Shown here in pieces: positions 1-64,000 of a stretch of 64,000 nucleotides of DNA. A program made the position numbers and the translations under genes. Within the stretch, counting starts at the first letter, position 1. The number at the start of each line of letters is the position of its first letter. Location of the stretch: positions 32,001-96,000 of the IMG/VR virus record IMGVR_UViG_3300032123_000052; one strand, 5' to 3'. The notes under the pieces are model-generated. The model was not told where the DNA came from and made no database searches. It saw only the letters and a program-made list of their open reading frames with translations. Source of the DNA: a virus. Taxonomy: Duplodnaviria > Caudoviricetes.

Positions 1-3000
1 ATTTCTTCGAGAGCGCCTGAGCTTGATGGATATACATGCGATCGCCATCGCCATGTTGAGATATTTGCCCCCGACCTTTCAGACGCTGATTACCTTGAGT
101 CAAATCAGAACCGGAAGCACAATAGTAAGTGGGGAGAGCTTTCTTATATTTCGAGTACAACAGATTTCCCTGTAAACCAACCTTATGAGATATATGGTGA
201 TCGTGGTGGAAGTGGAGTCGTCTTTAACACAGGAGCTGATTTCTGCTCTATTAAAGGGATTCAGATATCATCTTCAATCCAGGGAGTGTTGGTTGATGGT
301 GCTAAAAACGTCACTGTGGAAGATAACATTGTAAAAGATTGTAAAGGCAATGGCATCACAGTAACTGGTAAAGAGAAATCGAATGAGAATCTTCTGGCAA
401 AAAATATTATTTATAAGTGTGGCGGAAGTGGGATAGAAATTCAGCACGGCGCTGCATTTGAAACATATTACGAAACGAAGTTTGGGACGCCAGCCACTAA
501 TGGTTTTATAATTACATCAATGTTCGGTCATTCTCATATTTTTAAGAAATATACCGTAACAGTTATAGCCAGTTCTGTAGACAGAATAGATTGGTTTCCT
601 GGTCGTGTTGTTATCTATGCCGATTCTGGATCAAGTGTTGGTGATATTCTTGCGAGCGGGAATATATTTGGAACCCCGTGGGGGACAATTACTGCTGATG
701 GTGTTGGCGCGGTAGGCGCATTGTCTGAAATTAGAATGGAAGATGCTGTTACCCTGCTCGAGTATCATGAAACTGGCCTTGGAATTAGACACTACCTGTA
801 TAACAACACAATAACAAAATGTCAACGTGGCATTTATATAGAAACACTTGTTGAGCAGGATTGGATAACCAATGTTGCTGTGTTGAGAAACAATGATATA
901 TTAGAATGTGAGCTGGATAATTATTACTCAACCCATGTGTTCCCGATTACCATACTCGCTGAGAACAACTGGTCTGATGACCAGTCAATATTGAACTTTT
1001 ATGGATCAAATAATGTCGATACACTTGCTCCGCGTTTTTTAAACACATCGGCTGAAGATTATCGCGCCACTCTTTACGATCTTGAAAGAATGGAAGGTAT
1101 TAACCTTGCTTCTGATGAGAATTTCCAGATCGAATATGATAATGTCGGCACTGAATATTCCACATATCCCCAGTGGGCTATTGGGGCGAATACATGGAAG
1201 TTCAGAAAAAAGTCAATTAATTGCTCTGTTGGTATTGAAGCCGGAAACCTTGATGAGTTTCCAGCCGGCAGAACGATAACAATTGAAGATGGCATAGCTG
1301 AATTCAGCTCAAGTGATATTAGCGGCGGTATAGGCGTTGGCGATAAAATTCAGTATGATGATGGTGGTCCTACTTATTGTTATCTTGCTGAGAAAGGTAC
1401 GAGTCATAGATGGTGTGTTGTTGATGATAGCGGAAATCACATCACCAGCCTTACCACAAAAGATGTAACTGATATTAAACGAGTATCAAACAGTTTGGAG
1501 GATGCGTTTAATACAGATATTACCACTGAGTTTTCAGATATAAGCGATAAGGATATTGCAGCTGACTTGCTTGATTTATACGTGTGGGGTTATGATGATG
1601 ACATTGATGATGTCGATGAGGTTGTTATAGACTCATGGACAACTACTCCATTTTATAGAATATATGTGCAATCCCCGTGGGACACGCGGACTCAATGCAT
1701 GTCTCGGCAGATGCATACCGGTATATGGAATGGGTACCGTGTTGTATCAGACGATGAGCCGAACGGGTCTGGCGGAATAGTAATCAGCATTATTAACACA
1801 AACCACATAGTAATTCGTGGAATCAGCGTAGAACCTCCCCCGCTCGCTGGAATAGGAATTGGAACTGATTCTGGAAGAGATGGTGTTATAATTGAAAATA
1901 ATGTGGTCAGAAATGGTGATATCGGAATAAATGTGCTTGGGGCTCTTGGCTGTGGCAACAGGGTGTATGGGAACATCCTTTATGACCAGGCCACCACAAA
2001 CATATCTGTCAATGGTGGAAGCGCGATTAACAATACTGCAATAGGAGCATCAACAAACGGTATTATAGTTACAAGCGCCGTTGATGATAATATAAATAAT
2101 ATTTGTCAAGACCAAATCACATGTTTCGGTGGGTTGGCAACGCCACGAGTCTGTATCAGCAGCGACGGCTCTGCCGGAACTAACGATGAATGCATGTCAA
2201 ACGTCACACTTAATTTCGCTGATAAAGCTGGTAAAGATTTCCACCTCCATAGAAGCGACTGGCATGCACTGAATCGCGGAGTAAAGTTCAATTCAATTCT
2301 TCCATTCAGATATATGTCCAGCGCGTATGCTACGTACTCATTTTATCGAGATATTGATAATGAGCTGATCGAAGATGGTGGTTGGTCAATAGGCGCTGAC
2401 TCATTTATTGAAATGGAAACGGTTGATCTGTATTTCTCTGCTTCGCGGGATACAACTAATTTTAGAAAAGGAACAAGCCCGTATCTTGAAATTGCAGATG
2501 GTGTCATGACTTTTTCTGAGCCTCAAGATGGCGAGGCTATGGGGATTGGTGATAAAGTTGATTACGATATTGACAATAAAATTTGCTATCTGTATAGGAA
2601 GGCCTCTGATATTGTATGGGAGGTACGTGGCAAATTTGGAATTGTCCCGCCAAATACAAGTGGGCCAATCGATTTAAACGCAATTAATAGAGCGTTTACA
2701 ATTACAACATTTAATTTGTTTGACCAGACACATGCCGGTAGTATTCAACAATTTCTTGGTGACAGCAATAACCCGTTTGTCCATTTAAGAACATCACGAT
2801 ACTCTTTGAATATTGCTATGTATAAGCACTCTATCGAACAAGAAGCTATAACATTGCGATATTTTGATAGTTATGAAAACAATCGTATCAGGTTGTTTGC
2901 ACCGAGAGATATACGCAATGAGTGTAATATATCCCAGGCTCATAATGGAAATGCTACGACCACCAATGACCAAGTATGGGTACGGTCTCAAGCGCCACCC

Positions 3001-6000
3001 CACGCCATTGACATGTATATCGATTATGCTGAGATAGATGGTATCATAGTCTCCGGCGACGCGGCAAATAGCACTGATTCAATAAGGCTGTTAAAGGCCA
3101 ATAATTGTAAAATCGTTAATAATCTACTATGGGGCGGAGTAAACGGAATTGCTCCTGTTGATATGGGGCATGATGATTTTACCGGTGATCATTTTCTTGG
3201 TACTATAAGAACTGATATATGGGACACAGCTTTTTATAGCAATTGGGAATTGCGAAACGTTCCTGGTGTTGGGTATGTTGCAATACCAGCATGGTCTCAA
3301 ATTGGTGTTATAAGTGATTTGACATCAGGCGCTGATAAATCTGGTGATTTTGATTATGAATTCGGTATGGTATTGGGCTCTGATAATTCAGTTGGTCAGA
3401 AACTCAGATTTATCCTTGATGATGGCGCTATTAAAGCTGAGTGTAACTGGGAAGATGGAACCCTCGATTTTGGCGGATCTCAATTAAATTTTCCATGGCT
3501 ATTTAATCGCGAATATAAAATGCGTATGGTTCGCGGCGGCACTATAACATCTGATGGTCTTTATGTAGATGATGTTGGAGAAGATAGCACCACTTCTCTT
3601 TATTATCTTGATAATTTTAATGATGGTGATGGGCATGGTTCTGGAAAATGGGCTAAACATCCTGGAGCATACACATCATGGTCTGGGGATCATCATATAG
3701 AAGTAGAAGGTCCGAAAGCACATGGATTCAGCTATATCGATTTATGGGTTGCGTCGGAGCCACTTCCTGGCGGAACAAAAATGGTTGGAAAGAATTCCAA
3801 TAATATCATTGTAAATAATACAATTTGGGACAAAGAGGGTGGCGGTATTATTACCTCAGATACTGATATTATTTACAATAACACTGTTGACGATTGTGAT
3901 CTATATTGCTATCGCAACTCTGCTTCTGATTTACTGATAAATAATATTGGGCAACGTGGAACTTCTGGGGCTTTTTACAATGGCGACACTGCTGAATTTT
4001 GTGTAGCTGATGACACGTCATTGGTAGTGACTGATGAGAATAGAAATATTAATAGTTTAACTTTAACTTTTGTTGACAAAATAAGCCCTATTGCGAGGAG
4101 GAATTATCATTTGGCATTGGCGACCGACTACCTCGCAATATGGTCAGCAAAACATCTTATTGGAAACCCAGACTATCCGTTTAATATTGATGGTGGTGGT
4201 GTGCCGAGGCGTCGTAAATGGGATCGTGGTTCTCTGGAATATCAATCGAAAAAAGTTATTTACGCCATTGGGGATGCCTACGTCGATCATCAGACAAAGC
4301 CTGGTGTTGGCGGTCTTACTTACATTATTAATGAAATCAATGGTAAGAGTTATATAGATTTCTATGTTCCGCAAACAAAGCTGAGTATGGGTGTTGGAAG
4401 TCAAGTTGTTGATATTGGCAACTCGTTCCCAAATGGCTGCCTTATCATAGAAAAAATAACCGAGACAAAATGGATAGTTGTTGATTATGCCGGTAATAGT
4501 ATAGCTGATAGATCAGGTTCTGTTTTTAGCATCAATAGGATTTTCAGCACATTATATGAGGCACTTGACACTTCTGGAATTGTAAGTTCTACTTATCTTA
4601 ACTCATCATCTCTTTATGCCGTCGGTGTATATGTTGAGCTTGCCTGTTATAACGAAGGAATAGGCAGAATGGTTCAACAAGCGCTAAATATTGATTCAAT
4701 AGCGTGTGATAAACATCATAATTTGCGAATAAAAACACCATACGACACAGTGACGGAATGTAATATATCGCAGAGGCATGATGGGTTGTACGATGAAGGA
4801 TTTAGATTTGAGCCTGAAGTGTTTAATGGTAGTACGGCTTCTATGTATTTCTTCCAGATGCTGTATGTCGAAATAGAAGGCATACTTCTTAATGCAGATG
4901 ATACCATTAAGGATGGAATACACCTGTTTGACTGTCGCGATGCGTACGTTGGGTATAATGTAATAAAGGATTGTGGCGGAAATGGCATATTGCTTGAGCA
5001 GGCGACAAACCCTGAAGATATCATTTTTAATAATCTGGTTTACGATTGTGTCAGAGACGGAATTGTTATAAAGGCCAATTTTAATCCATGGTTTTCTATA
5101 TTAACTCGCGTCAACAATAATACTGTCGTAAACTGCAGAAGGGCGTTTTATCTTGAAAAAGCAGATAAGAGTTATTCTGATGGCTTGTCAGTAGAGTTGA
5201 GAAACAATATTGCCCAGGATTCAAGATATCAGGATTATGTGTCAACCTATGAGAACTATTTTGGCAGATTCGCATTGTACAATTGTATCAGTGGTGATTT
5301 CTCATCATGGCTATTTCCCGGAATAAATAATATAAGAAATCAATATGTCAGATTCATCGGCAGGCCAGACAATTTTAATCTTCATAAAATACAGGACGGT
5401 TTTGCTGTAGATGATGCTTTGGATTTAAGTACTGATTGGCTGTATTCATTTTTCGATGATATAGGTGGCCGCCTGCGTGATTCAGGCGATTATGATAGAG
5501 GGGCGTTTGAAGTGGTTGATGTGTTTGGGTCTGGCAATCTTATCACCGGACCTGTTGAGATAAGTGGTATAGGTTTTGAGGGTATTGATTATCCTCTACT
5601 TATAATACATCTTCGTGATACTGTTGATGATTATCTTCCACATATCGATCCAGTGTATCAGTTTATTAATATTGAAGGCGCCACTGTCGATACTGATATA
5701 AATGCGTTTCTTGCTTCATTACCTACCACCGACAATGTTATAATTTATGTACAGGGCGGAATTGTAAAACAGGGAACTTTTGAACTTCAGGACAGAAACC
5801 CACGCACTGTTACGATTAAAACATATCCACCTGAAGTTTATCTTGGGCCAGCTTCTCATATATATTTAGGACCAATAGTTGATGGCACCAGCGACCAGGC
5901 ATTGCTTACATATGACGGTATGAAAATTTATAGTGAATCGGCCGCTGCACAGGATTATTTACTTGATAACACTGCGGTTACTAAGGCTCTGAGATTTATA

Positions 6001-6102
6001 AATTCTATTATCCAAGTAAATAAAGATAGTGTGATTGATAATATTCCTGATGCAACTGTTAAGGTAACTAATTCACTAATTGCATATCGAAATGGCCCTT
6101 AA
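1..6102 (+). CDS. Giant virion surface/tail protein with right-handed beta-helix (pectin-lyase-like) repeats and repeated modules; 5' partial
   Basis: Frame is open from base 1 (no stop before the ORF-track start at 286). Many NN/GI beta-helix strands (ENNIVKDCKGNGI, YNVIKDCGGNGI, NNLVYDCVRDGI) and a recurring module ending P-x-D-T-x-x-x-C-N/M-x-S. Confidence 0.7.
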   Translation: MSSRAPELDGYTCDRHRHVEIFAPDLSDADYLESNQNRKHNSKWGELSYISSTTDFPVNQPYEIYGDRGGSGVVFNTGADFCSIKGIQISSSIQGVLVDGAKNVTVEDNIVKDCKGNGITVTGKEKSNENLLAKNIIYKCGGSGIEIQHGAAFETYYETKFGTPATNGFIITSMFGHSHIFKKYTVTVIASSVDRIDWFPGRVVIYADSGSSVGDILASGNIFGTPWGTITADGVGAVGALSEIRMEDAVTLLEYHETGLGIRHYLYNNTITKCQRGIYIETLVEQDWITNVAVLRNNDILECELDNYYSTHVFPITILAENNWSDDQSILNFYGSNNVDTLAPRFLNTSAEDYRATLYDLERMEGINLASDENFQIEYDNVGTEYSTYPQWAIGANTWKFRKKSINCSVGIEAGNLDEFPAGRTITIEDGIAEFSSSDISGGIGVGDKIQYDDGGPTYCYLAEKGTSHRWCVVDDSGNHITSLTTKDVTDIKRVSNSLEDAFNTDITTEFSDISDKDIAADLLDLYVWGYDDDIDDVDEVVIDSWTTTPFYRIYVQSPWDTRTQCMSRQMHTGIWNGYRVVSDDEPNGSGGIVISIINTNHIVIRGISVEPPPLAGIGIGTDSGRDGVIIENNVVRNGDIGINVLGALGCGNRVYGNILYDQATTNISVNGGSAINNTAIGASTNGIIVTSAVDDNINNICQDQITCFGGLATPRVCISSDGSAGTNDECMSNVTLNFADKAGKDFHLHRSDWHALNRGVKFNSILPFRYMSSAYATYSFYRDIDNELIEDGGWSIGADSFIEMETVDLYFSASRDTTNFRKGTSPYLEIADGVMTFSEPQDGEAMGIGDKVDYDIDNKICYLYRKASDIVWEVRGKFGIVPPNTSGPIDLNAINRAFTITTFNLFDQTHAGSIQQFLGDSNNPFVHLRTSRYSLNIAMYKHSIEQEAITLRYFDSYENNRIRLFAPRDIRNECNISQAHNGNATTTNDQVWVRSQAPPHAIDMYIDYAEIDGIIVSGDAANSTDSIRLLKANNCKIVNNLLWGGVNGIAPVDMGHDDFTGDHFLGTIRTDIWDTAFYSNWELRNVPGVGYVAIPAWSQIGVISDLTSGADKSGDFDYEFGMVLGSDNSVGQKLRFILDDGAIKAECNWEDGTLDFGGSQLNFPWLFNREYKMRMVRGGTITSDGLYVDDVGEDSTTSLYYLDNFNDGDGHGSGKWAKHPGAYTSWSGDHHIEVEGPKAHGFSYIDLWVASEPLPGGTKMVGKNSNNIIVNNTIWDKEGGGIITSDTDIIYNNTVDDCDLYCYRNSASDLLINNIGQRGTSGAFYNGDTAEFCVADDTSLVVTDENRNINSLTLTFVDKISPIARRNYHLALATDYLAIWSAKHLIGNPDYPFNIDGGGVPRRRKWDRGSLEYQSKKVIYAIGDAYVDHQTKPGVGGLTYIINEINGKSYIDFYVPQTKLSMGVGSQVVDIGNSFPNGCLIIEKITETKWIVVDYAGNSIADRSGSVFSINRIFSTLYEALDTSGIVSSTYLNSSSLYAVGVYVELACYNEGIGRMVQQALNIDSIACDKHHNLRIKTPYDTVTECNISQRHDGLYDEGFRFEPEVFNGSTASMYFFQMLYVEIEGILLNADDTIKDGIHLFDCRDAYVGYNVIKDCGGNGILLEQATNPEDIIFNNLVYDCVRDGIVIKANFNPWFSILTRVNNNTVVNCRRAFYLEKADKSYSDGLSVELRNNIAQDSRYQDYVSTYENYFGRFALYNCISGDFSSWLFPGINNIRNQYVRFIGRPDNFNLHKIQDGFAVDDALDLSTDWLYSFFDDIGGRLRDSGDYDRGAFEVVDVFGSGNLITGPVEISGIGFEGIDYPLLIIHLRDTVDDYLPHIDPVYQFINIEGATVDTDINAFLASLPTTDNVIIYVQGGIVKQGTFELQDRNPRTVTIKTYPPEVYLGPASHIYLGPIVDGTSDQALLTYDGMKIYSESAAAQDYLLDNTAVTKALRFINSIIQVNKDSVIDNIPDATVKVTNSLIAYRNGP

Positions 6103-6167
6103 GGGAGTTAAATGTGGCAATAAGTAGTTTCGGATAAATATCAACTTTTTTAGAAAGGTGACACGTT

Positions 6168-6686
6168 ATGTCGATAAAATTATTAAGAGAATACGGAGTT
6201 GGAACGATAATTGATTTTGCATTGTTCGATCCACCAGGCGCGAACCTTATCGCCACAGCGGTTCATGCTGCGGGAGATACGAAAATATCTATAGATGGCG
6301 CCTCAGAAAATCCAACTATTAATGGATTTGTCAATGTTGATCAGGGGTACAGGATTGCGCTTGACGCGGCAGAAGTTACCGGGAAAAGCATGCGTATTCC
6401 AATTGTAGACCAAGACCCTTCAAAAGTATGGCTCGACGATTTCATACTTATAGAGACATACGGGCATGCGCTTGCGATGCACCAATTTGCTACATTGAAT
6501 ATGCTCATTGATGGCGTTACTGTTGAGCACATTCACGAATTGCTCATGGCAATGGCGAATGGCCGATTTCTAAAAGATACTCCAACTACCAATGATATAA
6601 CTTTTTATAAACGCGACAATTTGACACCGTTAACGGTGGTACATGTTGATGACCAAACGGGTGAAAGAACCAGGCTCTCTCCATAA
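6168..6686 (+). CDS. Hypothetical virion-associated protein
   Basis: 172-aa ORF, AAAGG RBS-like sequence upstream, co-oriented in the structural block. Confidence 0.6.
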   Translation: MSIKLLREYGVGTIIDFALFDPPGANLIATAVHAAGDTKISIDGASENPTINGFVNVDQGYRIALDAAEVTGKSMRIPIVDQDPSKVWLDDFILIETYGHALAMHQFATLNMLIDGVTVEHIHELLMAMANGRFLKDTPTTNDITFYKRDNLTPLTVVHVDDQTGERTRLSP

Positions 6687-6699
6687 CGGAAGGTAGCAA

Positions 6700-7602
6700 G
6701 TGGCCGATCTGCATTTAGTAAAAAATGGAAATAACGGAAATGAAATTCAGAATTCCATTGTGATATCGTATAATGGCAACGATTTAGACTTTTCTACTAC
6801 TGACACCCCGGTGGGAGATGTGGTCTATAATCTAATGACGTATAATTATGGTGCTGGAAACCTTGGAATAGTGAATCCAGTATCAAATGTTATTGCGTCT
6901 CAACCAAATGCTGATCCGTTATTTACAGAGGCAGAACTTACTGAGCAACTGTTTGATATTGATGAGGTAATGGAAAAAGCATTTCTTCCACAGAAGCTAT
7001 CACCAGTTTTGGATAAAGGGGACAATCAGTTCGTTACTGATATACCTGTTGATATCGTTGGTAACCGCAGAGTTTATATTTCAGGTCTTGTCGATATTGG
7101 TCCGTACGAGCTTGAAGTGCATCAACTGCATTTCGTATCTGAACAAATCAGATCTATTTTTCAGGATAAAATAAGAATCGATTACACCAATCAAAGATTC
7201 ACCCCGGTCACCAGCGATGATATTTATGAAGATTTGTGGGATCAGTTTTTACTTAATCCGGAATATAGAGAAGAGTTCTCTCGTGAATCAAAAGTTATTA
7301 TTAAAATGAAAACAATCGAATCGAAATTTAAGATATCAACAGACAAGATTGATCTTCCTCTGGCTGAATATGAAGCATATTATGATAGAGGGAAAATGTC
7401 AATTATAGTATCAAAAACCGATGATTTTTTTGGCAACATGGTGAATAGTATATTTGATGATGGTAGATATGTGTTTTTCTTTAGTGAAATCGACAGTAAA
7501 CTTTTTGTGTATATAAATCCAACTTATAATAAAGGCAAGTCTGGTAAAACAAATGTTGTCAATGAGGTCCGCGCTGGCGGCTTGTCAATGGTGAATAGAT
7601 AA
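6700..7602 (+). CDS. Hypothetical virion-associated protein
   Basis: 300-aa ORF, GTG start after AAGG, tightly packed in the operon. Confidence 0.6.
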   Translation: MADLHLVKNGNNGNEIQNSIVISYNGNDLDFSTTDTPVGDVVYNLMTYNYGAGNLGIVNPVSNVIASQPNADPLFTEAELTEQLFDIDEVMEKAFLPQKLSPVLDKGDNQFVTDIPVDIVGNRRVYISGLVDIGPYELEVHQLHFVSEQIRSIFQDKIRIDYTNQRFTPVTSDDIYEDLWDQFLLNPEYREEFSRESKVIIKMKTIESKFKISTDKIDLPLAEYEAYYDRGKMSIIVSKTDDFFGNMVNSIFDDGRYVFFFSEIDSKLFVYINPTYNKGKSGKTNVVNEVRAGGLSMVNR

Positions 7603-7604
7603 TT

Positions 7605-10600
7605 ATGCTAAGACTTACAAACGCACAAAGATCAACGTATCACCATAAAACCATAACTGAGTTTTCCGATATTAGCCATTTAATAGCGACTGGTGTTGCA
7701 AAAGGTTACGCGTCCAATAAGTATTCGTGGGTTTCTGACTTTCTGTTTAAGCATGCTGGAAACACATCTATTAATCCTCACATAGGGTATGCAGCATTCT
7801 ACAGTGAGAGAGATATATTTCAGCAAGAATATGGAAATGTAGTTAGGCTTCAGGATGAATATCCATTTCTCAGTGAGTATGATTATTCTATATTTCCGAA
7901 ACACTATGGCGAACTTTCTACAAAACAATATTTTAAAGTTGGGCAGAAGTTCTCGGAATATGATATTATCCAGTATTTAAATTTTTCCAAGTTTTATCCA
8001 CTGACCACCGGGTCAACAGATCTTGAATATTCAAGAGGCAGGGTTAAATTTAATATTAATCATGGGCGGTATAGAAATCCTGCTTTTTATGCTCAGGGCT
8101 ATAAGTTGGATATGAGTGACAATGAAGAGGGCCAGGAGTATGAATATTTCGATAGATATTTGTGGACGAACCCAAAAGATATTGAGCCTGGCAATAGTGT
8201 GTACAAAGAGTATATAATCAATGAAACAGATTTTGACATAACTCTTCTTCCGGTATTTACTGATTACTACGGCGACAGTGATATACCTGCTATAATTGCT
8301 TTTAATCAAAATAACAATGATATAAAGAGATTGTTTGATTACAAACTATTGATTGATAATCCTGAATTTCATCATTTTCCTGTTGGCGCTAATAATTGGG
8401 TTGTTAATCAAAATAATATTAATGCTGGAAGTGGTAAATATTATCCATACGTAGGTTTTGTACAATGTTTTCTTGATGGTTGGAAGTTTATATCTCCGTA
8501 TTATGAGTACCAAAACCCATCATTGGTACCACCAGCCCAAGGATATATACAATTCTATCCTGAAATTACTCAGAATGGTGTGTTAGAGCCAGCTAAAGTA
8601 TTAATTAATTGGGGGAGATACTTACATGGCGGCGCTGCCATTCCAAGATCTGGTGTATGCGTTTTTAATTCAGGAATACATCTTGGAGAAGCTGATGACC
8701 AATCGAGAATTGTATACAACATTTGCAAACACATGACAATATGGGATAGTGCCTCAGAACGGTTTGTGCTATATAAAAAAGCTCCTAAATACCCTGGGCA
8801 CCTCACGGGCGAAGACGTTCTATTCGGCATAGATTTAGACACAGAACGCAACAGAAGAAATTCTGCAGTTATTATGACTGAACCATATTTTACCGTGAAG
8901 CCAATAGCAAACGGGCAAGCTGCGAAAATATCATTTGTTGATTATAAAAACACCCCGATAGAACATACCGATTTTGAAGACTTTGAAAACGACCCATCGA
9001 TGTATTTAAAAATTAAAGCGCCGCTCACATTTATTAAAGAGCTTGACCGACACCTGGCGCTTAATGAAGTTAACACTGACATAATTGATACATTGATTAT
9101 AAAAAATCCTCGACCAAATTATGAGATGTTTAATTCAGACGCGCTTTTTTATGACAATTTCGGCGATGACAACAAGACATTGCTGTATCGTCAGGAATTC
9201 TGCCTTGATGACCTTATTGAGGGAATGGTTGGAGCCGGGACACATAGAAAGTTTTTTATAACAGCGTTTGGCCCGCGGGCAAACAAGTACAGCGATGATG
9301 AAATGAAGGTGTCAGGAATGGGGTTTGTGTGCAAAACAATGGTTAATCAGGCTGGTGAGATTCAACTTGGACACGATGAATATCTACACGTTTATTGTAA
9401 TAACCACACTTTTACAAACGCACCACCAGCAGGTGACAGCGACCCGGACCACGCTATACCAAATATTGATATTGAAGTATTAACAGACACATCAATTGTC
9501 ACCCGGATACAGCAGCACGAAAAATTCAAACCAATGTTAAAACTTCCAGGGATAAATGGATATATAAAAATATTGGAAAGAAATTCACACTTTAAAATAA
9601 ATAGGGCACCAGATGGTGAATATGAAATTATATACAATGTTGAGTTTCCATTTTGCCCAGGCTCCACCTATGAACGCATCGTAATGAATTTTGGAATAGT
9701 TGAAGGTATTACTCCTGAAACTTCAGGGCAGCATATAAATCATGAATTCCTTCTTAGTCAGATATTTTATAAAGCTGATTATATAAACGCAGGCTCTTGG
9801 GAAGTAACAGAAGTTGGCCCAGATAAAAGATACGACCTAACCAACGAGAGGTATTCGCCATTTGGTGATGATTCGTTTACTCATCACGAATTGTTTCAAC
9901 AGATTAGCCCTACGCTTGATATATTCAATTGTATCAGTATACCGTGGGTTCATTATTATTATGACGAAATATTTACGTTTGAAGAATTTGATAAACCAAT
10001 TCTCCATAGCGAAACGATTCAATATCCTGCAAGACTTATCTGGGAGCCACTTGAATGGAATTTGCTAAGCCTTATTAAACCGCAAACCCTGGGATTTGAA
10101 AAGTATGGAACATATAATATAAATGTACTTCAAGACAGAAAGCTTTTTTCTATTGATAATGCCATTGAGTATTTCTCGAGCGATTTACAATTAATTGCGC
10201 TTGCTGATAACAGGCAGTGGCAGTTCGACAAAGATAAATACGCATCATTCATCGGCAGAGAAAATCCTGCATATGTCTGTGAGATGGATATCTCTACACT
10301 TTTTGAAGACTTTCAGACGTACCAAGTCAAAAATGGCGCAATACCTGATGTTAAAAGGTGGCTCTATGGATATTTTTCAGGATTTGCCCATATGATGGCA
10401 ACGACCTCAGATCCTGAAACGAGAAGTGAAACAACCGCCCCTGGGTCAGAGTTTATAACCACACAGGCCGCACAATCAAATATCGTTATTGAAATATGGG
10501 ACGCTGGTTCTGATATAGGCAATGGGAAGTCTGGAAATTGGAGACCGCTATCGTCGATATCGTCAGACACTGAAAAAATTGCTGGTGAATTGATCTTAGA

Positions 10601-11366
10601 TAATATGTTTATATATCTTGATGACGACCCCACTCCGAATGCACTGCATGTAAATGAATTTGAAGACATTTGGTCGTTTTACCTCGGCCATTATAATCCT
10701 GAACATTTTCCTGATTTTCCACCTGAGTGGCAACCTGGTGGTGAAAAATCTTTATTACTTGATGGTCAGTCAAACCTCGTTTTGTCTGATTCGTATGGAA
10801 TAAGGAATTATCATATTGTATATGCACAGTGGGAACCGGTTGACACTGTTCAGGCTTATAAAGTGTGGATACGATACGATGAAACCAAGGATGATTTGTT
10901 TGTTCTCAATAAAACTGTTATTGATATGGACAATCTTCCAAGTGAATTTGGGTACCTTGCAATACATAAGCCGGAGAAGTTCTTAAGTAAAAATGCGAAT
11001 TTTGTTTTAAATACAAATGCACCATCGCCGACAAATCTTAATGAATCTGTTGTTAAATATATTGACATTCGATCTCAAGAAGGTACCGGTGGAATCCCTG
11101 GTTTTGATCGGTATGTCGATAACGAAAATAAAATACGTTTCAGAATAAGAGTTCGCAGATACAAAGATTATCCAGTAAATTATATAGATGAGGACACCAG
11201 CGACACACAATACATTGGAGGCGATGTGGTAACTGGTGATGAGTGGATGAATTTCCCATGGGGAGACGGCGTAATATTTGATATTGCTTTTGATTGGGGC
11301 AAGGTTGCCACGCTCGAACGCTTAAGGAAATTTGGCCTTACTTATTTTAAATGTGCCTCTAGGTGA
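7605..11366 (+). CDS. Large hypothetical structural protein (tail/baseplate region)
   Basis: 1253-aa aromatic/acidic ORF starting 2 nt after the previous stop; no family recognised. Confidence 0.55.
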   Translation: MLRLTNAQRSTYHHKTITEFSDISHLIATGVAKGYASNKYSWVSDFLFKHAGNTSINPHIGYAAFYSERDIFQQEYGNVVRLQDEYPFLSEYDYSIFPKHYGELSTKQYFKVGQKFSEYDIIQYLNFSKFYPLTTGSTDLEYSRGRVKFNINHGRYRNPAFYAQGYKLDMSDNEEGQEYEYFDRYLWTNPKDIEPGNSVYKEYIINETDFDITLLPVFTDYYGDSDIPAIIAFNQNNNDIKRLFDYKLLIDNPEFHHFPVGANNWVVNQNNINAGSGKYYPYVGFVQCFLDGWKFISPYYEYQNPSLVPPAQGYIQFYPEITQNGVLEPAKVLINWGRYLHGGAAIPRSGVCVFNSGIHLGEADDQSRIVYNICKHMTIWDSASERFVLYKKAPKYPGHLTGEDVLFGIDLDTERNRRNSAVIMTEPYFTVKPIANGQAAKISFVDYKNTPIEHTDFEDFENDPSMYLKIKAPLTFIKELDRHLALNEVNTDIIDTLIIKNPRPNYEMFNSDALFYDNFGDDNKTLLYRQEFCLDDLIEGMVGAGTHRKFFITAFGPRANKYSDDEMKVSGMGFVCKTMVNQAGEIQLGHDEYLHVYCNNHTFTNAPPAGDSDPDHAIPNIDIEVLTDTSIVTRIQQHEKFKPMLKLPGINGYIKILERNSHFKINRAPDGEYEIIYNVEFPFCPGSTYERIVMNFGIVEGITPETSGQHINHEFLLSQIFYKADYINAGSWEVTEVGPDKRYDLTNERYSPFGDDSFTHHELFQQISPTLDIFNCISIPWVHYYYDEIFTFEEFDKPILHSETIQYPARLIWEPLEWNLLSLIKPQTLGFEKYGTYNINVLQDRKLFSIDNAIEYFSSDLQLIALADNRQWQFDKDKYASFIGRENPAYVCEMDISTLFEDFQTYQVKNGAIPDVKRWLYGYFSGFAHMMATTSDPETRSETTAPGSEFITTQAAQSNIVIEIWDAGSDIGNGKSGNWRPLSSISSDTEKIAGELILDNMFIYLDDDPTPNALHVNEFEDIWSFYLGHYNPEHFPDFPPEWQPGGEKSLLLDGQSNLVLSDSYGIRNYHIVYAQWEPVDTVQAYKVWIRYDETKDDLFVLNKTVIDMDNLPSEFGYLAIHKPEKFLSKNANFVLNTNAPSPTNLNESVVKYIDIRSQEGTGGIPGFDRYVDNENKIRFRIRVRRYKDYPVNYIDEDTSDTQYIGGDVVTGDEWMNFPWGDGVIFDIAFDWGKVATLERLRKFGLTYFKCASR

Positions 11367-11395
11367 TTGATTGATTGTAATAAATATTGTATATT
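11367..11395 (+). promoter_or_regulatory. Sigma70-like promoter
   Basis: TTGATT-17 nt-TATATT, followed by a GGAGG RBS and ATG at 11413. Confidence 0.5.
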
Positions 11396-11412
11396 GAAGG
11401 TACGGAGGTCTT

Positions 11413-12534
11413 ATGTCTTCTAACTTACGTTCGAAACCAATTGAAGGCCATGTTACAGACAGCGCCGGTAATGTTCTGAGAAACTCTCAGATAATTATAA
11501 AACAGGCAACCCCATCAGGCAGTATTGCCATGGGGTCGGTAAAGTCTGATGATGATGGGTATTTTCAATCAAAACCACTATCTAATGGTCAGTACGATAT
11601 TTATGAGTCTGGTGTTAGTATAGCAAGGATAGTACATACCGCCGACAGAAATTCAATTCAATGTTACAAACCAGGTGTTGATAATTATAATATCTCATTA
11701 ATACAGAATTTCATTGCTCTTGCAGAAGCCGACAATCCAACACTCAATAGTTTTAAATGGTTTCTACAAATCGAACCAGAAGAGCTTGATGTTTCTGTAT
11801 ATGGAAGTACGTTTCCTATTTATGATATAAACCTGTTGGCAATTACTGATGAAAATAATGAATATCATAATATAGCTGAATTTTTTAATTTCAATATCAA
11901 TTCAAGAATAACAACCACTCGATTTGATATAGAATACTTTGCTCCATTGACGGCATTATCAAAATTCTATAAGAGAATCAGATGGGCTGGTGTTCCTGCA
12001 TTAAGGTTTAGTGAAGACTCGAAACTTGTTGTGCCTTTGGATTATTTCTCCATTGTAGCGAGTTTGCCGAAGAATATATCGAATTACGATGCTGATATTA
12101 TTTTGATTTCAGAAGATATCAGTGTCGAAAAATTGGTGACAATTTCTGGAACACACGACGATTTCAAAAACCATGTTGATAATATAACCATTGGAGATGT
12201 TGTAAAACTGACCGCACATGGTTATGACATAGCCGCATCTCCAATAGGCCCGTTCTACCATTACGGAGTTGTGGTTGATGTCCAGCGCGACGCTACGTAC
12301 ACGATTACCCTTGAGAAATGGCTTTCATCTCGCTTTCTTTCTGATCTTGATTTTGATGATGTTAACAATGCATACGCAGCAAAAATAGAATCGTTTGATG
12401 GGATGTTCCAGGGAATTACCGATATTAGCGATGAGGCCAATGAGAGATTTACTTTAGTCGAAAATATCAATGCTCAGGATAATATTCCTGAATTGTATAA
12501 TTATAATAATCAAGGGCAGTTAAATCCTGCTTAA
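11413..12534 (+). CDS. Structural protein with N-terminal carboxypeptidase-regulatory-like (beta-sandwich) domain
   Basis: N-terminus GHVTDSAGNVLRNSQIII...SDDDGYF...GQYDI is typical of these beta-sandwich domains; strong RBS. Confidence 0.5.
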   Translation: MSSNLRSKPIEGHVTDSAGNVLRNSQIIIKQATPSGSIAMGSVKSDDDGYFQSKPLSNGQYDIYESGVSIARIVHTADRNSIQCYKPGVDNYNISLIQNFIALAEADNPTLNSFKWFLQIEPEELDVSVYGSTFPIYDINLLAITDENNEYHNIAEFFNFNINSRITTTRFDIEYFAPLTALSKFYKRIRWAGVPALRFSEDSKLVVPLDYFSIVASLPKNISNYDADIILISEDISVEKLVTISGTHDDFKNHVDNITIGDVVKLTAHGYDIAASPIGPFYHYGVVVDVQRDATYTITLEKWLSSRFLSDLDFDDVNNAYAAKIESFDGMFQGITDISDEANERFTLVENINAQDNIPELYNYNNQGQLNPA

Positions 12535-12564
12535 TCTTAATATGGTGGCCTTCAAGGAGGGTTA

Positions 12565-12975
12565 ATGGACAAAGCGGTTATTGACAACCTTACCCATGAA
12601 CAGCGGGTTAAGATGGCTGTTGCTTATCTTTTGCGGCATAAGGATGAACGACCGAAAGATCTTGATAAATTTTTTAAAAAACTCGAGACGTATGAAGAAT
12701 CTGCCAAAGCTACGAACATGGCTATAGGCAGAGGCAGAGAGGCTTTAGGCCATCTTGAGACAAAATTCTACCATCTGATGGGCTCAATTGATACATTGTC
12801 TGAATTGATTTCAGATGAATTAATCCTGGAAGCTGAGAATGATATTAAAGTGTGGTGCGAAAAATATCAACCACCAGCAACCTTGCCTAACATGGAACCA
12901 GGAATCGACATGACTGGAAATTCAAATATGCCTGCTAATGTTGATATGGCTGGATCAACTGCTTGTGCTCAATAG
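12565..12975 (+). CDS. Hypothetical helical protein
   Basis: 136 aa, AAGGAGG RBS. Confidence 0.6.
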   Translation: MDKAVIDNLTHEQRVKMAVAYLLRHKDERPKDLDKFFKKLETYEESAKATNMAIGRGREALGHLETKFYHLMGSIDTLSELISDELILEAENDIKVWCEKYQPPATLPNMEPGIDMTGNSNMPANVDMAGSTACAQ

Positions 12976-12988
12976 TAGGAGGAGAATC

Positions 12989-13837
12989 ATGAAAAGAGTA
13001 AATATAAGAGACGGGCTCAAACAGAGAATGAATGAAATTCTCGGAGGAGATTCTGGTGTAGAAGGTGATGTTCCTGGATTAACAGCCTGGTCTATTCAAG
13101 CGGCAATGGTCGACAATTTGAGAAGAATAAATGCGGCTCTTGTCGGCGATGTACAAGGAAGGCCGATGAGGGGTTTGTGGCTTACAAAAAATTCCGCATT
13201 ATCAATTGCCATATCTGCAGGATATGGCATTACTCCTACTGGTGATATTGTTGTAATCGCTACCGCAATAACATCTTCTGTCGATAGTGCTGATGGTGCG
13301 AAATATATATATTTACGACATAAGATGGCGGAGGTTGATGGCGACACTTATGCTGATGGAAAGAAAACTGGATTTATAGGAAAAGCTGGTACTCAAAATA
13401 TCGTTTATGATGATTTTGCAGCATCGAAGAAAAATACTGTTCAGAATTTCGTTAATGATATTTTAACAATAAGCTCAACGATAATTTCTGGAGATCCCGA
13501 TCTTGTTTATATAGGTAGTATTGTCGTGTCTGGTGCTGATATCACATCGGTCACAAATTCGACTTCACGCGGCCTTGCTCCTAATGACACTTCCGGTAGA
13601 TATAGATTGCCGGGAATACATGTTAATGGTGATTCTATGTTTGAAAATGAAGTTGACTTCCTCGCTGCCGTTGTCATGCAGGCAACGCTTCTTGTTCAAG
13701 GTAGAGCCACATTCGATGGCGGTATAACTGTTGATGGCGATTCCGGGGTCACTAACCTCGTTCTTGAAGTTGGTGATGGTAGCGGTGGGTCGAAATTGTT
13801 AAAATTTAAAGATGGGATATATATAGGTCCTGTATAA
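12989..13837 (+). CDS. Hypothetical tail/baseplate-associated protein
   Basis: ATG 12989 follows AGGAGGAG, preferred over the ORF-track start at 12938. Beta-rich, with a C-terminal extended strand region. Confidence 0.5.
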   Translation: MKRVNIRDGLKQRMNEILGGDSGVEGDVPGLTAWSIQAAMVDNLRRINAALVGDVQGRPMRGLWLTKNSALSIAISAGYGITPTGDIVVIATAITSSVDSADGAKYIYLRHKMAEVDGDTYADGKKTGFIGKAGTQNIVYDDFAASKKNTVQNFVNDILTISSTIISGDPDLVYIGSIVVSGADITSVTNSTSRGLAPNDTSGRYRLPGIHVNGDSMFENEVDFLAAVVMQATLLVQGRATFDGGITVDGDSGVTNLVLEVGDGSGGSKLLKFKDGIYIGPV

Positions 13838-13856
13838 ATAAAAAGAGGAGCGCGTT

Positions 13857-14690
13857 ATGCATTTCGCATTAAAAGGGAAATACCCAATTGAAACCGAGGA
13901 GCATGTAAAGACTGCGGTTGGTTATTTCGATAAGTATCTTGGCCGTTTTTCTCCTATGGATAGAGCCGCAGCTGCCACCAATATCGAAAAAAGGGCGGAG
14001 ATTCTCGGGGTTGATGTAAATAGGGATTGGATAACAAATTATTCCCGCATGCTTAAAAAAGAAGCGGAAATCTCTCCTGATTTTCAACGCAACATTCAGT
14101 TGAGGAAAGATGCTTGTCTTAAAGAAGGTATCAAAATGAGTGTTGGCGACAAAGAGGTGGATGCGATCCAGCTGCTTGACAAAGTTGCTTCATTAAATAC
14201 TGGTGACATTCATGGGATAGCAATCGTTAAAGCCCTTGAAGCATTTGATAAACTTGCCAATTTTGAGTACAGGTATGATAATGATATTATCGACCCAGTA
14301 TTAACAGTATTCGGAAGTTTAAGGGCTCCAGAATACGATGCTGAAAAAATTTCCGGCAATGTAACCGATTATGATCTGGTTAAAATGTCTCGAAATAATG
14401 ATGTGCTTGAGAAAGTGGCGAGTGCATTTACACAAGAAGTAGCAGATAATTTTAAAAAGAGTCCGGTTAAAACTGTTCAGAGTATGACGCATCCGGAACA
14501 AAGTCTTTTTCTTGAGAAAATATCAAAACTTGGTGAGGGTAAAGGTGTTGGTGGTCCAAAACAAATGGTTGGTGGCGCCAGCAAGTGTGTGTGTCCATCA
14601 TGTGGGAACACAGAGACACATAGTCGCGGAACACCTTGCGCTGATAAAAAGTGTCCAAAATGTGGCGCTAAAATGCAGGGAAAAAAATAA
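13857..14690 (+). CDS. Virion-associated protein with K-x-A/S motifs and C-terminal Cys-rich Zn-ribbon-like tail
   Basis: GAGGAG RBS; DKVAS, DKLAN, EKVAS, EKISK; tail CVCPSCGNTETHSRGTPCADKKCPKCG. Confidence 0.6.
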   Translation: MHFALKGKYPIETEEHVKTAVGYFDKYLGRFSPMDRAAAATNIEKRAEILGVDVNRDWITNYSRMLKKEAEISPDFQRNIQLRKDACLKEGIKMSVGDKEVDAIQLLDKVASLNTGDIHGIAIVKALEAFDKLANFEYRYDNDIIDPVLTVFGSLRAPEYDAEKISGNVTDYDLVKMSRNNDVLEKVASAFTQEVADNFKKSPVKTVQSMTHPEQSLFLEKISKLGEGKGVGGPKQMVGGASKCVCPSCGNTETHSRGTPCADKKCPKCGAKMQGKK

Positions 14691-14693
14691 AAA

Positions 14694-15425
14694 TTGAACA
14701 AGCTATCTGAGCAACTCAGGGATGCCATTCTTCTCGATAAGCCCGAGGAGGTAGAGCGTATCAAGAATGAGATCGAGCTACGTAAAATGGCTCGTCGGGA
14801 TCTTGTTACGCCTACAAAGATAAATACATTGCTCAATGACGAATCTGCTTCTGCAATTAAGATATATGACTTCCTTAACCGATCATTTGGTGCGGATTGG
14901 TGGGAGTGGGAAATTGAGACTATTGAGCAGCTTCTGTGGGTCAAATACGGCACCGTATTGGAAGATACCAACCGTGACAAGGTGTTGGCGATAAGGCACA
15001 CTTGCTTAAGCGACGGGGCGTTTGCTGATTGGTACGAATTCAATCAGGCCGCATTGGCTTTCTCGGGGAGCATTGCCGATTTTGAATTTTTAAAAAGCCC
15101 ATCTCCCGGTATGATTGTCAATGCTGTAAAAGCGCTTAATCATATTAGACCTGATTGCGAATCTTTTTTTAGCAATGAAGTAATTAAGTATATGTGTGTG
15201 GTATTAATAAATGAAGGGGTGTATACTCCTCCACCATCTCTAATCAGAATAATTAAAGACACAATGAAAAAGATGGTGTCAAGTTCTGAAAACTGGCTAT
15301 CTGTATTTAAAAGATATAATCAGTTTTCGAATAAAAGATATTCTGATGTGAAAGAGGATGTTGTTGATATTCAAGCGAAAAGAATTTTCAAAGCAGAAAA
15401 GTCTGCATTAGTTTATAATTTATAA
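14694..15425 (+). CDS. Hypothetical protein
   Basis: 243-aa ORF packed between neighbours. Confidence 0.55.
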   Translation: MNKLSEQLRDAILLDKPEEVERIKNEIELRKMARRDLVTPTKINTLLNDESASAIKIYDFLNRSFGADWWEWEIETIEQLLWVKYGTVLEDTNRDKVLAIRHTCLSDGAFADWYEFNQAALAFSGSIADFEFLKSPSPGMIVNAVKALNHIRPDCESFFSNEVIKYMCVVLINEGVYTPPPSLIRIIKDTMKKMVSSSENWLSVFKRYNQFSNKRYSDVKEDVVDIQAKRIFKAEKSALVYNL

Positions 15426-15441
15426 TAGAGGATGGTGCTAT

Positions 15442-15798
15442 ATGAATACACAAGAAATATATCAAGCTGCATTTGAAGATGAGCTTCAGAAAATTGCTGT
15501 AAAAGCTGAAGATGTTGAAGAGGGTTTGGGAACTGTTTTTACCAAACAGCAGGAACAAACTGCCAGGAAGTTGATTGACAAAGAAATAGCTAAGAGTTTT
15601 ATTCTTAGACACCCATTGTTAACTGGCATTCCAACACTTGGGTTGCTTCCTTACTCAGCGGGACAAATTGCCAAAACACAAACAACCAAAAGTCTTGCCA
15701 GACAATATCCTGAAATTAAAAAACTGTATGAGAAGAAAATAAGGGCTGAAAGGGCGGCTGAAACAGCCCAACATGTTGCTTACATTGGAAAAACATAA
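15442..15798 (+). CDS. AFxDELEKI-motif small protein
   Basis: Starts MNTQEIYQAAFEDELQKIA; short hydrophobic segment PLLTGIPTLGLLP. Confidence 0.6.
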   Translation: MNTQEIYQAAFEDELQKIAVKAEDVEEGLGTVFTKQQEQTARKLIDKEIAKSFILRHPLLTGIPTLGLLPYSAGQIAKTQTTKSLARQYPEIKKLYEKKIRAERAAETAQHVAYIGKT

Positions 15799-15858
15799 AT
15801 AAGTATATATAAAGATTTTAATAAATAAAAATTTATAATATTTTGAAGGGTTAACAAT

Positions 15859-17946
15859 ATGTCAAATGAAGCCCTACAAGGGCCCGGGGCATCCACATCT
15901 GGTAGTGGCAGTACAGGAAGTAACGTAAAAATTGCTTTTACCAGAGGTTCTTTAAAGTACGACAGCCCATTTATGGACATGACTAGCACGTTCATTCCTA
16001 AAAGTATTAAGGGCCTTCTCAGATTCATAGCGGCAAGTATTCTAAGTGACGGTTTTGTTTCACAATGTATTACGAAACTTTCTGAATACCCTATTACCAA
16101 ATTGATTTATAAGGAAGAAAAAGAGTCAGAAATAAAAAACGATAAAACTATCAAGAAGTGGAAAAATATACTTGAGAAGAAACTTAAAATAGTACGATCA
16201 ATGAAGCAGGCGGGGATGGACTATTATGGATATGGAAATTCTATTATCTCAATAAATTATCCATTTAAACGCTTCTTTATTTGTGGTGGTTGTGAGTATA
16301 AGTTCGCGGCAGACTCAATAAAATATAAGTTCAAAGATTATAAATTCTATGGAAAATGCCCCAAATGCGGCAAGGAAGACAGATTAAAAGCTCAGGATAA
16401 AAACACAAAAGAACTTGATAAATTCAATCTTATCCACTGGGACTTGCTGTACATAGATATTAAATATAATACTATCAGTGGAGACCATTTTTATTTCTAT
16501 AAAATACCCCCTCAAATGGAAGTCGCAATTAAACGAGGTGATCTTGATATAATAAACACTACTAGGCTTGAAATTATTCAAGCTGTAAAGAAAAAAAAAC
16601 CTCTCAAATTAATGGCTGATAATGTATTTCATTTAAAGAGAACTGGACCACAGTACCTTATTTCTTCTGAGCGTGGGTGGGGTATACCTGCAATCATGCC
16701 TGTAATGAAGGATATTTTCCATACCAAAATATTGAAAAAAGGAAATGAGATGATCGCATTTGATCATATCGTTCCTTTAAGGATTCTTTTTCCTCAAGGC
16801 ACTGGTGATATAAGTCCGCATGCCACTGTGAATCTTTCAGGGTGGAGAACGAAGATTGAGGATGAGATTAGGAAGTGGAAAGCTGATCCGAACTATATCT
16901 CCATAGTTCCCCTTCCTATTGGCCAGATTAACTTTAGCGGTGATGCGAAAGTTCTTTCTATCACACCTGAGTTAAAGGCTACTGAGGATACTATTATAAC
17001 CGGTATAGGTATTATACCAGAGATAATCCGCGGTGGTGCTTCATGGTCGGGAAGCAACGTTTCTCTCAGGGTTGTTGAAAACAGCTTTCTGAATCATCGA
17101 AACGATATGCATGACTATCTCGAATTTGTTGTCGAAAATATTGCAAGATATCTTGATCTTCCAGAAATAGATGTGAGAATGTCTGACTTTAAAATGGCTG
17201 ATGATTTGCAAAAGAAAAAGATGATAGTTGAAGCGGCTCTTGGACCAGCGTCAAAATCTCTTATGTCTAAAACTACAGTTACTAAAGAACTTGGTTTCGA
17301 TCCTGAACAGGAGTATGAGCTTAAGCTTAAAGAGCTAAAAAAGAATATTGAATTGACAATTGAGGAAATGGAGGGTGAGGCAACCGCCCAAGGGTCGGCA
17401 GCAGTGGTCAATTCTATGTACCAAGCAGACGCTCAAGCGGCTAATGCAGACAGGCTTGAGGTTCATGATAGAGAATCTCAGGGCAAGCGTGAAGAGATGG
17501 ATGTGCAGATGCATGAGGAAGGCGCTAATGCAATAGCCGATGAAGTAGCTATTGCGGCGCAGAAAAAAAATCTTGACCCACCTTCAATACCGATTCCAAA
17601 TCTTATTCTTATGCTTACTCAGAGGTTTGCAATAGCTGCTAAAACCAATCCTGACGAATTCAAAATGCGTATGTTGATAATGAAAAATACTACGCCAGCT
17701 CTTTATCAGGAGGTGTATAATAATCTTAAAGAATTAAATATTATTCAAGCTGATTTGACCCCAGATCTACAGGTTGCACAAAAAATGACCCCAGGTGAGC
17801 TTCCTGTGTATAACCAGGGGGACGTTGGGGCTGAATCGCCCCCAAGTGTCGCTGAGACCGGGCCGCCCCAAGGGTTCAATCAGCAGAAATATACTAAGCA
17901 ACTTCCGGAAGCAAAGCCACCAGTATCTCAGAACGCACCAATTTAA
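15859..17946 (+). CDS. Probable portal protein with CxxC...CxxC insertion
   Basis: 695 aa. GMDYYGYGNSII and VFHLKR...WGIPAIMP segments resemble portal stem/clip motifs; C-terminal coiled coil; virion-gene context. Confidence 0.55.
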   Translation: MSNEALQGPGASTSGSGSTGSNVKIAFTRGSLKYDSPFMDMTSTFIPKSIKGLLRFIAASILSDGFVSQCITKLSEYPITKLIYKEEKESEIKNDKTIKKWKNILEKKLKIVRSMKQAGMDYYGYGNSIISINYPFKRFFICGGCEYKFAADSIKYKFKDYKFYGKCPKCGKEDRLKAQDKNTKELDKFNLIHWDLLYIDIKYNTISGDHFYFYKIPPQMEVAIKRGDLDIINTTRLEIIQAVKKKKPLKLMADNVFHLKRTGPQYLISSERGWGIPAIMPVMKDIFHTKILKKGNEMIAFDHIVPLRILFPQGTGDISPHATVNLSGWRTKIEDEIRKWKADPNYISIVPLPIGQINFSGDAKVLSITPELKATEDTIITGIGIIPEIIRGGASWSGSNVSLRVVENSFLNHRNDMHDYLEFVVENIARYLDLPEIDVRMSDFKMADDLQKKKMIVEAALGPASKSLMSKTTVTKELGFDPEQEYELKLKELKKNIELTIEEMEGEATAQGSAAVVNSMYQADAQAANADRLEVHDRESQGKREEMDVQMHEEGANAIADEVAIAAQKKNLDPPSIPIPNLILMLTQRFAIAAKTNPDEFKMRMLIMKNTTPALYQEVYNNLKELNIIQADLTPDLQVAQKMTPGELPVYNQGDVGAESPPSVAETGPPQGFNQQKYTKQLPEAKPPVSQNAPI

Positions 17947-18070
17947 AGCCGCCAGGTACGAGCCACCCTAACCCTCGCCTGGGGCTCGCCTTGCCCGGTC
18001 TTTGGATCGGGCTTGTGCGTGATAGCTAAAAAAACTCATAGCTAAAAAGAATGGAGCCAAACGGCCCCAT
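17947..18070. terminator. Convergent terminator region: two + strand hairpins, ATAGCTAAAAA twice, and a - strand hairpin
   Basis: GCCCGGTC-TTTG-GATCGGGC; CGAGCC...GGCTCG; ATGGAGCC-AAAC-GGCCCCAT followed by T-tracts on the - strand. Confidence 0.6.
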
Positions 18071-18084
18071 CACGAATTTTCTGA

Positions 18085-18495
18085 TTATTTGTCAGTGTCA
18101 TCATATGGCACATATCCACCTTTTCCAAGCATATACTGCGAAAATTTATCTTCACTGTTAAAGTACATATGATAAGCAGTACGAATAACTGGAAGTCCAC
18201 CAATCCCTTTAAAAGCGAGTATTGTATTGGGATTCGCGAAATTAGGATTTATTATTATGAACAAGATTTTTCCTTTAACTCCTGTGTCAAAATTGATCCT
18301 GTTTGATGATTTGGTATCAATCACCACACGGCCTTTAAGGCCATCTTCTTTAACATCGTTACCGTTTGCATGATAAGCGCATTGAATAGTATCAATATCT
18401 TCCATATCAACTATGTCTTCACGCTCCTTATCATCAATATTCGAAAGTATCTTCAACATTGCTCCCATTAAATTATACATTCCTTTCCAAAACAA
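18085..18495 (-). CDS. Hypothetical protein downstream of the Ubl operon
   Basis: 136-aa ORF; start uncertain. Confidence 0.5.
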   Translation of the reverse strand: MFWKGMYNLMGAMLKILSNIDDKEREDIVDMEDIDTIQCAYHANGNDVKEDGLKGRVVIDTKSSNRINFDTGVKGKILFIIINPNFANPNTILAFKGIGGLPVIRTAYHMYFNSEDKFSQYMLGKGGYVPYDDTDK

Positions 18496-18498
18496 ATA

Positions 18499-18517
18499 CG
18501 GGGAGCAAAACTCCCCG
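18499..18517 (-). terminator. Intrinsic terminator after the di-Ubl gene
   Basis: CGGGGAG-TTTTG-CTCCCCG followed by TATTTGTTTT on the - strand. Confidence 0.6.
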
Positions 18518-18556
18518 CAACTGTAATTATTAAGAGATTAATACAATGGTTTAAGG

Positions 18557-19033
18557 CTAATTGCCTTTTACCTTTTGTGAAAGAATGATCCTTACAACAC
18601 CAGCCCCGTCAGTTGGACGGCTGACACATTCAGTCGGCTCAACTTTACGGGTACCGATACGGTATTCATAAGCATGGCTACCATCAGCGTGAGTAAAAGG
18701 TGCTCTTTTATCATCACCAAGCTGATTGATAATTTCCTGAATTGTCATACCGGGGGTGGCGGGAAGTTTCTCAATTCCGCCACCGGCGCCCATTCGAATT
18801 AAATTAACTTCAAAAGGCTCTTCAGCATTACCTTTGGTTTTCGTCCCGACGAAAATGCTTTGGCCGTTATGTAGCAGGGTGTTCTTTTGTACTTCAACAC
18901 CATGTACAGTAATGGTGCTATTTTCAGGGAGACTTACATCGAGTGCATCAAGTAATCCCTGAACAGTTGGATCGTCGGAAATCTCAGCATCGAGAATTTC
19001 CTTCCCCATCTGAATGAGTTTTACACAAATCAT
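18557..19033 (-). CDS. Tandem ubiquitin-like (beta-grasp) protein, two domains
   Basis: Two roughly 70-85 aa units (VKLIQMG...TVQGLL...; VNLIRMG...TIQEII...) ending GTKTKGN and SQKVKGN; adjacent to E1 and JAB genes. Confidence 0.75.
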   Translation of the reverse strand: MICVKLIQMGKEILDAEISDDPTVQGLLDALDVSLPENSTITVHGVEVQKNTLLHNGQSIFVGTKTKGNAEEPFEVNLIRMGAGGGIEKLPATPGMTIQEIINQLGDDKRAPFTHADGSHAYEYRIGTRKVEPTECVSRPTDGAGVVRIILSQKVKGN

Positions 19034-19058
19034 TTTAAAAACCTTTCATGGAAATTAG

Positions 19059-19829
19059 TTATTGGGTTAAATGCTGCTGAATGAACTGGGGCTCTTTCCC
19101 ATTAAACATTCTATAATAAAATGATTCAGGGTAAAGGGAAAAGTGAACCTCATTCCATAATTCATCAGGCTGATCTGGTTTTGCTTTTTTGTCGTCAGCC
19201 CCATACTTTCTATTGAAATGCTGCACAACCCTTCCGCATGCCAAGCTGGCAAGATATGTAGTGGTCGTGATTATTGATGCACTTGCTCCACATGCGGATG
19301 CGCTTGCCTCCTCATCGCTATATAGCGTTTCTTTCCATGCTGAGGCTTGGTCTCCATCGTGAGGATTGAATGCGTAAACTCGACCTTCACGCAACCCCAT
19401 CCGTGTCTCGATTACCAAGTCTGTATTAAAACTGAATCTTAAACATTTTTCAAATATTTCTTTTCTTGATGCCATGGTATCGGTAAGAATGAAAACGTAA
19501 GTAGACTGGACGCTTTTTTGATCTGTCACCATCTCTTTATGCGTTTCAATCTCAAAATTACACTTACGCTTTATAATCTCATTAAGAGCCTCAACCTTAG
19601 ATTTACCAACCTGTGAAGGTTCATAAATCTGATTACACAAGTTGTGTTCTTCAATAACATCATCATCAAAAACTTTTATTATTCCCTGTTCATGCGCCGC
19701 ATTGCCCCAACCAAGCTGGGCAAGATACAACGCGACATGGCTTCCAGTAGCTCCGACCCCAATTATCGAAATACTTTTTTTTTTTATATCTTTTGGGTCC
19801 AACAACCCCAATTGTCTTAGATATTCCAT
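19059..19829 (-). CDS. ThiF/MoeB/E1-like adenylating enzyme
   Basis: YLRQ, IIGVGATGS (GxGxxG), DDDVIEEHNLCNQ, KVEAL, TDTMASR; candidate catalytic Cys in SACG. Confidence 0.9.
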   Translation of the reverse strand: MEYLRQLGLLDPKDIKKKSISIIGVGATGSHVALYLAQLGWGNAAHEQGIIKVFDDDVIEEHNLCNQIYEPSQVGKSKVEALNEIIKRKCNFEIETHKEMVTDQKSVQSTYVFILTDTMASRKEIFEKCLRFSFNTDLVIETRMGLREGRVYAFNPHDGDQASAWKETLYSDEEASASACGASASIITTTTYLASLACGRVVQHFNRKYGADDKKAKPDQPDELWNEVHFSLYPESFYYRMFNGKEPQFIQQHLTQ

Positions 19830-20773
19830 TATTCCACAAAGCCTCCTCCATAGAAATCATCGACCTCTTGATCAACTTCATCTAACAATGACGCAACTTC
19901 TTGTGCGTTGAGGCTAGGCTTATTAGTTACTTTGGATGTTTTGTTTGGAAGGAAATTAATCTGCTTTCCGTACTGCCTGAATTTTCCCTCTGTGTACCGA
20001 ACCCTATCCTTATAGTCAGTTGTTTTGTAGGCGGTATATTCTTTATTTTTAGGTATATTGGCTTTCTTCAGCTCTTTTACCTTTTTCTTTATTTGACCTA
20101 TCTCATCGTCGTTTGAGAATATTTTTGAAATTTCGACACTTTGGTCATAGGAATTTTCTTCAGTGCTTGCTTCTGCGAGCACCTCTCGAACTTCATTCAT
20201 TTTTTCAACTAATGAAGCCGCTGTGTTTTCGTCCTCAGCTTCCCATTTGATATTATCAAATCGAACCTGATTCTCATGGTCAAAAAATGATATACTTATT
20301 TCATCACCACTGCAAATGGCTCTGATCAAGTAAGCACCAGTAGAATTCATTCTTTCTATTGCCTGGTTTTCATCCTGTGACGACGGACTTGTCGCCCTCA
20401 CCCCTGGGTGTTTGTGTCCCCAAAATCTTATCCTCTGGATATCATCAAGCTTCTCCTTTTCGATAAGATATTCCATAATACTGTGTTCACCTTCTGGGGA
20501 TATTTCACACGTTCCACCATCGGCAGCGTCGTGTTTTGGGTAGAATACATCACGAATATAGAACTCGTATTCTCCTATTTCATCAACAACTGCGTAAAAC
20601 CCAACCTCGGTAGTGTGCTCATCCATTAGCACTCTAATCCATTTGAGAGCTGTTGCGCTGAACACTATTTTCGGAGGCTTTTTATTAGCAAGGGTAAGCA
20701 TTCTGTATGTTGTTTTCCGGTTATCCGGCTTGAAGTTCATATTATTACTGATTCTCCGCAGTCTGATGAGCAT
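19829..20773 (-). CDS. JAB/MPN+ (JAMM) metalloprotease, putative deubiquitinase-like
   Basis: EVGFY ... WGHKHPGVRATSPSSQD matches the JAMM signature E...HxH...SxxD. Confidence 0.85.
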   Translation of the reverse strand: MLIRLRRISNNMNFKPDNRKTTYRMLTLANKKPPKIVFSATALKWIRVLMDEHTTEVGFYAVVDEIGEYEFYIRDVFYPKHDAADGGTCEISPEGEHSIMEYLIEKEKLDDIQRIRFWGHKHPGVRATSPSSQDENQAIERMNSTGAYLIRAICSGDEISISFFDHENQVRFDNIKWEAEDENTAASLVEKMNEVREVLAEASTEENSYDQSVEISKIFSNDDEIGQIKKKVKELKKANIPKNKEYTAYKTTDYKDRVRYTEGKFRQYGKQINFLPNKTSKVTNKPSLNAQEVASLLDEVDQEVDDFYGGGFVE

Positions 20774-21776
20774 TATCTTCCTGAGCTTCAGGCCAGTATT
20801 TCATATGATAGCCCCATGAATCATCAGGATTTGGTGTTTTAATAAACCTGATTAACGACTCAACTACGTAAACAAGATCTCTTGCACTAAGAGCATCAAA
20901 TACTGCATTGAATGCCGTCCCAAAGCAAGTACCGCCATCAGCCTGAACATGGCCACATTCCCATACTGCGCCGTTGCTTGAGGCATGTCGATGGGTAAGA
21001 TTTCTTATTGATACTGCTTTTTTCTGGCCTGTAGGGTTCGGAGAAAATAATGCATCAATACGAACACCAAGCCGCATAATACCAATGTGTCTTTTATGGC
21101 CATCCAACCTATCGTCAGTCACAAGAGGAATGGTTATAAAGACAATTTCATCATTGGTGAAATATACCTCGTTGACAAGTTCATAATTTTCAACAATACC
21201 ATTGGCTTGTTCAACAAGATTGATAATATCAGGACTTGTTTCAGAGAATCGTTTAGTAGCATCTTCGATTCTCCTTTTTAGAGCTATTGCTTTATTGAAA
21301 TGAATATTAAAATCTTTTAGAGAGTCATCGAGCTGTTTAGCGATATTGACACTTTCTCCACCAACAGCTTGAGATATTGCGGCATATATCTGCTCTTCAT
21401 TAGCAATACGGCTTTCCTCGATTTGCGATGGGTCGACCATGCGCCGTTCTGTGTCAGCAGCCGCCTCTTCACAGGTATTTTCATCCGCTGGCACGTCCTC
21501 CTCTTCGACATTATCTTCTTCGACGGGTTGACCTTCCTGCTGGGCAGGTTCTGATACAACATCAATAATAACAGAGCTTCCTGTCGTATCGAAGCTGACA
21601 ACTCCGTCGTATGCGTTTGATAATATCTCACGAGCTTCTTCAAGTCGCGGCTCATCAATGATGAGTTGAATTGTGCCGTCCCCGCCGAGATCTATTGAGT
21701 TCATAATATTTAGCAGACCTTCCGGAATGCTATTTATATCATAACCCAATGTCGGTTTAATAAACAACGTAAGCAA
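20745..21776 (-). CDS. Prokaryotic E2/UBC-like protein with N-terminal coiled region (E2-a)
   Basis: C-terminal GHVQADGGTCFG resembles the UBC HPN..dG.iCl motif; ends ...YWPE like its paralog. Confidence 0.6.
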   Translation of the reverse strand: MLTLFIKPTLGYDINSIPEGLLNIMNSIDLGGDGTIQLIIDEPRLEEAREILSNAYDGVVSFDTTGSSVIIDVVSEPAQQEGQPVEEDNVEEEDVPADENTCEEAAADTERRMVDPSQIEESRIANEEQIYAAISQAVGGESVNIAKQLDDSLKDFNIHFNKAIALKRRIEDATKRFSETSPDIINLVEQANGIVENYELVNEVYFTNDEIVFITIPLVTDDRLDGHKRHIGIMRLGVRIDALFSPNPTGQKKAVSIRNLTHRHASSNGAVWECGHVQADGGTCFGTAFNAVFDALSARDLVYVVESLIRFIKTPNPDDSWGYHMKYWPEAQEDNAHQTAENQ

Positions 21777-21787
21777 TAAACCCTCCT

Positions 21788-23737
21788 CTAATTAATGTGA
21801 ATAGGTATCGCGTCTGCGAGTAATTCGTCGAATTTCTTTTCTGCCTCAGCTATCTGTTCAATTGCTTCATAAACAACATTGGCATTACGATTTATATTAG
21901 TTGCTATTTCCTCAGATACTTCAGGCCAGTGGTTTACTTTTTCCCCAGCGGCATCTGATGTATTTGCTGATTCAAGGAAAAGTATTATTTGATACACCAC
22001 TTCAAATAAGTCGCGTCTTTTGTACGCATCGGTCAATCCGACCGCAAGGTTCCCATGACAGAAAGTGCCATTGTTCCATACATGCGGAGCGTTCATAATC
22101 GAATCGCCTGCATTAATCTGGTGCTTAGTGTTATTGATTCTTACAGTTTTGCTTTGGTCGTAAGTGTTGCTATGCATTCCGATGATAATATGAAAAGTTC
22201 CTATATCATGCCAACGTTTAGTTCTTTCGTCCTGTGCGTATATATTATTCGTATATACATGGACAGAGCCATCTTTTATTGTGATAGCACTTATTTTGTC
22301 AATTGCTATGGTCTGGTCATAATTATCATTAGCCTTTTTTCGCTCATCTTTCATAAATTCACCTTCATTGAAATAAGCTATCTGGTCATGGAATCTTTGA
22401 AACATTTTTGCATGCTCCATAGCCTGATCAAGACATTCTTTATACTTCGTGTGGTGCTCGTCTTTTTTTTTCTTGATCTGATTGGTTATGGCTTTCGAAT
22501 TTTCCATTGCAAATTGAATATACTCTTCTTTATTATTTATAGCCTTTTTCTCCATATAGGCAATATCAATTTTAACAAGCTCATTATATGGCGTGGAATT
22601 TGAATGCCTTCTTGCAAATTCCTTATATGCAATTTTAAAGAACGTTTTGTTTTTTCCAGTTGAATATGGAACTAGAAAATAAACTACACATCGATCTTTG
22701 ACAGCCCATATCACATGTGTCACTGTGTCTTTATAGACACCATCATATTTGTATATTGGAGAGTTCTTACGCTCTTTCAGGATGTCTCTAATTCTACGCT
22801 CTTTATTTTCTTCGCTTGCCCTAGTCTCGCGACGTATGTCATTAATCGCTTTATTTTCATTTCTGGTACCGGCGATGGTATGTATTTCATCAATTTCACA
22901 ACCGAAACACAAAGCTTTCATACCTTCATTAATTAAGAACGTTATGGTCGGCATGCTATAAGTAAAGAACAGTACATCTTTCGATAAATCGGACATAATA
23001 TATTCAGCTTTTATCATGTCCAATACCATAGATGCATGTGATGCGCTATATAAACACACTATGCTTTTTTTGATGCTTTTAGCAATATCTGTTATTAAAT
23101 TAAATTGGGTTTCGGTGAGCTTAGAGCCAAACACAACCACCCTAACCCTCTCTTCATCAAAAGAAACGTCATGATCTGTACAAGGGCAGTCTTTTATGTT
23201 CGTGATATTATCAAGAATCTTTTTCATGCGAGTAATCCATTTTGGTATTTCTTTTGGTTTCTCCAGCTCAACCTCAACCATTTCTTCTTCGGGAACAGCC
23301 ACATCATTTGAAGCGCCAGAATACTCTTCTGTTGGCAGCTCTTCTTGTGACGTAGTATGGTGATTGTTAATTTCATCCTTAATATTATCAAGCGTAAAAC
23401 GCGATCCACTTGTTCCTACAGATACTACATTTAAATATAATTCTGATGCTTTTGCCTCTTCACCAGTAAGATCGTTTAGTAAATTATCATCAACCCAATA
23501 TCGATGCACTGCCAACCTCATACCATGAATATTTGAATTCATTATTAATGGCTGAAGCCTTGGGTCTTTATCAAGCTTGTCCCACAGATAATTTATTGTA
23601 TTAAACGCTGTATCAAAACCGTCCTTATCGACAGCGGCGGCTACAGCCCCATTTTCTAGTGCATATTTCATAAATTCAATATTAAGAATTTCGGCAAGCC
23701 ACATTTCGACAAACCCAAAGGTCTGGTCCATTTGCAT
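21788..23737 (-). CDS. Prokaryotic E2/UBC-like protein with long N-terminal and coiled-coil region (E2-b)
   Basis: C-terminal APHVWNNGTFCHGN...DLFEVVYQIILFLES..N..D..G..VNHWPE is homologous to the C-terminus of E2-a. Confidence 0.6.
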   Translation of the reverse strand: MQMDQTFGFVEMWLAEILNIEFMKYALENGAVAAAVDKDGFDTAFNTINYLWDKLDKDPRLQPLIMNSNIHGMRLAVHRYWVDDNLLNDLTGEEAKASELYLNVVSVGTSGSRFTLDNIKDEINNHHTTSQEELPTEEYSGASNDVAVPEEEMVEVELEKPKEIPKWITRMKKILDNITNIKDCPCTDHDVSFDEERVRVVVFGSKLTETQFNLITDIAKSIKKSIVCLYSASHASMVLDMIKAEYIMSDLSKDVLFFTYSMPTITFLINEGMKALCFGCEIDEIHTIAGTRNENKAINDIRRETRASEENKERRIRDILKERKNSPIYKYDGVYKDTVTHVIWAVKDRCVVYFLVPYSTGKNKTFFKIAYKEFARRHSNSTPYNELVKIDIAYMEKKAINNKEEYIQFAMENSKAITNQIKKKKDEHHTKYKECLDQAMEHAKMFQRFHDQIAYFNEGEFMKDERKKANDNYDQTIAIDKISAITIKDGSVHVYTNNIYAQDERTKRWHDIGTFHIIIGMHSNTYDQSKTVRINNTKHQINAGDSIMNAPHVWNNGTFCHGNLAVGLTDAYKRRDLFEVVYQIILFLESANTSDAAGEKVNHWPEVSEEIATNINRNANVVYEAIEQIAEAEKKFDELLADAIPIHIN

Positions 23738-23775
23738 TATACTCCTTATGATGAAGATTACTATCTATATAATTA

Positions 23776-24102
23776 TTATTCCATATTATATGCATGGATA
23801 ACACGCTCTTTTGTTAAGCCAAGCAGTTCTTTTATTTTACACCACTCTTCCCACGAGTGGCAAAGAAATGTCCTGGTTCCACATTGAGCGAGTTTTGTTA
23901 GTTTTGTCAGTTGTAGCTTTTGTGCAACACCAGTTAATCTTTTACATTCAACCATGATGGCGCCAGTAAGTATGGTTGTAAAGAACACATCGGGCTCACC
24001 GTTTTTATTTGCTTTCATTATTTTGAAACATTCGCAATACTCGCCAAATGATTCCAGATCAATCAGGATTTGATTCTGAATTTTTTTTTCATTTTTTGCC
24101 AT
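23776..24102 (-). CDS. VRR-NUC family nuclease
   Basis: EKKIQNQI...GEPDVF...VECKR...Q is the PD-(D/E)xK VRR-NUC pattern. Confidence 0.8.
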   Translation of the reverse strand: MAKNEKKIQNQILIDLESFGEYCECFKIMKANKNGEPDVFFTTILTGAIMVECKRLTGVAQKLQLTKLTKLAQCGTRTFLCHSWEEWCKIKELLGLTKERVIHAYNME

Positions 24103-24184
24103 ATTGATACTCCAAATTTAAAAACTTTCGTGGCTAAGTAGTAAGTGCGGTATTGGCCAACCCTATCTCTCGGCTGTTTTGGCC

Positions 24185-24784
24185 TCATAACTTTACTTCG
24201 TGTCCAATGCCAGTCTCATTATCCGCGACTCCAAATTGGAACCGCCCGTTGATGTAATCAAACTGCTTTTTAAGATTTCTCGCGTCATCCAATGCGATAT
24301 GGGCGGCTGCCTGATCTTTTTCAAAACGCAAATCAAAGCCATTGCGGAACTGTTGTCCTCCACAAAGGTCAAGTAGCATCTGAAAATCTTTGAAGTACAC
24401 CGGGAAGTTCTTGGGAAGATCGATCAACCTTCCGAAACATCTTGCGAATGCAACCCAATCATATGCGCCATAGTCAGCCCAGAATTCAGGTTTCTCATCA
24501 TTGCCGATAAATCTAATGATCTCAAGCACAATTTCATGCATTGTTCTCCAATTATAGAGTGGGTTACAGTACATATCATTACACACAACACCCCTTTCGC
24601 GGTTGATGGTAATTCCCGGAAGATGCTGAAGAACATGGTTTTTTATCCAGGCATCAGCCCTCATAAGACGGGCGCCAGAATTACAGACATACAACTCTCT
24701 ACCATCTTCTGAAACAATGGCAAGGCTAACAAGATCGAGAATAATCCCATCCTCAATAAATTCTGTATCGATAAAGTATTTCAT
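24185..24784 (-). CDS. DEDD 3'-5' exoribonuclease, Rv2179c-like
   Basis: FIDTEFIEDG...LVSLAIVSEDGRELY...WADYGAYDWV...HIALDDAR. Confidence 0.8.
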   Translation of the reverse strand: MKYFIDTEFIEDGIILDLVSLAIVSEDGRELYVCNSGARLMRADAWIKNHVLQHLPGITINRERGVVCNDMYCNPLYNWRTMHEIVLEIIRFIGNDEKPEFWADYGAYDWVAFARCFGRLIDLPKNFPVYFKDFQMLLDLCGGQQFRNGFDLRFEKDQAAAHIALDDARNLKKQFDYINGRFQFGVADNETGIGHEVKL

Positions 24785-25212
24785 TAATCGTTTTCTCCTT
24801 GAATAATTGATAAAAACTCACTGTTGTATGGTATAAAAGTTGTTGGGCATGGATTGCACGCTGATGCCCATACCCATCCTCCGGGAACACGCATAATCAT
24901 TATATTCTTATTTATATTAATTGTATCACCGAGCTTTAATTCATAAAATAAGTGTGCCGCAGTGATAGTTTTTTCACTAATTTCAAACTCTTTCGCTTGG
25001 TGGAATACTTTTAATTTTTTTGCTACTAATTCTATCCACCATTTCACTTTTTCTATTACCCAATCTTCGGGTGTGTCGTATTCGCCATCTTCTCCGATTA
25101 TCTCATCAATCATTTCAGGATCAACCACTTCGTATTGATATGCATCGATAGCGGCGCGTTCAAGTGCTAATTTCAAAATAGCAGGGTTAAGCATTTTCTC
25201 CATTAGTACCAT
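24784..25212 (-). CDS. Hypothetical protein
   Basis: 142 aa, translationally coupled to its neighbours. Confidence 0.55.
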   Translation of the reverse strand: MVLMEKMLNPAILKLALERAAIDAYQYEVVDPEMIDEIIGEDGEYDTPEDWVIEKVKWWIELVAKKLKVFHQAKEFEISEKTITAAHLFYELKLGDTININKNIMIMRVPGGWVWASACNPCPTTFIPYNSEFLSIIQGEND

Positions 25213-25468
25213 CCTTTATTATTCTTATTATTTGCCGTTGTGATAATTTGAATTTTTCAGCCAGCTCCCATATAAGCCAGTTGGCGGTTCTCAATTGTCT
25301 TATTTTTTTGTTTCTTCTATCGATAGCTGTTCTGTAGGATTTGACGCCAAGGGATGCTCTGTGCTGTTGTATACATTGGCGCGTTACGCCGAAAGCATCA
25401 GCTATTTTTTGGTCAGAACCATAGCTGTTTACCATACCTTGCATTTGTTCAATTGTAAACTTTTTCAT
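25187..25468 (-). CDS. Double helix-turn-helix DNA-binding protein
   Basis: SDQKIADAFGVTRQCIQQHR and IWELAEKFKLSQRQIIRII. Confidence 0.7.
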   Translation of the reverse strand: MKKFTIEQMQGMVNSYGSDQKIADAFGVTRQCIQQHRASLGVKSYRTAIDRRNKKIRQLRTANWLIWELAEKFKLSQRQIIRIIKDGTNGENA

Positions 25469-25497
25469 TGAAAAATTTTGTGCCCCTTTGTTTAAAT

Positions 25498-25526
25498 AAA
25501 AAAGGCCGCCAACAATTTAGCAGCCC
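25498..25526 (-). terminator. Intrinsic terminator after the SNF2 helicase
   Basis: GGCTGCTAA-ATTG-TTGGCGGCC (G.U pairs) followed by TTTTTT on the - strand. Confidence 0.6.
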
Positions 25527-25538
25527 TTTACAATTATT

Positions 25539-27335
25539 TTATATTTCTAATACATCAGGCCCCTTTTTCAATACCCTCGCCCATTGTTCAAGGGTTAGTG
25601 ATAAATTAACTTTACTTTTTAAAGCTTTCAATACCACCTCATCGATAGTAAGCTTTGTGACTAAATCTATAATTGTTACTGACAATTCTTGACCTTGCCT
25701 GTGTTGCCTCCCTTCCGCCTGGTCGCGCTTGATATAAGAATATGGATTACAAAAAAATACCTGATAATTAGAAAATTGTATATTATGTCCGTGACCCGCT
25801 TTTGCCTGATTACCAATAAAATAGCGATACTGCGGATCTTTGAATTTTTGTACTTGTTCATATGCATCGTCTTTTGCATAGCATGTGAGATACTTATCTT
25901 TACCAAAAGCATTACCTATAGTTTTCGTTATAAGCTCAAGGGCCGGTATATAATGTGCCCATATAATAATTTTTCTCTCTGGAGGGATATTATTTAATAC
26001 TTGAATAAGCAATCGCAACTTTGGATTATCCTCCAGAGTGATAACGCTTCTATCTTTTATTTCTTTTCCATCAGGGGACATACTCGTCCTCGAATTAATA
26101 TAAAAACCTGACGCTATCTGCTGTAATTTAGTTGTCAAAACTAGAGCGTTTTTAGCCGTGAGTGTCTGCTCGCATGACATGTCGCATTTCCCATTTTTAC
26201 TACATAACTTACACATGTCACCAATGATTGCAACGCAATCTTTTTTCATATCATTATATAAAGCAGCCTGTTTTGTTCCCATGTCGCATAACACTTTTTC
26301 GCGTATAATAGGTGGTAGATGTTTAAGACAGTCTTCTTTTTTAAATGAAACTGAGATGTTGCCAATTAGATTTGCAACAACCTCCTCGGCACCACCGTTA
26401 GGAACCCATACATGGCCGTCAGGATCGACAGAATGCATATATTGACCTCTGAACTCACCATGCTTTGCATAAGGAACGGTATCAGGGCCAAGAAATCTGA
26501 AAGGCATAAAAAATGACATCAGATTATTAGATGCCAGCGTTGCTGTCAGTATGTATTTATATTTGCAGTTTTCAAACTTCCGCACTATCTCTTTTGTCTG
26601 CCTCGATCCGGAGCTTCCTATTCTGTGGGCTTCATCAAGAACAACCATATCGAAATACCCGTCAGGTGTAATGTTGAGTATTGAAAACATCGATTCATAA
26701 TTGCCAATATAGATATCATAATCTACATTTTTATTTTTTATTTTATAAGTTTTATTAATGATGTTTGATGATTGGATTTTATTTTTTAGAATCACACCGG
26801 TTAAGTGTGGAATCTGAATTTTCATTTCTTCCAGGACATTTTTCTTTAAATCAGTCATGGTAATAACCAAAGCCTTCTTAACCTGACCACGCTTGATTCT
26901 TTCATCGATTGCCCATAAATACGGGCCTGTTTTGCATGTTCCAGTGTCAGCTATAATAGAAGCAACATCTGGATATGACATAATATTGAATAAAATCTTC
27001 TGATGCTCCATGGGGGTATAAATACCTTGGTAATCATATTCAAATTTGATCTCACCGCCATATTGCGATTTAATTTTTTCTATTACAGTTTTTCTTTTTT
27101 TTATATTTGCCAATATGATATTAACCAGCTTCTTTGCGCCTGTGCCCCATTTTATTCCGTATTTCTTGAATCGGTATATTTTAGGCCCTGATTTTAAAGG
27201 TATAGTTATTCTATTATACCCCCTCACCTTCCTGCCGTGCATCATCCCTTGCATTCTTTCCAGAAGGGACTTGTCGTTACAACCTATAATGAATTGGGTT
27301 TTATTAAGAATTTCTATATTCATAATTATACCCAA
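25539..27335 (-). CDS. SNF2-family (SF2) helicase/ATPase
   Basis: DTGTCKT, LDEAHRI, ILTAT and QAEGRQHRQGQ motifs. Confidence 0.85.
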   Translation of the reverse strand: MGIIMNIEILNKTQFIIGCNDKSLLERMQGMMHGRKVRGYNRITIPLKSGPKIYRFKKYGIKWGTGAKKLVNIILANIKKRKTVIEKIKSQYGGEIKFEYDYQGIYTPMEHQKILFNIMSYPDVASIIADTGTCKTGPYLWAIDERIKRGQVKKALVITMTDLKKNVLEEMKIQIPHLTGVILKNKIQSSNIINKTYKIKNKNVDYDIYIGNYESMFSILNITPDGYFDMVVLDEAHRIGSSGSRQTKEIVRKFENCKYKYILTATLASNNLMSFFMPFRFLGPDTVPYAKHGEFRGQYMHSVDPDGHVWVPNGGAEEVVANLIGNISVSFKKEDCLKHLPPIIREKVLCDMGTKQAALYNDMKKDCVAIIGDMCKLCSKNGKCDMSCEQTLTAKNALVLTTKLQQIASGFYINSRTSMSPDGKEIKDRSVITLEDNPKLRLLIQVLNNIPPERKIIIWAHYIPALELITKTIGNAFGKDKYLTCYAKDDAYEQVQKFKDPQYRYFIGNQAKAGHGHNIQFSNYQVFFCNPYSYIKRDQAEGRQHRQGQELSVTIIDLVTKLTIDEVVLKALKSKVNLSLTLEQWARVLKKGPDVLEI

Positions 27336-27793
27336 TTGAAGAAACCGGTTTTAATTTTGTTATTTTCGACTATTGCAACAAACTGAAGAGTTTTATCGCG
27401 ACTCCATTTTTTAATATCGATTATAAATCGGTATTCTTTTCCGCCGCTTTTTGAATCGTTTCCTATAACCCCCTGCTTTGATTTCGCATTTGCAAGCATC
27501 GTAATTATAAATGATTTCATATTTGAAGCAAGTAATAGTGATTTTTGATGACTATCTGGTTTAACAATATCCCTGTATATAAAGGCGTGCTCCCTTGCAA
27601 GCACCTCTAAGCGCTCTGCTATCTGTTTAAATGCATGGTCTGTGATATCAATACCACAACTACCATCATTATCATCAGCATCCAAATCATCTTTGATTGT
27701 TTGTAAAGCTCTCTTTTTGTCATATAGTTCTTGTTCTATTTCATTTAATGAGTTGAGGGCTTTAGCATAATCCAAATATTTATCTTCGTTCAC
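27326..27793 (-). CDS. Hypothetical protein (coiled N-terminus; ITDHAFKQIAER segment, possibly RelE-like fold)
   Basis: 155-aa ORF; the fold guess comes from the T-x-HA...R...KT pattern only. Confidence 0.45.
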   Translation of the reverse strand: MNEDKYLDYAKALNSLNEIEQELYDKKRALQTIKDDLDADDNDGSCGIDITDHAFKQIAERLEVLAREHAFIYRDIVKPDSHQKSLLLASNMKSFIITMLANAKSKQGVIGNDSKSGGKEYRFIIDIKKWSRDKTLQFVAIVENNKIKTGFFNWV

Positions 27794-28515
27794 TTTTTCT
27801 CCTCAAAAATTATTAATCCATACGGGTACCTTTCGTACGGCATGGTAGATACATAATGATAATTTTCCAAATTCCTATTATTACTCTCTAGGATTTTTAT
27901 AAAGAAACCAAGCTTCTTTGTTCTCAACCCGTTGGAAAACGTTCTAAATCCATACAAATATTTGCCACGACTGTGGCTTGTTTGATTAGCTCTGATGAGA
28001 AATACAAACAAAAAATTTTGATCCAGTATTGTCTTGGTCGTCCTGTTGAATGATACTTTCATTCTAACAAACTTATGGTTAAGTTCTTTATTCAAATAGT
28101 GTTGTGGTATTATAAATTCACCCCCCTTGCTGAAATAGGGATGCTGTTTTATATCAGTACCTCTTTCTTTCATCCTTGTTGTCTCAATACGGAAGCCAAC
28201 TGATTGTATTCTAAATACTTCATTTTCTTCAGGAAATAACCGTTCGGTATAATAGCATATTTTTTTTCCTATATATTGTTTTAAGTATTTTGGATTTTGT
28301 ATTAAAGCGTAGTTTTCACGCACAGTAACTTTATGATATGAATTTGAAACAGTCATCTCATTGCTAGGTGGAATGGTTGCAATAATACTAAGTGCACCAC
28401 TACCTTCTCTGTGAGCATAGAAGTGAAGAAATTCTACTTTATTAATTTTTATTCTGTTAAGTATTTCCCCATCCTGTATGACAATATTTTTTGATTGGAT
28501 TGTAGATTCTTTCAT
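27790..28515 (-). CDS. Hypothetical basic protein
   Basis: 241 aa, AAGGA RBS. Confidence 0.55.
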   Translation of the reverse strand: MKESTIQSKNIVIQDGEILNRIKINKVEFLHFYAHREGSGALSIIATIPPSNEMTVSNSYHKVTVRENYALIQNPKYLKQYIGKKICYYTERLFPEENEVFRIQSVGFRIETTRMKERGTDIKQHPYFSKGGEFIIPQHYLNKELNHKFVRMKVSFNRTTKTILDQNFLFVFLIRANQTSHSRGKYLYGFRTFSNGLRTKKLGFFIKILESNNRNLENYHYVSTMPYERYPYGLIIFEEKK

Positions 28516-28545
28516 GTGTCATCCTTAAAACTGCTGAAGCGCCTC

Positions 28546-28671
28546 TTATGAGACGCCCCAGCCAAAACGATTTAACACTTTATGTAGCAGTTTACGAAAT
28601 AGATTAAAAAGTATTTCATTAATAATTGCATTAATGAATCTAAGAAATATAACAAGTAATGAAAAACGCAT
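28546..28671 (-). CDS. 41-aa hydrophobic/amphipathic peptide absent from the ORF track
   Basis: AAGGAGGG-TGTT-ATG; MRFSLLVIFLRFINAIINEILFNLFRKLLHKVLNRFGWGVS; a hairpin overlaps the stop codon. Confidence 0.6.
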   Translation of the reverse strand: MRFSLLVIFLRFINAIINEILFNLFRKLLHKVLNRFGWGVS

Positions 28672-28726
28672 AACACCCTCCTTTGAAACGTCATGTCTCG
28701 GGGGGAGAGCAATCGATCTCAAAAGA

Positions 28727-30799
28727 TTATGCGTTTATATAACTCTTATTTTTTGCTTCTTTTCTTGTACATGCCTCGAATTTTGTTTTTCTCTTTATAC
28801 AAGAAATCAAACCAAGCTCTTCTGCATTTAATTTTATTTTATTATTTTCCAAAAGTTCATCCATTTTAGTTTCAGTTATGTTGAACTTCTTAATAATAGT
28901 GTCTATTTTAATGCCCTTTTCCAATAATATCTTCATGGTGGCGAGTGAATAGAATTCTCTGTTTTCGGTTGTATAATAATCGAGCACAGCATGTTCGTCG
29001 ATTTTAATTTCATTTGAGCACCCCTGGGCAAAACTTTTACACAGCTTCATAAGGCGCACGTTTTCTTGCTTATTAACCTCAAACCTTTTCCACGCAGTTT
29101 GGCAATCTTCCACATCTTTGACAAGAAATTGATTCGGATCATCAATGTTATTTATAAATTGCTTATTAAACAACGGGCATTTTGATTCTTCTGCAAGATG
29201 GCAAGTATGGCAAAATTCATTACGCGTAGGCTCAAACGCGTTGTCTGTTTTAAGCATTTCTTGTTCTATCATTTGAATAGAATCATCAATCCATTGCTGG
29301 GCAGTTTCTGCTGCCGCTTTTACATCGATAATTTCGTATTCTATAGATTTCCCGAATCTAATATATTCGACGCGCACTATTACCTTTTGATAACTCTCTG
29401 GTGGTAATAGATGGTATGCAAGCAGGACATATACCTTCATTTGCATATCCTCCTTAAGTTGGGCCACAGTCATCATTTTTCTTGAGCTTTTATAGTCTGT
29501 AATCACAACAATATTGGTAAGATATGACAACACATCAATGATACCTCGCATGAATGCTTTATTAGAATAGAAGTCACTCAATAAGCCCCACTCACGATCG
29601 AAAGCAAGCTTCTTCTCTGTAAGCATTATGTCGCCAGGTATAAGTGAAAAATCTTTATTTTCGTAAAACCGGGCCATAATATACCCAACATCAATGATGA
29701 TATTGGCATTTGTGCATTTGTGATACGTTGTTGCTTTATTTACTATTTTGTCAAATGATGCACGGTCAGGCATAGATGGTTTTTCATAGTTGTCTTCAGA
29801 GATATTTTGATCAATTTCGTATATCAACCCAGCAAGGCCTTTAATGCTGGGGAAATATAGATGTATCTGATCTTGATGTCGATAAAGATAATATCCGAAA
29901 TCATGAAATGTAATCAGCAATTCCTGGATATCGAACTCTTTGGCAATAATCGGCACAACCTCTTGTTTAATATGAAGATTTTTGATACGAGCATATTCGG
30001 TGAGTTTTATTGCAAATGATTCTCGATATACCCACTCTCCTGACCATTCTGTGGCTTTATGGCATATTTTTCCTACGACGAGGTAATCAACCTTGGGTTG
30101 TTTTATCTTTTGGATATATTGCATATACCATTTAAATTGGCACTGGTGAAACAAGTTTATTCTTGAAAATGAATACGCCTGTGTTTCCATTATTTCTTTA
30201 TCAGATTGTGTTGGGACAATCCCCATTTTCTTAAATGCGCCGCTTATCTTTTCATCCATGTTTTTGGCGAATAGCGGGGCCTCTTGATTCTGAATACATT
30301 CAGATTCTTCAATATTCTTTAGCTTGACAAATAGTTCAATGCATTTAAGAGTGTCATATTCTGATCGGTGCGCTTCTTTATCATCCCATTTTATGCCAAT
30401 TCTCATGCATGCAGTTTTTAATTTATTACCACCCTTGTAGCGCTTCCTACACATTATCAATGTGTCTTCATATCTTTTGGGTTTTATTTTCAAAAATTTA
30501 AGATCAAACTGTTTGATATTGTGGCCGATAACAGTTCTCGATCCGAAAAATTCAGCCACCTCTTCTCTTATACCATCTTTGAGATAGTTTTTCTTATCCT
30601 TGACCATATCATATGTAATGCCGTTTATTTTACTTACCACTATGGGTATAAATTCAGCCATAGGTCTACATAGATATGATAGAGTTTTGCCTATTTTTCC
30701 AGAAAGGTTAAACTCTATCGCTGTCACCTCAACAACTTCATCGTTCTGATGATTGAGGCCGGTTGTTTCTGTGTCTACTCCAACGTAATTATATTCCAT
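28727..30799 (-). CDS. DnaQ-like DEDDh exonuclease fused to AddB/Cas4-like PD-(D/E)xK nuclease
   Basis: VDTETTG...GHNIKQFDLKFL...HRSEYDT; then YSFSRINLFHQC, RGIIDVL, DYKSS, Q..VY, CHTC...CP. Confidence 0.8.
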   Translation of the reverse strand: MEYNYVGVDTETTGLNHQNDEVVEVTAIEFNLSGKIGKTLSYLCRPMAEFIPIVVSKINGITYDMVKDKKNYLKDGIREEVAEFFGSRTVIGHNIKQFDLKFLKIKPKRYEDTLIMCRKRYKGGNKLKTACMRIGIKWDDKEAHRSEYDTLKCIELFVKLKNIEESECIQNQEAPLFAKNMDEKISGAFKKMGIVPTQSDKEIMETQAYSFSRINLFHQCQFKWYMQYIQKIKQPKVDYLVVGKICHKATEWSGEWVYRESFAIKLTEYARIKNLHIKQEVVPIIAKEFDIQELLITFHDFGYYLYRHQDQIHLYFPSIKGLAGLIYEIDQNISEDNYEKPSMPDRASFDKIVNKATTYHKCTNANIIIDVGYIMARFYENKDFSLIPGDIMLTEKKLAFDREWGLLSDFYSNKAFMRGIIDVLSYLTNIVVITDYKSSRKMMTVAQLKEDMQMKVYVLLAYHLLPPESYQKVIVRVEYIRFGKSIEYEIIDVKAAAETAQQWIDDSIQMIEQEMLKTDNAFEPTRNEFCHTCHLAEESKCPLFNKQFINNIDDPNQFLVKDVEDCQTAWKRFEVNKQENVRLMKLCKSFAQGCSNEIKIDEHAVLDYYTTENREFYSLATMKILLEKGIKIDTIIKKFNITETKMDELLENNKIKLNAEELGLISCIKRKTKFEACTRKEAKNKSYINA

Positions 30800-31277
30800 T
30801 AATTATTTCCCTCGCTCCTTTTTTTTCTTGTATTTCGGGCATTTTATCAAGTATTGCCTGTATTCTTTTTGTCAAACTAATGTAATATTCGGCATCTTCT
30901 ATTTGGTTGGGATTGTCTTTTATCATCTTCATAACGCCGGCAAGCATAATGACAAAATCCAATTTAAGAAGATCCGTATTAACAATAGTGATATCGTTTC
31001 TTACTGAGAGGCCAAATCCAGTTTTAATAGAACTCTCTAAATCTTCAACCCTCTTTTTGTAATAAGCTTTTTTGCTAGTTATTGCTTCGAGCATGCCAAA
31101 TAGCGTGGATATGCTTAAAGACTTTTGTTCGTTTGATTCGGTCAGTTCATTTACAGTATGTATATACTGTCTTTTCACATCCCAATTTTGAACATATTGT
31201 ACGATGCAATAAACAACACAGATTAATACAATAATGATTCCAATAGCACCTCCAGGGATATACAATAAAACCTCCAC
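30789..31277 (-). CDS. Membrane-anchored coiled-coil protein
   Basis: N-terminal hydrophobic helix GAIGIIIVLICVVYCIV; GGAGG RBS. Confidence 0.6.
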   Translation of the reverse strand: MEVLLYIPGGAIGIIIVLICVVYCIVQYVQNWDVKRQYIHTVNELTESNEQKSLSISTLFGMLEAITSKKAYYKKRVEDLESSIKTGFGLSVRNDITIVNTDLLKLDFVIMLAGVMKMIKDNPNQIEDAEYYISLTKRIQAILDKMPEIQEKKGAREIINGI

Positions 31278-31360
31278 TAGTTAATGTGATTTGAAGTTTT
31301 CATAAGAAGAAAAAGGTGACAAAGTATCACCCCATTAATCTTATATATCAAATCTTGTTT

Positions 31361-31391
31361 AAAAAAAGGCAGAGGCGCGTTAACACCTCCC
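31361..31391 (-). terminator. Intrinsic terminator closing the ncRNA array
   Basis: GAGGTG-TTAACG-CGCCTC then TGCC and T7 on the - strand. Confidence 0.55.
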
Positions 31392-31395
31392 AAAT

Positions 31396-31586
31396 TAACG
31401 CAACTAAATTGAACATTCTTCCAACACCCTTGCCAAGCCGAGCAGCCGAGGAAATTTTGAGAACGGCCCTGAAGTCGAGCGCAGCAAATAGCAAGCGAGC
31501 GTAATGGGCCTGAACAAAGTTTCTGTGGCTGCCCGGCTCACCTAATTAGGCCGGGGCGAAACACCCCGTTTAAGCAACTTGCGTTA
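31396..31586 (-). ncRNA. Retron msr/msd-like unit A
   Basis: IR TAACGCAA (31586-31579) / 31403-31396 closed by G31578.G31404; triloop stem CGGGGTG-TTT-CGCCCCG (31568-31552); long hairpin 31442-31532. Confidence 0.65.
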
Positions 31587-31588
31587 TT

Positions 31589-31825
31589 TTATTGTAACTA
31601 TAAATATTGAAACAGAGCAACAATCCTGGCGGCGGGAGGCGTGCACCTAAACTCATCCTGCAACTTCAAATCATTCCACCGATCACCGGTGCAACCGGGG
31701 ATAGTTAGTCGATTTGGGGAGTTGCAGGGATGGGTTGTGGTGCACGCCTAGCTCCGCCGGATGTGATATCTGCGTATTTATAAATATTCATTTCCGATGA
31801 ATCATCGGACAAAGCCTTACAATAA
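31589..31825 (-). ncRNA. Retron msr/msd-like unit B
   Basis: IR TTATTGTAA (31825-31817) / 31597-31589 closed by G31816.G31598; stem TCCGATG-ATT-CATCGGA (31809-31793); long hairpin 31623-31762, extendable to 31599-31782. Confidence 0.7.
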
Positions 31826-31860
31826 TAGCGAGAGGGCAGTGCCACTGCCAATCCCGCTCA

Positions 31861-32071
31861 AAAGCATGACTAAAAATAGATCATCACTAGGAGTTAGTTG
31901 AGGTCAAGGAATTCCTGGATCTGAACCATCCGATGATGGACTAGCGAAGCTTAAGGCCCTCCTCGGATAGTTCAGATACAGGAATTCCGTATCGGACTAA
32001 CTCCAGGGGGTGCTCAGCTTTGGTGGTCAGCATACCCTGACGAAACATCAGGTGTAAAGCTCTCATGCCTT
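31861..32071 (-). ncRNA. Retron msr/msd-like unit C
   Basis: IR AAGGCATGA (32071-32063) / TCATGCTTT (31869-31861) closed by G32062.G31870; stem CCTGATG-TTT-CGTCAGG (32052-32036); long hairpin 31890-32004. Confidence 0.7.
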
Positions 32072-32080
32072 ATTTCACAT

Positions 32081-32404
32081 ATTAAAGTACAACTAAAGAT
32101 AGAAAATTATGAGTGATTTAGATCCGGATCGCCCAATTCCCGGAAAAGAGCGTAAGCGCCTTTCTGGGAGATGGGTCGACCGGATCTAAATCATGTAAGA
32201 ATTTTTATAGCCAAGCATACCAGTGTCGTCACACTCGGACAAAATGACCCACAAGCTGTCAAGCCTGGCGTACGCGTCAGGCGGAGCCAGGCTTGCGTCT
32301 TGTGGGTAAATGGTGTCCGAATGTGACTACACGGTATTGGCGTGGCGTCAATATAAATCTTTTTCGCACCGACGAAACGTCGGTATTCATCTTGTACTTT
32401 TAAT
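32081..32404 (-). ncRNA. Retron msr/msd-like unit D with two long hairpins
   Basis: IR ATTAAAAGTACAA (32404-32392) / TTGTACTTTAAT (32092-32081) closed by G32391.G32093; stem ACCGACG-TTT-CGTCGGT (32384-32368); hairpins 32217-32337 and 32114-32193. Confidence 0.7.
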
Positions 32405-33473
32405 CTTTTTGGCCACTATCAAGCAGCGTTTCAGCCACTTCTTTTTTTATGTCATCAAGAGTTGTCTCTTTGGAATCTGATTTATCTGCATCAGCACCGA
32501 AATTAACAGCTATGTCTTTTTGGTCTTCAATGACTAATGGCATTGACTCTTCATATGTGTCGTCATTAACAGTAGTTTCTAATAATGCATTTCCAGCCAT
32601 TTCCAACAATGACAAGCTTTCATTCGAGCCTTTTATTTTCGCTTGCTCTGATTTCATTGCCAACCCTCTTTTGATTGGTTCCATAATTTCGTCTTCAAAC
32701 GATTTTGTTGATAGCAGCTCTGAGATGAATATATCTCTGCCGCCTGATTTCATTTTCTTATGAACCAAGTATATCTTGATTCCGAAAAATCCATCAAATT
32801 TTAGGCTTTTGCCAGCCTCTCTTTCTTTAATAGCGTGTGCTACATTTAATAAATTCCAATACTTCGCAAGTGAAGACTCTATGCCAATTATTGTATTAAT
32901 GGACCGTGTCTCGAACCGGTATGGGTTTGGAGCAAGATCGACAACCGGGAAGCATTTTAGCATTCCTAGAGGCTTGCATTTTTTAGATATGAAATCTGGG
33001 CACTTCTCATGTGTGCACCCTTTCTGTCCATCAAATAGCCGATCAATCCATAAACGATCACCGTCTGGTGAAAATGTTAATTGTCGCGCATTTGTGCCTT
33101 GGCCATGACTTTTACACATTAATCCTTCTGATGTTGAAAACATGGCAAGGCAACTATCCCACATTTCTTCTGGAGTTTTATAAAAGCTCACTAGTTCGAT
33201 GCGACGCGGCATTTTGTTATTTAAAGTTTTTTCTAACTTCTTTTGGATAGGTTCGTTTAAAATCCACCTTTTAATGACAACTTGTGTTTCTGTTGCTCCC
33301 GTACGAGTTGTCTCTGTAATTTCCTTTAACATTCTAAAGAAACCAGCAGCTATAGGGTAATTCTTTTTGTTAGGGCCTTCTCCGGGCGCATAACCTGCAG
33401 AAATTTTACCCCTGAATTTTTCAACCATATTGAGAACCCCATCTTGATTATGGGTCAATCCTTTAATCAACAT
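32400..33473 (-). CDS. Recombination directionality factor (Gp3)-like protein
   Basis: IKGL...GKISAG...PRRIELV...C...C...CP....CKPLGML...YRFETRSINTI matches my recollection of the Gp3/RDF-like family pattern; acidic C-terminus. Confidence 0.55.
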   Translation of the reverse strand: MLIKGLTHNQDGVLNMVEKFRGKISAGYAPGEGPNKKNYPIAAGFFRMLKEITETTRTGATETQVVIKRWILNEPIQKKLEKTLNNKMPRRIELVSFYKTPEEMWDSCLAMFSTSEGLMCKSHGQGTNARQLTFSPDGDRLWIDRLFDGQKGCTHEKCPDFISKKCKPLGMLKCFPVVDLAPNPYRFETRSINTIIGIESSLAKYWNLLNVAHAIKEREAGKSLKFDGFFGIKIYLVHKKMKSGGRDIFISELLSTKSFEDEIMEPIKRGLAMKSEQAKIKGSNESLSLLEMAGNALLETTVNDDTYEESMPLVIEDQKDIAVNFGADADKSDSKETTLDDIKKEVAETLLDSGQKD

Positions 33474-33484
33474 GTCCTCCTTAA

Positions 33485-34288
33485 TTAAAAATCTTCTGTT
33501 TGGCTTTGCGGCTTGGTGGCCACATCGCCATTTTCCTGATTGTCAGCGCCAGCTTCGATAACATCATCTTCCGGTTGAATTGTATCATCGCTCATGGCAG
33601 CGTCGGCAATGTTCTCCGCGTCACCATCTGATATAACCGTTCCATCGGGCCGTTGTCCTCCACTTGCAATTTCTTTCAATTGCTTCGGCTGGTTGGTTAC
33701 CGACTTGTCGGTCGGGCTGGCAGGAAAGATTGAATTGACTCTAAGAGATTCCCTGTTGTTATAGTAATCGTCAACAACCTCGACCATTACTTCGGATTTA
33801 AGGTTATGATCCTTCTTGAGTTTATAAGAATCGTCCTCTTTTTCGAATACCGGCAGGCAGTTTTCTATCAGCCACTCAGCTGTTGCTTTGATATCATCTT
33901 TACCATACAAGGCGACAAGCTGAGGTTTTGATATCCTCGCTATAGCTTCAACCGTTTCCGGTTTTGCCCCGGGCGCAGGTGCCAGTGTTATGTTGTGGAA
34001 CATTGATGCCCCTTTTGGAACAAGCTGAGTTCCATCAACGACCCTTAATGAGACAGTAAGCATGAGAGCTTTCTTTTTTGAACTCTCATACATGTTAGGA
34101 AATGATTTGAATTCATTGTCCTTTTGATAGCCAAATGTCGCAACCTTCATACGGTAACGGCCTGAAATTGCTAAATCAACTCTCTGCTGAGAATCAGCTT
34201 TACTGAAACTATCTTCAACAGCGTTTGCACCTTCTTTACCGTGCTTATTAAAGAATTCAAGCACATTCTTCTGACCAGAATCGTCCAT
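33485..34288 (-). CDS. Putative single-stranded DNA-binding protein (OB-fold-like, acidic tail)
   Basis: SGRYRMKV...MLTVSLRVVDG...GASMFHNITL; very acidic tail ending EDF; replication context. Confidence 0.6.
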   Translation of the reverse strand: MDDSGQKNVLEFFNKHGKEGANAVEDSFSKADSQQRVDLAISGRYRMKVATFGYQKDNEFKSFPNMYESSKKKALMLTVSLRVVDGTQLVPKGASMFHNITLAPAPGAKPETVEAIARISKPQLVALYGKDDIKATAEWLIENCLPVFEKEDDSYKLKKDHNLKSEVMVEVVDDYYNNRESLRVNSIFPASPTDKSVTNQPKQLKEIASGGQRPDGTVISDGDAENIADAAMSDDTIQPEDDVIEAGADNQENGDVATKPQSQTEDF

Positions 34289-34320
34289 TAATTCCTCCGA
34301 AAAAGAAATTTAACCACTAC

Positions 34321-34335
34321 ATTATAGTTATTACA
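34321..34335 (-). promoter_or_regulatory. Putative promoter TGTAATAACTATAAT upstream of SSB-RDF-ncRNA array
   Basis: Contains TATAAT; the 13-mer TGTAATAACTATA is identical to 59748-59736. Confidence 0.5.
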
Positions 34336-34355
34336 AAAATAGATTATTAATCACA

Positions 34356-35057
34356 TTAAAATGGAAGGTCATCCTCCATTAACCAGTCTTCGTTACTCAT
34401 TTGTACCGGGTCGCTTTCGACATCATCATATTTGGCGATTTCCCCTTTTACATCTTCTTTTTTTACAATAATACCATCGAGGTATATAATATTAATTGGG
34501 TCAAGAACCCTTTTGTTATGATCTCTGCGCCACATTCCATATTGTATTTTTATCAGATCCATTTCGAGAACAATCTGCACTGGATCAAAAATACTAAATT
34601 TATCAAGCAAATCCTGTGGAACTGGATCTGGGTGGAGCTGTTGATACACCTCTTTGTCTGTCGGCATCAGTTTTTTTATCATAAATCTCTGAAGCCAATC
34701 TCCCCTTTTATTTGCATTTATATCAAATATGGAATGGTTGCACATAAAGGCTTTTAGCCCAAGTGTTTTGTCGATCATTATATCAAGTATTTTTTCTATG
34801 TTACTTTCTATTTTATAAAATGAAATTAAAAAAATACTATACTGCGCTTTAAGGTCATCAGCCTTAACGCATAATTTTTTTCTCAAGAAAAAACCTAAAG
34901 CTTCTTCTACCCTTTTGGCCTCCCAGGTTCCCCAATCAATATCATCCTGTCTGTTGATTCGGTTTGCTATTTTGGATATGCTTCCGGACGCCCTCAAGCA
35001 TTTGAGCGTCTGATTCATTCCCTGGATTTTCGAGTACATCTGAAAGTTTTCTGTCAT
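34356..35057 (-). CDS. Hypothetical protein with SSB-like C-terminal DDLPF tail
   Basis: GAGG RBS before ATG 35057; overlaps the end of the primase-helicase; ends WLMEDDLPF. Confidence 0.6.
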   Translation of the reverse strand: MTENFQMYSKIQGMNQTLKCLRASGSISKIANRINRQDDIDWGTWEAKRVEEALGFFLRKKLCVKADDLKAQYSIFLISFYKIESNIEKILDIMIDKTLGLKAFMCNHSIFDINANKRGDWLQRFMIKKLMPTDKEVYQQLHPDPVPQDLLDKFSIFDPVQIVLEMDLIKIQYGMWRRDHNKRVLDPINIIYLDGIIVKKEDVKGEIAKYDDVESDPVQMSNEDWLMEDDLPF

Positions 35058-38000
35058 TACTTGCCTCTATCATATCTTTTAGCCATTCGTTGAATGCGGC
35101 AGTTTTCCTATACAGGCTTTTAACCCTGATAAGGCATTTTCTTGCCACCAATGTATTTATTAATTTTGGAAGTCCATGGTTAATAGAGACTCTTGTTGTT
35201 CTCATCCTGTCGCTTCTGGCATCTACCATGGCAAGCTGACCTTCCCACACACGTTGTAGATAATCTGCGAATATTTGTTGAATAGTTTTATCTGAAAATT
35301 CATCTTCAAGAAGCAAAGAGCTTGGCTCTATGTACTTGATAATATTTTCCATAAATTCCATGTTGCCAAGTTTTTCTTGGCTCCGTTGTTGCTTTGAGTA
35401 TATATCCAATCCCATATTTCTATGACAATACAGGCGAATTAAAAGATTTACGATAAAATCAACATGTTTTTTTGTAACATATACTTTTTCCCAATCATCC
35501 TCTACGGTTGAATAACACATTACCGCAAGTGATTTTGCCATTCTTGCAACCTTTAATCTGGTTTCCTGGTTGATAAGTTGGGTGCTTGAATGAAACATTG
35601 AAAGTAGTTTTTTTTGACCTTCATTAATATGGGTCTCTATTCCATTTTCATATTCATATTGATTGGCTTTTCTTGACTTCCCCCACATCAACAAATATCT
35701 ACATTGAAAAGAAGTGAATTCGGTTGTCGGCTGCCTATAGCTATCTTCTAATTTTTCAGCATCAACATCATCGGCCTTTACTATCCATGCAATGTCGAAG
35801 CGAGACAATATTTCATCTTTAAGGCACAGGTTTTTAAGAAAACTCATACCGCTTCCAAATGATGCCGCCTTATCACTTGTCCACGCCCTTGCGTTTGACA
35901 GCATTATTTTTGCTGTTCTTGCTGGTGCCTTCTTTTTTATATTAACCATAGATATATCAACAATACCGTCTGATCTTGACCCGGTTAAATCACTGAGCGT
36001 ATCTGGACTCACCATGTTTAGCTCATCAAATATAACACAACCACCATCATTCATAGGCAATTTGCCCCATGACACTGTGGGCTTTCCTCTTATAAATGCT
36101 ATACCGCCCATCAACCCTGGTCGGGTTACTGCGCTTGACCCAGAAATCATTTCACCATATTTATAATAATTCATCAAAAACCTACTGATGAGAGTTTTGC
36201 AACACCTAGTGTCTCCACCGATAAGAACTTCTACCCAGCCCCGTTTGAGATTTGGAAAAAGCTTTTTATTATCTATCTCTGCCGACGAAAAGAATGCAAG
36301 GTCATTTAGCAGAAACATATTTCGCCTTCCGGTAACACCAGCCGCATGAGCAAGCACATCGTACCGCCTGCCAAGACTCATTTCTATTGATTCTTCTGGC
36401 AGTGGTCTAAATATTTTTAACATATCATGAACCTCTTGGTCCATGGTAAAATTCTCAACTGAAGTTGCAATAGGCTCTGTTTTATAGATATATAAAACTG
36501 CGTGCTGCAATTGTGATGATGACGCCTGTACCCCAGTAAACCTGTAAGATTTGTTTACGTATATATCCATATCTCCAAGAATATACGCATCCATTTCTAT
36601 TGCAGTGCTTTCGGCAGACCCGTCAGTTACAACACCGTCGTATTCCGACACATCTCTTACCAACCTAACGCGCAATATCTTTTTAGGAGTTGTGGTTCTT
36701 ATTTTTGCCATCTGGCATGACGGATTTATCCCACACAACTGTTTAAGCACTTTTTCTTTTTGAGCCTTAGTGCACTCAATTAGACTTAACACCTCAGTCG
36801 CTGTAACACTCACACAGCCAGGGTATCCGATATATTCTTTAGGAATATCACCTCTTATGAGAAAAAAGTCTGTATAATCCTTTTCTCTGAATTCTGGTAT
36901 AATAGGAACTTTACATCTTTTGCACGCCCCGTATAGTTTGCAGCTTGGGTCGCCAGTCTGAGGGCAGCTTACAGAAAATTGATCAGGATATTGGTACGCG
37001 CTGTCATTAAATTCACCAACGGCGGCAACTACTTCAAGCTCCCGTGACTCGTCTGATGAATAATACTTAGTCATGCGGCTTTCCTGCAATGTGACTTTGT
37101 AGAGGGTTTTTTGTACCCTGTTAAGATTTTCAGTATATGCATCTGTGTTTTTAATTAATCCCAGAAATTTTTTTACCGCTTCTTCTCCGAATCCGTTTTT
37201 GTGCATGAAATCAGTGAAGTCTGTTTCATCTCGTTTCATTTTCTTCTTGCCTTTTGCATTGACAACTTCATGCTCCAGGGTCGGATCAATCCCGAACGGA
37301 TTGATTGAAGATTGGTCCAGGTTGATTATTTTAATCTGTTTCGCAAATGGATACAGCGATTTCGCCAGCTTCAGCGCTCCTGTTTTTCCAGTATCATCGG
37401 CGTCCAGGCAGATAACAATCTCCTTATCGGTGAAGAGCTGCTTTGCCCTTTCCCGACCAAACACCTTTACTACATCAGTATTTCGCTCTGCCCCCATGGT
37501 TACAGCATTCTTGAAACCAAAACCGATGGCACAGTATGTATCCGGTTCTCCGCCGAAGAAGACGAGGGTGTTGTTGGTGAAATTAACCATCGGCGTAGGG
37601 CATATCTCCCGCCCTTTATGCCTGAACTGCCATTTGAAACGCCTATCCTTATTGAACGGGTCATACACCTTCATATTGAGAAGATCGCCGTCGGCGTTAA
37701 TGATTGGGAAGACGATCCTGCGCCGTTCATCGAGGCCGATACGGAGCGATTTAATCATGGCCTCATCTATTTTCCGGTTATCCTCCAGGTACTTCATTCG
37801 ATCTTCATCTTTCAGGAGTCGGTCAACACAATCATCCAACTCTTTCATTGGAATGGCTGCGGTATCCTTCGCCATAGCAACCAGCTCATCGCGGAGTACG
37901 TAGTTGCCCTGGCCCTTTTCTTTCCTTAACGCTTCGAGTTTAGCATAGAACTTTTTTAAATCCTCATAATACTCAAAACACTTAGGATCATCAAAACTTT

Positions 38001-38367
38001 CTGCGAAAGGAACGGCATAACTTGATTTAGTCATTTCGAGGAAATCAATTATGAAGTCATGGTAGTGGTCACCGTAATGGCCGCCTTTGATATAGTCAGT
38101 CCAGTAGGATTGGAAGTTGCCTTTGATGTCGCAGGTATGGCATCTCCATTGGCCGGTTCTTTCATTTAACGACAAAGAGGCGTGAGAGTCTACACCGCCG
38201 GTGTGGCCAGATTCATTCCAGCAGTGAAAATTCTTGTTACCGCCTTCCCTCCAGCCAAGGCGTTTGTACAAGTCGCGGTACTGACCTTCCATCAGCATGT
38301 CTGCTGAGGCAAATAATGTTTTTAATTGAGCTTTGCTTAGCTTGTACTTGGAAGGCAAATTTATCAA
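34942..38367 (-). CDS. Primase-helicase fusion: Zn finger + TOPRIM primase + MCM-type AAA+ helicase
   Basis: FHCW...H...WRCHTC; FGGEPDT, CLDADDTG (TOPRIM); GGDTRCCKT, GKLPMNDGGCVIFDELN, ILSRFD (MCM Walker B and R-finger). TTG start after AAGGAG. Confidence 0.85.
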   Translation of the reverse strand: MINLPSKYKLSKAQLKTLFASADMLMEGQYRDLYKRLGWREGGNKNFHCWNESGHTGGVDSHASLSLNERTGQWRCHTCDIKGNFQSYWTDYIKGGHYGDHYHDFIIDFLEMTKSSYAVPFAESFDDPKCFEYYEDLKKFYAKLEALRKEKGQGNYVLRDELVAMAKDTAAIPMKELDDCVDRLLKDEDRMKYLEDNRKIDEAMIKSLRIGLDERRRIVFPIINADGDLLNMKVYDPFNKDRRFKWQFRHKGREICPTPMVNFTNNTLVFFGGEPDTYCAIGFGFKNAVTMGAERNTDVVKVFGRERAKQLFTDKEIVICLDADDTGKTGALKLAKSLYPFAKQIKIINLDQSSINPFGIDPTLEHEVVNAKGKKKMKRDETDFTDFMHKNGFGEEAVKKFLGLIKNTDAYTENLNRVQKTLYKVTLQESRMTKYYSSDESRELEVVAAVGEFNDSAYQYPDQFSVSCPQTGDPSCKLYGACKRCKVPIIPEFREKDYTDFFLIRGDIPKEYIGYPGCVSVTATEVLSLIECTKAQKEKVLKQLCGINPSCQMAKIRTTTPKKILRVRLVRDVSEYDGVVTDGSAESTAIEMDAYILGDMDIYVNKSYRFTGVQASSSQLQHAVLYIYKTEPIATSVENFTMDQEVHDMLKIFRPLPEESIEMSLGRRYDVLAHAAGVTGRRNMFLLNDLAFFSSAEIDNKKLFPNLKRGWVEVLIGGDTRCCKTLISRFLMNYYKYGEMISGSSAVTRPGLMGGIAFIRGKPTVSWGKLPMNDGGCVIFDELNMVSPDTLSDLTGSRSDGIVDISMVNIKKKAPARTAKIMLSNARAWTSDKAASFGSGMSFLKNLCLKDEILSRFDIAWIVKADDVDAEKLEDSYRQPTTEFTSFQCRYLLMWGKSRKANQYEYENGIETHINEGQKKLLSMFHSSTQLINQETRLKVARMAKSLAVMCYSTVEDDWEKVYVTKKHVDFIVNLLIRLYCHRNMGLDIYSKQQRSQEKLGNMEFMENIIKYIEPSSLLLEDEFSDKTIQQIFADYLQRVWEGQLAMVDARSDRMRTTRVSINHGLPKLINTLVARKCLIRVKSLYRKTAAFNEWLKDMIEASNDRKLSDVLENPGNESDAQMLEGVRKHIQNSKPNQQTG

Positions 38368-38532
38368 CTCCTTGTTTTAAATAATGTTATTTTTTTATTG
38401 TGTAGGCAAATTATATATTATAATTAAGACTGGGGCTGCAGTCTGTTAAGGGTAAAAGTTCTTATAAAAGTCCATTATTTTAATTGATGGAAGCAGTCAC
38501 TTAGAAACTTTTTCCAAATACACAGTTTAAAT

Positions 38533-38579
38533 AAAAAAAAAGAAGCTCTAATCAGGGAAGATAAGAGCTTCTTTTTTTT
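38533..38579. terminator. Bidirectional-type intrinsic terminator
   Basis: A-tract, AAGAAGCTCT...AGAGCTTCTT, T-tract. Confidence 0.75.
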
Positions 38580-38583
38580 ATCG

Positions 38584-38871
38584 CTAGTCTTCGGGAGTGA
38601 TGTCGCTGAGGTTTGGCCCGGAATTGCCGTCAAGTGCCTCAGTTTCTTCATCACATTTCTTATCACCAACCCTTTGCTGCTTCATCATGGTTGGTTTAAC
38701 TTCAATGTTGCCACTTCGTTTTTTATCGACTACAAATGTGCCGATACATTGCTCTTTAATAAAAAAACCGACTTCGGAACGATTGCCAAAACCGGGCACC
38801 TCTCTGATGTCCAACTGTATTCCGTTGGACATTACATGTGAGTAGACAGCAGTACCAACTTGATTACTCAT
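38584..38871 (-). CDS. Hypothetical protein
   Basis: 95 aa, ends just before the terminator. Confidence 0.55.
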   Translation of the reverse strand: MSNQVGTAVYSHVMSNGIQLDIREVPGFGNRSEVGFFIKEQCIGTFVVDKKRSGNIEVKPTMMKQQRVGDKKCDEETEALDGNSGPNLSDITPED

Positions 38872-39108
38872 AAGCCACCCTTTTTTAGAGATTAAAAATT
38901 TAACGTACTAAACAAATTAAAGCGTGGAGACATGAATGTCAACACATAAATGTAGTGTTTAAATTTACATAGAGAGAAAAAAAATTTCTTCTCCAGACTA
39001 ATTTAAGCGCTTCGATATCTACCAATTGTACTTACGGTTGATGGTATCCACAAGGCGTTGTGGCACTATATATTGTGGCCCTTTATATAAATCATCCAAC
39101 TTAATATT

Positions 39109-39648
39109 TTACCCTTCTATTTCCAGCCCTAAGAGGCCCATATTTTTTATCATTTTTATTAACACCTCCGCATTCCCTACAGAATCGTCGACGGGATTAT
39201 GGGTATGCTTCGTTTCTCGCATCTTTTTGAACCCACGATTCTTCATATTCAATTTTATACCCCTGAAGATGTCCTGTAGATTTCTCGAGGTCCACCCAAA
39301 CGGATCTTTGCCGAGAAAATGCATGAAGTACCAGTGGGTGAACATGAAATCAAAACCGTTGTTATCGGAAAAGAACATCGGTCTGGTGTTCTCTTTATTA
39401 TTTTCATTTACCCATTCATTAAATAAGCACATTGCTTGGTCCGGGTTGTGATGGAAGTTTTTAGTCTCTTCTCTCGTTTTTCCAATTGATGACAGTGCTG
39501 ATAGATTAAATCTATCTGTCATTGGTTTTATATCGACATAAAAAGTATTATCAAGATTCTCTGTGAGCTTAACAGCACCAATTTCTATCATGCTGTAATC
39601 CCCGGGTATAGGGCCGTCTGTCTCGATATCAACCATAAAGGCACTCAT
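39109..39648 (-). CDS. DEDD 3'-5' exonuclease (second Rv2179c/RNase T-like copy)
   Basis: FMVDIETDGP...MIEIGAV...SDNNGFDFMF...HNPVDDS. Confidence 0.8.
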   Translation of the reverse strand: MSAFMVDIETDGPIPGDYSMIEIGAVKLTENLDNTFYVDIKPMTDRFNLSALSSIGKTREETKNFHHNPDQAMCLFNEWVNENNKENTRPMFFSDNNGFDFMFTHWYFMHFLGKDPFGWTSRNLQDIFRGIKLNMKNRGFKKMRETKHTHNPVDDSVGNAEVLIKMIKNMGLLGLEIEG

Positions 39649-39974
39649 TGCTTATTCCTCACACCATCAACAACGGACTTCTTATCTCGCTTCCGCTCTT
39701 CTTCAATTTTTTTACGATCATCACTGTTGACAGCAACAGGGAACAGTTTGTCACATTCATTGCATATAACTTTATTGCAATCATCGTTAATACAAAAGAA
39801 ATGATCACACTCTTTTTTTCCATTTGTGAGCATATCGGTAATATAATCGACACAAACATCTATCCCAATTGCATTATCCAGTTTGGGAACTATTTTATCC
39901 AGCAGCCTTAAGAGTTCAGCCATCTGGATATCACTGGCATTTTCATCATATAATATAATTGCCTTCTTTGACAT
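39645..39974 (-). CDS. Small Cys-rich protein
   Basis: CDHFFC...C...CNEC; coupled to the next gene. Confidence 0.55.
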   Translation of the reverse strand: MSKKAIILYDENASDIQMAELLRLLDKIVPKLDNAIGIDVCVDYITDMLTNGKKECDHFFCINDDCNKVICNECDKLFPVAVNSDDRKKIEEERKRDKKSVVDGVRNKQ

Positions 39975-40337
39975 TTAATTTTTATTTTCCTTTGGGTAAA
40001 AAGTGAGCCCAGAATTGATAATTTCACTGGTTGCTTTTTTAAATTTCCCCAAACAGTGAACACACATATAGCACTCTGGTTTGATTTCAGGATCAAGCAT
40101 TAAAGATGATTCAAGTACATGTTCACCATTATTGTTTCCGGGGCATTTGTTTTTATTATCGAGCAAATCTATAAAAGTTACACCTATTGGCATAATCTTT
40201 TTAGACAGTTTTTTTGCAACTATTTCAACTGTTTTATACACAGAGGCCCACTCTTCTTTTTTAAGGCTAAGTACCGATTGGATCACTACTGCCGGATTGC
40301 TCATTTTCTCAGCATATTTTAATAATTCATTGCCCAT
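39975..40337 (-). CDS. Small Cys/His protein (start revised to MGNELL)
   Basis: GGAGGG RBS before ATG 40337; the longer ORF-track start runs through a terminator hairpin. Confidence 0.55.
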   Translation of the reverse strand: MGNELLKYAEKMSNPAVVIQSVLSLKKEEWASVYKTVEIVAKKLSKKIMPIGVTFIDLLDNKNKCPGNNNGEHVLESSLMLDPEIKPECYMCVHCLGKFKKATSEIINSGLTFYPKENKN

Positions 40338-40355
40338 ATTGCCCTCCGTATAGAT

Positions 40356-40385
40356 AAAAAATGTGAGGGGCAGAGCGCCCCTCAC
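40356..40385 (-). terminator. Intrinsic terminator
   Basis: Perfect 9-bp stem GTGAGGGGC/GCCCCTCAC followed by ATTTTTT on the - strand. Confidence 0.75.
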
Positions 40386-40457
40386 GAACCTCACAAACAT
40401 AAAACCAGTTACCATCTTATACGTAGAAAATAGAATGATAGCATGGTTTCCCCCTTT

Positions 40458-41057
40458 CTATTGAGGATCGGCTAAAATTGCCCCATCCTCCCGAATTGTT
40501 TCTTCATTGGCCGCATCAGGGTTGCGCCATCTGTTTTGGCTTTTTTTCTTGTTCCGCCTGTCTTCGAACCACACTTGCTGTATAACCGCGGAACATACCA
40601 TGGAACCTTTATAATTGGTTACAAGAAATTTTTCCCCACCTTCCATAGTAACAATGATGGAGCATCCGCTTTTTAATACTATTACTGAATCAATGTACCC
40701 CGGCCCTTTGCCAAAATCCACTATATTCAATCTCCCAAATACCTGAAACCACTTGCCCTTAACGTGCCTGGCGGGTTCTGCGCAGGATGTATTTATCCTT
40801 AGCAACACAGAGCTGCTTTGATGGTCGGTATGCATGAGTACATACCTTTCGATGCTTGGCGAGATGCCAGCAAACGCATTTAATATTATGTTGTCTTGCA
40901 CAACTGGAGTGTCGTCCTTGCTAACTTCTAATCTACAAGCTTTACACCTTTCTTCTGGGTTGCTTCCTAACTGTCCCAAAAAAATATGTAGGCCGCCCTG
41001 GGTATTAACCTGTATACCCTCATGAAGTTGGCCGTGGACGAAGGTAAAACATTTCAT
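40458..41057 (-). CDS. Hypothetical protein
   Basis: 199 aa, AAGGAG RBS. Confidence 0.55.
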   Translation of the reverse strand: MKCFTFVHGQLHEGIQVNTQGGLHIFLGQLGSNPEERCKACRLEVSKDDTPVVQDNIILNAFAGISPSIERYVLMHTDHQSSSVLLRINTSCAEPARHVKGKWFQVFGRLNIVDFGKGPGYIDSVIVLKSGCSIIVTMEGGEKFLVTNYKGSMVCSAVIQQVWFEDRRNKKKSQNRWRNPDAANEETIREDGAILADPQ

Positions 41058-41223
41058 ATATGCTCCTTTACACGAAAAGGTTGTGAAAACAGTTAATTGG
41101 GAAATAACATCTTCTGTAATTGTTATGTCAGATTTTTTGCAATAATCACATTAGGCGTTTGTCGCAATCACACATTAATGTTATATTATCTATATACCCT
41201 CGTTTTCATTTTCCTAATCAAGG

Positions 41224-44200
41224 TTGCCGTCGATGCCGACAAAAGAACAGAATGTTCTTCGCAGATTATCAGAGATGGAAGCTGATGCAAGAAATAACAC
41301 ATTGATGAACGTTACTGTGGCAGATACGGTAAAGACAATTCTTCATTCGGTTGAAGATGATGATATTAAATTGAGAGTGAATAAGGTATGGATCGATAAA
41401 AAATATGACAATTCCGATATCTCAGCCCAAAAATCAGTAAGAAACAAAGGCAGAATATGGGCAAATGATCTCAGAGCAGATCTTTCAATAATTGACAAAG
41501 CAACCGGCAAAGTGGTTGATAATGTCCCCAGTATTAAAGTTACTACTATTCCAAAAATCACAGACCGTGGAACCTATCTAATAAAAGGTAATGAATATCA
41601 GTTCACAAAACAATCTCGGCTAAAACCGGGAGTATATACCAAACAGCAAGCAAATGGTGAGATCAGCTCTTTTTTTAATGTTGACAAAACAATTGATTTT
41701 GACAGAGGGTTCAACAATAACTTTAAAATAAATTTCATTCCGGAGCGAAAAACTTTTACTATGGGATATGGTAGTAAGAATATCCCTCTTATAAATGCAC
41801 TCAAGGCCGTTGGTGTCACTAGGAATGAGCTTGTAGAACGATGGGGGGAACAGGTCTATGAGGCTAATGCTAAAGCGTATGATAAGCATGAGACCAGAGA
41901 TCAGAACAAATTATATGAGGCAATTTTCGGAAAGCAACCAGATACAGGGTTAAATCCGGAAAATATCAGAAAAGAAATTAAAGAAAGGCTTTTTGACACC
42001 GGGCTCGATTCTGAAACTACAAAAATTACCCTTGGCAAATCATATAAAAATGTAAATAAAGACGCCTTGCTCGATGCGTCAAAAAAGATTATAGATATCC
42101 ATGCTGGAAAGATAGAAGGTGATGATCGTGAAGCCCTTGTGTTCAAATCTTTCTTCGATGTGGAAGATCATATCAGGGAAAAGCTTGTAAAAAATAGTAA
42201 GAAGATTATAAACAACATAAAGTACAAACTTAAGAAAAATAAAACCATTAATAAATCAATCAGCTCACAAGTCTTTGACCCATTCGTTGTCGGCGTCCTC
42301 ACCAACAGCCAGCTTTCAAATCCACCAAACCAGACCAACCTCATGTCTATTATTGGTGAAAGTAATAAATATACTGTTATGGGGGAGGGTGGCATAGGAA
42401 CCTCAAATGCTATTACAAATGAAACGCGCCAGATTTCTAATAGCGAGGCCGGATATTTTGATCCGCTTCATACTCCAGAAGGCCCTGGGATAGGAATTGC
42501 TGTTCACAATACAATGGATGCTGTTAAGGTCGGAACTGATATTTATTCAAAATATCTCACCACTAATGGTGAGAAGATTTTGTTGAAGCCTACAGAAACA
42601 TGGGACAAGAATATAGCATTTCCTGATGAATATGATTTATCAAAGCAAAAACCGAAAGCAAAATCAAGAAAAGTAAAGGTAATTAGAAAAGGTAAGCTCG
42701 CCGAAATGGCAGCTTCAAAGGTTGATGCTATTATTTCAAGCCCAGTCGGACTATTTGACACTTCAGCTAATTCTATACCATTTCTTAATTCTATTCAAGG
42801 GAACCGTGGCCTTACCGCCTCCAAAATGCAGGAACAGGCACTTCCTTTAAAAGATCGGGAAAAACCCTTGTTTAACATTGTTGATGAGAAGGGTAATAGT
42901 ATAAATAAAATTCTTGCAGGATCAATGGCGTTGCCAAAATCTTCTGTTGATGGCGAGGTGACAAAGGTAACATCTGAAAATATAACTGTTACTGATAAAA
43001 ATGGAGAAAAGCATAGGACGCAACTTTATAATAATTTCTCTATGAATGCAGAAAGCTTTTTGCATAATACCCCAGTTGTAAAAGAGGGTGACTCTATTAA
43101 AAAAGGTGGCCTACTTGCTGATAATAATTTTACAAAAAATGGCCAAGTCGCAATTGGTGCGAATCTCAGGACTGCCTATTTGCCATACAAAGGATATAAC
43201 TACGAAGACTCGGCAATTATGTCGGAAAGCGGCGCTAAAAAACTCACATCTGAGCATATGTACGATTTCAAAACCAAGAGATCATCAAAGGGTGTTTTCT
43301 CAAGAGAAAAGTTCAAAGCGTATTATCCGGAAGAGTTGAGCGCAAAACAGGGTCGCAAACTCGATAAGGATGGCGTGGTTAAAATTGATCAAAAGGTCGA
43401 TCGTGATGATGTATTAATTGCTCATATGGAGCATAAACCACCGACGGCAGATGATATTGCGCTTGGGCGTCTTGACAAACAGCTTAAGAGGGACATGTCG
43501 AACAATGCTCTCAAATGGAATAAGGATGTTGTTGGCACCGTTATAAATGTCGAGAAATCGGGGAACAGCGTCGTCGTCAGTGTTAAAACAGATGAGCAGC
43601 TTAAAGTCGCTGATAAGATATCCGGGCTTCATGGCAACAAGCACATTATATCAAAGATAGTTCCAGATAGTGAAATGCCTTTCAACCCTGAGACTGGTAA
43701 GCATATAGAGCTTACCATGAATCCGATCGGTGTATCAAATAGGATTAACACCTCTCAACTTCTTGAAAATGCTGCTGGCAAAATTGCAGCGAAGACCGGT
43801 GAGCAATACAAGATTCACAATTTTTCAGGTGATGACAACTCTAAAAAAATGATGACTGATCTCAAAAAAGCAGGTCTGTCTGATAAAGACATTCTGGTTG
43901 ACCCGGAAACAGGAAAGCCGCTTCTGAACCCTGTTGCCAATGGTGTGTCAAATATACTCAAGCTGGAACATGTTGTAGACCATAAATTTTCTGCACGATA
44001 CAAAGAAGGGTATGATGCAAATGAGCAACCGGTCACCGGGGGCAAGACTGGTGGTAAGAATCTCGGCCGAATGGAAATGTCTGCAATGCTTGCTCGCGGC
44101 GCCAATGAGAATCTTCGTGAGATGTTTGAAATTAAGGGCCAAAAGAATGATGAATTCTGGAGAGCAATGGAGACAGGCCAGAGCTTGCCACCACCGAAAA

Positions 44201-47200
44201 AAGCGTTCGTCTGGGATAAAATGCTTGCCATGATGGCTGGTGCCGGCATCGATGTCGAGCAGAAAGGTAAGACGTTTGCTTTAAGACCAATGACTGATGC
44301 TGAAATTGTTGAGCGATCCCGGGGCGAGTTAAAACGGCCAGATTTGACATATCGAAAGAAAGATCTTGCCCCTATGAAGGAGGGTTTGTTTGATCCGGTT
44401 AAAGCAGGCGGATTGTTCGGAGATCACTACACTCATTTTAAACTTTCAGAAAAGGTGCTCAATCCTATAACTGCACCTGCAGCAGCTGCACTAATTGGCC
44501 TTCCGGTAAGTAAAATGAATGAAGTCATTTCTGGTAAAAAGTTTGTAAATAAAATAACCGGCGAAATTGTTAAACCAGGTGCACAGAGTGCCATATCGGG
44601 AAGTCCTGCAATAGAACTATTGCTTGGGCGAGTAAAGGTTAACAAAGAATTGGCAAATACTCAAGATATGGCAAAACGTATTACTAATCCATCAGAGTTG
44701 AATAAAGCCCATCGTAAGATCCGGTATCTTAAATCGCTTCAAGAAAACAAAATGAAACCTACCGATTATATGGTGTCCAATATGCTTGTAACACCATCGA
44801 AGTATAGGCCGGTTGTTACTATGGGTACAGACAATACGGTCATTCTTTCGGATATAAATGATTTATATCAACAGACATCACGGACAAGCAGTGCGCTTAA
44901 AGACCTTAAGGAACAAACAAAGGGTATTGGAAGTGAAGATATTGAGAACCTTCAGCTTGCTGAAATCAGGGGTGCACTTTATGCTGATGTGAAGGCTGTT
45001 TCCGGCCTTGCAGAGCCAACTTCATATTTACATAGAGTAAGGAATAAAAAAGGATTCATTACTCAGATAGATGGTGGCAAAACGAAACAAACGAAAGAGG
45101 GATTTTTCCAGGATAAGGTTTTGGAGCGTAGGCAGGATCTTGTCGGCAGATCAACTATTATTCTAAATCCGAAGCTTGGTGGTGACGAAATCGGCATTCC
45201 GAAAGATATGGCTAGTCAGATATTTCAGCCATTTATTATGCAGAAAATGGTAAGTTGGGGATATAAACCATTAGAAGCTCAGAAGCATATAAAAGACAAT
45301 AGTCCGATATTTGATAGGGCAAGGCAGGTGGTGGCTGATGAGAGGTTAGTGATAGCGAATCGCGCCCCGAGCCTTCATCGATGGAATATGACGGCATTTA
45401 AGCCGAAGCTAACTGATGGAAAATCTATAGAAGTACCATCTGTTGTAGTAAGTAAAAATTTTGGAGGAGACATAGATGGCGATACGTTCCAAATTCATAC
45501 CCCAGTAGGTAAAAAAGCTTTAAGAGAAGCTGAGACAATGAAACCTTCGGCATCAATGTTGAAAACAGGGTATGATTCTGTGCTTAACACACCAAGTATG
45601 GAGTTGGTAGCTGGTGCGTGGTTGGCGTCTAAAGGTAAAGGTGGTAAGAGTACCGGTTTCAAATTTAAAAACCTTGACGAAGCTAGATACTCTTTTAATA
45701 ACCACCATTTTACTTATGGCGATACCGTTGAGATTAATAGTACCAAAGCACCATTTGGTATACACGAAATAAACTCAGCTGCACCTGATGATGAAAAGCG
45801 TTGGGGTGTCGAACTTAACACTAATAATGTTGAAAGTTGGATAAAAGATGTCACCAAAAAACATAACGGCAAAATTGCTCTCGGTCTCGCTGATAAAATA
45901 AAAAAGGTTGGAGAAAATTATGTTACGCAGTATGGATTTACACTTGGTGTGTCTGACACTATTGTAGATGATTCAATAAGAAAACCAATTATCCAAGAAG
46001 CAAAAGCAAAAGCAATTCCAGGCCATGATGATAGTGTTGTTAGGGCGTATTTACAGGCAAAAGAAAAGGGACAAAAGGCTCTTAAGAAAAAATATGGAGA
46101 GAACACTATGCTCGGCATCGGAATATCTTCCGGAGCCGGAAAAGGAATTGGGAACATGACGGCAATTACATTTATGCCAGGAATAGTAACCGACGCAAAT
46201 GACAGGCCGATTCCAATTCCTATTGAGAAATCCTATTCTGAGGGTCTTGGTACTTTTGATTATTGGGCCGCTGCTCATGGAGCCAGGGGTGGCAATATCA
46301 AGAAATCGGTATCATCATTCAAACCTGGTTGGTTAACAAAAGACTTAATGAACTCGATTTATGATACCAGAATATACAGCGATGACCCTGTTGACACAGA
46401 TGGCCTTGAATATGATGTAAATGATAAAAAGGCTGTAATGAATAGATATCTTGCCCGCGATGTGAAAGATACTGGTGGAAAAATAGTTGCCAAGAGAAAT
46501 GAGCTGGTTGCCAGTGATGTTATCAACAAAATGAATCAGCATAAAATTAAAAAAGCATATATCCAGTCGCCTCTTACTGACCCAAGCCCTGGTGATGGGT
46601 TTTCAAGCTGGTCATATGGAACAGACTACGAGGGTAATAGGCATAATATCGGCGATAACATAGGTGTCATATCCGCACACACGTTGACCGAGCCGTCTCT
46701 TAATCTTGCAATGAAGGCGTTTCATACTGGTGGTGCGCTTGAGGTCGGGAAGAAATCTGCTGGTACTAAATTTGATGTGCTCGATAGAACACTTCGTTTT
46801 ACTAAAAACATCCCGGACAAAGCAACACTTTCCAGCATGGATGGTTTTGTTAAAACGACTTCAAAGTCTCCTATCGGCGGCTGGGACGTTGTTCTATCTA
46901 ATGGCGCGAAAGATGAGTCAAGGTACGTTGATACAAATAACGATCTTCTTGTAAAAAAAGGCGACAAGGTAAGAAGCGGAGACAAAATATCTTCCGGAAC
47001 TACAAGCGCTCATGATATACTTAAATACAAAGGTATGAAAGAAACGCAGAGGTTCCTTGTAAATCAGATAAGCGAAATCAATGAAGGGAAGCTTGACAGA
47101 AGAGATATTGAAACTATTGTGAGAGGCATTACAAACACTACTAGGGTTATTGATCCTGGATCGAGCAATTATACACCACATGATGTTGCACAATTGTCGT

Positions 47201-47571
47201 CAATAGAGTATTATAATAACAACAATGAAAAGGAAGAAGATATCGAGAACGCAGAAGGGGACCATCTTGCCCAGGATTACGGCAGTTATAAAAAACATCA
47301 GAAAATAGATTTCCAGACAATGAACAATCTTGGCAAACAAGGAAATAAACGTATAAAAGTTTTTAAAGATAGAATTAAACACGAGCCATTCCTGACTCCA
47401 GCAGGTATCAGTGCAAAAGCTCAATCTTCAGAGGATTGGGTTGCGCGACTTGCTCACAATCGGATAAAGAAAGTTCTGGAAGAGGGTACGACCCAGGGAT
47501 GGAAAACCACGATTGACCCTATAAGGGGCCATCCCATTCCGGCCTATGTGACAGGAGAATACTCATGGTAG
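41224..47571 (+). CDS. rpoBC: Multisubunit-type DNA-directed RNA polymerase, beta and beta' fused in one polypeptide
   Basis: beta motifs TPEGPGIG, GNRGLTASKMQEQA, YKGYNYEDS, ADKISGLHGNK, MNPIGVSNRIN, LKLEHVVDHK. beta' motifs RRQDLVGRSTI, NRAPSLHR, catalytic GGDIDGD, GARGG, EPSLNLAMKAFHTGG. Confidence 0.95.
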   Translation: MPSMPTKEQNVLRRLSEMEADARNNTLMNVTVADTVKTILHSVEDDDIKLRVNKVWIDKKYDNSDISAQKSVRNKGRIWANDLRADLSIIDKATGKVVDNVPSIKVTTIPKITDRGTYLIKGNEYQFTKQSRLKPGVYTKQQANGEISSFFNVDKTIDFDRGFNNNFKINFIPERKTFTMGYGSKNIPLINALKAVGVTRNELVERWGEQVYEANAKAYDKHETRDQNKLYEAIFGKQPDTGLNPENIRKEIKERLFDTGLDSETTKITLGKSYKNVNKDALLDASKKIIDIHAGKIEGDDREALVFKSFFDVEDHIREKLVKNSKKIINNIKYKLKKNKTINKSISSQVFDPFVVGVLTNSQLSNPPNQTNLMSIIGESNKYTVMGEGGIGTSNAITNETRQISNSEAGYFDPLHTPEGPGIGIAVHNTMDAVKVGTDIYSKYLTTNGEKILLKPTETWDKNIAFPDEYDLSKQKPKAKSRKVKVIRKGKLAEMAASKVDAIISSPVGLFDTSANSIPFLNSIQGNRGLTASKMQEQALPLKDREKPLFNIVDEKGNSINKILAGSMALPKSSVDGEVTKVTSENITVTDKNGEKHRTQLYNNFSMNAESFLHNTPVVKEGDSIKKGGLLADNNFTKNGQVAIGANLRTAYLPYKGYNYEDSAIMSESGAKKLTSEHMYDFKTKRSSKGVFSREKFKAYYPEELSAKQGRKLDKDGVVKIDQKVDRDDVLIAHMEHKPPTADDIALGRLDKQLKRDMSNNALKWNKDVVGTVINVEKSGNSVVVSVKTDEQLKVADKISGLHGNKHIISKIVPDSEMPFNPETGKHIELTMNPIGVSNRINTSQLLENAAGKIAAKTGEQYKIHNFSGDDNSKKMMTDLKKAGLSDKDILVDPETGKPLLNPVANGVSNILKLEHVVDHKFSARYKEGYDANEQPVTGGKTGGKNLGRMEMSAMLARGANENLREMFEIKGQKNDEFWRAMETGQSLPPPKKAFVWDKMLAMMAGAGIDVEQKGKTFALRPMTDAEIVERSRGELKRPDLTYRKKDLAPMKEGLFDPVKAGGLFGDHYTHFKLSEKVLNPITAPAAAALIGLPVSKMNEVISGKKFVNKITGEIVKPGAQSAISGSPAIELLLGRVKVNKELANTQDMAKRITNPSELNKAHRKIRYLKSLQENKMKPTDYMVSNMLVTPSKYRPVVTMGTDNTVILSDINDLYQQTSRTSSALKDLKEQTKGIGSEDIENLQLAEIRGALYADVKAVSGLAEPTSYLHRVRNKKGFITQIDGGKTKQTKEGFFQDKVLERRQDLVGRSTIILNPKLGGDEIGIPKDMASQIFQPFIMQKMVSWGYKPLEAQKHIKDNSPIFDRARQVVADERLVIANRAPSLHRWNMTAFKPKLTDGKSIEVPSVVVSKNFGGDIDGDTFQIHTPVGKKALREAETMKPSASMLKTGYDSVLNTPSMELVAGAWLASKGKGGKSTGFKFKNLDEARYSFNNHHFTYGDTVEINSTKAPFGIHEINSAAPDDEKRWGVELNTNNVESWIKDVTKKHNGKIALGLADKIKKVGENYVTQYGFTLGVSDTIVDDSIRKPIIQEAKAKAIPGHDDSVVRAYLQAKEKGQKALKKKYGENTMLGIGISSGAGKGIGNMTAITFMPGIVTDANDRPIPIPIEKSYSEGLGTFDYWAAAHGARGGNIKKSVSSFKPGWLTKDLMNSIYDTRIYSDDPVDTDGLEYDVNDKKAVMNRYLARDVKDTGGKIVAKRNELVASDVINKMNQHKIKKAYIQSPLTDPSPGDGFSSWSYGTDYEGNRHNIGDNIGVISAHTLTEPSLNLAMKAFHTGGALEVGKKSAGTKFDVLDRTLRFTKNIPDKATLSSMDGFVKTTSKSPIGGWDVVLSNGAKDESRYVDTNNDLLVKKGDKVRSGDKISSGTTSAHDILKYKGMKETQRFLVNQISEINEGKLDRRDIETIVRGITNTTRVIDPGSSNYTPHDVAQLSSIEYYNNNNEKEEDIENAEGDHLAQDYGSYKKHQKIDFQTMNNLGKQGNKRIKVFKDRIKHEPFLTPAGISAKAQSSEDWVARLAHNRIKKVLEEGTTQGWKTTIDPIRGHPIPAYVTGEYSW

Positions 47572-48404
47572 AAAAAATATCAATTGACTTATCATCAATT
47601 TTAAAATCCGGCAAGACTGTTGGGGATATTTTAGTTAAGCACCCATATTATACATTTGGTGGTCTTGGTGTCGCACTTGGAACATATGGCGGTATAAAAG
47701 AATATAAAAAAGAGATTGAGTTTAAGGCTCCCAGATTAAAATCGGGAGAAACTAAGAGTGACGATTCTTATAAGATGAGAGTAATAAGAAGTCACAAAAT
47801 ACAGCAGAGAGAATTCGATAAAAGTAAACCTACTAAAATTTTGTCAAAAGTTCTTGCTAATATTGGTCTTGGTTTATACACTGGTTATCAGGCTGAGAAA
47901 ATTAATGAATCTCATGAAGAAGCCTTGAATGAAGCGAGAAGATATACTAAAAGAGCTAGGGAGAATTTTAGGGAGCAGTATACTAAAAGAGCTAGGGAGC
48001 ATTTTAGGGAGCAGACTAGAAGGCGTAGTGAAGAATCTAAAAATACTTTCAGAAGTGGGTATAATAGGAGCCGTAGTACCACCCCAGGTACAAGTTCAAC
48101 AACAAATACCGCTGGTAAAAAGTTTAGCGAAACATTAAAGGGTTTTAAGACAAAGACGGAAGCTACATCGGCGTTTAGAAATGCGGCTAAAAAATACCAT
48201 CCTGACAAGGGCGGTAAGGCTGAAGATTTTTATTCTGTAAAAACAATATGGGACGCATTTAAAAATTCGGCTGGGTTTAATAAGTTATCATATTACAAGG
48301 CGTTCCTTGATGAACTTGAAAAAATATCAGGTTGTAAAATTCCACCACAATACTTATCAAAACAAAAGACAAAACCGAAAAAAGCAAAAAAGAGTCCGAA
48401 TTGA
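47565..48404 (+). CDS. Membrane-segment protein with DnaJ-like J-domain fragment and AFxDELEKI tail
   Basis: Gly-rich hydrophobic helices; AFRNAAKKYHPDKGG (HPD motif); KAFLDELEKISGCK. Confidence 0.65.
   Translation: MVEKISIDLSSILKSGKTVGDILVKHPYYTFGGLGVALGTYGGIKEYKKEIEFKAPRLKSGETKSDDSYKMRVIRSHKIQQREFDKSKPTKILSKVLANIGLGLYTGYQAEKINESHEEALNEARRYTKRARENFREQYTKRAREHFREQTRRRSEESKNTFRSGYNRSRSTTPGTSSTTNTAGKKFSETLKGFKTKTEATSAFRNAAKKYHPDKGGKAEDFYSVKTIWDAFKNSAGFNKLSYYKAFLDELEKISGCKIPPQYLSKQKTKPKKAKKSPN
47943..48014 (+). repeat. In-frame 36-bp tandem repeat, 2 copies
   Basis: TATACTAAAAGAGCTAGGGAG(A/C)ATTTTAGGGAGCAG twice, encoding YTKRARE(N/H)FREQ. Confidence 0.95.
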
Positions 48405-48430
48405 CCCAGGCGAAAAATATGGTTATAGTT

Positions 48431-48475
48431 ATAGCTAAAAAAATAACCGGAAAAGGAATGCAGCTCCTTTCCCGG
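48431..48475. terminator. Convergent terminator with ATAGCTAAAAAAA motif
   Basis: CCGGAAAAGGA...TCCTTTCCCGG stem; T-tract then AGCTAT on the - strand. Confidence 0.65.
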
Positions 48476-48480
48476 CTAAA

Positions 48481-49461
48481 TTACACTTCGTTAAGCAATA
48501 TCTGACCTGTTTTGGGAAGAAGCACCATACTTTGTTTAGTCTCTTCATTCATTACTGGAGGTTTTTTTAATACTGATAATGCAGTTTTTGGGCTATGTAC
48601 ACTCTTCGCTTTCTTAACAATAAACTTCCGCCTTTCTTCGGAATCCATTTCGTAATATTCATCTTCATAACTTTTGTCATCAAGGTCATGATTTGCAATT
48701 GCAAACGGATCCATGTGAAATTCATGCGGATACCATATATGGGTTTGATTAGGATTAAGATCGATAACATAGTGTTCGCTTTTCTTTATACCAGCAAGAT
48801 GAACAAACGCCGGTGCCATCACTCTTTGATTTGATATATAATCCAAGGCATTTTTGCAAGTTCTACATTTTTCAAACGCATCTCTTAATATAAAGGCAAC
48901 CGGCTTTCCACCTACGTCAAAACTATTATCAATGGCGTTCATATTAATTGAGGCGCTAAATCTTCCTTTTGCCACACCTGATATTACCCCCGAAAACCCG
49001 GGCCACGTTATTGTTTTGAAATCACCAGCAAGGGCATTTTTATAATTTAATATTACAGTGCCCTCTTCCAACCTTTCAAGAGGCCAGTCCATATTTCTCA
49101 TATGGATCATACCGTGCATTGTTGTATATTTTACACACGACGTGCACCATGAAAAGTTTATATCTTGTAGGTTAGCAGCCGCGCTAAATACCTCATAAGC
49201 GGCATTAGCAATATACAGCCATTCATCAATGTCTGTAATCATTTGCCAATATTTTATCTCCTTCCTATATTTATTTGGGATGTTGAAGAAGTTAAATTTG
49301 CTTAATATTTTTAATAAAGGCGTTTTAAAAAAACCTCCTGAAGATTTTTTGAAACTGTCTATGAGCATTTCTGACACATTGACCATGTCAGGCCCATCTT
49401 CCATATCTACAAACCTTAATAGATTGTTTTCACTGAGATCTATTTCATATTCTTTTCTCAT
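48481..49461 (-). CDS. Ntn-hydrolase of the acid ceramidase/NAAA-like family
   Basis: Internal CTS nucleophile followed by IHMRNMDW, WPGFSGVISG, FSASIN. Confidence 0.75.
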   Translation of the reverse strand: MRKEYEIDLSENNLLRFVDMEDGPDMVNVSEMLIDSFKKSSGGFFKTPLLKILSKFNFFNIPNKYRKEIKYWQMITDIDEWLYIANAAYEVFSAAANLQDINFSWCTSCVKYTTMHGMIHMRNMDWPLERLEEGTVILNYKNALAGDFKTITWPGFSGVISGVAKGRFSASINMNAIDNSFDVGGKPVAFILRDAFEKCRTCKNALDYISNQRVMAPAFVHLAGIKKSEHYVIDLNPNQTHIWYPHEFHMDPFAIANHDLDDKSYEDEYYEMDSEERRKFIVKKAKSVHSPKTALSVLKKPPVMNEETKQSMVLLPKTGQILLNEV

Positions 49462-49561
49462 AATATTCTCCTTTTATGTTATAATTAATAGTATCATAGC
49501 AGTTATACCATATTATTTGGTTTTTTAACATGAGGAATTTATATTTCTTATGGAGGTATAA

Positions 49562-50665
49562 ATGGCTTGGCCCACAACAAAATCCATTCCCGAGTGGGGA
49601 AAGCGAGATACTGACCCTAAAACTGTTGGTGCAGTTGCAGGGGCTGGTGTTTTTGGTGCAACTCACATTGATTTAAGACCAAAAGTTGATATTAAAAAAG
49701 CTCCATATCTTGGTGAAACATGGGAATCTGCCAAAAAACATATTAAGCCTGGTGACATACTTGTTGGTGGAACAAAAACAGCTCCACAAGCATATGTTAG
49801 TGAATTAAAAGATTTTAGAAAAATATTTAAACGAGCAAGAGCTCAAGGAAAGTCTATAAAAGACGCTGTTAATATAGCCAGAAAACGGGTTGATATAGCA
49901 AGTTTGGCTTCTAAACTAGGCGAACCCACCCTTTCTCATACTGCTGTTTTTGCAACCCCTACAAAAACAGCTTATGGCGGCGGCTGGTATCAGCATGCAT
50001 CTGAAGATATCCCATTAAATAGAAGAGCGCTTGGTATAGAAAGAAGAGCCCATAGGACATCTCATTATGTCATTATGAGACCAAGGGAAGGGATGAGTCC
50101 TTTAAGAGAGATTTATCGCAGGCAAGGTGCTCGAAAAGCAGTTGCCCAAGCAGGTAGAATGGCTGGAGAGGCAAAGGATTATAAAACACTTGGGAGTATT
50201 AAAGAAACTATGCTTGATTGGTTAACACCAAAACTTAGAAGCACTGAAAGAATAAAAAGTAGGGCTTTAAGAGCGGCAGAAATGTGTACTCCTGGAGGGT
50301 GGTGCTCAGTTACCGGCGCCCTCGGAACTGAAAAAACAATAGGTGGTAAGGTTGGAACAAAAGTTCTACCAAAAGATTATTTAAGATCTCATGGCTTTAG
50401 AGTTGTTGGTAAAATTGGAAAAGGACATATGACTTTAGCCCAAAAAGCATTGTTTGCTGCTCCAAGATTAGCTGTAAGAGGAGTGGTGGCCGGTGCGGTC
50501 GGTGTTGGTGCTTATCATACTGCTAAAATGTTTCAAAAAAGAAATCTTACTAGAAGTCTAAAAAATCAACCATTTGAAATAGAAAAAAAATCAGCATATG
50601 AAGAAGCCTACCAGGCGGCATTTAATGATGAGTTAGAAAAAATATCAGGTTGTAAATCTCATTAG
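49562..50665 (+). CDS. Permuted papain-like (NlpC/P60, YiiX-type) amidase candidate with AFxDELEKI tail
   Basis: IKPGDILV...SHTAVF...WCS order (His before Cys); YQAAFNDELEKISGCK. Confidence 0.5.
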   Translation: MAWPTTKSIPEWGKRDTDPKTVGAVAGAGVFGATHIDLRPKVDIKKAPYLGETWESAKKHIKPGDILVGGTKTAPQAYVSELKDFRKIFKRARAQGKSIKDAVNIARKRVDIASLASKLGEPTLSHTAVFATPTKTAYGGGWYQHASEDIPLNRRALGIERRAHRTSHYVIMRPREGMSPLREIYRRQGARKAVAQAGRMAGEAKDYKTLGSIKETMLDWLTPKLRSTERIKSRALRAAEMCTPGGWCSVTGALGTEKTIGGKVGTKVLPKDYLRSHGFRVVGKIGKGHMTLAQKALFAAPRLAVRGVVAGAVGVGAYHTAKMFQKRNLTRSLKNQPFEIEKKSAYEEAYQAAFNDELEKISGCKSH

Positions 50666-50713
50666 CAAAGTAAGGCCAAAAAAAGCAAAAAAAATGTCTT
50701 ACTAGAGGATTTT

Positions 50714-51238
50714 ATGATTAATCTCGATATTTCTATGGGCGACTACCTTCTCGGAGGTCGCTTCAAAAACCAGCGCATGACGGTTAAAAGTATTGGTACT
50801 GATGAGCTTGGTCAACCGACTGTTAATAAGAAGAAGCTGCTCGCTTTCCGCATAGAAAAAAAGATGCCGGAAGATAAGCATAGTGGAAAGACAAAAAGAG
50901 AAAAAGCTGAAATAAATAAAGAGTCTAGTTTTAAAGATATTTATAGTGCAGCGTTTTATGATGAGATTGATAAGATCGCAAAGTATAACGGTACATATAA
51001 AGATCTCAATAAGCACCGAGTTCCTCTTAAGCCAGAAGAACGGGCTTTGGTTATGGCGAGAAAAGCCGTCTGGCATCATGGTCCAAATGGTGAAGAGACC
51101 CCTGCTGTATGGAAGTCGGTTGATAAGAAGAAAAAGAAAACGTATTACGTAACAAATACCCACAGAGCAATGGGTGTTTTATCATCATTGCCTGCAGCAA
51201 TAAATAGATATCACAAATTTATAAAAGGTACTGCATAA
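50714..51238 (+). CDS. Two-domain small protein joined by an AFxDE.EKIA linker
   Basis: GAGG RBS; IYSAAFYDEIDKIA in the middle. Confidence 0.6.
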   Translation: MINLDISMGDYLLGGRFKNQRMTVKSIGTDELGQPTVNKKKLLAFRIEKKMPEDKHSGKTKREKAEINKESSFKDIYSAAFYDEIDKIAKYNGTYKDLNKHRVPLKPEERALVMARKAVWHHGPNGEETPAVWKSVDKKKKKTYYVTNTHRAMGVLSSLPAAINRYHKFIKGTA

Positions 51239-51657
51239 TGGAAAAAGTATCACTTAGAAGATTAAGATATGCATTAAGGGGTGATGCGCAAGGGCAGTAT
51301 CTTAAAGCTCTTGGGGTAAGAATTGGGGAGTATGCAGAACGCTATGTTATTAAAGGTATACCAGGTCGAAACGTTACTGATAAAATTTTTGCTATGCCAA
51401 TTGGTTCTACTAGGCGTTATAAAAAATACTTTTTCGATAAAGGTAAATTGTGGAAATCGAAAGGTGTTTTTCAATCGAAAGCCCCTTCATACGGCGATCC
51501 ACGGCGCACTCCTCATGCTGATTTTGATGTTAATCCAATTATAAGCACTAAAGCGCTTAAGGCTATTGCGGCTGCCACTACCGCTGGGGCTTTATCAATT
51601 GGTGCTCTCGGTGTAAAAATATTAAAACGTAATAAGAAAGAAAAGAGCATTGCGTAA
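51238..51657 (+). CDS. Basic hypothetical protein with C-terminal hydrophobic helix
   Basis: 139 aa, coupled on both sides. Confidence 0.55.
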   Translation: MEKVSLRRLRYALRGDAQGQYLKALGVRIGEYAERYVIKGIPGRNVTDKIFAMPIGSTRRYKKYFFDKGKLWKSKGVFQSKAPSYGDPRRTPHADFDVNPIISTKALKAIAAATTAGALSIGALGVKILKRNKKEKSIA

Positions 51658-53033
51658 TGATGGGAAGTCCTACAGATACTGTATCATACACACCGGTACC
51701 GTGTATATGCAGTGGAATAATCACCAGCAAACTAACTGATACTGAAACGTATGAGGTTTCAGTTTATGAGTCTCCTTTAGGAGAGCTCAATGGTCCGGTA
51801 TATTGCACACTGATATACTCCCCAGGCCAGGATGGCGATTACAAGCAGGGTGATCGCGTTAAGCTGATGGTTTGTTTCACATTTGGTGGTGCTGAGAATA
51901 AATTTATTGATGTTGCCACCGGTATGAACAATTATATCATGGGTGTTTTTAATGAGCGGTCGCTTGCAAATATTAAAGTAGAAAATCCTATCACAGCAGA
52001 GGTTGCTGATGCAATCAGATTTGTAAATAAAAAGAGTGGCGCTGGGATTGTAGCAACTGACAACGGACAGCTTGTTATGGCAACTAGTGGTGTTATCAAT
52101 TCATTTCTCAAACCATTTGGTTATGGGGTTCATGAGAATCTCAGCCATACTTTTGCTCAGAATTATCACAGAATAATATCTCACAATCCACCTTTCTATT
52201 TTGCCAGAGAATACTTTGGAATGTATTCTGGCTCTGACATCAATGATAAGGCCAGCAGAATAAGCGAAGAAGATCACCTGATAACTTACAGGCGTTTTGT
52301 TACCCAGACGAGGTCCCCCGATAATTGGGTATCGTCGTGTGAAGGAACATTCGCCCCGTGGGTAGGTGCGAATATAGACAGTGAAGAGATTAATAAGGGT
52401 AAGGATGTCCTGTTCTCAAAAGCAATAAATTTCGGAGATTCGAGAACAACTATTGAGGTCGGTCAGCCTGGAGAATCGTTTGTTAATATCAGGGTAGACG
52501 ATGTTACGATAAGTGAGAAAAATGTTCCAGTATCTCCAGGAGCAACACCAGCTATTATGGGGAACCGGTTTAAAATGCAGATCAGCGACAAGGGCGAGCT
52601 TGACCTTAGAATAGCCGGATCGGGAACTCCGATTAAAAATCTTAATGCGTTCCATATGAGCGTAGATAGTAATGGAAATCTCACCATCCATTCTAAAGGA
52701 AAAATATCATTATCCCATGGCGATAATGACGAAGATAATAATTCAATAGTGATGGACCCGGCCAAGGGGATAGATATCACCGCGCTTAATGGGCTGAGAG
52801 TAAACGGCCAGGAAATTCTATTAAAAGCCTGGATGGACTTCTTCAATAAATACCAGGCACAATGGTGCCAAGTAACCTCAATAGGTGGGCCAGCGCCAAT
52901 CCACCCTGCGATTGTACCGGATTTTACTGCCGGTATACAGAAATTCGGTAAAGACGGTGGGTTTACATCAACTGGCAAAGACGCTCCAGCCAAAGGGGTT
53001 ATACAGGACTCTGATAATTTCGAGTCGGTATAA
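51657..53033 (+). CDS. Putative baseplate hub/central spike (Gp5/VgrG-like)
   Basis: N-terminal OB-like region (GDRVKLM) and C-terminal short beta-strand repeats (MSVDSNGNLTIHSKGKISL). Confidence 0.5.
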   Translation: MMGSPTDTVSYTPVPCICSGIITSKLTDTETYEVSVYESPLGELNGPVYCTLIYSPGQDGDYKQGDRVKLMVCFTFGGAENKFIDVATGMNNYIMGVFNERSLANIKVENPITAEVADAIRFVNKKSGAGIVATDNGQLVMATSGVINSFLKPFGYGVHENLSHTFAQNYHRIISHNPPFYFAREYFGMYSGSDINDKASRISEEDHLITYRRFVTQTRSPDNWVSSCEGTFAPWVGANIDSEEINKGKDVLFSKAINFGDSRTTIEVGQPGESFVNIRVDDVTISEKNVPVSPGATPAIMGNRFKMQISDKGELDLRIAGSGTPIKNLNAFHMSVDSNGNLTIHSKGKISLSHGDNDEDNNSIVMDPAKGIDITALNGLRVNGQEILLKAWMDFFNKYQAQWCQVTSIGGPAPIHPAIVPDFTAGIQKFGKDGGFTSTGKDAPAKGVIQDSDNFESV

Positions 53034-53034
53034 T

Positions 53035-53496
53035 TTACTTAAAAAGTTTAATTGAGTTTTTAAATATATTAACTAATTGTGGTGACATATTAAATCTTTT
53101 TGTATTTATTTCTATACTTTTGTTAATATCACCATTATCATGTCTAAGTGAAGAACTTTTCCAGTCAGAAAAAAGCTCTATTAGATCAACAAGGTTCATC
53201 CCATCAATCCCATTTGAAAAATGTTCGGGATGATGACGATTGTTTTTATAATGATGATCAAGGGCGACGCTCATTCCCTTTAGAAACTCTTTATATTCGT
53301 CACTTCCATAAGTACTATTTTTGAGCCTAGGTGTATATTCAACAAATATTGAGAACTCCGGCTCCTCCAGTTTTGAACCATCATGCTCCTTTGCCCTCAT
53401 AATAATCTGCTGCATTATGTTTTCAAGGAACATGCGAACATTGTTGATGTGCTCCTTGGTTTCTTGTCTGGTGTGCTCTTCAGGACTTAACTCCAT
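53035..53496 (-). CDS. DUF5662-like HD-type protein
   Basis: TKEHINNV...HDGSKLEEPE...HHYKNNRHHPEHF...MNLVDLIELFSDW. Confidence 0.7.
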   Translation of the reverse strand: MELSPEEHTRQETKEHINNVRMFLENIMQQIIMRAKEHDGSKLEEPEFSIFVEYTPRLKNSTYGSDEYKEFLKGMSVALDHHYKNNRHHPEHFSNGIDGMNLVDLIELFSDWKSSSLRHDNGDINKSIEINTKRFNMSPQLVNIFKNSIKLFK

Positions 53497-53621
53497 ACAA
53501 ACCCCTTATCAATAGTTAAAAAAAAATGATGGGAATTGTTGTACCAATTGCTTATTTTTAAAATATAAGTTTTAGGTTTCCGTTATCACAGATATTTTTT
53601 AAGATATATCGAATTGGCAAT

Positions 53622-53650
53622 TTGAAATCCGTTGAATTATATTGTATAAT
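53622..53650 (+). promoter_or_regulatory. Sigma70-like promoter
   Basis: TTGAAA-17 nt-TATAAT, 15 nt before ATG 53666. Confidence 0.6.
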
Positions 53651-53665
53651 ATATCAAAGGTTATC

Positions 53666-53947
53666 ATGCCAATAATTAGACGAACACAATCTGTGCTTGG
53701 TAATTCTATAGTCGGTGATATTGAAAAGTTTCTTAACGACAACGCTGTTGCTATAGAAAATGATACCAACATTACCCCGGAAGATGGGGCAAAGGCTATT
53801 GCCCATGCTATTGCTTATGGAATAGCGAAGGCTTTGGCCGACACTGGTGTCCAATCGGCATTTGCTGCTGGGATATGTCCCCCTGCTGGAGGTCCGGTTG
53901 GCAATCTTATATACACTCCTTTAAGCAATATTGCCGGAGAGTCATAA
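53666..53947 (+). CDS. Small virion protein, paralog 1
   Basis: AIAHAIAYGIAKALADTGVQSAFAAGICPPAGGPVG; ATG 53666 follows AAGG. Confidence 0.6.
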   Translation: MPIIRRTQSVLGNSIVGDIEKFLNDNAVAIENDTNITPEDGAKAIAHAIAYGIAKALADTGVQSAFAAGICPPAGGPVGNLIYTPLSNIAGES

Positions 53948-54252
53948 TGCCACAAAAAAGATTTTCAGTGTCTACACTGGGCAAATACCTTGAACCTAAA
54001 ATAGAAAAGTTCCTGATAGATAATATTAATCATATGAAAAAACAAAACAAATCAGTATATCAGGATGGTTCTGAAATGATTGCTAACGCAATTGCCTATG
54101 GTGTTTCCCTTGCCCTATCAAGTTCTATAATGCAATCAGCCTTTGCTGTTGGAATAGCCCCGCCGCCAGTTCCACCATCAACTGTTACTGTTGGCGGTCC
54201 TCTTGGCCAGTGGATGTATGGAGTCCTGAAACCAAATATAATAGAAACATAA
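53947..54252 (+). CDS. Small virion protein, paralog 2
   Basis: IANAIAYGVSLALSSSIMQSAFAVGIAPP...GGPLG; TAATG coupling gives start 53947. Confidence 0.6.
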   Translation: MPQKRFSVSTLGKYLEPKIEKFLIDNINHMKKQNKSVYQDGSEMIANAIAYGVSLALSSSIMQSAFAVGIAPPPVPPSTVTVGGPLGQWMYGVLKPNIIET

Positions 54253-54268
54253 AAAAAAGGAAATAAAA

Positions 54269-56473
54269 ATGATTACAGTAAACGAATCCGTTATAGAAAA
54301 GTTGTCATTTGAAAAGGTAGGAGAATATGAGCTACCTAAAAATATTTCCGAATGGGATCAGGAGATACTGGATCAGTTTTTCGAGCAAATAAGTTACCTT
54401 CCGAAAGAATTCGGTGTTGATGTAATAGTTAAAAGCGTCAATGAAAATGAGGGATACGCAAAAGGTAGCGTTGTTGTGTGGTACCAGGAAAAACAGATAA
54501 ATTTTCCTGTTATTGTGAACAATTTTAAATTAAGCCCTTTTGATGTATTTGTACATAAGGATGGTGATAAAACAAAATACGTATCAGCAAATTTGAGAAA
54601 TATAAAAAAGATTCTTTCATCTGAAGAATTGGGCGTCCCAAAAAGAAAATACCCCAAAGGGGCTTTTGAAGCAATCAAGCCGGTTGGCGGCATATATCCA
54701 AAAACGGCTGTTAACGCCAACGATGTTCCAGACTTGGGTGAATATCCTCAATTTGCAAAAATGTCCGCATGGCCACTTTTGGCTCATCAGGACGATATTG
54801 AAAAACTTGCCGTTCAAATGGAGGCTGAGGAAAATGTAGGTAAGAATTTTGTAGACAATACTGGCGACCTCATTGGTAATATTATAGAACTCAATCGGCA
54901 TAACAGAATTGTAGGCGACGATCATAAAGAAGGTATCCTAGATACTTATAAAGTAGTTAAGGCGAAGCGGGTTCTTACCGTTCTTGATTCACAATTCATT
55001 GATGTTAATCAACTCAAACCTATGGTTGCTCCGGTTGTGTGTGAGTTGAGGATGTATGAATACCCGTCTCTTGAAGATTTTATTGAGAATGGGAAGGATA
55101 TGGCTGGAAGATTTTTGGCCACCACAAATGGTAAACCAATTCCCGGAGTGGTCCTTGATACAGTGAGTAGCTATGACCTTAATCGCAGATTTGACATTCT
55201 TGAACCATGCGATCCGAGTGATAGTGAAAACGAAAAAAAGAAAGAGGAAAGAAACAGACGTGATCAGATATTTATTTCTCTTGACGGCAAGTACTATTGT
55301 AAATATGAAGATTATGATCGTACTGGTATAGGGTTTTATGGATCTAACATATTAACTCAAGATGGCGCCATGCAGAAAGCAATTCAATATCTTGCCAAAA
55401 AAACAACTGATGAATTAATTAATATTGATCCAGAGAATCGTAATGACGGTTCGGATAAATCATTCCTTGGAATCCATAGGCACATGGAAAAAATGATGAA
55501 CCAGGGTTCAGAAGATGGCTATTATGGTAAGAAATATGATGGGAATAGTTATGGTGACTTGTTTGTTATATATGGCGCTGACGATGCTTTTGAATGCCTT
55601 TCTTTTAATCGCAAATTCAGAAAATACAAAGTAAACAATTCTCATGTTTATGTATCTAAGGAAGAGGCGATTATCCCTGCAAATGTAGCCAGCGTTCAGA
55701 GGGTCAGAAGTGTTGAAAATCCTGTTTACAAAATGATTTTGGGTAAAGTTAATAAAATTTATCTCATTCCTGAAGGTGCGTTAATTATCAACGCGGCAAT
55801 GATGAAGATTCTTAATAGAGACGATTTCTTACGACCGGCCAAATCGATTCAGAAAACATACGAAGATGCTAATATCAATAAGGTCGCACTGTATGTCAAA
55901 GATGGCGGATACTATATCTCCGGAAAACCATTTGAGCCTCTTCAGAAAGTGGCCCATCTTAACGGAAAACCACTTTCGACTGATCATACTTTTAAAGCTT
56001 TACATATAATGGGTATGAGTAAAGACGCTGCAGCAAAAGCAATGAAGGTGGCTTTGGCAAAATATGCCAGCAGTGAAATACGCAACAAAGCTGTAACCAT
56101 TTATGGTGTCAATAATGATTATATTGATACCAGCGTTATTTCCACTATCGAGAAGATGGCTAAAATCAGGCAGATCATAAAAAATGAGTGCCAGAAAATG
56201 AGAATCGATCTTACTAAAGAAGCCAGCGTCCTTGATGATCCTGAAGCTGTAGATGTCGTATTATCGCTGAACTTCATCAACGAAGACAACCTGAGCGGAT
56301 ATGTTGAAAACGTCCGTGAAATGAAAAAGGTTGCTGGCGACCTTGCTGAACTTCTGGTTGCTTCACGCATGGGATTAAGCACGGTTGATGAAGACGCTGT
56401 GAAAAAGGCGATGGATGGTCTTAATACTGTAATTGTAAATCTTGAAGAGATAAAAATGGCTACTGAAGAGTAG
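54269..56473 (+). CDS. Large K-x-A/S-rich hypothetical virion protein
   Basis: 734 aa; EKLS, AKMS, EKLA, QKVA, EKMA, KEAS, KKVA, IKMA. Confidence 0.55.
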   Translation: MITVNESVIEKLSFEKVGEYELPKNISEWDQEILDQFFEQISYLPKEFGVDVIVKSVNENEGYAKGSVVVWYQEKQINFPVIVNNFKLSPFDVFVHKDGDKTKYVSANLRNIKKILSSEELGVPKRKYPKGAFEAIKPVGGIYPKTAVNANDVPDLGEYPQFAKMSAWPLLAHQDDIEKLAVQMEAEENVGKNFVDNTGDLIGNIIELNRHNRIVGDDHKEGILDTYKVVKAKRVLTVLDSQFIDVNQLKPMVAPVVCELRMYEYPSLEDFIENGKDMAGRFLATTNGKPIPGVVLDTVSSYDLNRRFDILEPCDPSDSENEKKKEERNRRDQIFISLDGKYYCKYEDYDRTGIGFYGSNILTQDGAMQKAIQYLAKKTTDELINIDPENRNDGSDKSFLGIHRHMEKMMNQGSEDGYYGKKYDGNSYGDLFVIYGADDAFECLSFNRKFRKYKVNNSHVYVSKEEAIIPANVASVQRVRSVENPVYKMILGKVNKIYLIPEGALIINAAMMKILNRDDFLRPAKSIQKTYEDANINKVALYVKDGGYYISGKPFEPLQKVAHLNGKPLSTDHTFKALHIMGMSKDAAAKAMKVALAKYASSEIRNKAVTIYGVNNDYIDTSVISTIEKMAKIRQIIKNECQKMRIDLTKEASVLDDPEAVDVVLSLNFINEDNLSGYVENVREMKKVAGDLAELLVASRMGLSTVDEDAVKKAMDGLNTVIVNLEEIKMATEE

Positions 56474-56489
56474 CTTTATCACACATGTA

Positions 56490-56525
56490 ATAGCTAAAAA
56501 AAACTCTCAGGTCGAGTGAGAGTTT
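56490..56525 (-). terminator. Intrinsic terminator ending the retron operon, with ATAGCTAAAAA motif
   Basis: AAACTCTCA-7 nt-TGAGAGTTT followed by a T-tract then AGCTAT on the - strand. Confidence 0.8.
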
Positions 56526-56527
56526 CC

Positions 56528-56771
56528 AATTAACTTATCGTGGAACAGAACCTGACTGGGGTCGGGGGCCAGGCGGGTACTCACATAGCCTGGCCCGCAC
56601 AGATCCGTTGTGGCGTGCACGGCGGATCTGTGACCAGGCGGGAAATTGAATATGCTTCCCACTTTTATCGCCCATGCGAAAAAAGTTGGGATAGCCGTCC
56701 CCGCATTACACACCCTCCGAGGCGAATCGCCCCAGATGAGAGATCAATCTCTCCTTTCACGATAGTTAATT
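56528..56771 (-). ncRNA. Retron msr/msd-like ncRNA linked to the RT
   Basis: Terminal IR AATTAACTATCGTGAAA / TTCCACGATAAGTTAATT closed by G56754.G; hairpins GAGAGA-TTGA-TCTCTC and GGGGCG-ATT-CGCCTC; long hairpins 56588-56639 and 56647-56680; GC-rich island. Confidence 0.8.
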
Positions 56772-56945
56772 ATTTTTATTTTCCGGCAGCTTCTCTTTCT
56801 TGGAGAATATGCTTTTTATGCCGACAATAAATTTAATTGTTTGTGGAAAAATACTCTTCACAAATGATGAAGTAAAATCAACAACAAGGTTGAACTTCGC
56901 TATTATGGCACTGTGTTGCTTGTTGCCACCGCTTTTTTTTTCCAT
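56766..56945 (-). CDS. 59-aa amphipathic peptide absent from the ORF track
   Basis: GGAG-AAATA-ATG directly after the RNase H stop; MEKKSGGNKQHSAIIAKFNLVVDFTSSFVKSIFPQTIKFIVGIKSIFSKKEKLPENKNN; its stop lies in the ncRNA 5' repeat. Confidence 0.6.
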   Translation of the reverse strand: MEKKSGGNKQHSAIIAKFNLVVDFTSSFVKSIFPQTIKFIVGIKSIFSKKEKLPENKNN

Positions 56946-56953
56946 TATTTCTC

Positions 56954-57457
56954 CTATGGAATGGGTTGACCAGCTTTCTTTGCCTGTTTAATTTGATCTT
57001 GAGCTATACCATCAGCCATATTATTAAACTGGCTTCGAGCATGTCCCTTAACCCAATTAAACCGGAATGCTTTAAATTCGGGTGTTAAAGCATCAAGCAT
57101 TTTCCATAAGGAAATATTAAGAACCGGCTTGCCGTTGGATTTTCTCCAACCATTCCCTTTCCATGTAGGAAGATATTCATCATAGTTGTCTGATACATAT
57201 TTAGAATCAGGCCTTATAATACAAGTGTGGTTTTTAGCCTCACCATATTCAGAGTCTAAAAGTTTTTTTAAAGCCTTCATTCCTTGAATAGCAGCTAATA
57301 ATTCCATTTGATTGTTTGTAACGTTGATCCGGTAGCCGCCCCCACGACGCAATATATTATCTCCGGCATTAATTATTACATAACCATACCCACCAGGACA
57401 GTTAGCACCCCTTTGATTTCCAGAGCATCCGCCGTCGGTGTATATCGTGAATTTCAC
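56954..57457 (-). CDS. rnhA: Ribonuclease HI
   Basis: YTDGGCSGN, TNNQMEL, DSKYV, WVKGH, NNMADGIA. Confidence 0.95.
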   Translation of the reverse strand: MKFTIYTDGGCSGNQRGANCPGGYGYVIINAGDNILRRGGGYRINVTNNQMELLAAIQGMKALKKLLDSEYGEAKNHTCIIRPDSKYVSDNYDEYLPTWKGNGWRKSNGKPVLNISLWKMLDALTPEFKAFRFNWVKGHARSQFNNMADGIAQDQIKQAKKAGQPIP

Positions 57458-57493
57458 TATTATTTTATCCCTTTTTAGTTAGGTGAAAGATTC

Positions 57494-58564
57494 TTACTTA
57501 CAAAACTCAATAAGTTTAAACTTCTTATTTTCAAATGCAAGAAGTTGCTTCATATACTTTTTACCCTTATCACGATCTATAGACATCAAGAATGACGCCC
57601 ATCCCTTTAGTTTTCTCAAATCACTTTTAGTTGTTTTGTCTGCGTGCTTTACAGTAGCATGGTGCACTTCAGCTCTGAATTTATGCACATCTCTGCGCTG
57701 CACTGACTTTTTAACATTAACTACTACACCGCATATTTTCAGGCGGCCGGCATTTGACTTCCATATTGTTTTCTTTTTATTCGGCGTAAACCCATATGCC
57801 CATAAAAGCTGATATGCTTTCTGTTTTATTTCTTTTTTCAGTTCAAATTTGCTCAATGTTTTACTGCTGAATGCGAGGTCGTCGGCATAACGAGTATACG
57901 CTATATCGGAAGAAGCACAATGTTTTTTCATAGATTGGTCGAACCCACGCATTACTATGTTTGCCAACATAGGAGAGGTTGGGAACCCTTGCGCAGTATA
58001 ACCCTCAAAGGTACACAGTTCTATTATCCTGTTGAATAAAGAAATGTAACCTGTTTCTCTACAATATTCAGGAATATACACTGCTTTGATTTCTTCACAT
58101 CTGAAATCACAATTTTTTGTTTTATTATAATAGAGCGATGGATGACACCTTCCATCTAGCATTCGTTCATAGCGCTTGCAATATCGACAGATGTGTTTAT
58201 TTCCGAAGATGCAATTTTTGAGATGGTCGGTTGATATAGAGTCAAAAAAATCTTTAATATCAATTTTACCAAGACTTTTTGCGCCAACATGCAGCTCCGC
58301 ATTTGTTACAATGCCTTTCTTTGCAACAAATCCATGAGCTGCCGCGTCGGCTTTATATCTTCTGAACACGCGCCAGTAGATACTTTTTTGGATGTATTTT
58401 AATCGGGCGTCTGGGGCTATAATATTTCTTTTACCCCCGCTCTTCTTTGGGATTGAGATGCGTTCAATATGCTCATTCTTAGCAGCGATTATCGCATCAA
58501 CTTCTTCTAGGTCGGCACCTAAAACCTGTTTAATGTCAAAGTTGGATACCTCAGCTTTGAACAT
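57494..58564 (-). CDS. Retron-type reverse transcriptase with Cys-rich insertion
   Basis: IPKKSGGKRNI, AHGF...TNAELH (retron region X NAxxH), DIKDFFDSI, QGFPTSP, YTRYADDL, ICGVVVN (VTG-like region Y). Start at ATG 58564 preferred; the ORF-track start at 58633 lies deeper inside the DHH gene. Confidence 0.9.
   Translation of the reverse strand: MFKAEVSNFDIKQVLGADLEEVDAIIAAKNEHIERISIPKKSGGKRNIIAPDARLKYIQKSIYWRVFRRYKADAAAHGFVAKKGIVTNAELHVGAKSLGKIDIKDFFDSISTDHLKNCIFGNKHICRYCKRYERMLDGRCHPSLYYNKTKNCDFRCEEIKAVYIPEYCRETGYISLFNRIIELCTFEGYTAQGFPTSPMLANIVMRGFDQSMKKHCASSDIAYTRYADDLAFSSKTLSKFELKKEIKQKAYQLLWAYGFTPNKKKTIWKSNAGRLKICGVVVNVKKSVQRRDVHKFRAEVHHATVKHADKTTKSDLRKLKGWASFLMSIDRDKGKKYMKQLLAFENKKFKLIEFCK

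Positions 58565-64000: not shown

What the first reader, a model, noticed from the sequence alone, without database searches (positions are those of the whole stretch)
18557..23737. Complete phage-borne ubiquitin-like conjugation operon: E2-E2-JAB-E1-diUbl
Seen: five co-oriented genes ending at a terminator, encoding two UBC-like proteins with HxxxxGxxCxG, a JAMM protease, a ThiF/E1 and a double beta-grasp protein. Known: bacterial Ubl/E1/E2/JAB operons perform protein conjugation, and some act in anti-phage defence by modifying virion proteins. Inference: the phage carries the full writer/eraser set in its early/middle block, possibly to tag host defence proteins, jam a host Ubl system or modify rival phages.
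Basis: partly seen in the sequence, partly recalled or inferred. Interest (0 to 1): 0.82.

Follow-up and report, generated by a model that had tools for sequence, protein, structure and literature searches.

The report
Phage-encoded ubiquitin-like protein-tagging operon
A 208-kb uncultured phage and all of its relatives that I could check carry a five-gene kit for ubiquitin-style protein tagging (two E2-like enzymes, a trimming protease, an E1 and a two-domain tag), machinery so far characterised in bacteria only as anti-phage defence.

Summary
Five co-oriented minus-strand genes at 18557-23737 end at a terminator-like hairpin.

- **E1:** a 256-aa ThiF-type enzyme (Pfam 7e-22).
- **Protease:** a JAMM protease with E..HxH..S..D invariant in 71 homologues, and an MPN fold with TM 0.7-0.8.
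- **Tag:** two beta-grasp domains, matching ISG15 and linear di-ubiquitin at 3e-8.
- **E2-like proteins:** two paralogues share a C-terminal domain that models as a UBC/E2 fold. All top-50 PDB hits are E2s, with Z up to 7.6. H-x4-G-x2-C-x-G is invariant in 55 sequences.

The same gene order recurs in every related contig long enough to show it (about 19). All five genes are under purifying selection, so the operon looks like a core module of this phage lineage rather than a captured defence island.

It differs from Bil, Bub and CBASS in four ways: two E2-likes with large unknown N-terminal regions, a minimal single-domain E1, no E3, and both tag domains ending in an invariant K-G-N, like a polyubiquitin-style precursor.

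Targets and chemistry are untested. I found no paper describing a complete phage-encoded kit. This scan has noted other phage-borne Ubl cassettes on other genomes. Verdict: new variant of a known kind.

The parts
21788..23737 (-). Long E2-like protein (649 aa). The N-terminal ~430 aa match no known family. A helical linker and a C-terminal UBC-like domain follow, then a conserved tail ending ..AIPIHI(N). The candidate catalytic Cys is C560.
   Evidence: N-terminal region uninformative
21896..22429 (-). UBC/E2-like domain of the long protein (residues ~437-614), with H552-x4-G-x2-C560-x-G
   Evidence: alignment A2; same family as the modelled domain
20745..21776 (-). Short E2-like protein (343 aa, TTG start). 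It has an acidic, variable N-terminal region and a C-terminal UBC-like domain. The candidate catalytic Cys is C284.
20763..21296 (-). UBC/E2-like domain of the short protein (residues 161-338), which is the modelled sequence
   Evidence: AlphaFold2 pLDDT 85.3, pTM 0.80. Foldseek PDB top 50 are all E2s. VIA Z 7.6, rmsd 3.2 A, 121 aligned to E2-25K. AFDB 'UBC core domain' hit at 1e-6, TM 0.61.
19829..20773 (-). JAMM/MPN+ metalloprotease (314 aa). The catalytic domain spans residues ~20-185. A helical region carrying a conserved K-V-x-E-L-K-K-x-N-I-P block follows, then a variable acidic tail.
19059..19829 (-). Minimal E1 / ThiF-type adenylating enzyme (256 aa, a single adenylation domain). It has an N-terminal R-Q motif, a G-x-G-A-T-G-S loop and one invariant Cys, C180, in S-x-C-G after the crossover region. 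It has no CxxC zinc site.
18827..19033 (-). Ubl domain 1 (residues 1-69), a beta-grasp ending K-T-K-G-N
18557..18826 (-). Ubl domain 2 (residues 70-158), a beta-grasp ending K-V-K-G-N followed by the stop codon
18497..18519 (-). Terminator-like hairpin with T-run, immediately downstream of the Ubl gene
   Evidence: consensus scan only

Best explanation
The operon is a phage-autonomous ubiquitin-like conjugation pathway.

Inferred sequence of events:
1. The 158-aa precursor, made of two beta-grasp domains, is trimmed by the JAMM protease at its two invariant K-G-N sites. This most likely exposes Gly68 and Gly157 and may release two different modifiers.
2. The minimal E1, presumably a homodimer like ThiF and MoeB, adenylates the exposed C-terminus. 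It may hold the modifier as a thioester on Cys180.
3. The modifier passes to the conserved Cys of one of the two E2-like proteins (C560 or C284).
4. The large, unrelated N-terminal regions of the E2-likes stand in for an E3 and select targets.
5. The modifier is ligated to target lysines.

Shown here: the gene set, the folds, the conserved catalytic-type residues, the precursor-like C-termini, strict synteny and purifying selection across a phage lineage.

Inferred: every chemical step, and the targets. Because the module is fixed in all relatives and transcribed with the replication genes, I think it serves the phage's own programme (modifying host or phage proteins during infection) rather than being an accessory defence island.
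For: - **E1.** Pfam ThiF at 7e-22, above the cut-off. Nearest defence-library profiles are the CBASS Cap2 E1-E2 models, 2e-14. The family profile hits the UBA6 active adenylation domain, ThiF, UBA5, PaaA and MccB. Invariant R5-Q6, the Gly loop, D55/D57, D117 and C180.
- **JAB.** E56/H120/H122/S131/D134 are invariant in 71 homologues. The profile hits BRCC36. The Atlas model of residues 20-185 matches Prok-JAB, RPN11, BRCC36 and CSN5 clusters at TM 0.70-0.80.
- **E2-like.** The two proteins share a 90-aa region (3e-11). In the 55-sequence alignment H, G, C, G, N, D, G and W-P are invariant. The model has pLDDT 85. The top-50 Foldseek PDB hits are all E2 enzymes. 328 chains reach Z>=5, best 7.6, covering the whole UBC core. 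The AFDB hit is a 'UBC core domain-containing protein' at 1e-6.
- **Ubl.** Two beta-grasp domains match ISG15, linear di-ubiquitin and FAT10 (3e-8) and polyubiquitin.
- **Precursor signature.** K-G-N ends both domains in all 14 diverse homologues, and 6 of them carry variable tails after it. A distant relative has two near-identical repeats, each ending Q-V-K-G-N.
- **Conservation.** Identical gene order in all related contigs with enough sequence. dN/dS is 0.08-0.21 for all five genes.
- **Precedent.** In Bil systems a JAB removes a capping residue after the reactive Gly before E1/E2-dependent conjugation (PMC10557695).
Against: - No biochemical data exist, and the phage is uncultured.
- The E2-like domain has no significant sequence-profile match to any Pfam or PDB E2. 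The structural scores are moderate (Foldseek best 7e-3; Z below 8, a range the tool itself warns can reflect a common arrangement).
- The reactive end is K-G-N with an invariant Asn, not G-G, so the activated residue is uncertain.
- The catalytic role of E1 Cys180 is inferred from its position only. The profile alignments to solved E1s stop before it.
- No E3 and no target were identified.
Confidence: 0.65

Rival explanations
1. The enzymes form a real conjugation cascade, but it is an accessory weapon: a Bil-like defence or superinfection-exclusion system that tags virion proteins of competing phages, or a counter-defence that jams a host Ubl system.
For: [quoted passage not shown] In one distant relative the JAB-E1-Ubl genes lie near Tad6 and Tad2-like anti-defence genes.
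Against: The cassette is present at the same position and in the same order in every relative that could be checked, including those retrieved through a different gene. Accessory defence genes are usually variable. PADLOC models matched only the E1.
Confidence: 0.15
2. The activated residue is the invariant C-terminal Asn, not Gly. The JAB cuts after Asn, and the E1 acts on a C-terminal Asn as MccB does, through adenylation and succinimide chemistry. This gives either an unusual conjugation chemistry or a nucleotidylated protein end.
For: Asn is invariant at both sites in all homologues, whereas the residues after it vary or are absent. Caps after the reactive Gly in BilA homologues are 2-9 aa overhangs of varying length. 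MccB and PaaA, E1-like enzymes that act on Asn-containing peptides (their substrates recalled from my own knowledge), are among the best solved relatives of the E1.
Against: Those matches cover only the shared Rossmann region and score the same as ThiF and UBA6. The 256-aa E1 has no room for MccB's N-terminal peptide-clamp domain. Two E2-like proteins with a conserved Cys are unnecessary for MccB-type chemistry. JAMM enzymes that trim one or two residues after a Gly are known (Mec+, QbsD, BilC; the first two from my own knowledge).
Confidence: 0.12
3. The E2-like domains are non-catalytic UBC/RWD/UEV-type scaffolds, and the JAB-E1-Ubl trio works without an E2, as in the archaeal SAMP/UbaA or Thermus TtuB/TtuC systems, or in sulfur transfer.
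For: RWD domains score as high as E2s in the fold search (Knl1 RWD Z 7.0). There is no sequence-profile link to E2 families.
Against: The Cys and the neighbouring His and Gly are invariant in 55 sequences from two paralogous families that share only about 20% identity. Both E2-like genes are always in the operon. No rhodanese, thiamine or molybdopterin genes are nearby. The tag does not end in G-G.
Confidence: 0.08

Closest known systems
Bil (BilABCD, types I and II; bacterial ISG15-like anti-phage systems)
   Same: Separate Ubl, E2, JAB and E1 genes sit in one operon. The Ubl often has two beta-grasp domains. The JAB pre-processes the Ubl by removing residues after the reactive Gly (PMC10557695, 10.1101/2023.09.04.556158).
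   Different: This operon is encoded by a phage as a fixed module. It has two E2-like genes with large N-terminal extensions. Its E2 motif is H-x4-G-x2-C-x-G rather than the C/E/H/H motif of BilB. Its E1 is a 256-aa single adenylation domain without the inactive adenylation domain, CYS domain or zinc site of BilD. An invariant Asn follows the Gly at both Ubl domain ends, including an internal site.
Type II CBASS Cap2 (E2-E1 fusion) and Cap3 (JAB)
   Same: The E1 domain is the nearest defence-library match (PADLOC E1-E2 models, 2e-14). Both pair a JAB partner with an E1 and an E2.
   Different: CBASS has no separate Ubl, because the CD-NTase C-terminus is what gets conjugated. Its E2 and E1 are fused. 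Here no nucleotidyltransferase or effector gene was recognised among the ORFs beside the operon, and the JAB and E2-like proteins match no CBASS profile.
Bub (bacterial ubiquitination-like, types I and II)
   Same: Both are a diverged E1/E2/Ubl set with multi-domain Ubls and peptidase pre-processing (PMC11601596, PMC11601603).
   Different: Bub uses fused proteins, a DUF6527 serine protease and oxyester (Ser) intermediates, with an E1 lacking a catalytic Cys. Here the proteins are separate, both E2-likes have an invariant Cys, and the E1 keeps an invariant Cys.
Eukaryotic polyubiquitin, ISG15 and FAT10 with canonical E2s
   Same: The tag is a tandem beta-grasp matching ISG15, di-ubiquitin and FAT10, with a precursor-like repeat of the C-terminal motif. 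The E2-like domain superposes on the whole UBC core of E2-25K, Ubc13 and UBE2S. Its H..G-x-x-C and P-N-P-D-D-like motifs resemble the HPN..C and PNPxDP motifs of UBC enzymes (the comparison is from my own knowledge).
   Different: There is no significant sequence similarity. The end is K-G-N instead of G-G. The E2 lacks the last helices. The E1 is minimal, and there is no RING or HECT E3.
Operon type 6d of Iyer, Burroughs and Aravind 2006 (Ubl, JAB, E1-like, E2-like plus a helical protein)
   Same: Both have the same four functional classes in one operon (PMC1779556).
   Different: Type 6d is bacterial and sits on mobile elements. Its E2 has its conserved His C-terminal to the Cys. No phage-encoded complete set is described in that paper; phages appear there only with the lambda-type tail-assembly Ubl/JAB pair.

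Membership tests
E1 / ThiF-MoeB adenylating enzymes | Match to the ThiF profile above the curated cut-off | tested here: met
   PF00899 at 78.1 bits against a cut-off of 28.1; found again in the whole genome
E1 / ThiF-MoeB adenylating enzymes | Conserved nucleotide-binding Gly loop, N-terminal Arg and Mg-binding Asp | tested here: met
   R5, G24/G26/G29, D55/D57 and D117 are invariant in 15 sequences
E1 / ThiF-MoeB adenylating enzymes | Catalytic Cys in the crossover loop or CYS domain that forms the Ubl thioester | tested here: inconclusive
   C180 is the only invariant Cys and lies after the crossover region. Alignments to solved E1s do not reach it.
UBC / E2 superfamily | UBC fold | tested here: met
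   The predicted model (pLDDT 85) has E2s as all of its top-50 Foldseek hits. Z reaches 7.6 over 121 residues. AFDB 'UBC core domain' hit at 1e-6. This rests on a prediction with moderate scores.
UBC / E2 superfamily | Conserved catalytic Cys after the beta-sheet, preceded by an HPN-type motif | tested here: inconclusive
   The invariant H-x4-G-x2-C-x-G lies just before the first long helix of the model.
UBC / E2 superfamily | Sequence-profile match to UQ_con or the Prok-E2 families | tested here: not met
   No such Pfam hit for any of 55 members at E<=5, and no hit to PDB sequences
JAMM / MPN+ metalloproteases | E ... H-x-H ... S-x-x-D metal-binding motif | tested here: met
   E56, H120, H122, S131 and D134 are invariant in 71 sequences
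JAMM / MPN+ metalloproteases | MPN fold or profile match | tested here: met
   Atlas model TM 0.70-0.80 to Prok-JAB, RPN11, BRCC36 and CSN5 clusters. BRCC36 hit at 0.0095. Prok-JAB is weak, in 8 of 71 members.
Ubiquitin-like modifiers | Beta-grasp fold | tested here: met
   Model pLDDT 85.5; ISG15 and di-ubiquitin at 3e-8, probability 1.0
Ubiquitin-like modifiers | C-terminal Gly (usually G-G) as the last residue, or followed by a removable tail | tested here: inconclusive
   An invariant K-G-N ends both domains, with variable tails after it in 6 of 14 homologues. There is a single Gly, followed by an invariant Asn.
Bil (BilABCD) | E1 with inactive plus active adenylation domains, a CYS insertion and a four-Cys zinc site | tested here: not met
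   The E1 is 256 aa with a single domain and no CxxC pairs. Features of BilD are taken from PMC10557695.
Bil (BilABCD) | E2 with a catalytic Cys and a conserved His C-terminal to it (CEHH motif in type II) | tested here: not met
   The conserved His lies 8 residues before the Cys. The residue after the Cys is His in most long-family members (Leu or Ala in two) and Phe or Tyr in the short family.
Bil (BilABCD) | Host-encoded, protects against phage | not testable with these tools
   Here the genes sit in a virus record; their function was not assayed
MccB-type peptide-Asn adenylating enzymes | N-terminal peptide-clamp domain before the adenylation domain | tested here: not met
   The adenylation domain starts at residue ~1-7 of a 256-aa protein, whereas the MccB match starts at chain residue ~110

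The most novel reading that the evidence does not exclude
The phage runs a two-modifier, two-E2 code. The JAB cuts a polyubiquitin-like precursor at two invariant K-G-N sites and releases two different Ubls. One minimal E1 charges both. Each E2-like protein acts as an E2/E3 hybrid for its own modifier and its own target set. This tagging is an obligatory step of infection in a whole lineage of large phages, which would make it a virus-owned ubiquitin-like system rather than a borrowed defence module.
Probability: 0.2. Interest if true: 0.9.

Novelty: new variant of a known kind. Interest (0 to 1): 0.72.

Why it matters
Bacterial E1/E2/Ubl/JAB systems (CBASS Cap2/Cap3, Bil, Bub) have been characterised only as host weapons against phages. 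A complete, strongly conserved set that belongs to the phage would show that viruses of prokaryotes also write ubiquitin-like marks, as eukaryotic viruses exploit ubiquitination.

It also provides four things to work with:
- a new, very diverged E2 family;
- a minimal E1 that could be a tractable model;
- a natural polyubiquitin-like precursor with an unusual K-G-N end;
- a case of two E2s with no E3.

The last three bear on how E2/E3 specificity and precursor processing evolved before eukaryotes.

Tried and rejected
- **Complex prediction.** E1 + Ubl + E2-like domain with complex prediction gave 'no answer' (score 0.00, controls not run). It is not used as evidence either way.
- **Locus searches.** The search for related loci with the broad alignments A2 and A1 failed for lack of a conserved stretch. 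A narrower JAB alignment worked.
- **Family libraries.** PHROGs gave nothing except unnamed families for the E1. PADLOC gave nothing for the E2-likes, JAB or Ubl. Pfam gave nothing for the E2-like proteins or the JAB and only sub-threshold ThiS/Ub-Mut7C hits for the Ubl. The E2-like profile found no PDB sequence.
- **N-terminal regions.** The N-terminal 430 aa of the long E2-like protein gave no usable hit by Atlas, PDB profile or per-member Pfam scan. The whole short protein gave only unnamed viral clusters.
- **Cultured phages.** No record in the INPHARED collection matched, by blastn of the region or by tblastn of the JAB.
- **Sulfur-carrier reading (ThiS/MoaD).** Rejected, because there are two E2-likes with an invariant Cys, a JAB, no sulfur-metabolism neighbours and no G-G end.
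- **Recent capture of a host Bil or CBASS system.** Rejected, because there are no profile matches beyond the E1, the architecture differs and the position is fixed across a diverged lineage.
- **Literature.** Six searches found no description of a complete phage-encoded cassette. The nearest is the report of E1-like genes alone in Nidhogg viruses of Asgard archaea (10.1101/2021.07.29.454249).

Full report
**Where the window lies.** The window is bases 32001-96000 of a 208,085-bp IMG/VR virus record, rated 100% complete by CheckV. Minus-strand genes from about 18 kb to 41 kb include:
- an SNF2 helicase, a DNA polymerase/exonuclease and a primase-helicase (PHROGs);
- an Rv2179c-like exonuclease (Pfam);
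- a VRR-NUC-like nuclease with weak hits.

The five genes of the finding are the last genes of this leftward block. They converge on a plus-strand block that ends in a strongly conserved 695-aa protein with no family match.

**Observation.** One search confirms five tightly packed minus-strand ORFs of 649, 343, 314, 256 and 158 aa between 23737 and 18557. A terminator-like hairpin (10-bp stem plus T-run) sits at 18519-18497, right after the last stop. The next upstream gene ends 38 bases before the first ORF, so the five genes may be co-transcribed with the genes before them.

**E1.**
- The 256-aa protein matches Pfam ThiF well above the cut-off (7e-22).
- In PADLOC it matches the E1 half of the CBASS Cap2 E1-E2 models (2e-14).
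- A profile of 15 homologues hits PaaA, the active adenylation domain of UBA6, ThiF, UBA5 and MccB.
- Invariant residues include the N-terminal R-Q, the G-x-G-A-T-G-S loop, D55/D57 and D117. C180, in S-x-C-G after the crossover region, is the single invariant Cys. There are no CxxC pairs.
- It is therefore a minimal, single-domain E1, unlike BilD with its two adenylation domains, CYS insertion and zinc site (PMC10557695).
- That C180 is the thioester site is an inference from its position.

**JAB.**
- The single sequence matches neither the Pfam JAB families nor any PDB sequence.
- An exhaustive search found 993 representative relatives.
- In 71 of them E56, H120, H122, S131 and D134 are invariant, which is the JAMM motif.
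- The profile reaches BRCC36 (0.0095), and 8 of 71 members touch Prok-JAB.
- The ESM Atlas model of residues 20-185 matches Prok-JAB, RPN11, BRCC36, CSN5 and JAB-ThiF fusion clusters at TM 0.70-0.80.

**Ubl.**
- Thirteen homologues were aligned.
- AlphaFold2 gave two beta-grasp domains joined at residues 66-69 (pLDDT 85.5).
- Foldseek matched ISG15, linear di-ubiquitin and FAT10 (best 3e-8, probability 1.0) and polyubiquitins in AFDB.
- The two domains have no detectable sequence similarity to each other.
- Both end in K-G-N, and this is invariant at both positions in 14 homologues from diverged contigs. Six of those carry variable extensions after the final Asn.
- A distant relative (L021) has two nearly identical repeats, each ending Q-V-K-G-N. 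Another (L020) has a longer multi-domain protein with R-G-N and K-G-N followed by a 25-aa tail.
- This is the signature of a precursor that must be trimmed. The precedent is BilC removing the residue after the reactive Gly of BilA.
- The invariance of the Asn is unusual. It leaves two readings open: the JAB needs Asn at P1', or Asn itself is the activated residue.

**E2-like proteins.**
- The two large proteins share only a 90-aa C-terminal stretch (32% identity, 3e-11).
- The long one has 46 homologues and the short one 9. None carries a Pfam domain.
- H-x4-G-x2-C-x-G is present in every one. The joint 55-sequence alignment adds invariant N, D, G and W-P further on.
- Sequence profiles do not reach any E2.
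- The AlphaFold2 model of the domain is confident (pLDDT 85.3, pTM 0.80).
- All 50 best Foldseek PDB hits are ubiquitin-conjugating enzymes, though at weak E-values (best 7e-3, probability 0.96).
- An independent all-against-all structural search gives the UBC/RWD/UEV superfold at the top (Z 7.0).
- A second look gives Z 7.6 with rmsd 3.2 A over 121 residues to E2-25K. In that run 328 chains reach Z>=5, and the alignment covers the whole UBC core.
- In AFDB the best hits are uncharacterised relatives with the same C-terminal placement (1e-9). They are followed by a 'UBC core domain-containing protein' (1e-6, TM 0.61) and by RING-type-domain proteins.
- From my own knowledge of UBC enzymes, P-H-V-x-x-x-G-x-[FI]-C and the later helix followed by [AP]-N-[TP]-x-D resemble the HPN..G-x-I-C-L and PNPxDP motifs.
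- I rate the E2 assignment likely, not proven.
- The N-terminal 430 aa of the long protein and the acidic N-terminal region of the short one match nothing. With no E3 in the operon, they are the natural candidates for target selection.

**Distribution.**
- The same five genes in the same order occur on Logan and JGI contigs.
- They occur in all 15 IMG/VR loci retrieved through the JAB, where JAB identity falls to about 40%.
- They occur in loci retrieved through the neighbouring 695-aa protein wherever enough flank exists.
- They occur on two MAG contigs, binned as Chitinophagales and Methanobacteriota, so the host is unresolved.
- The flanks (SNF2 helicase, VRR-NUC-like gene, cassette, 695-aa protein and its neighbours) are also syntenic.
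- Pairwise dN/dS is 0.08-0.21 for all five genes, and the E1 is by far the most conserved.
- The genome holds one copy of each component.
- No cultured phage in INPHARED has a relative.
- Three more distant JAB relatives also sit beside E1, E2-like or K-G-N-ended Ubl genes in other arrangements. The module family therefore seems wider than this lineage.

**Interpretation.** The most economical reading is a phage-owned Ubl conjugation pathway, as laid out under Best explanation. Its fixed presence and position argue for a role in the phage's own infection programme rather than an accessory island. Whether the targets are host proteins, phage proteins or both is open. The main uncertainties are:
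- the moderate strength of the E2 fold evidence;
- the identity of the activated residue (Gly or Asn);
- whether the JAB also deconjugates;
- the complete lack of biochemical or expression data.

**Comparison and novelty.**
- The closest known systems are Bil, then CBASS Cap2/Cap3, Bub and operon type 6d of Iyer et al. 2006.
- The cassette works like Bil on paper. It fails Bil's defining E1 and E2 features, and it differs in having two E2-likes, an internal and a terminal K-G-N, and a viral owner.
- Six literature searches found no report of a complete phage-encoded set. Asgard-virus E1-like genes alone have been noted.
- Earlier notes of this scan record other phage-borne Ubl cassettes on other genomes. 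A look-up with this JAB sequence found look-alikes only in this genome. I did not test those notes.
- I classify the finding as a new variant of a known kind.

Noticed in passing
window 21788-21830 (C-terminus of the 649-aa protein); same in P0166-P0210: The long E2-like family keeps a short C-terminal tail..[AS]-I-P-[IV]-[HNK]-I, beyond the UBC-like domain in nearly all 46 homologues. It could be a docking peptide; its partner is unknown.
   Followed up: no
window 19829-20200 (C-terminal third of the JAB): After the MPN domain the JAB family has a conserved helix with a K-V-x-E-L-K-K-x-N-I-P block (I228, L235, N239 and P241 are conserved), then a variable tail with an acidic end. Both this block and the tail of the long E2-like protein contain an I-P element.
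   Followed up: no
L002 9913-11079: In the 149-kb relative, an IS605 OrfB / Cas12f-like TnpB gene is inserted between the cassette and the 695-aa protein gene. This shows that the junction tolerates insertions while the cassette stays intact.
   Followed up: no
L020 54-6100: A distant JAB-E1-Ubl set, whose 300-aa multi-domain Ubl ends K-G-N plus a 25-aa tail, lies a few genes from Tad6 and Tad2-like (anti-Thoeris) genes on a 39-kb contig.
   Followed up: partly
window 19680-19720 (E1 residues ~38-50): The E1 has a G-W-G-x5-Q-G insertion between the nucleotide loop and the D-x-D motif. In the profile alignment it lines up with the G-V-G-x-S-K-E-K-G insertion of the UBA6 active adenylation domain.
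   Followed up: no
window 41224-47571: A 2115-aa ORF matches RNA polymerase beta-subunit PHROGs in two separate regions and may be a fused multisubunit-type phage RNAP.
   Followed up: no
window 18085-18495: The 136-aa ORF after the terminator-like hairpin is conserved only in the closest relatives and has no family match. It is probably not part of the module.
   Followed up: partly
L023, L024: Cassette-bearing contigs are binned into a Chitinophagales MAG and a Methanobacteriota MAG. The bins conflict, so the host domain of this phage lineage is unresolved.
   Followed up: no
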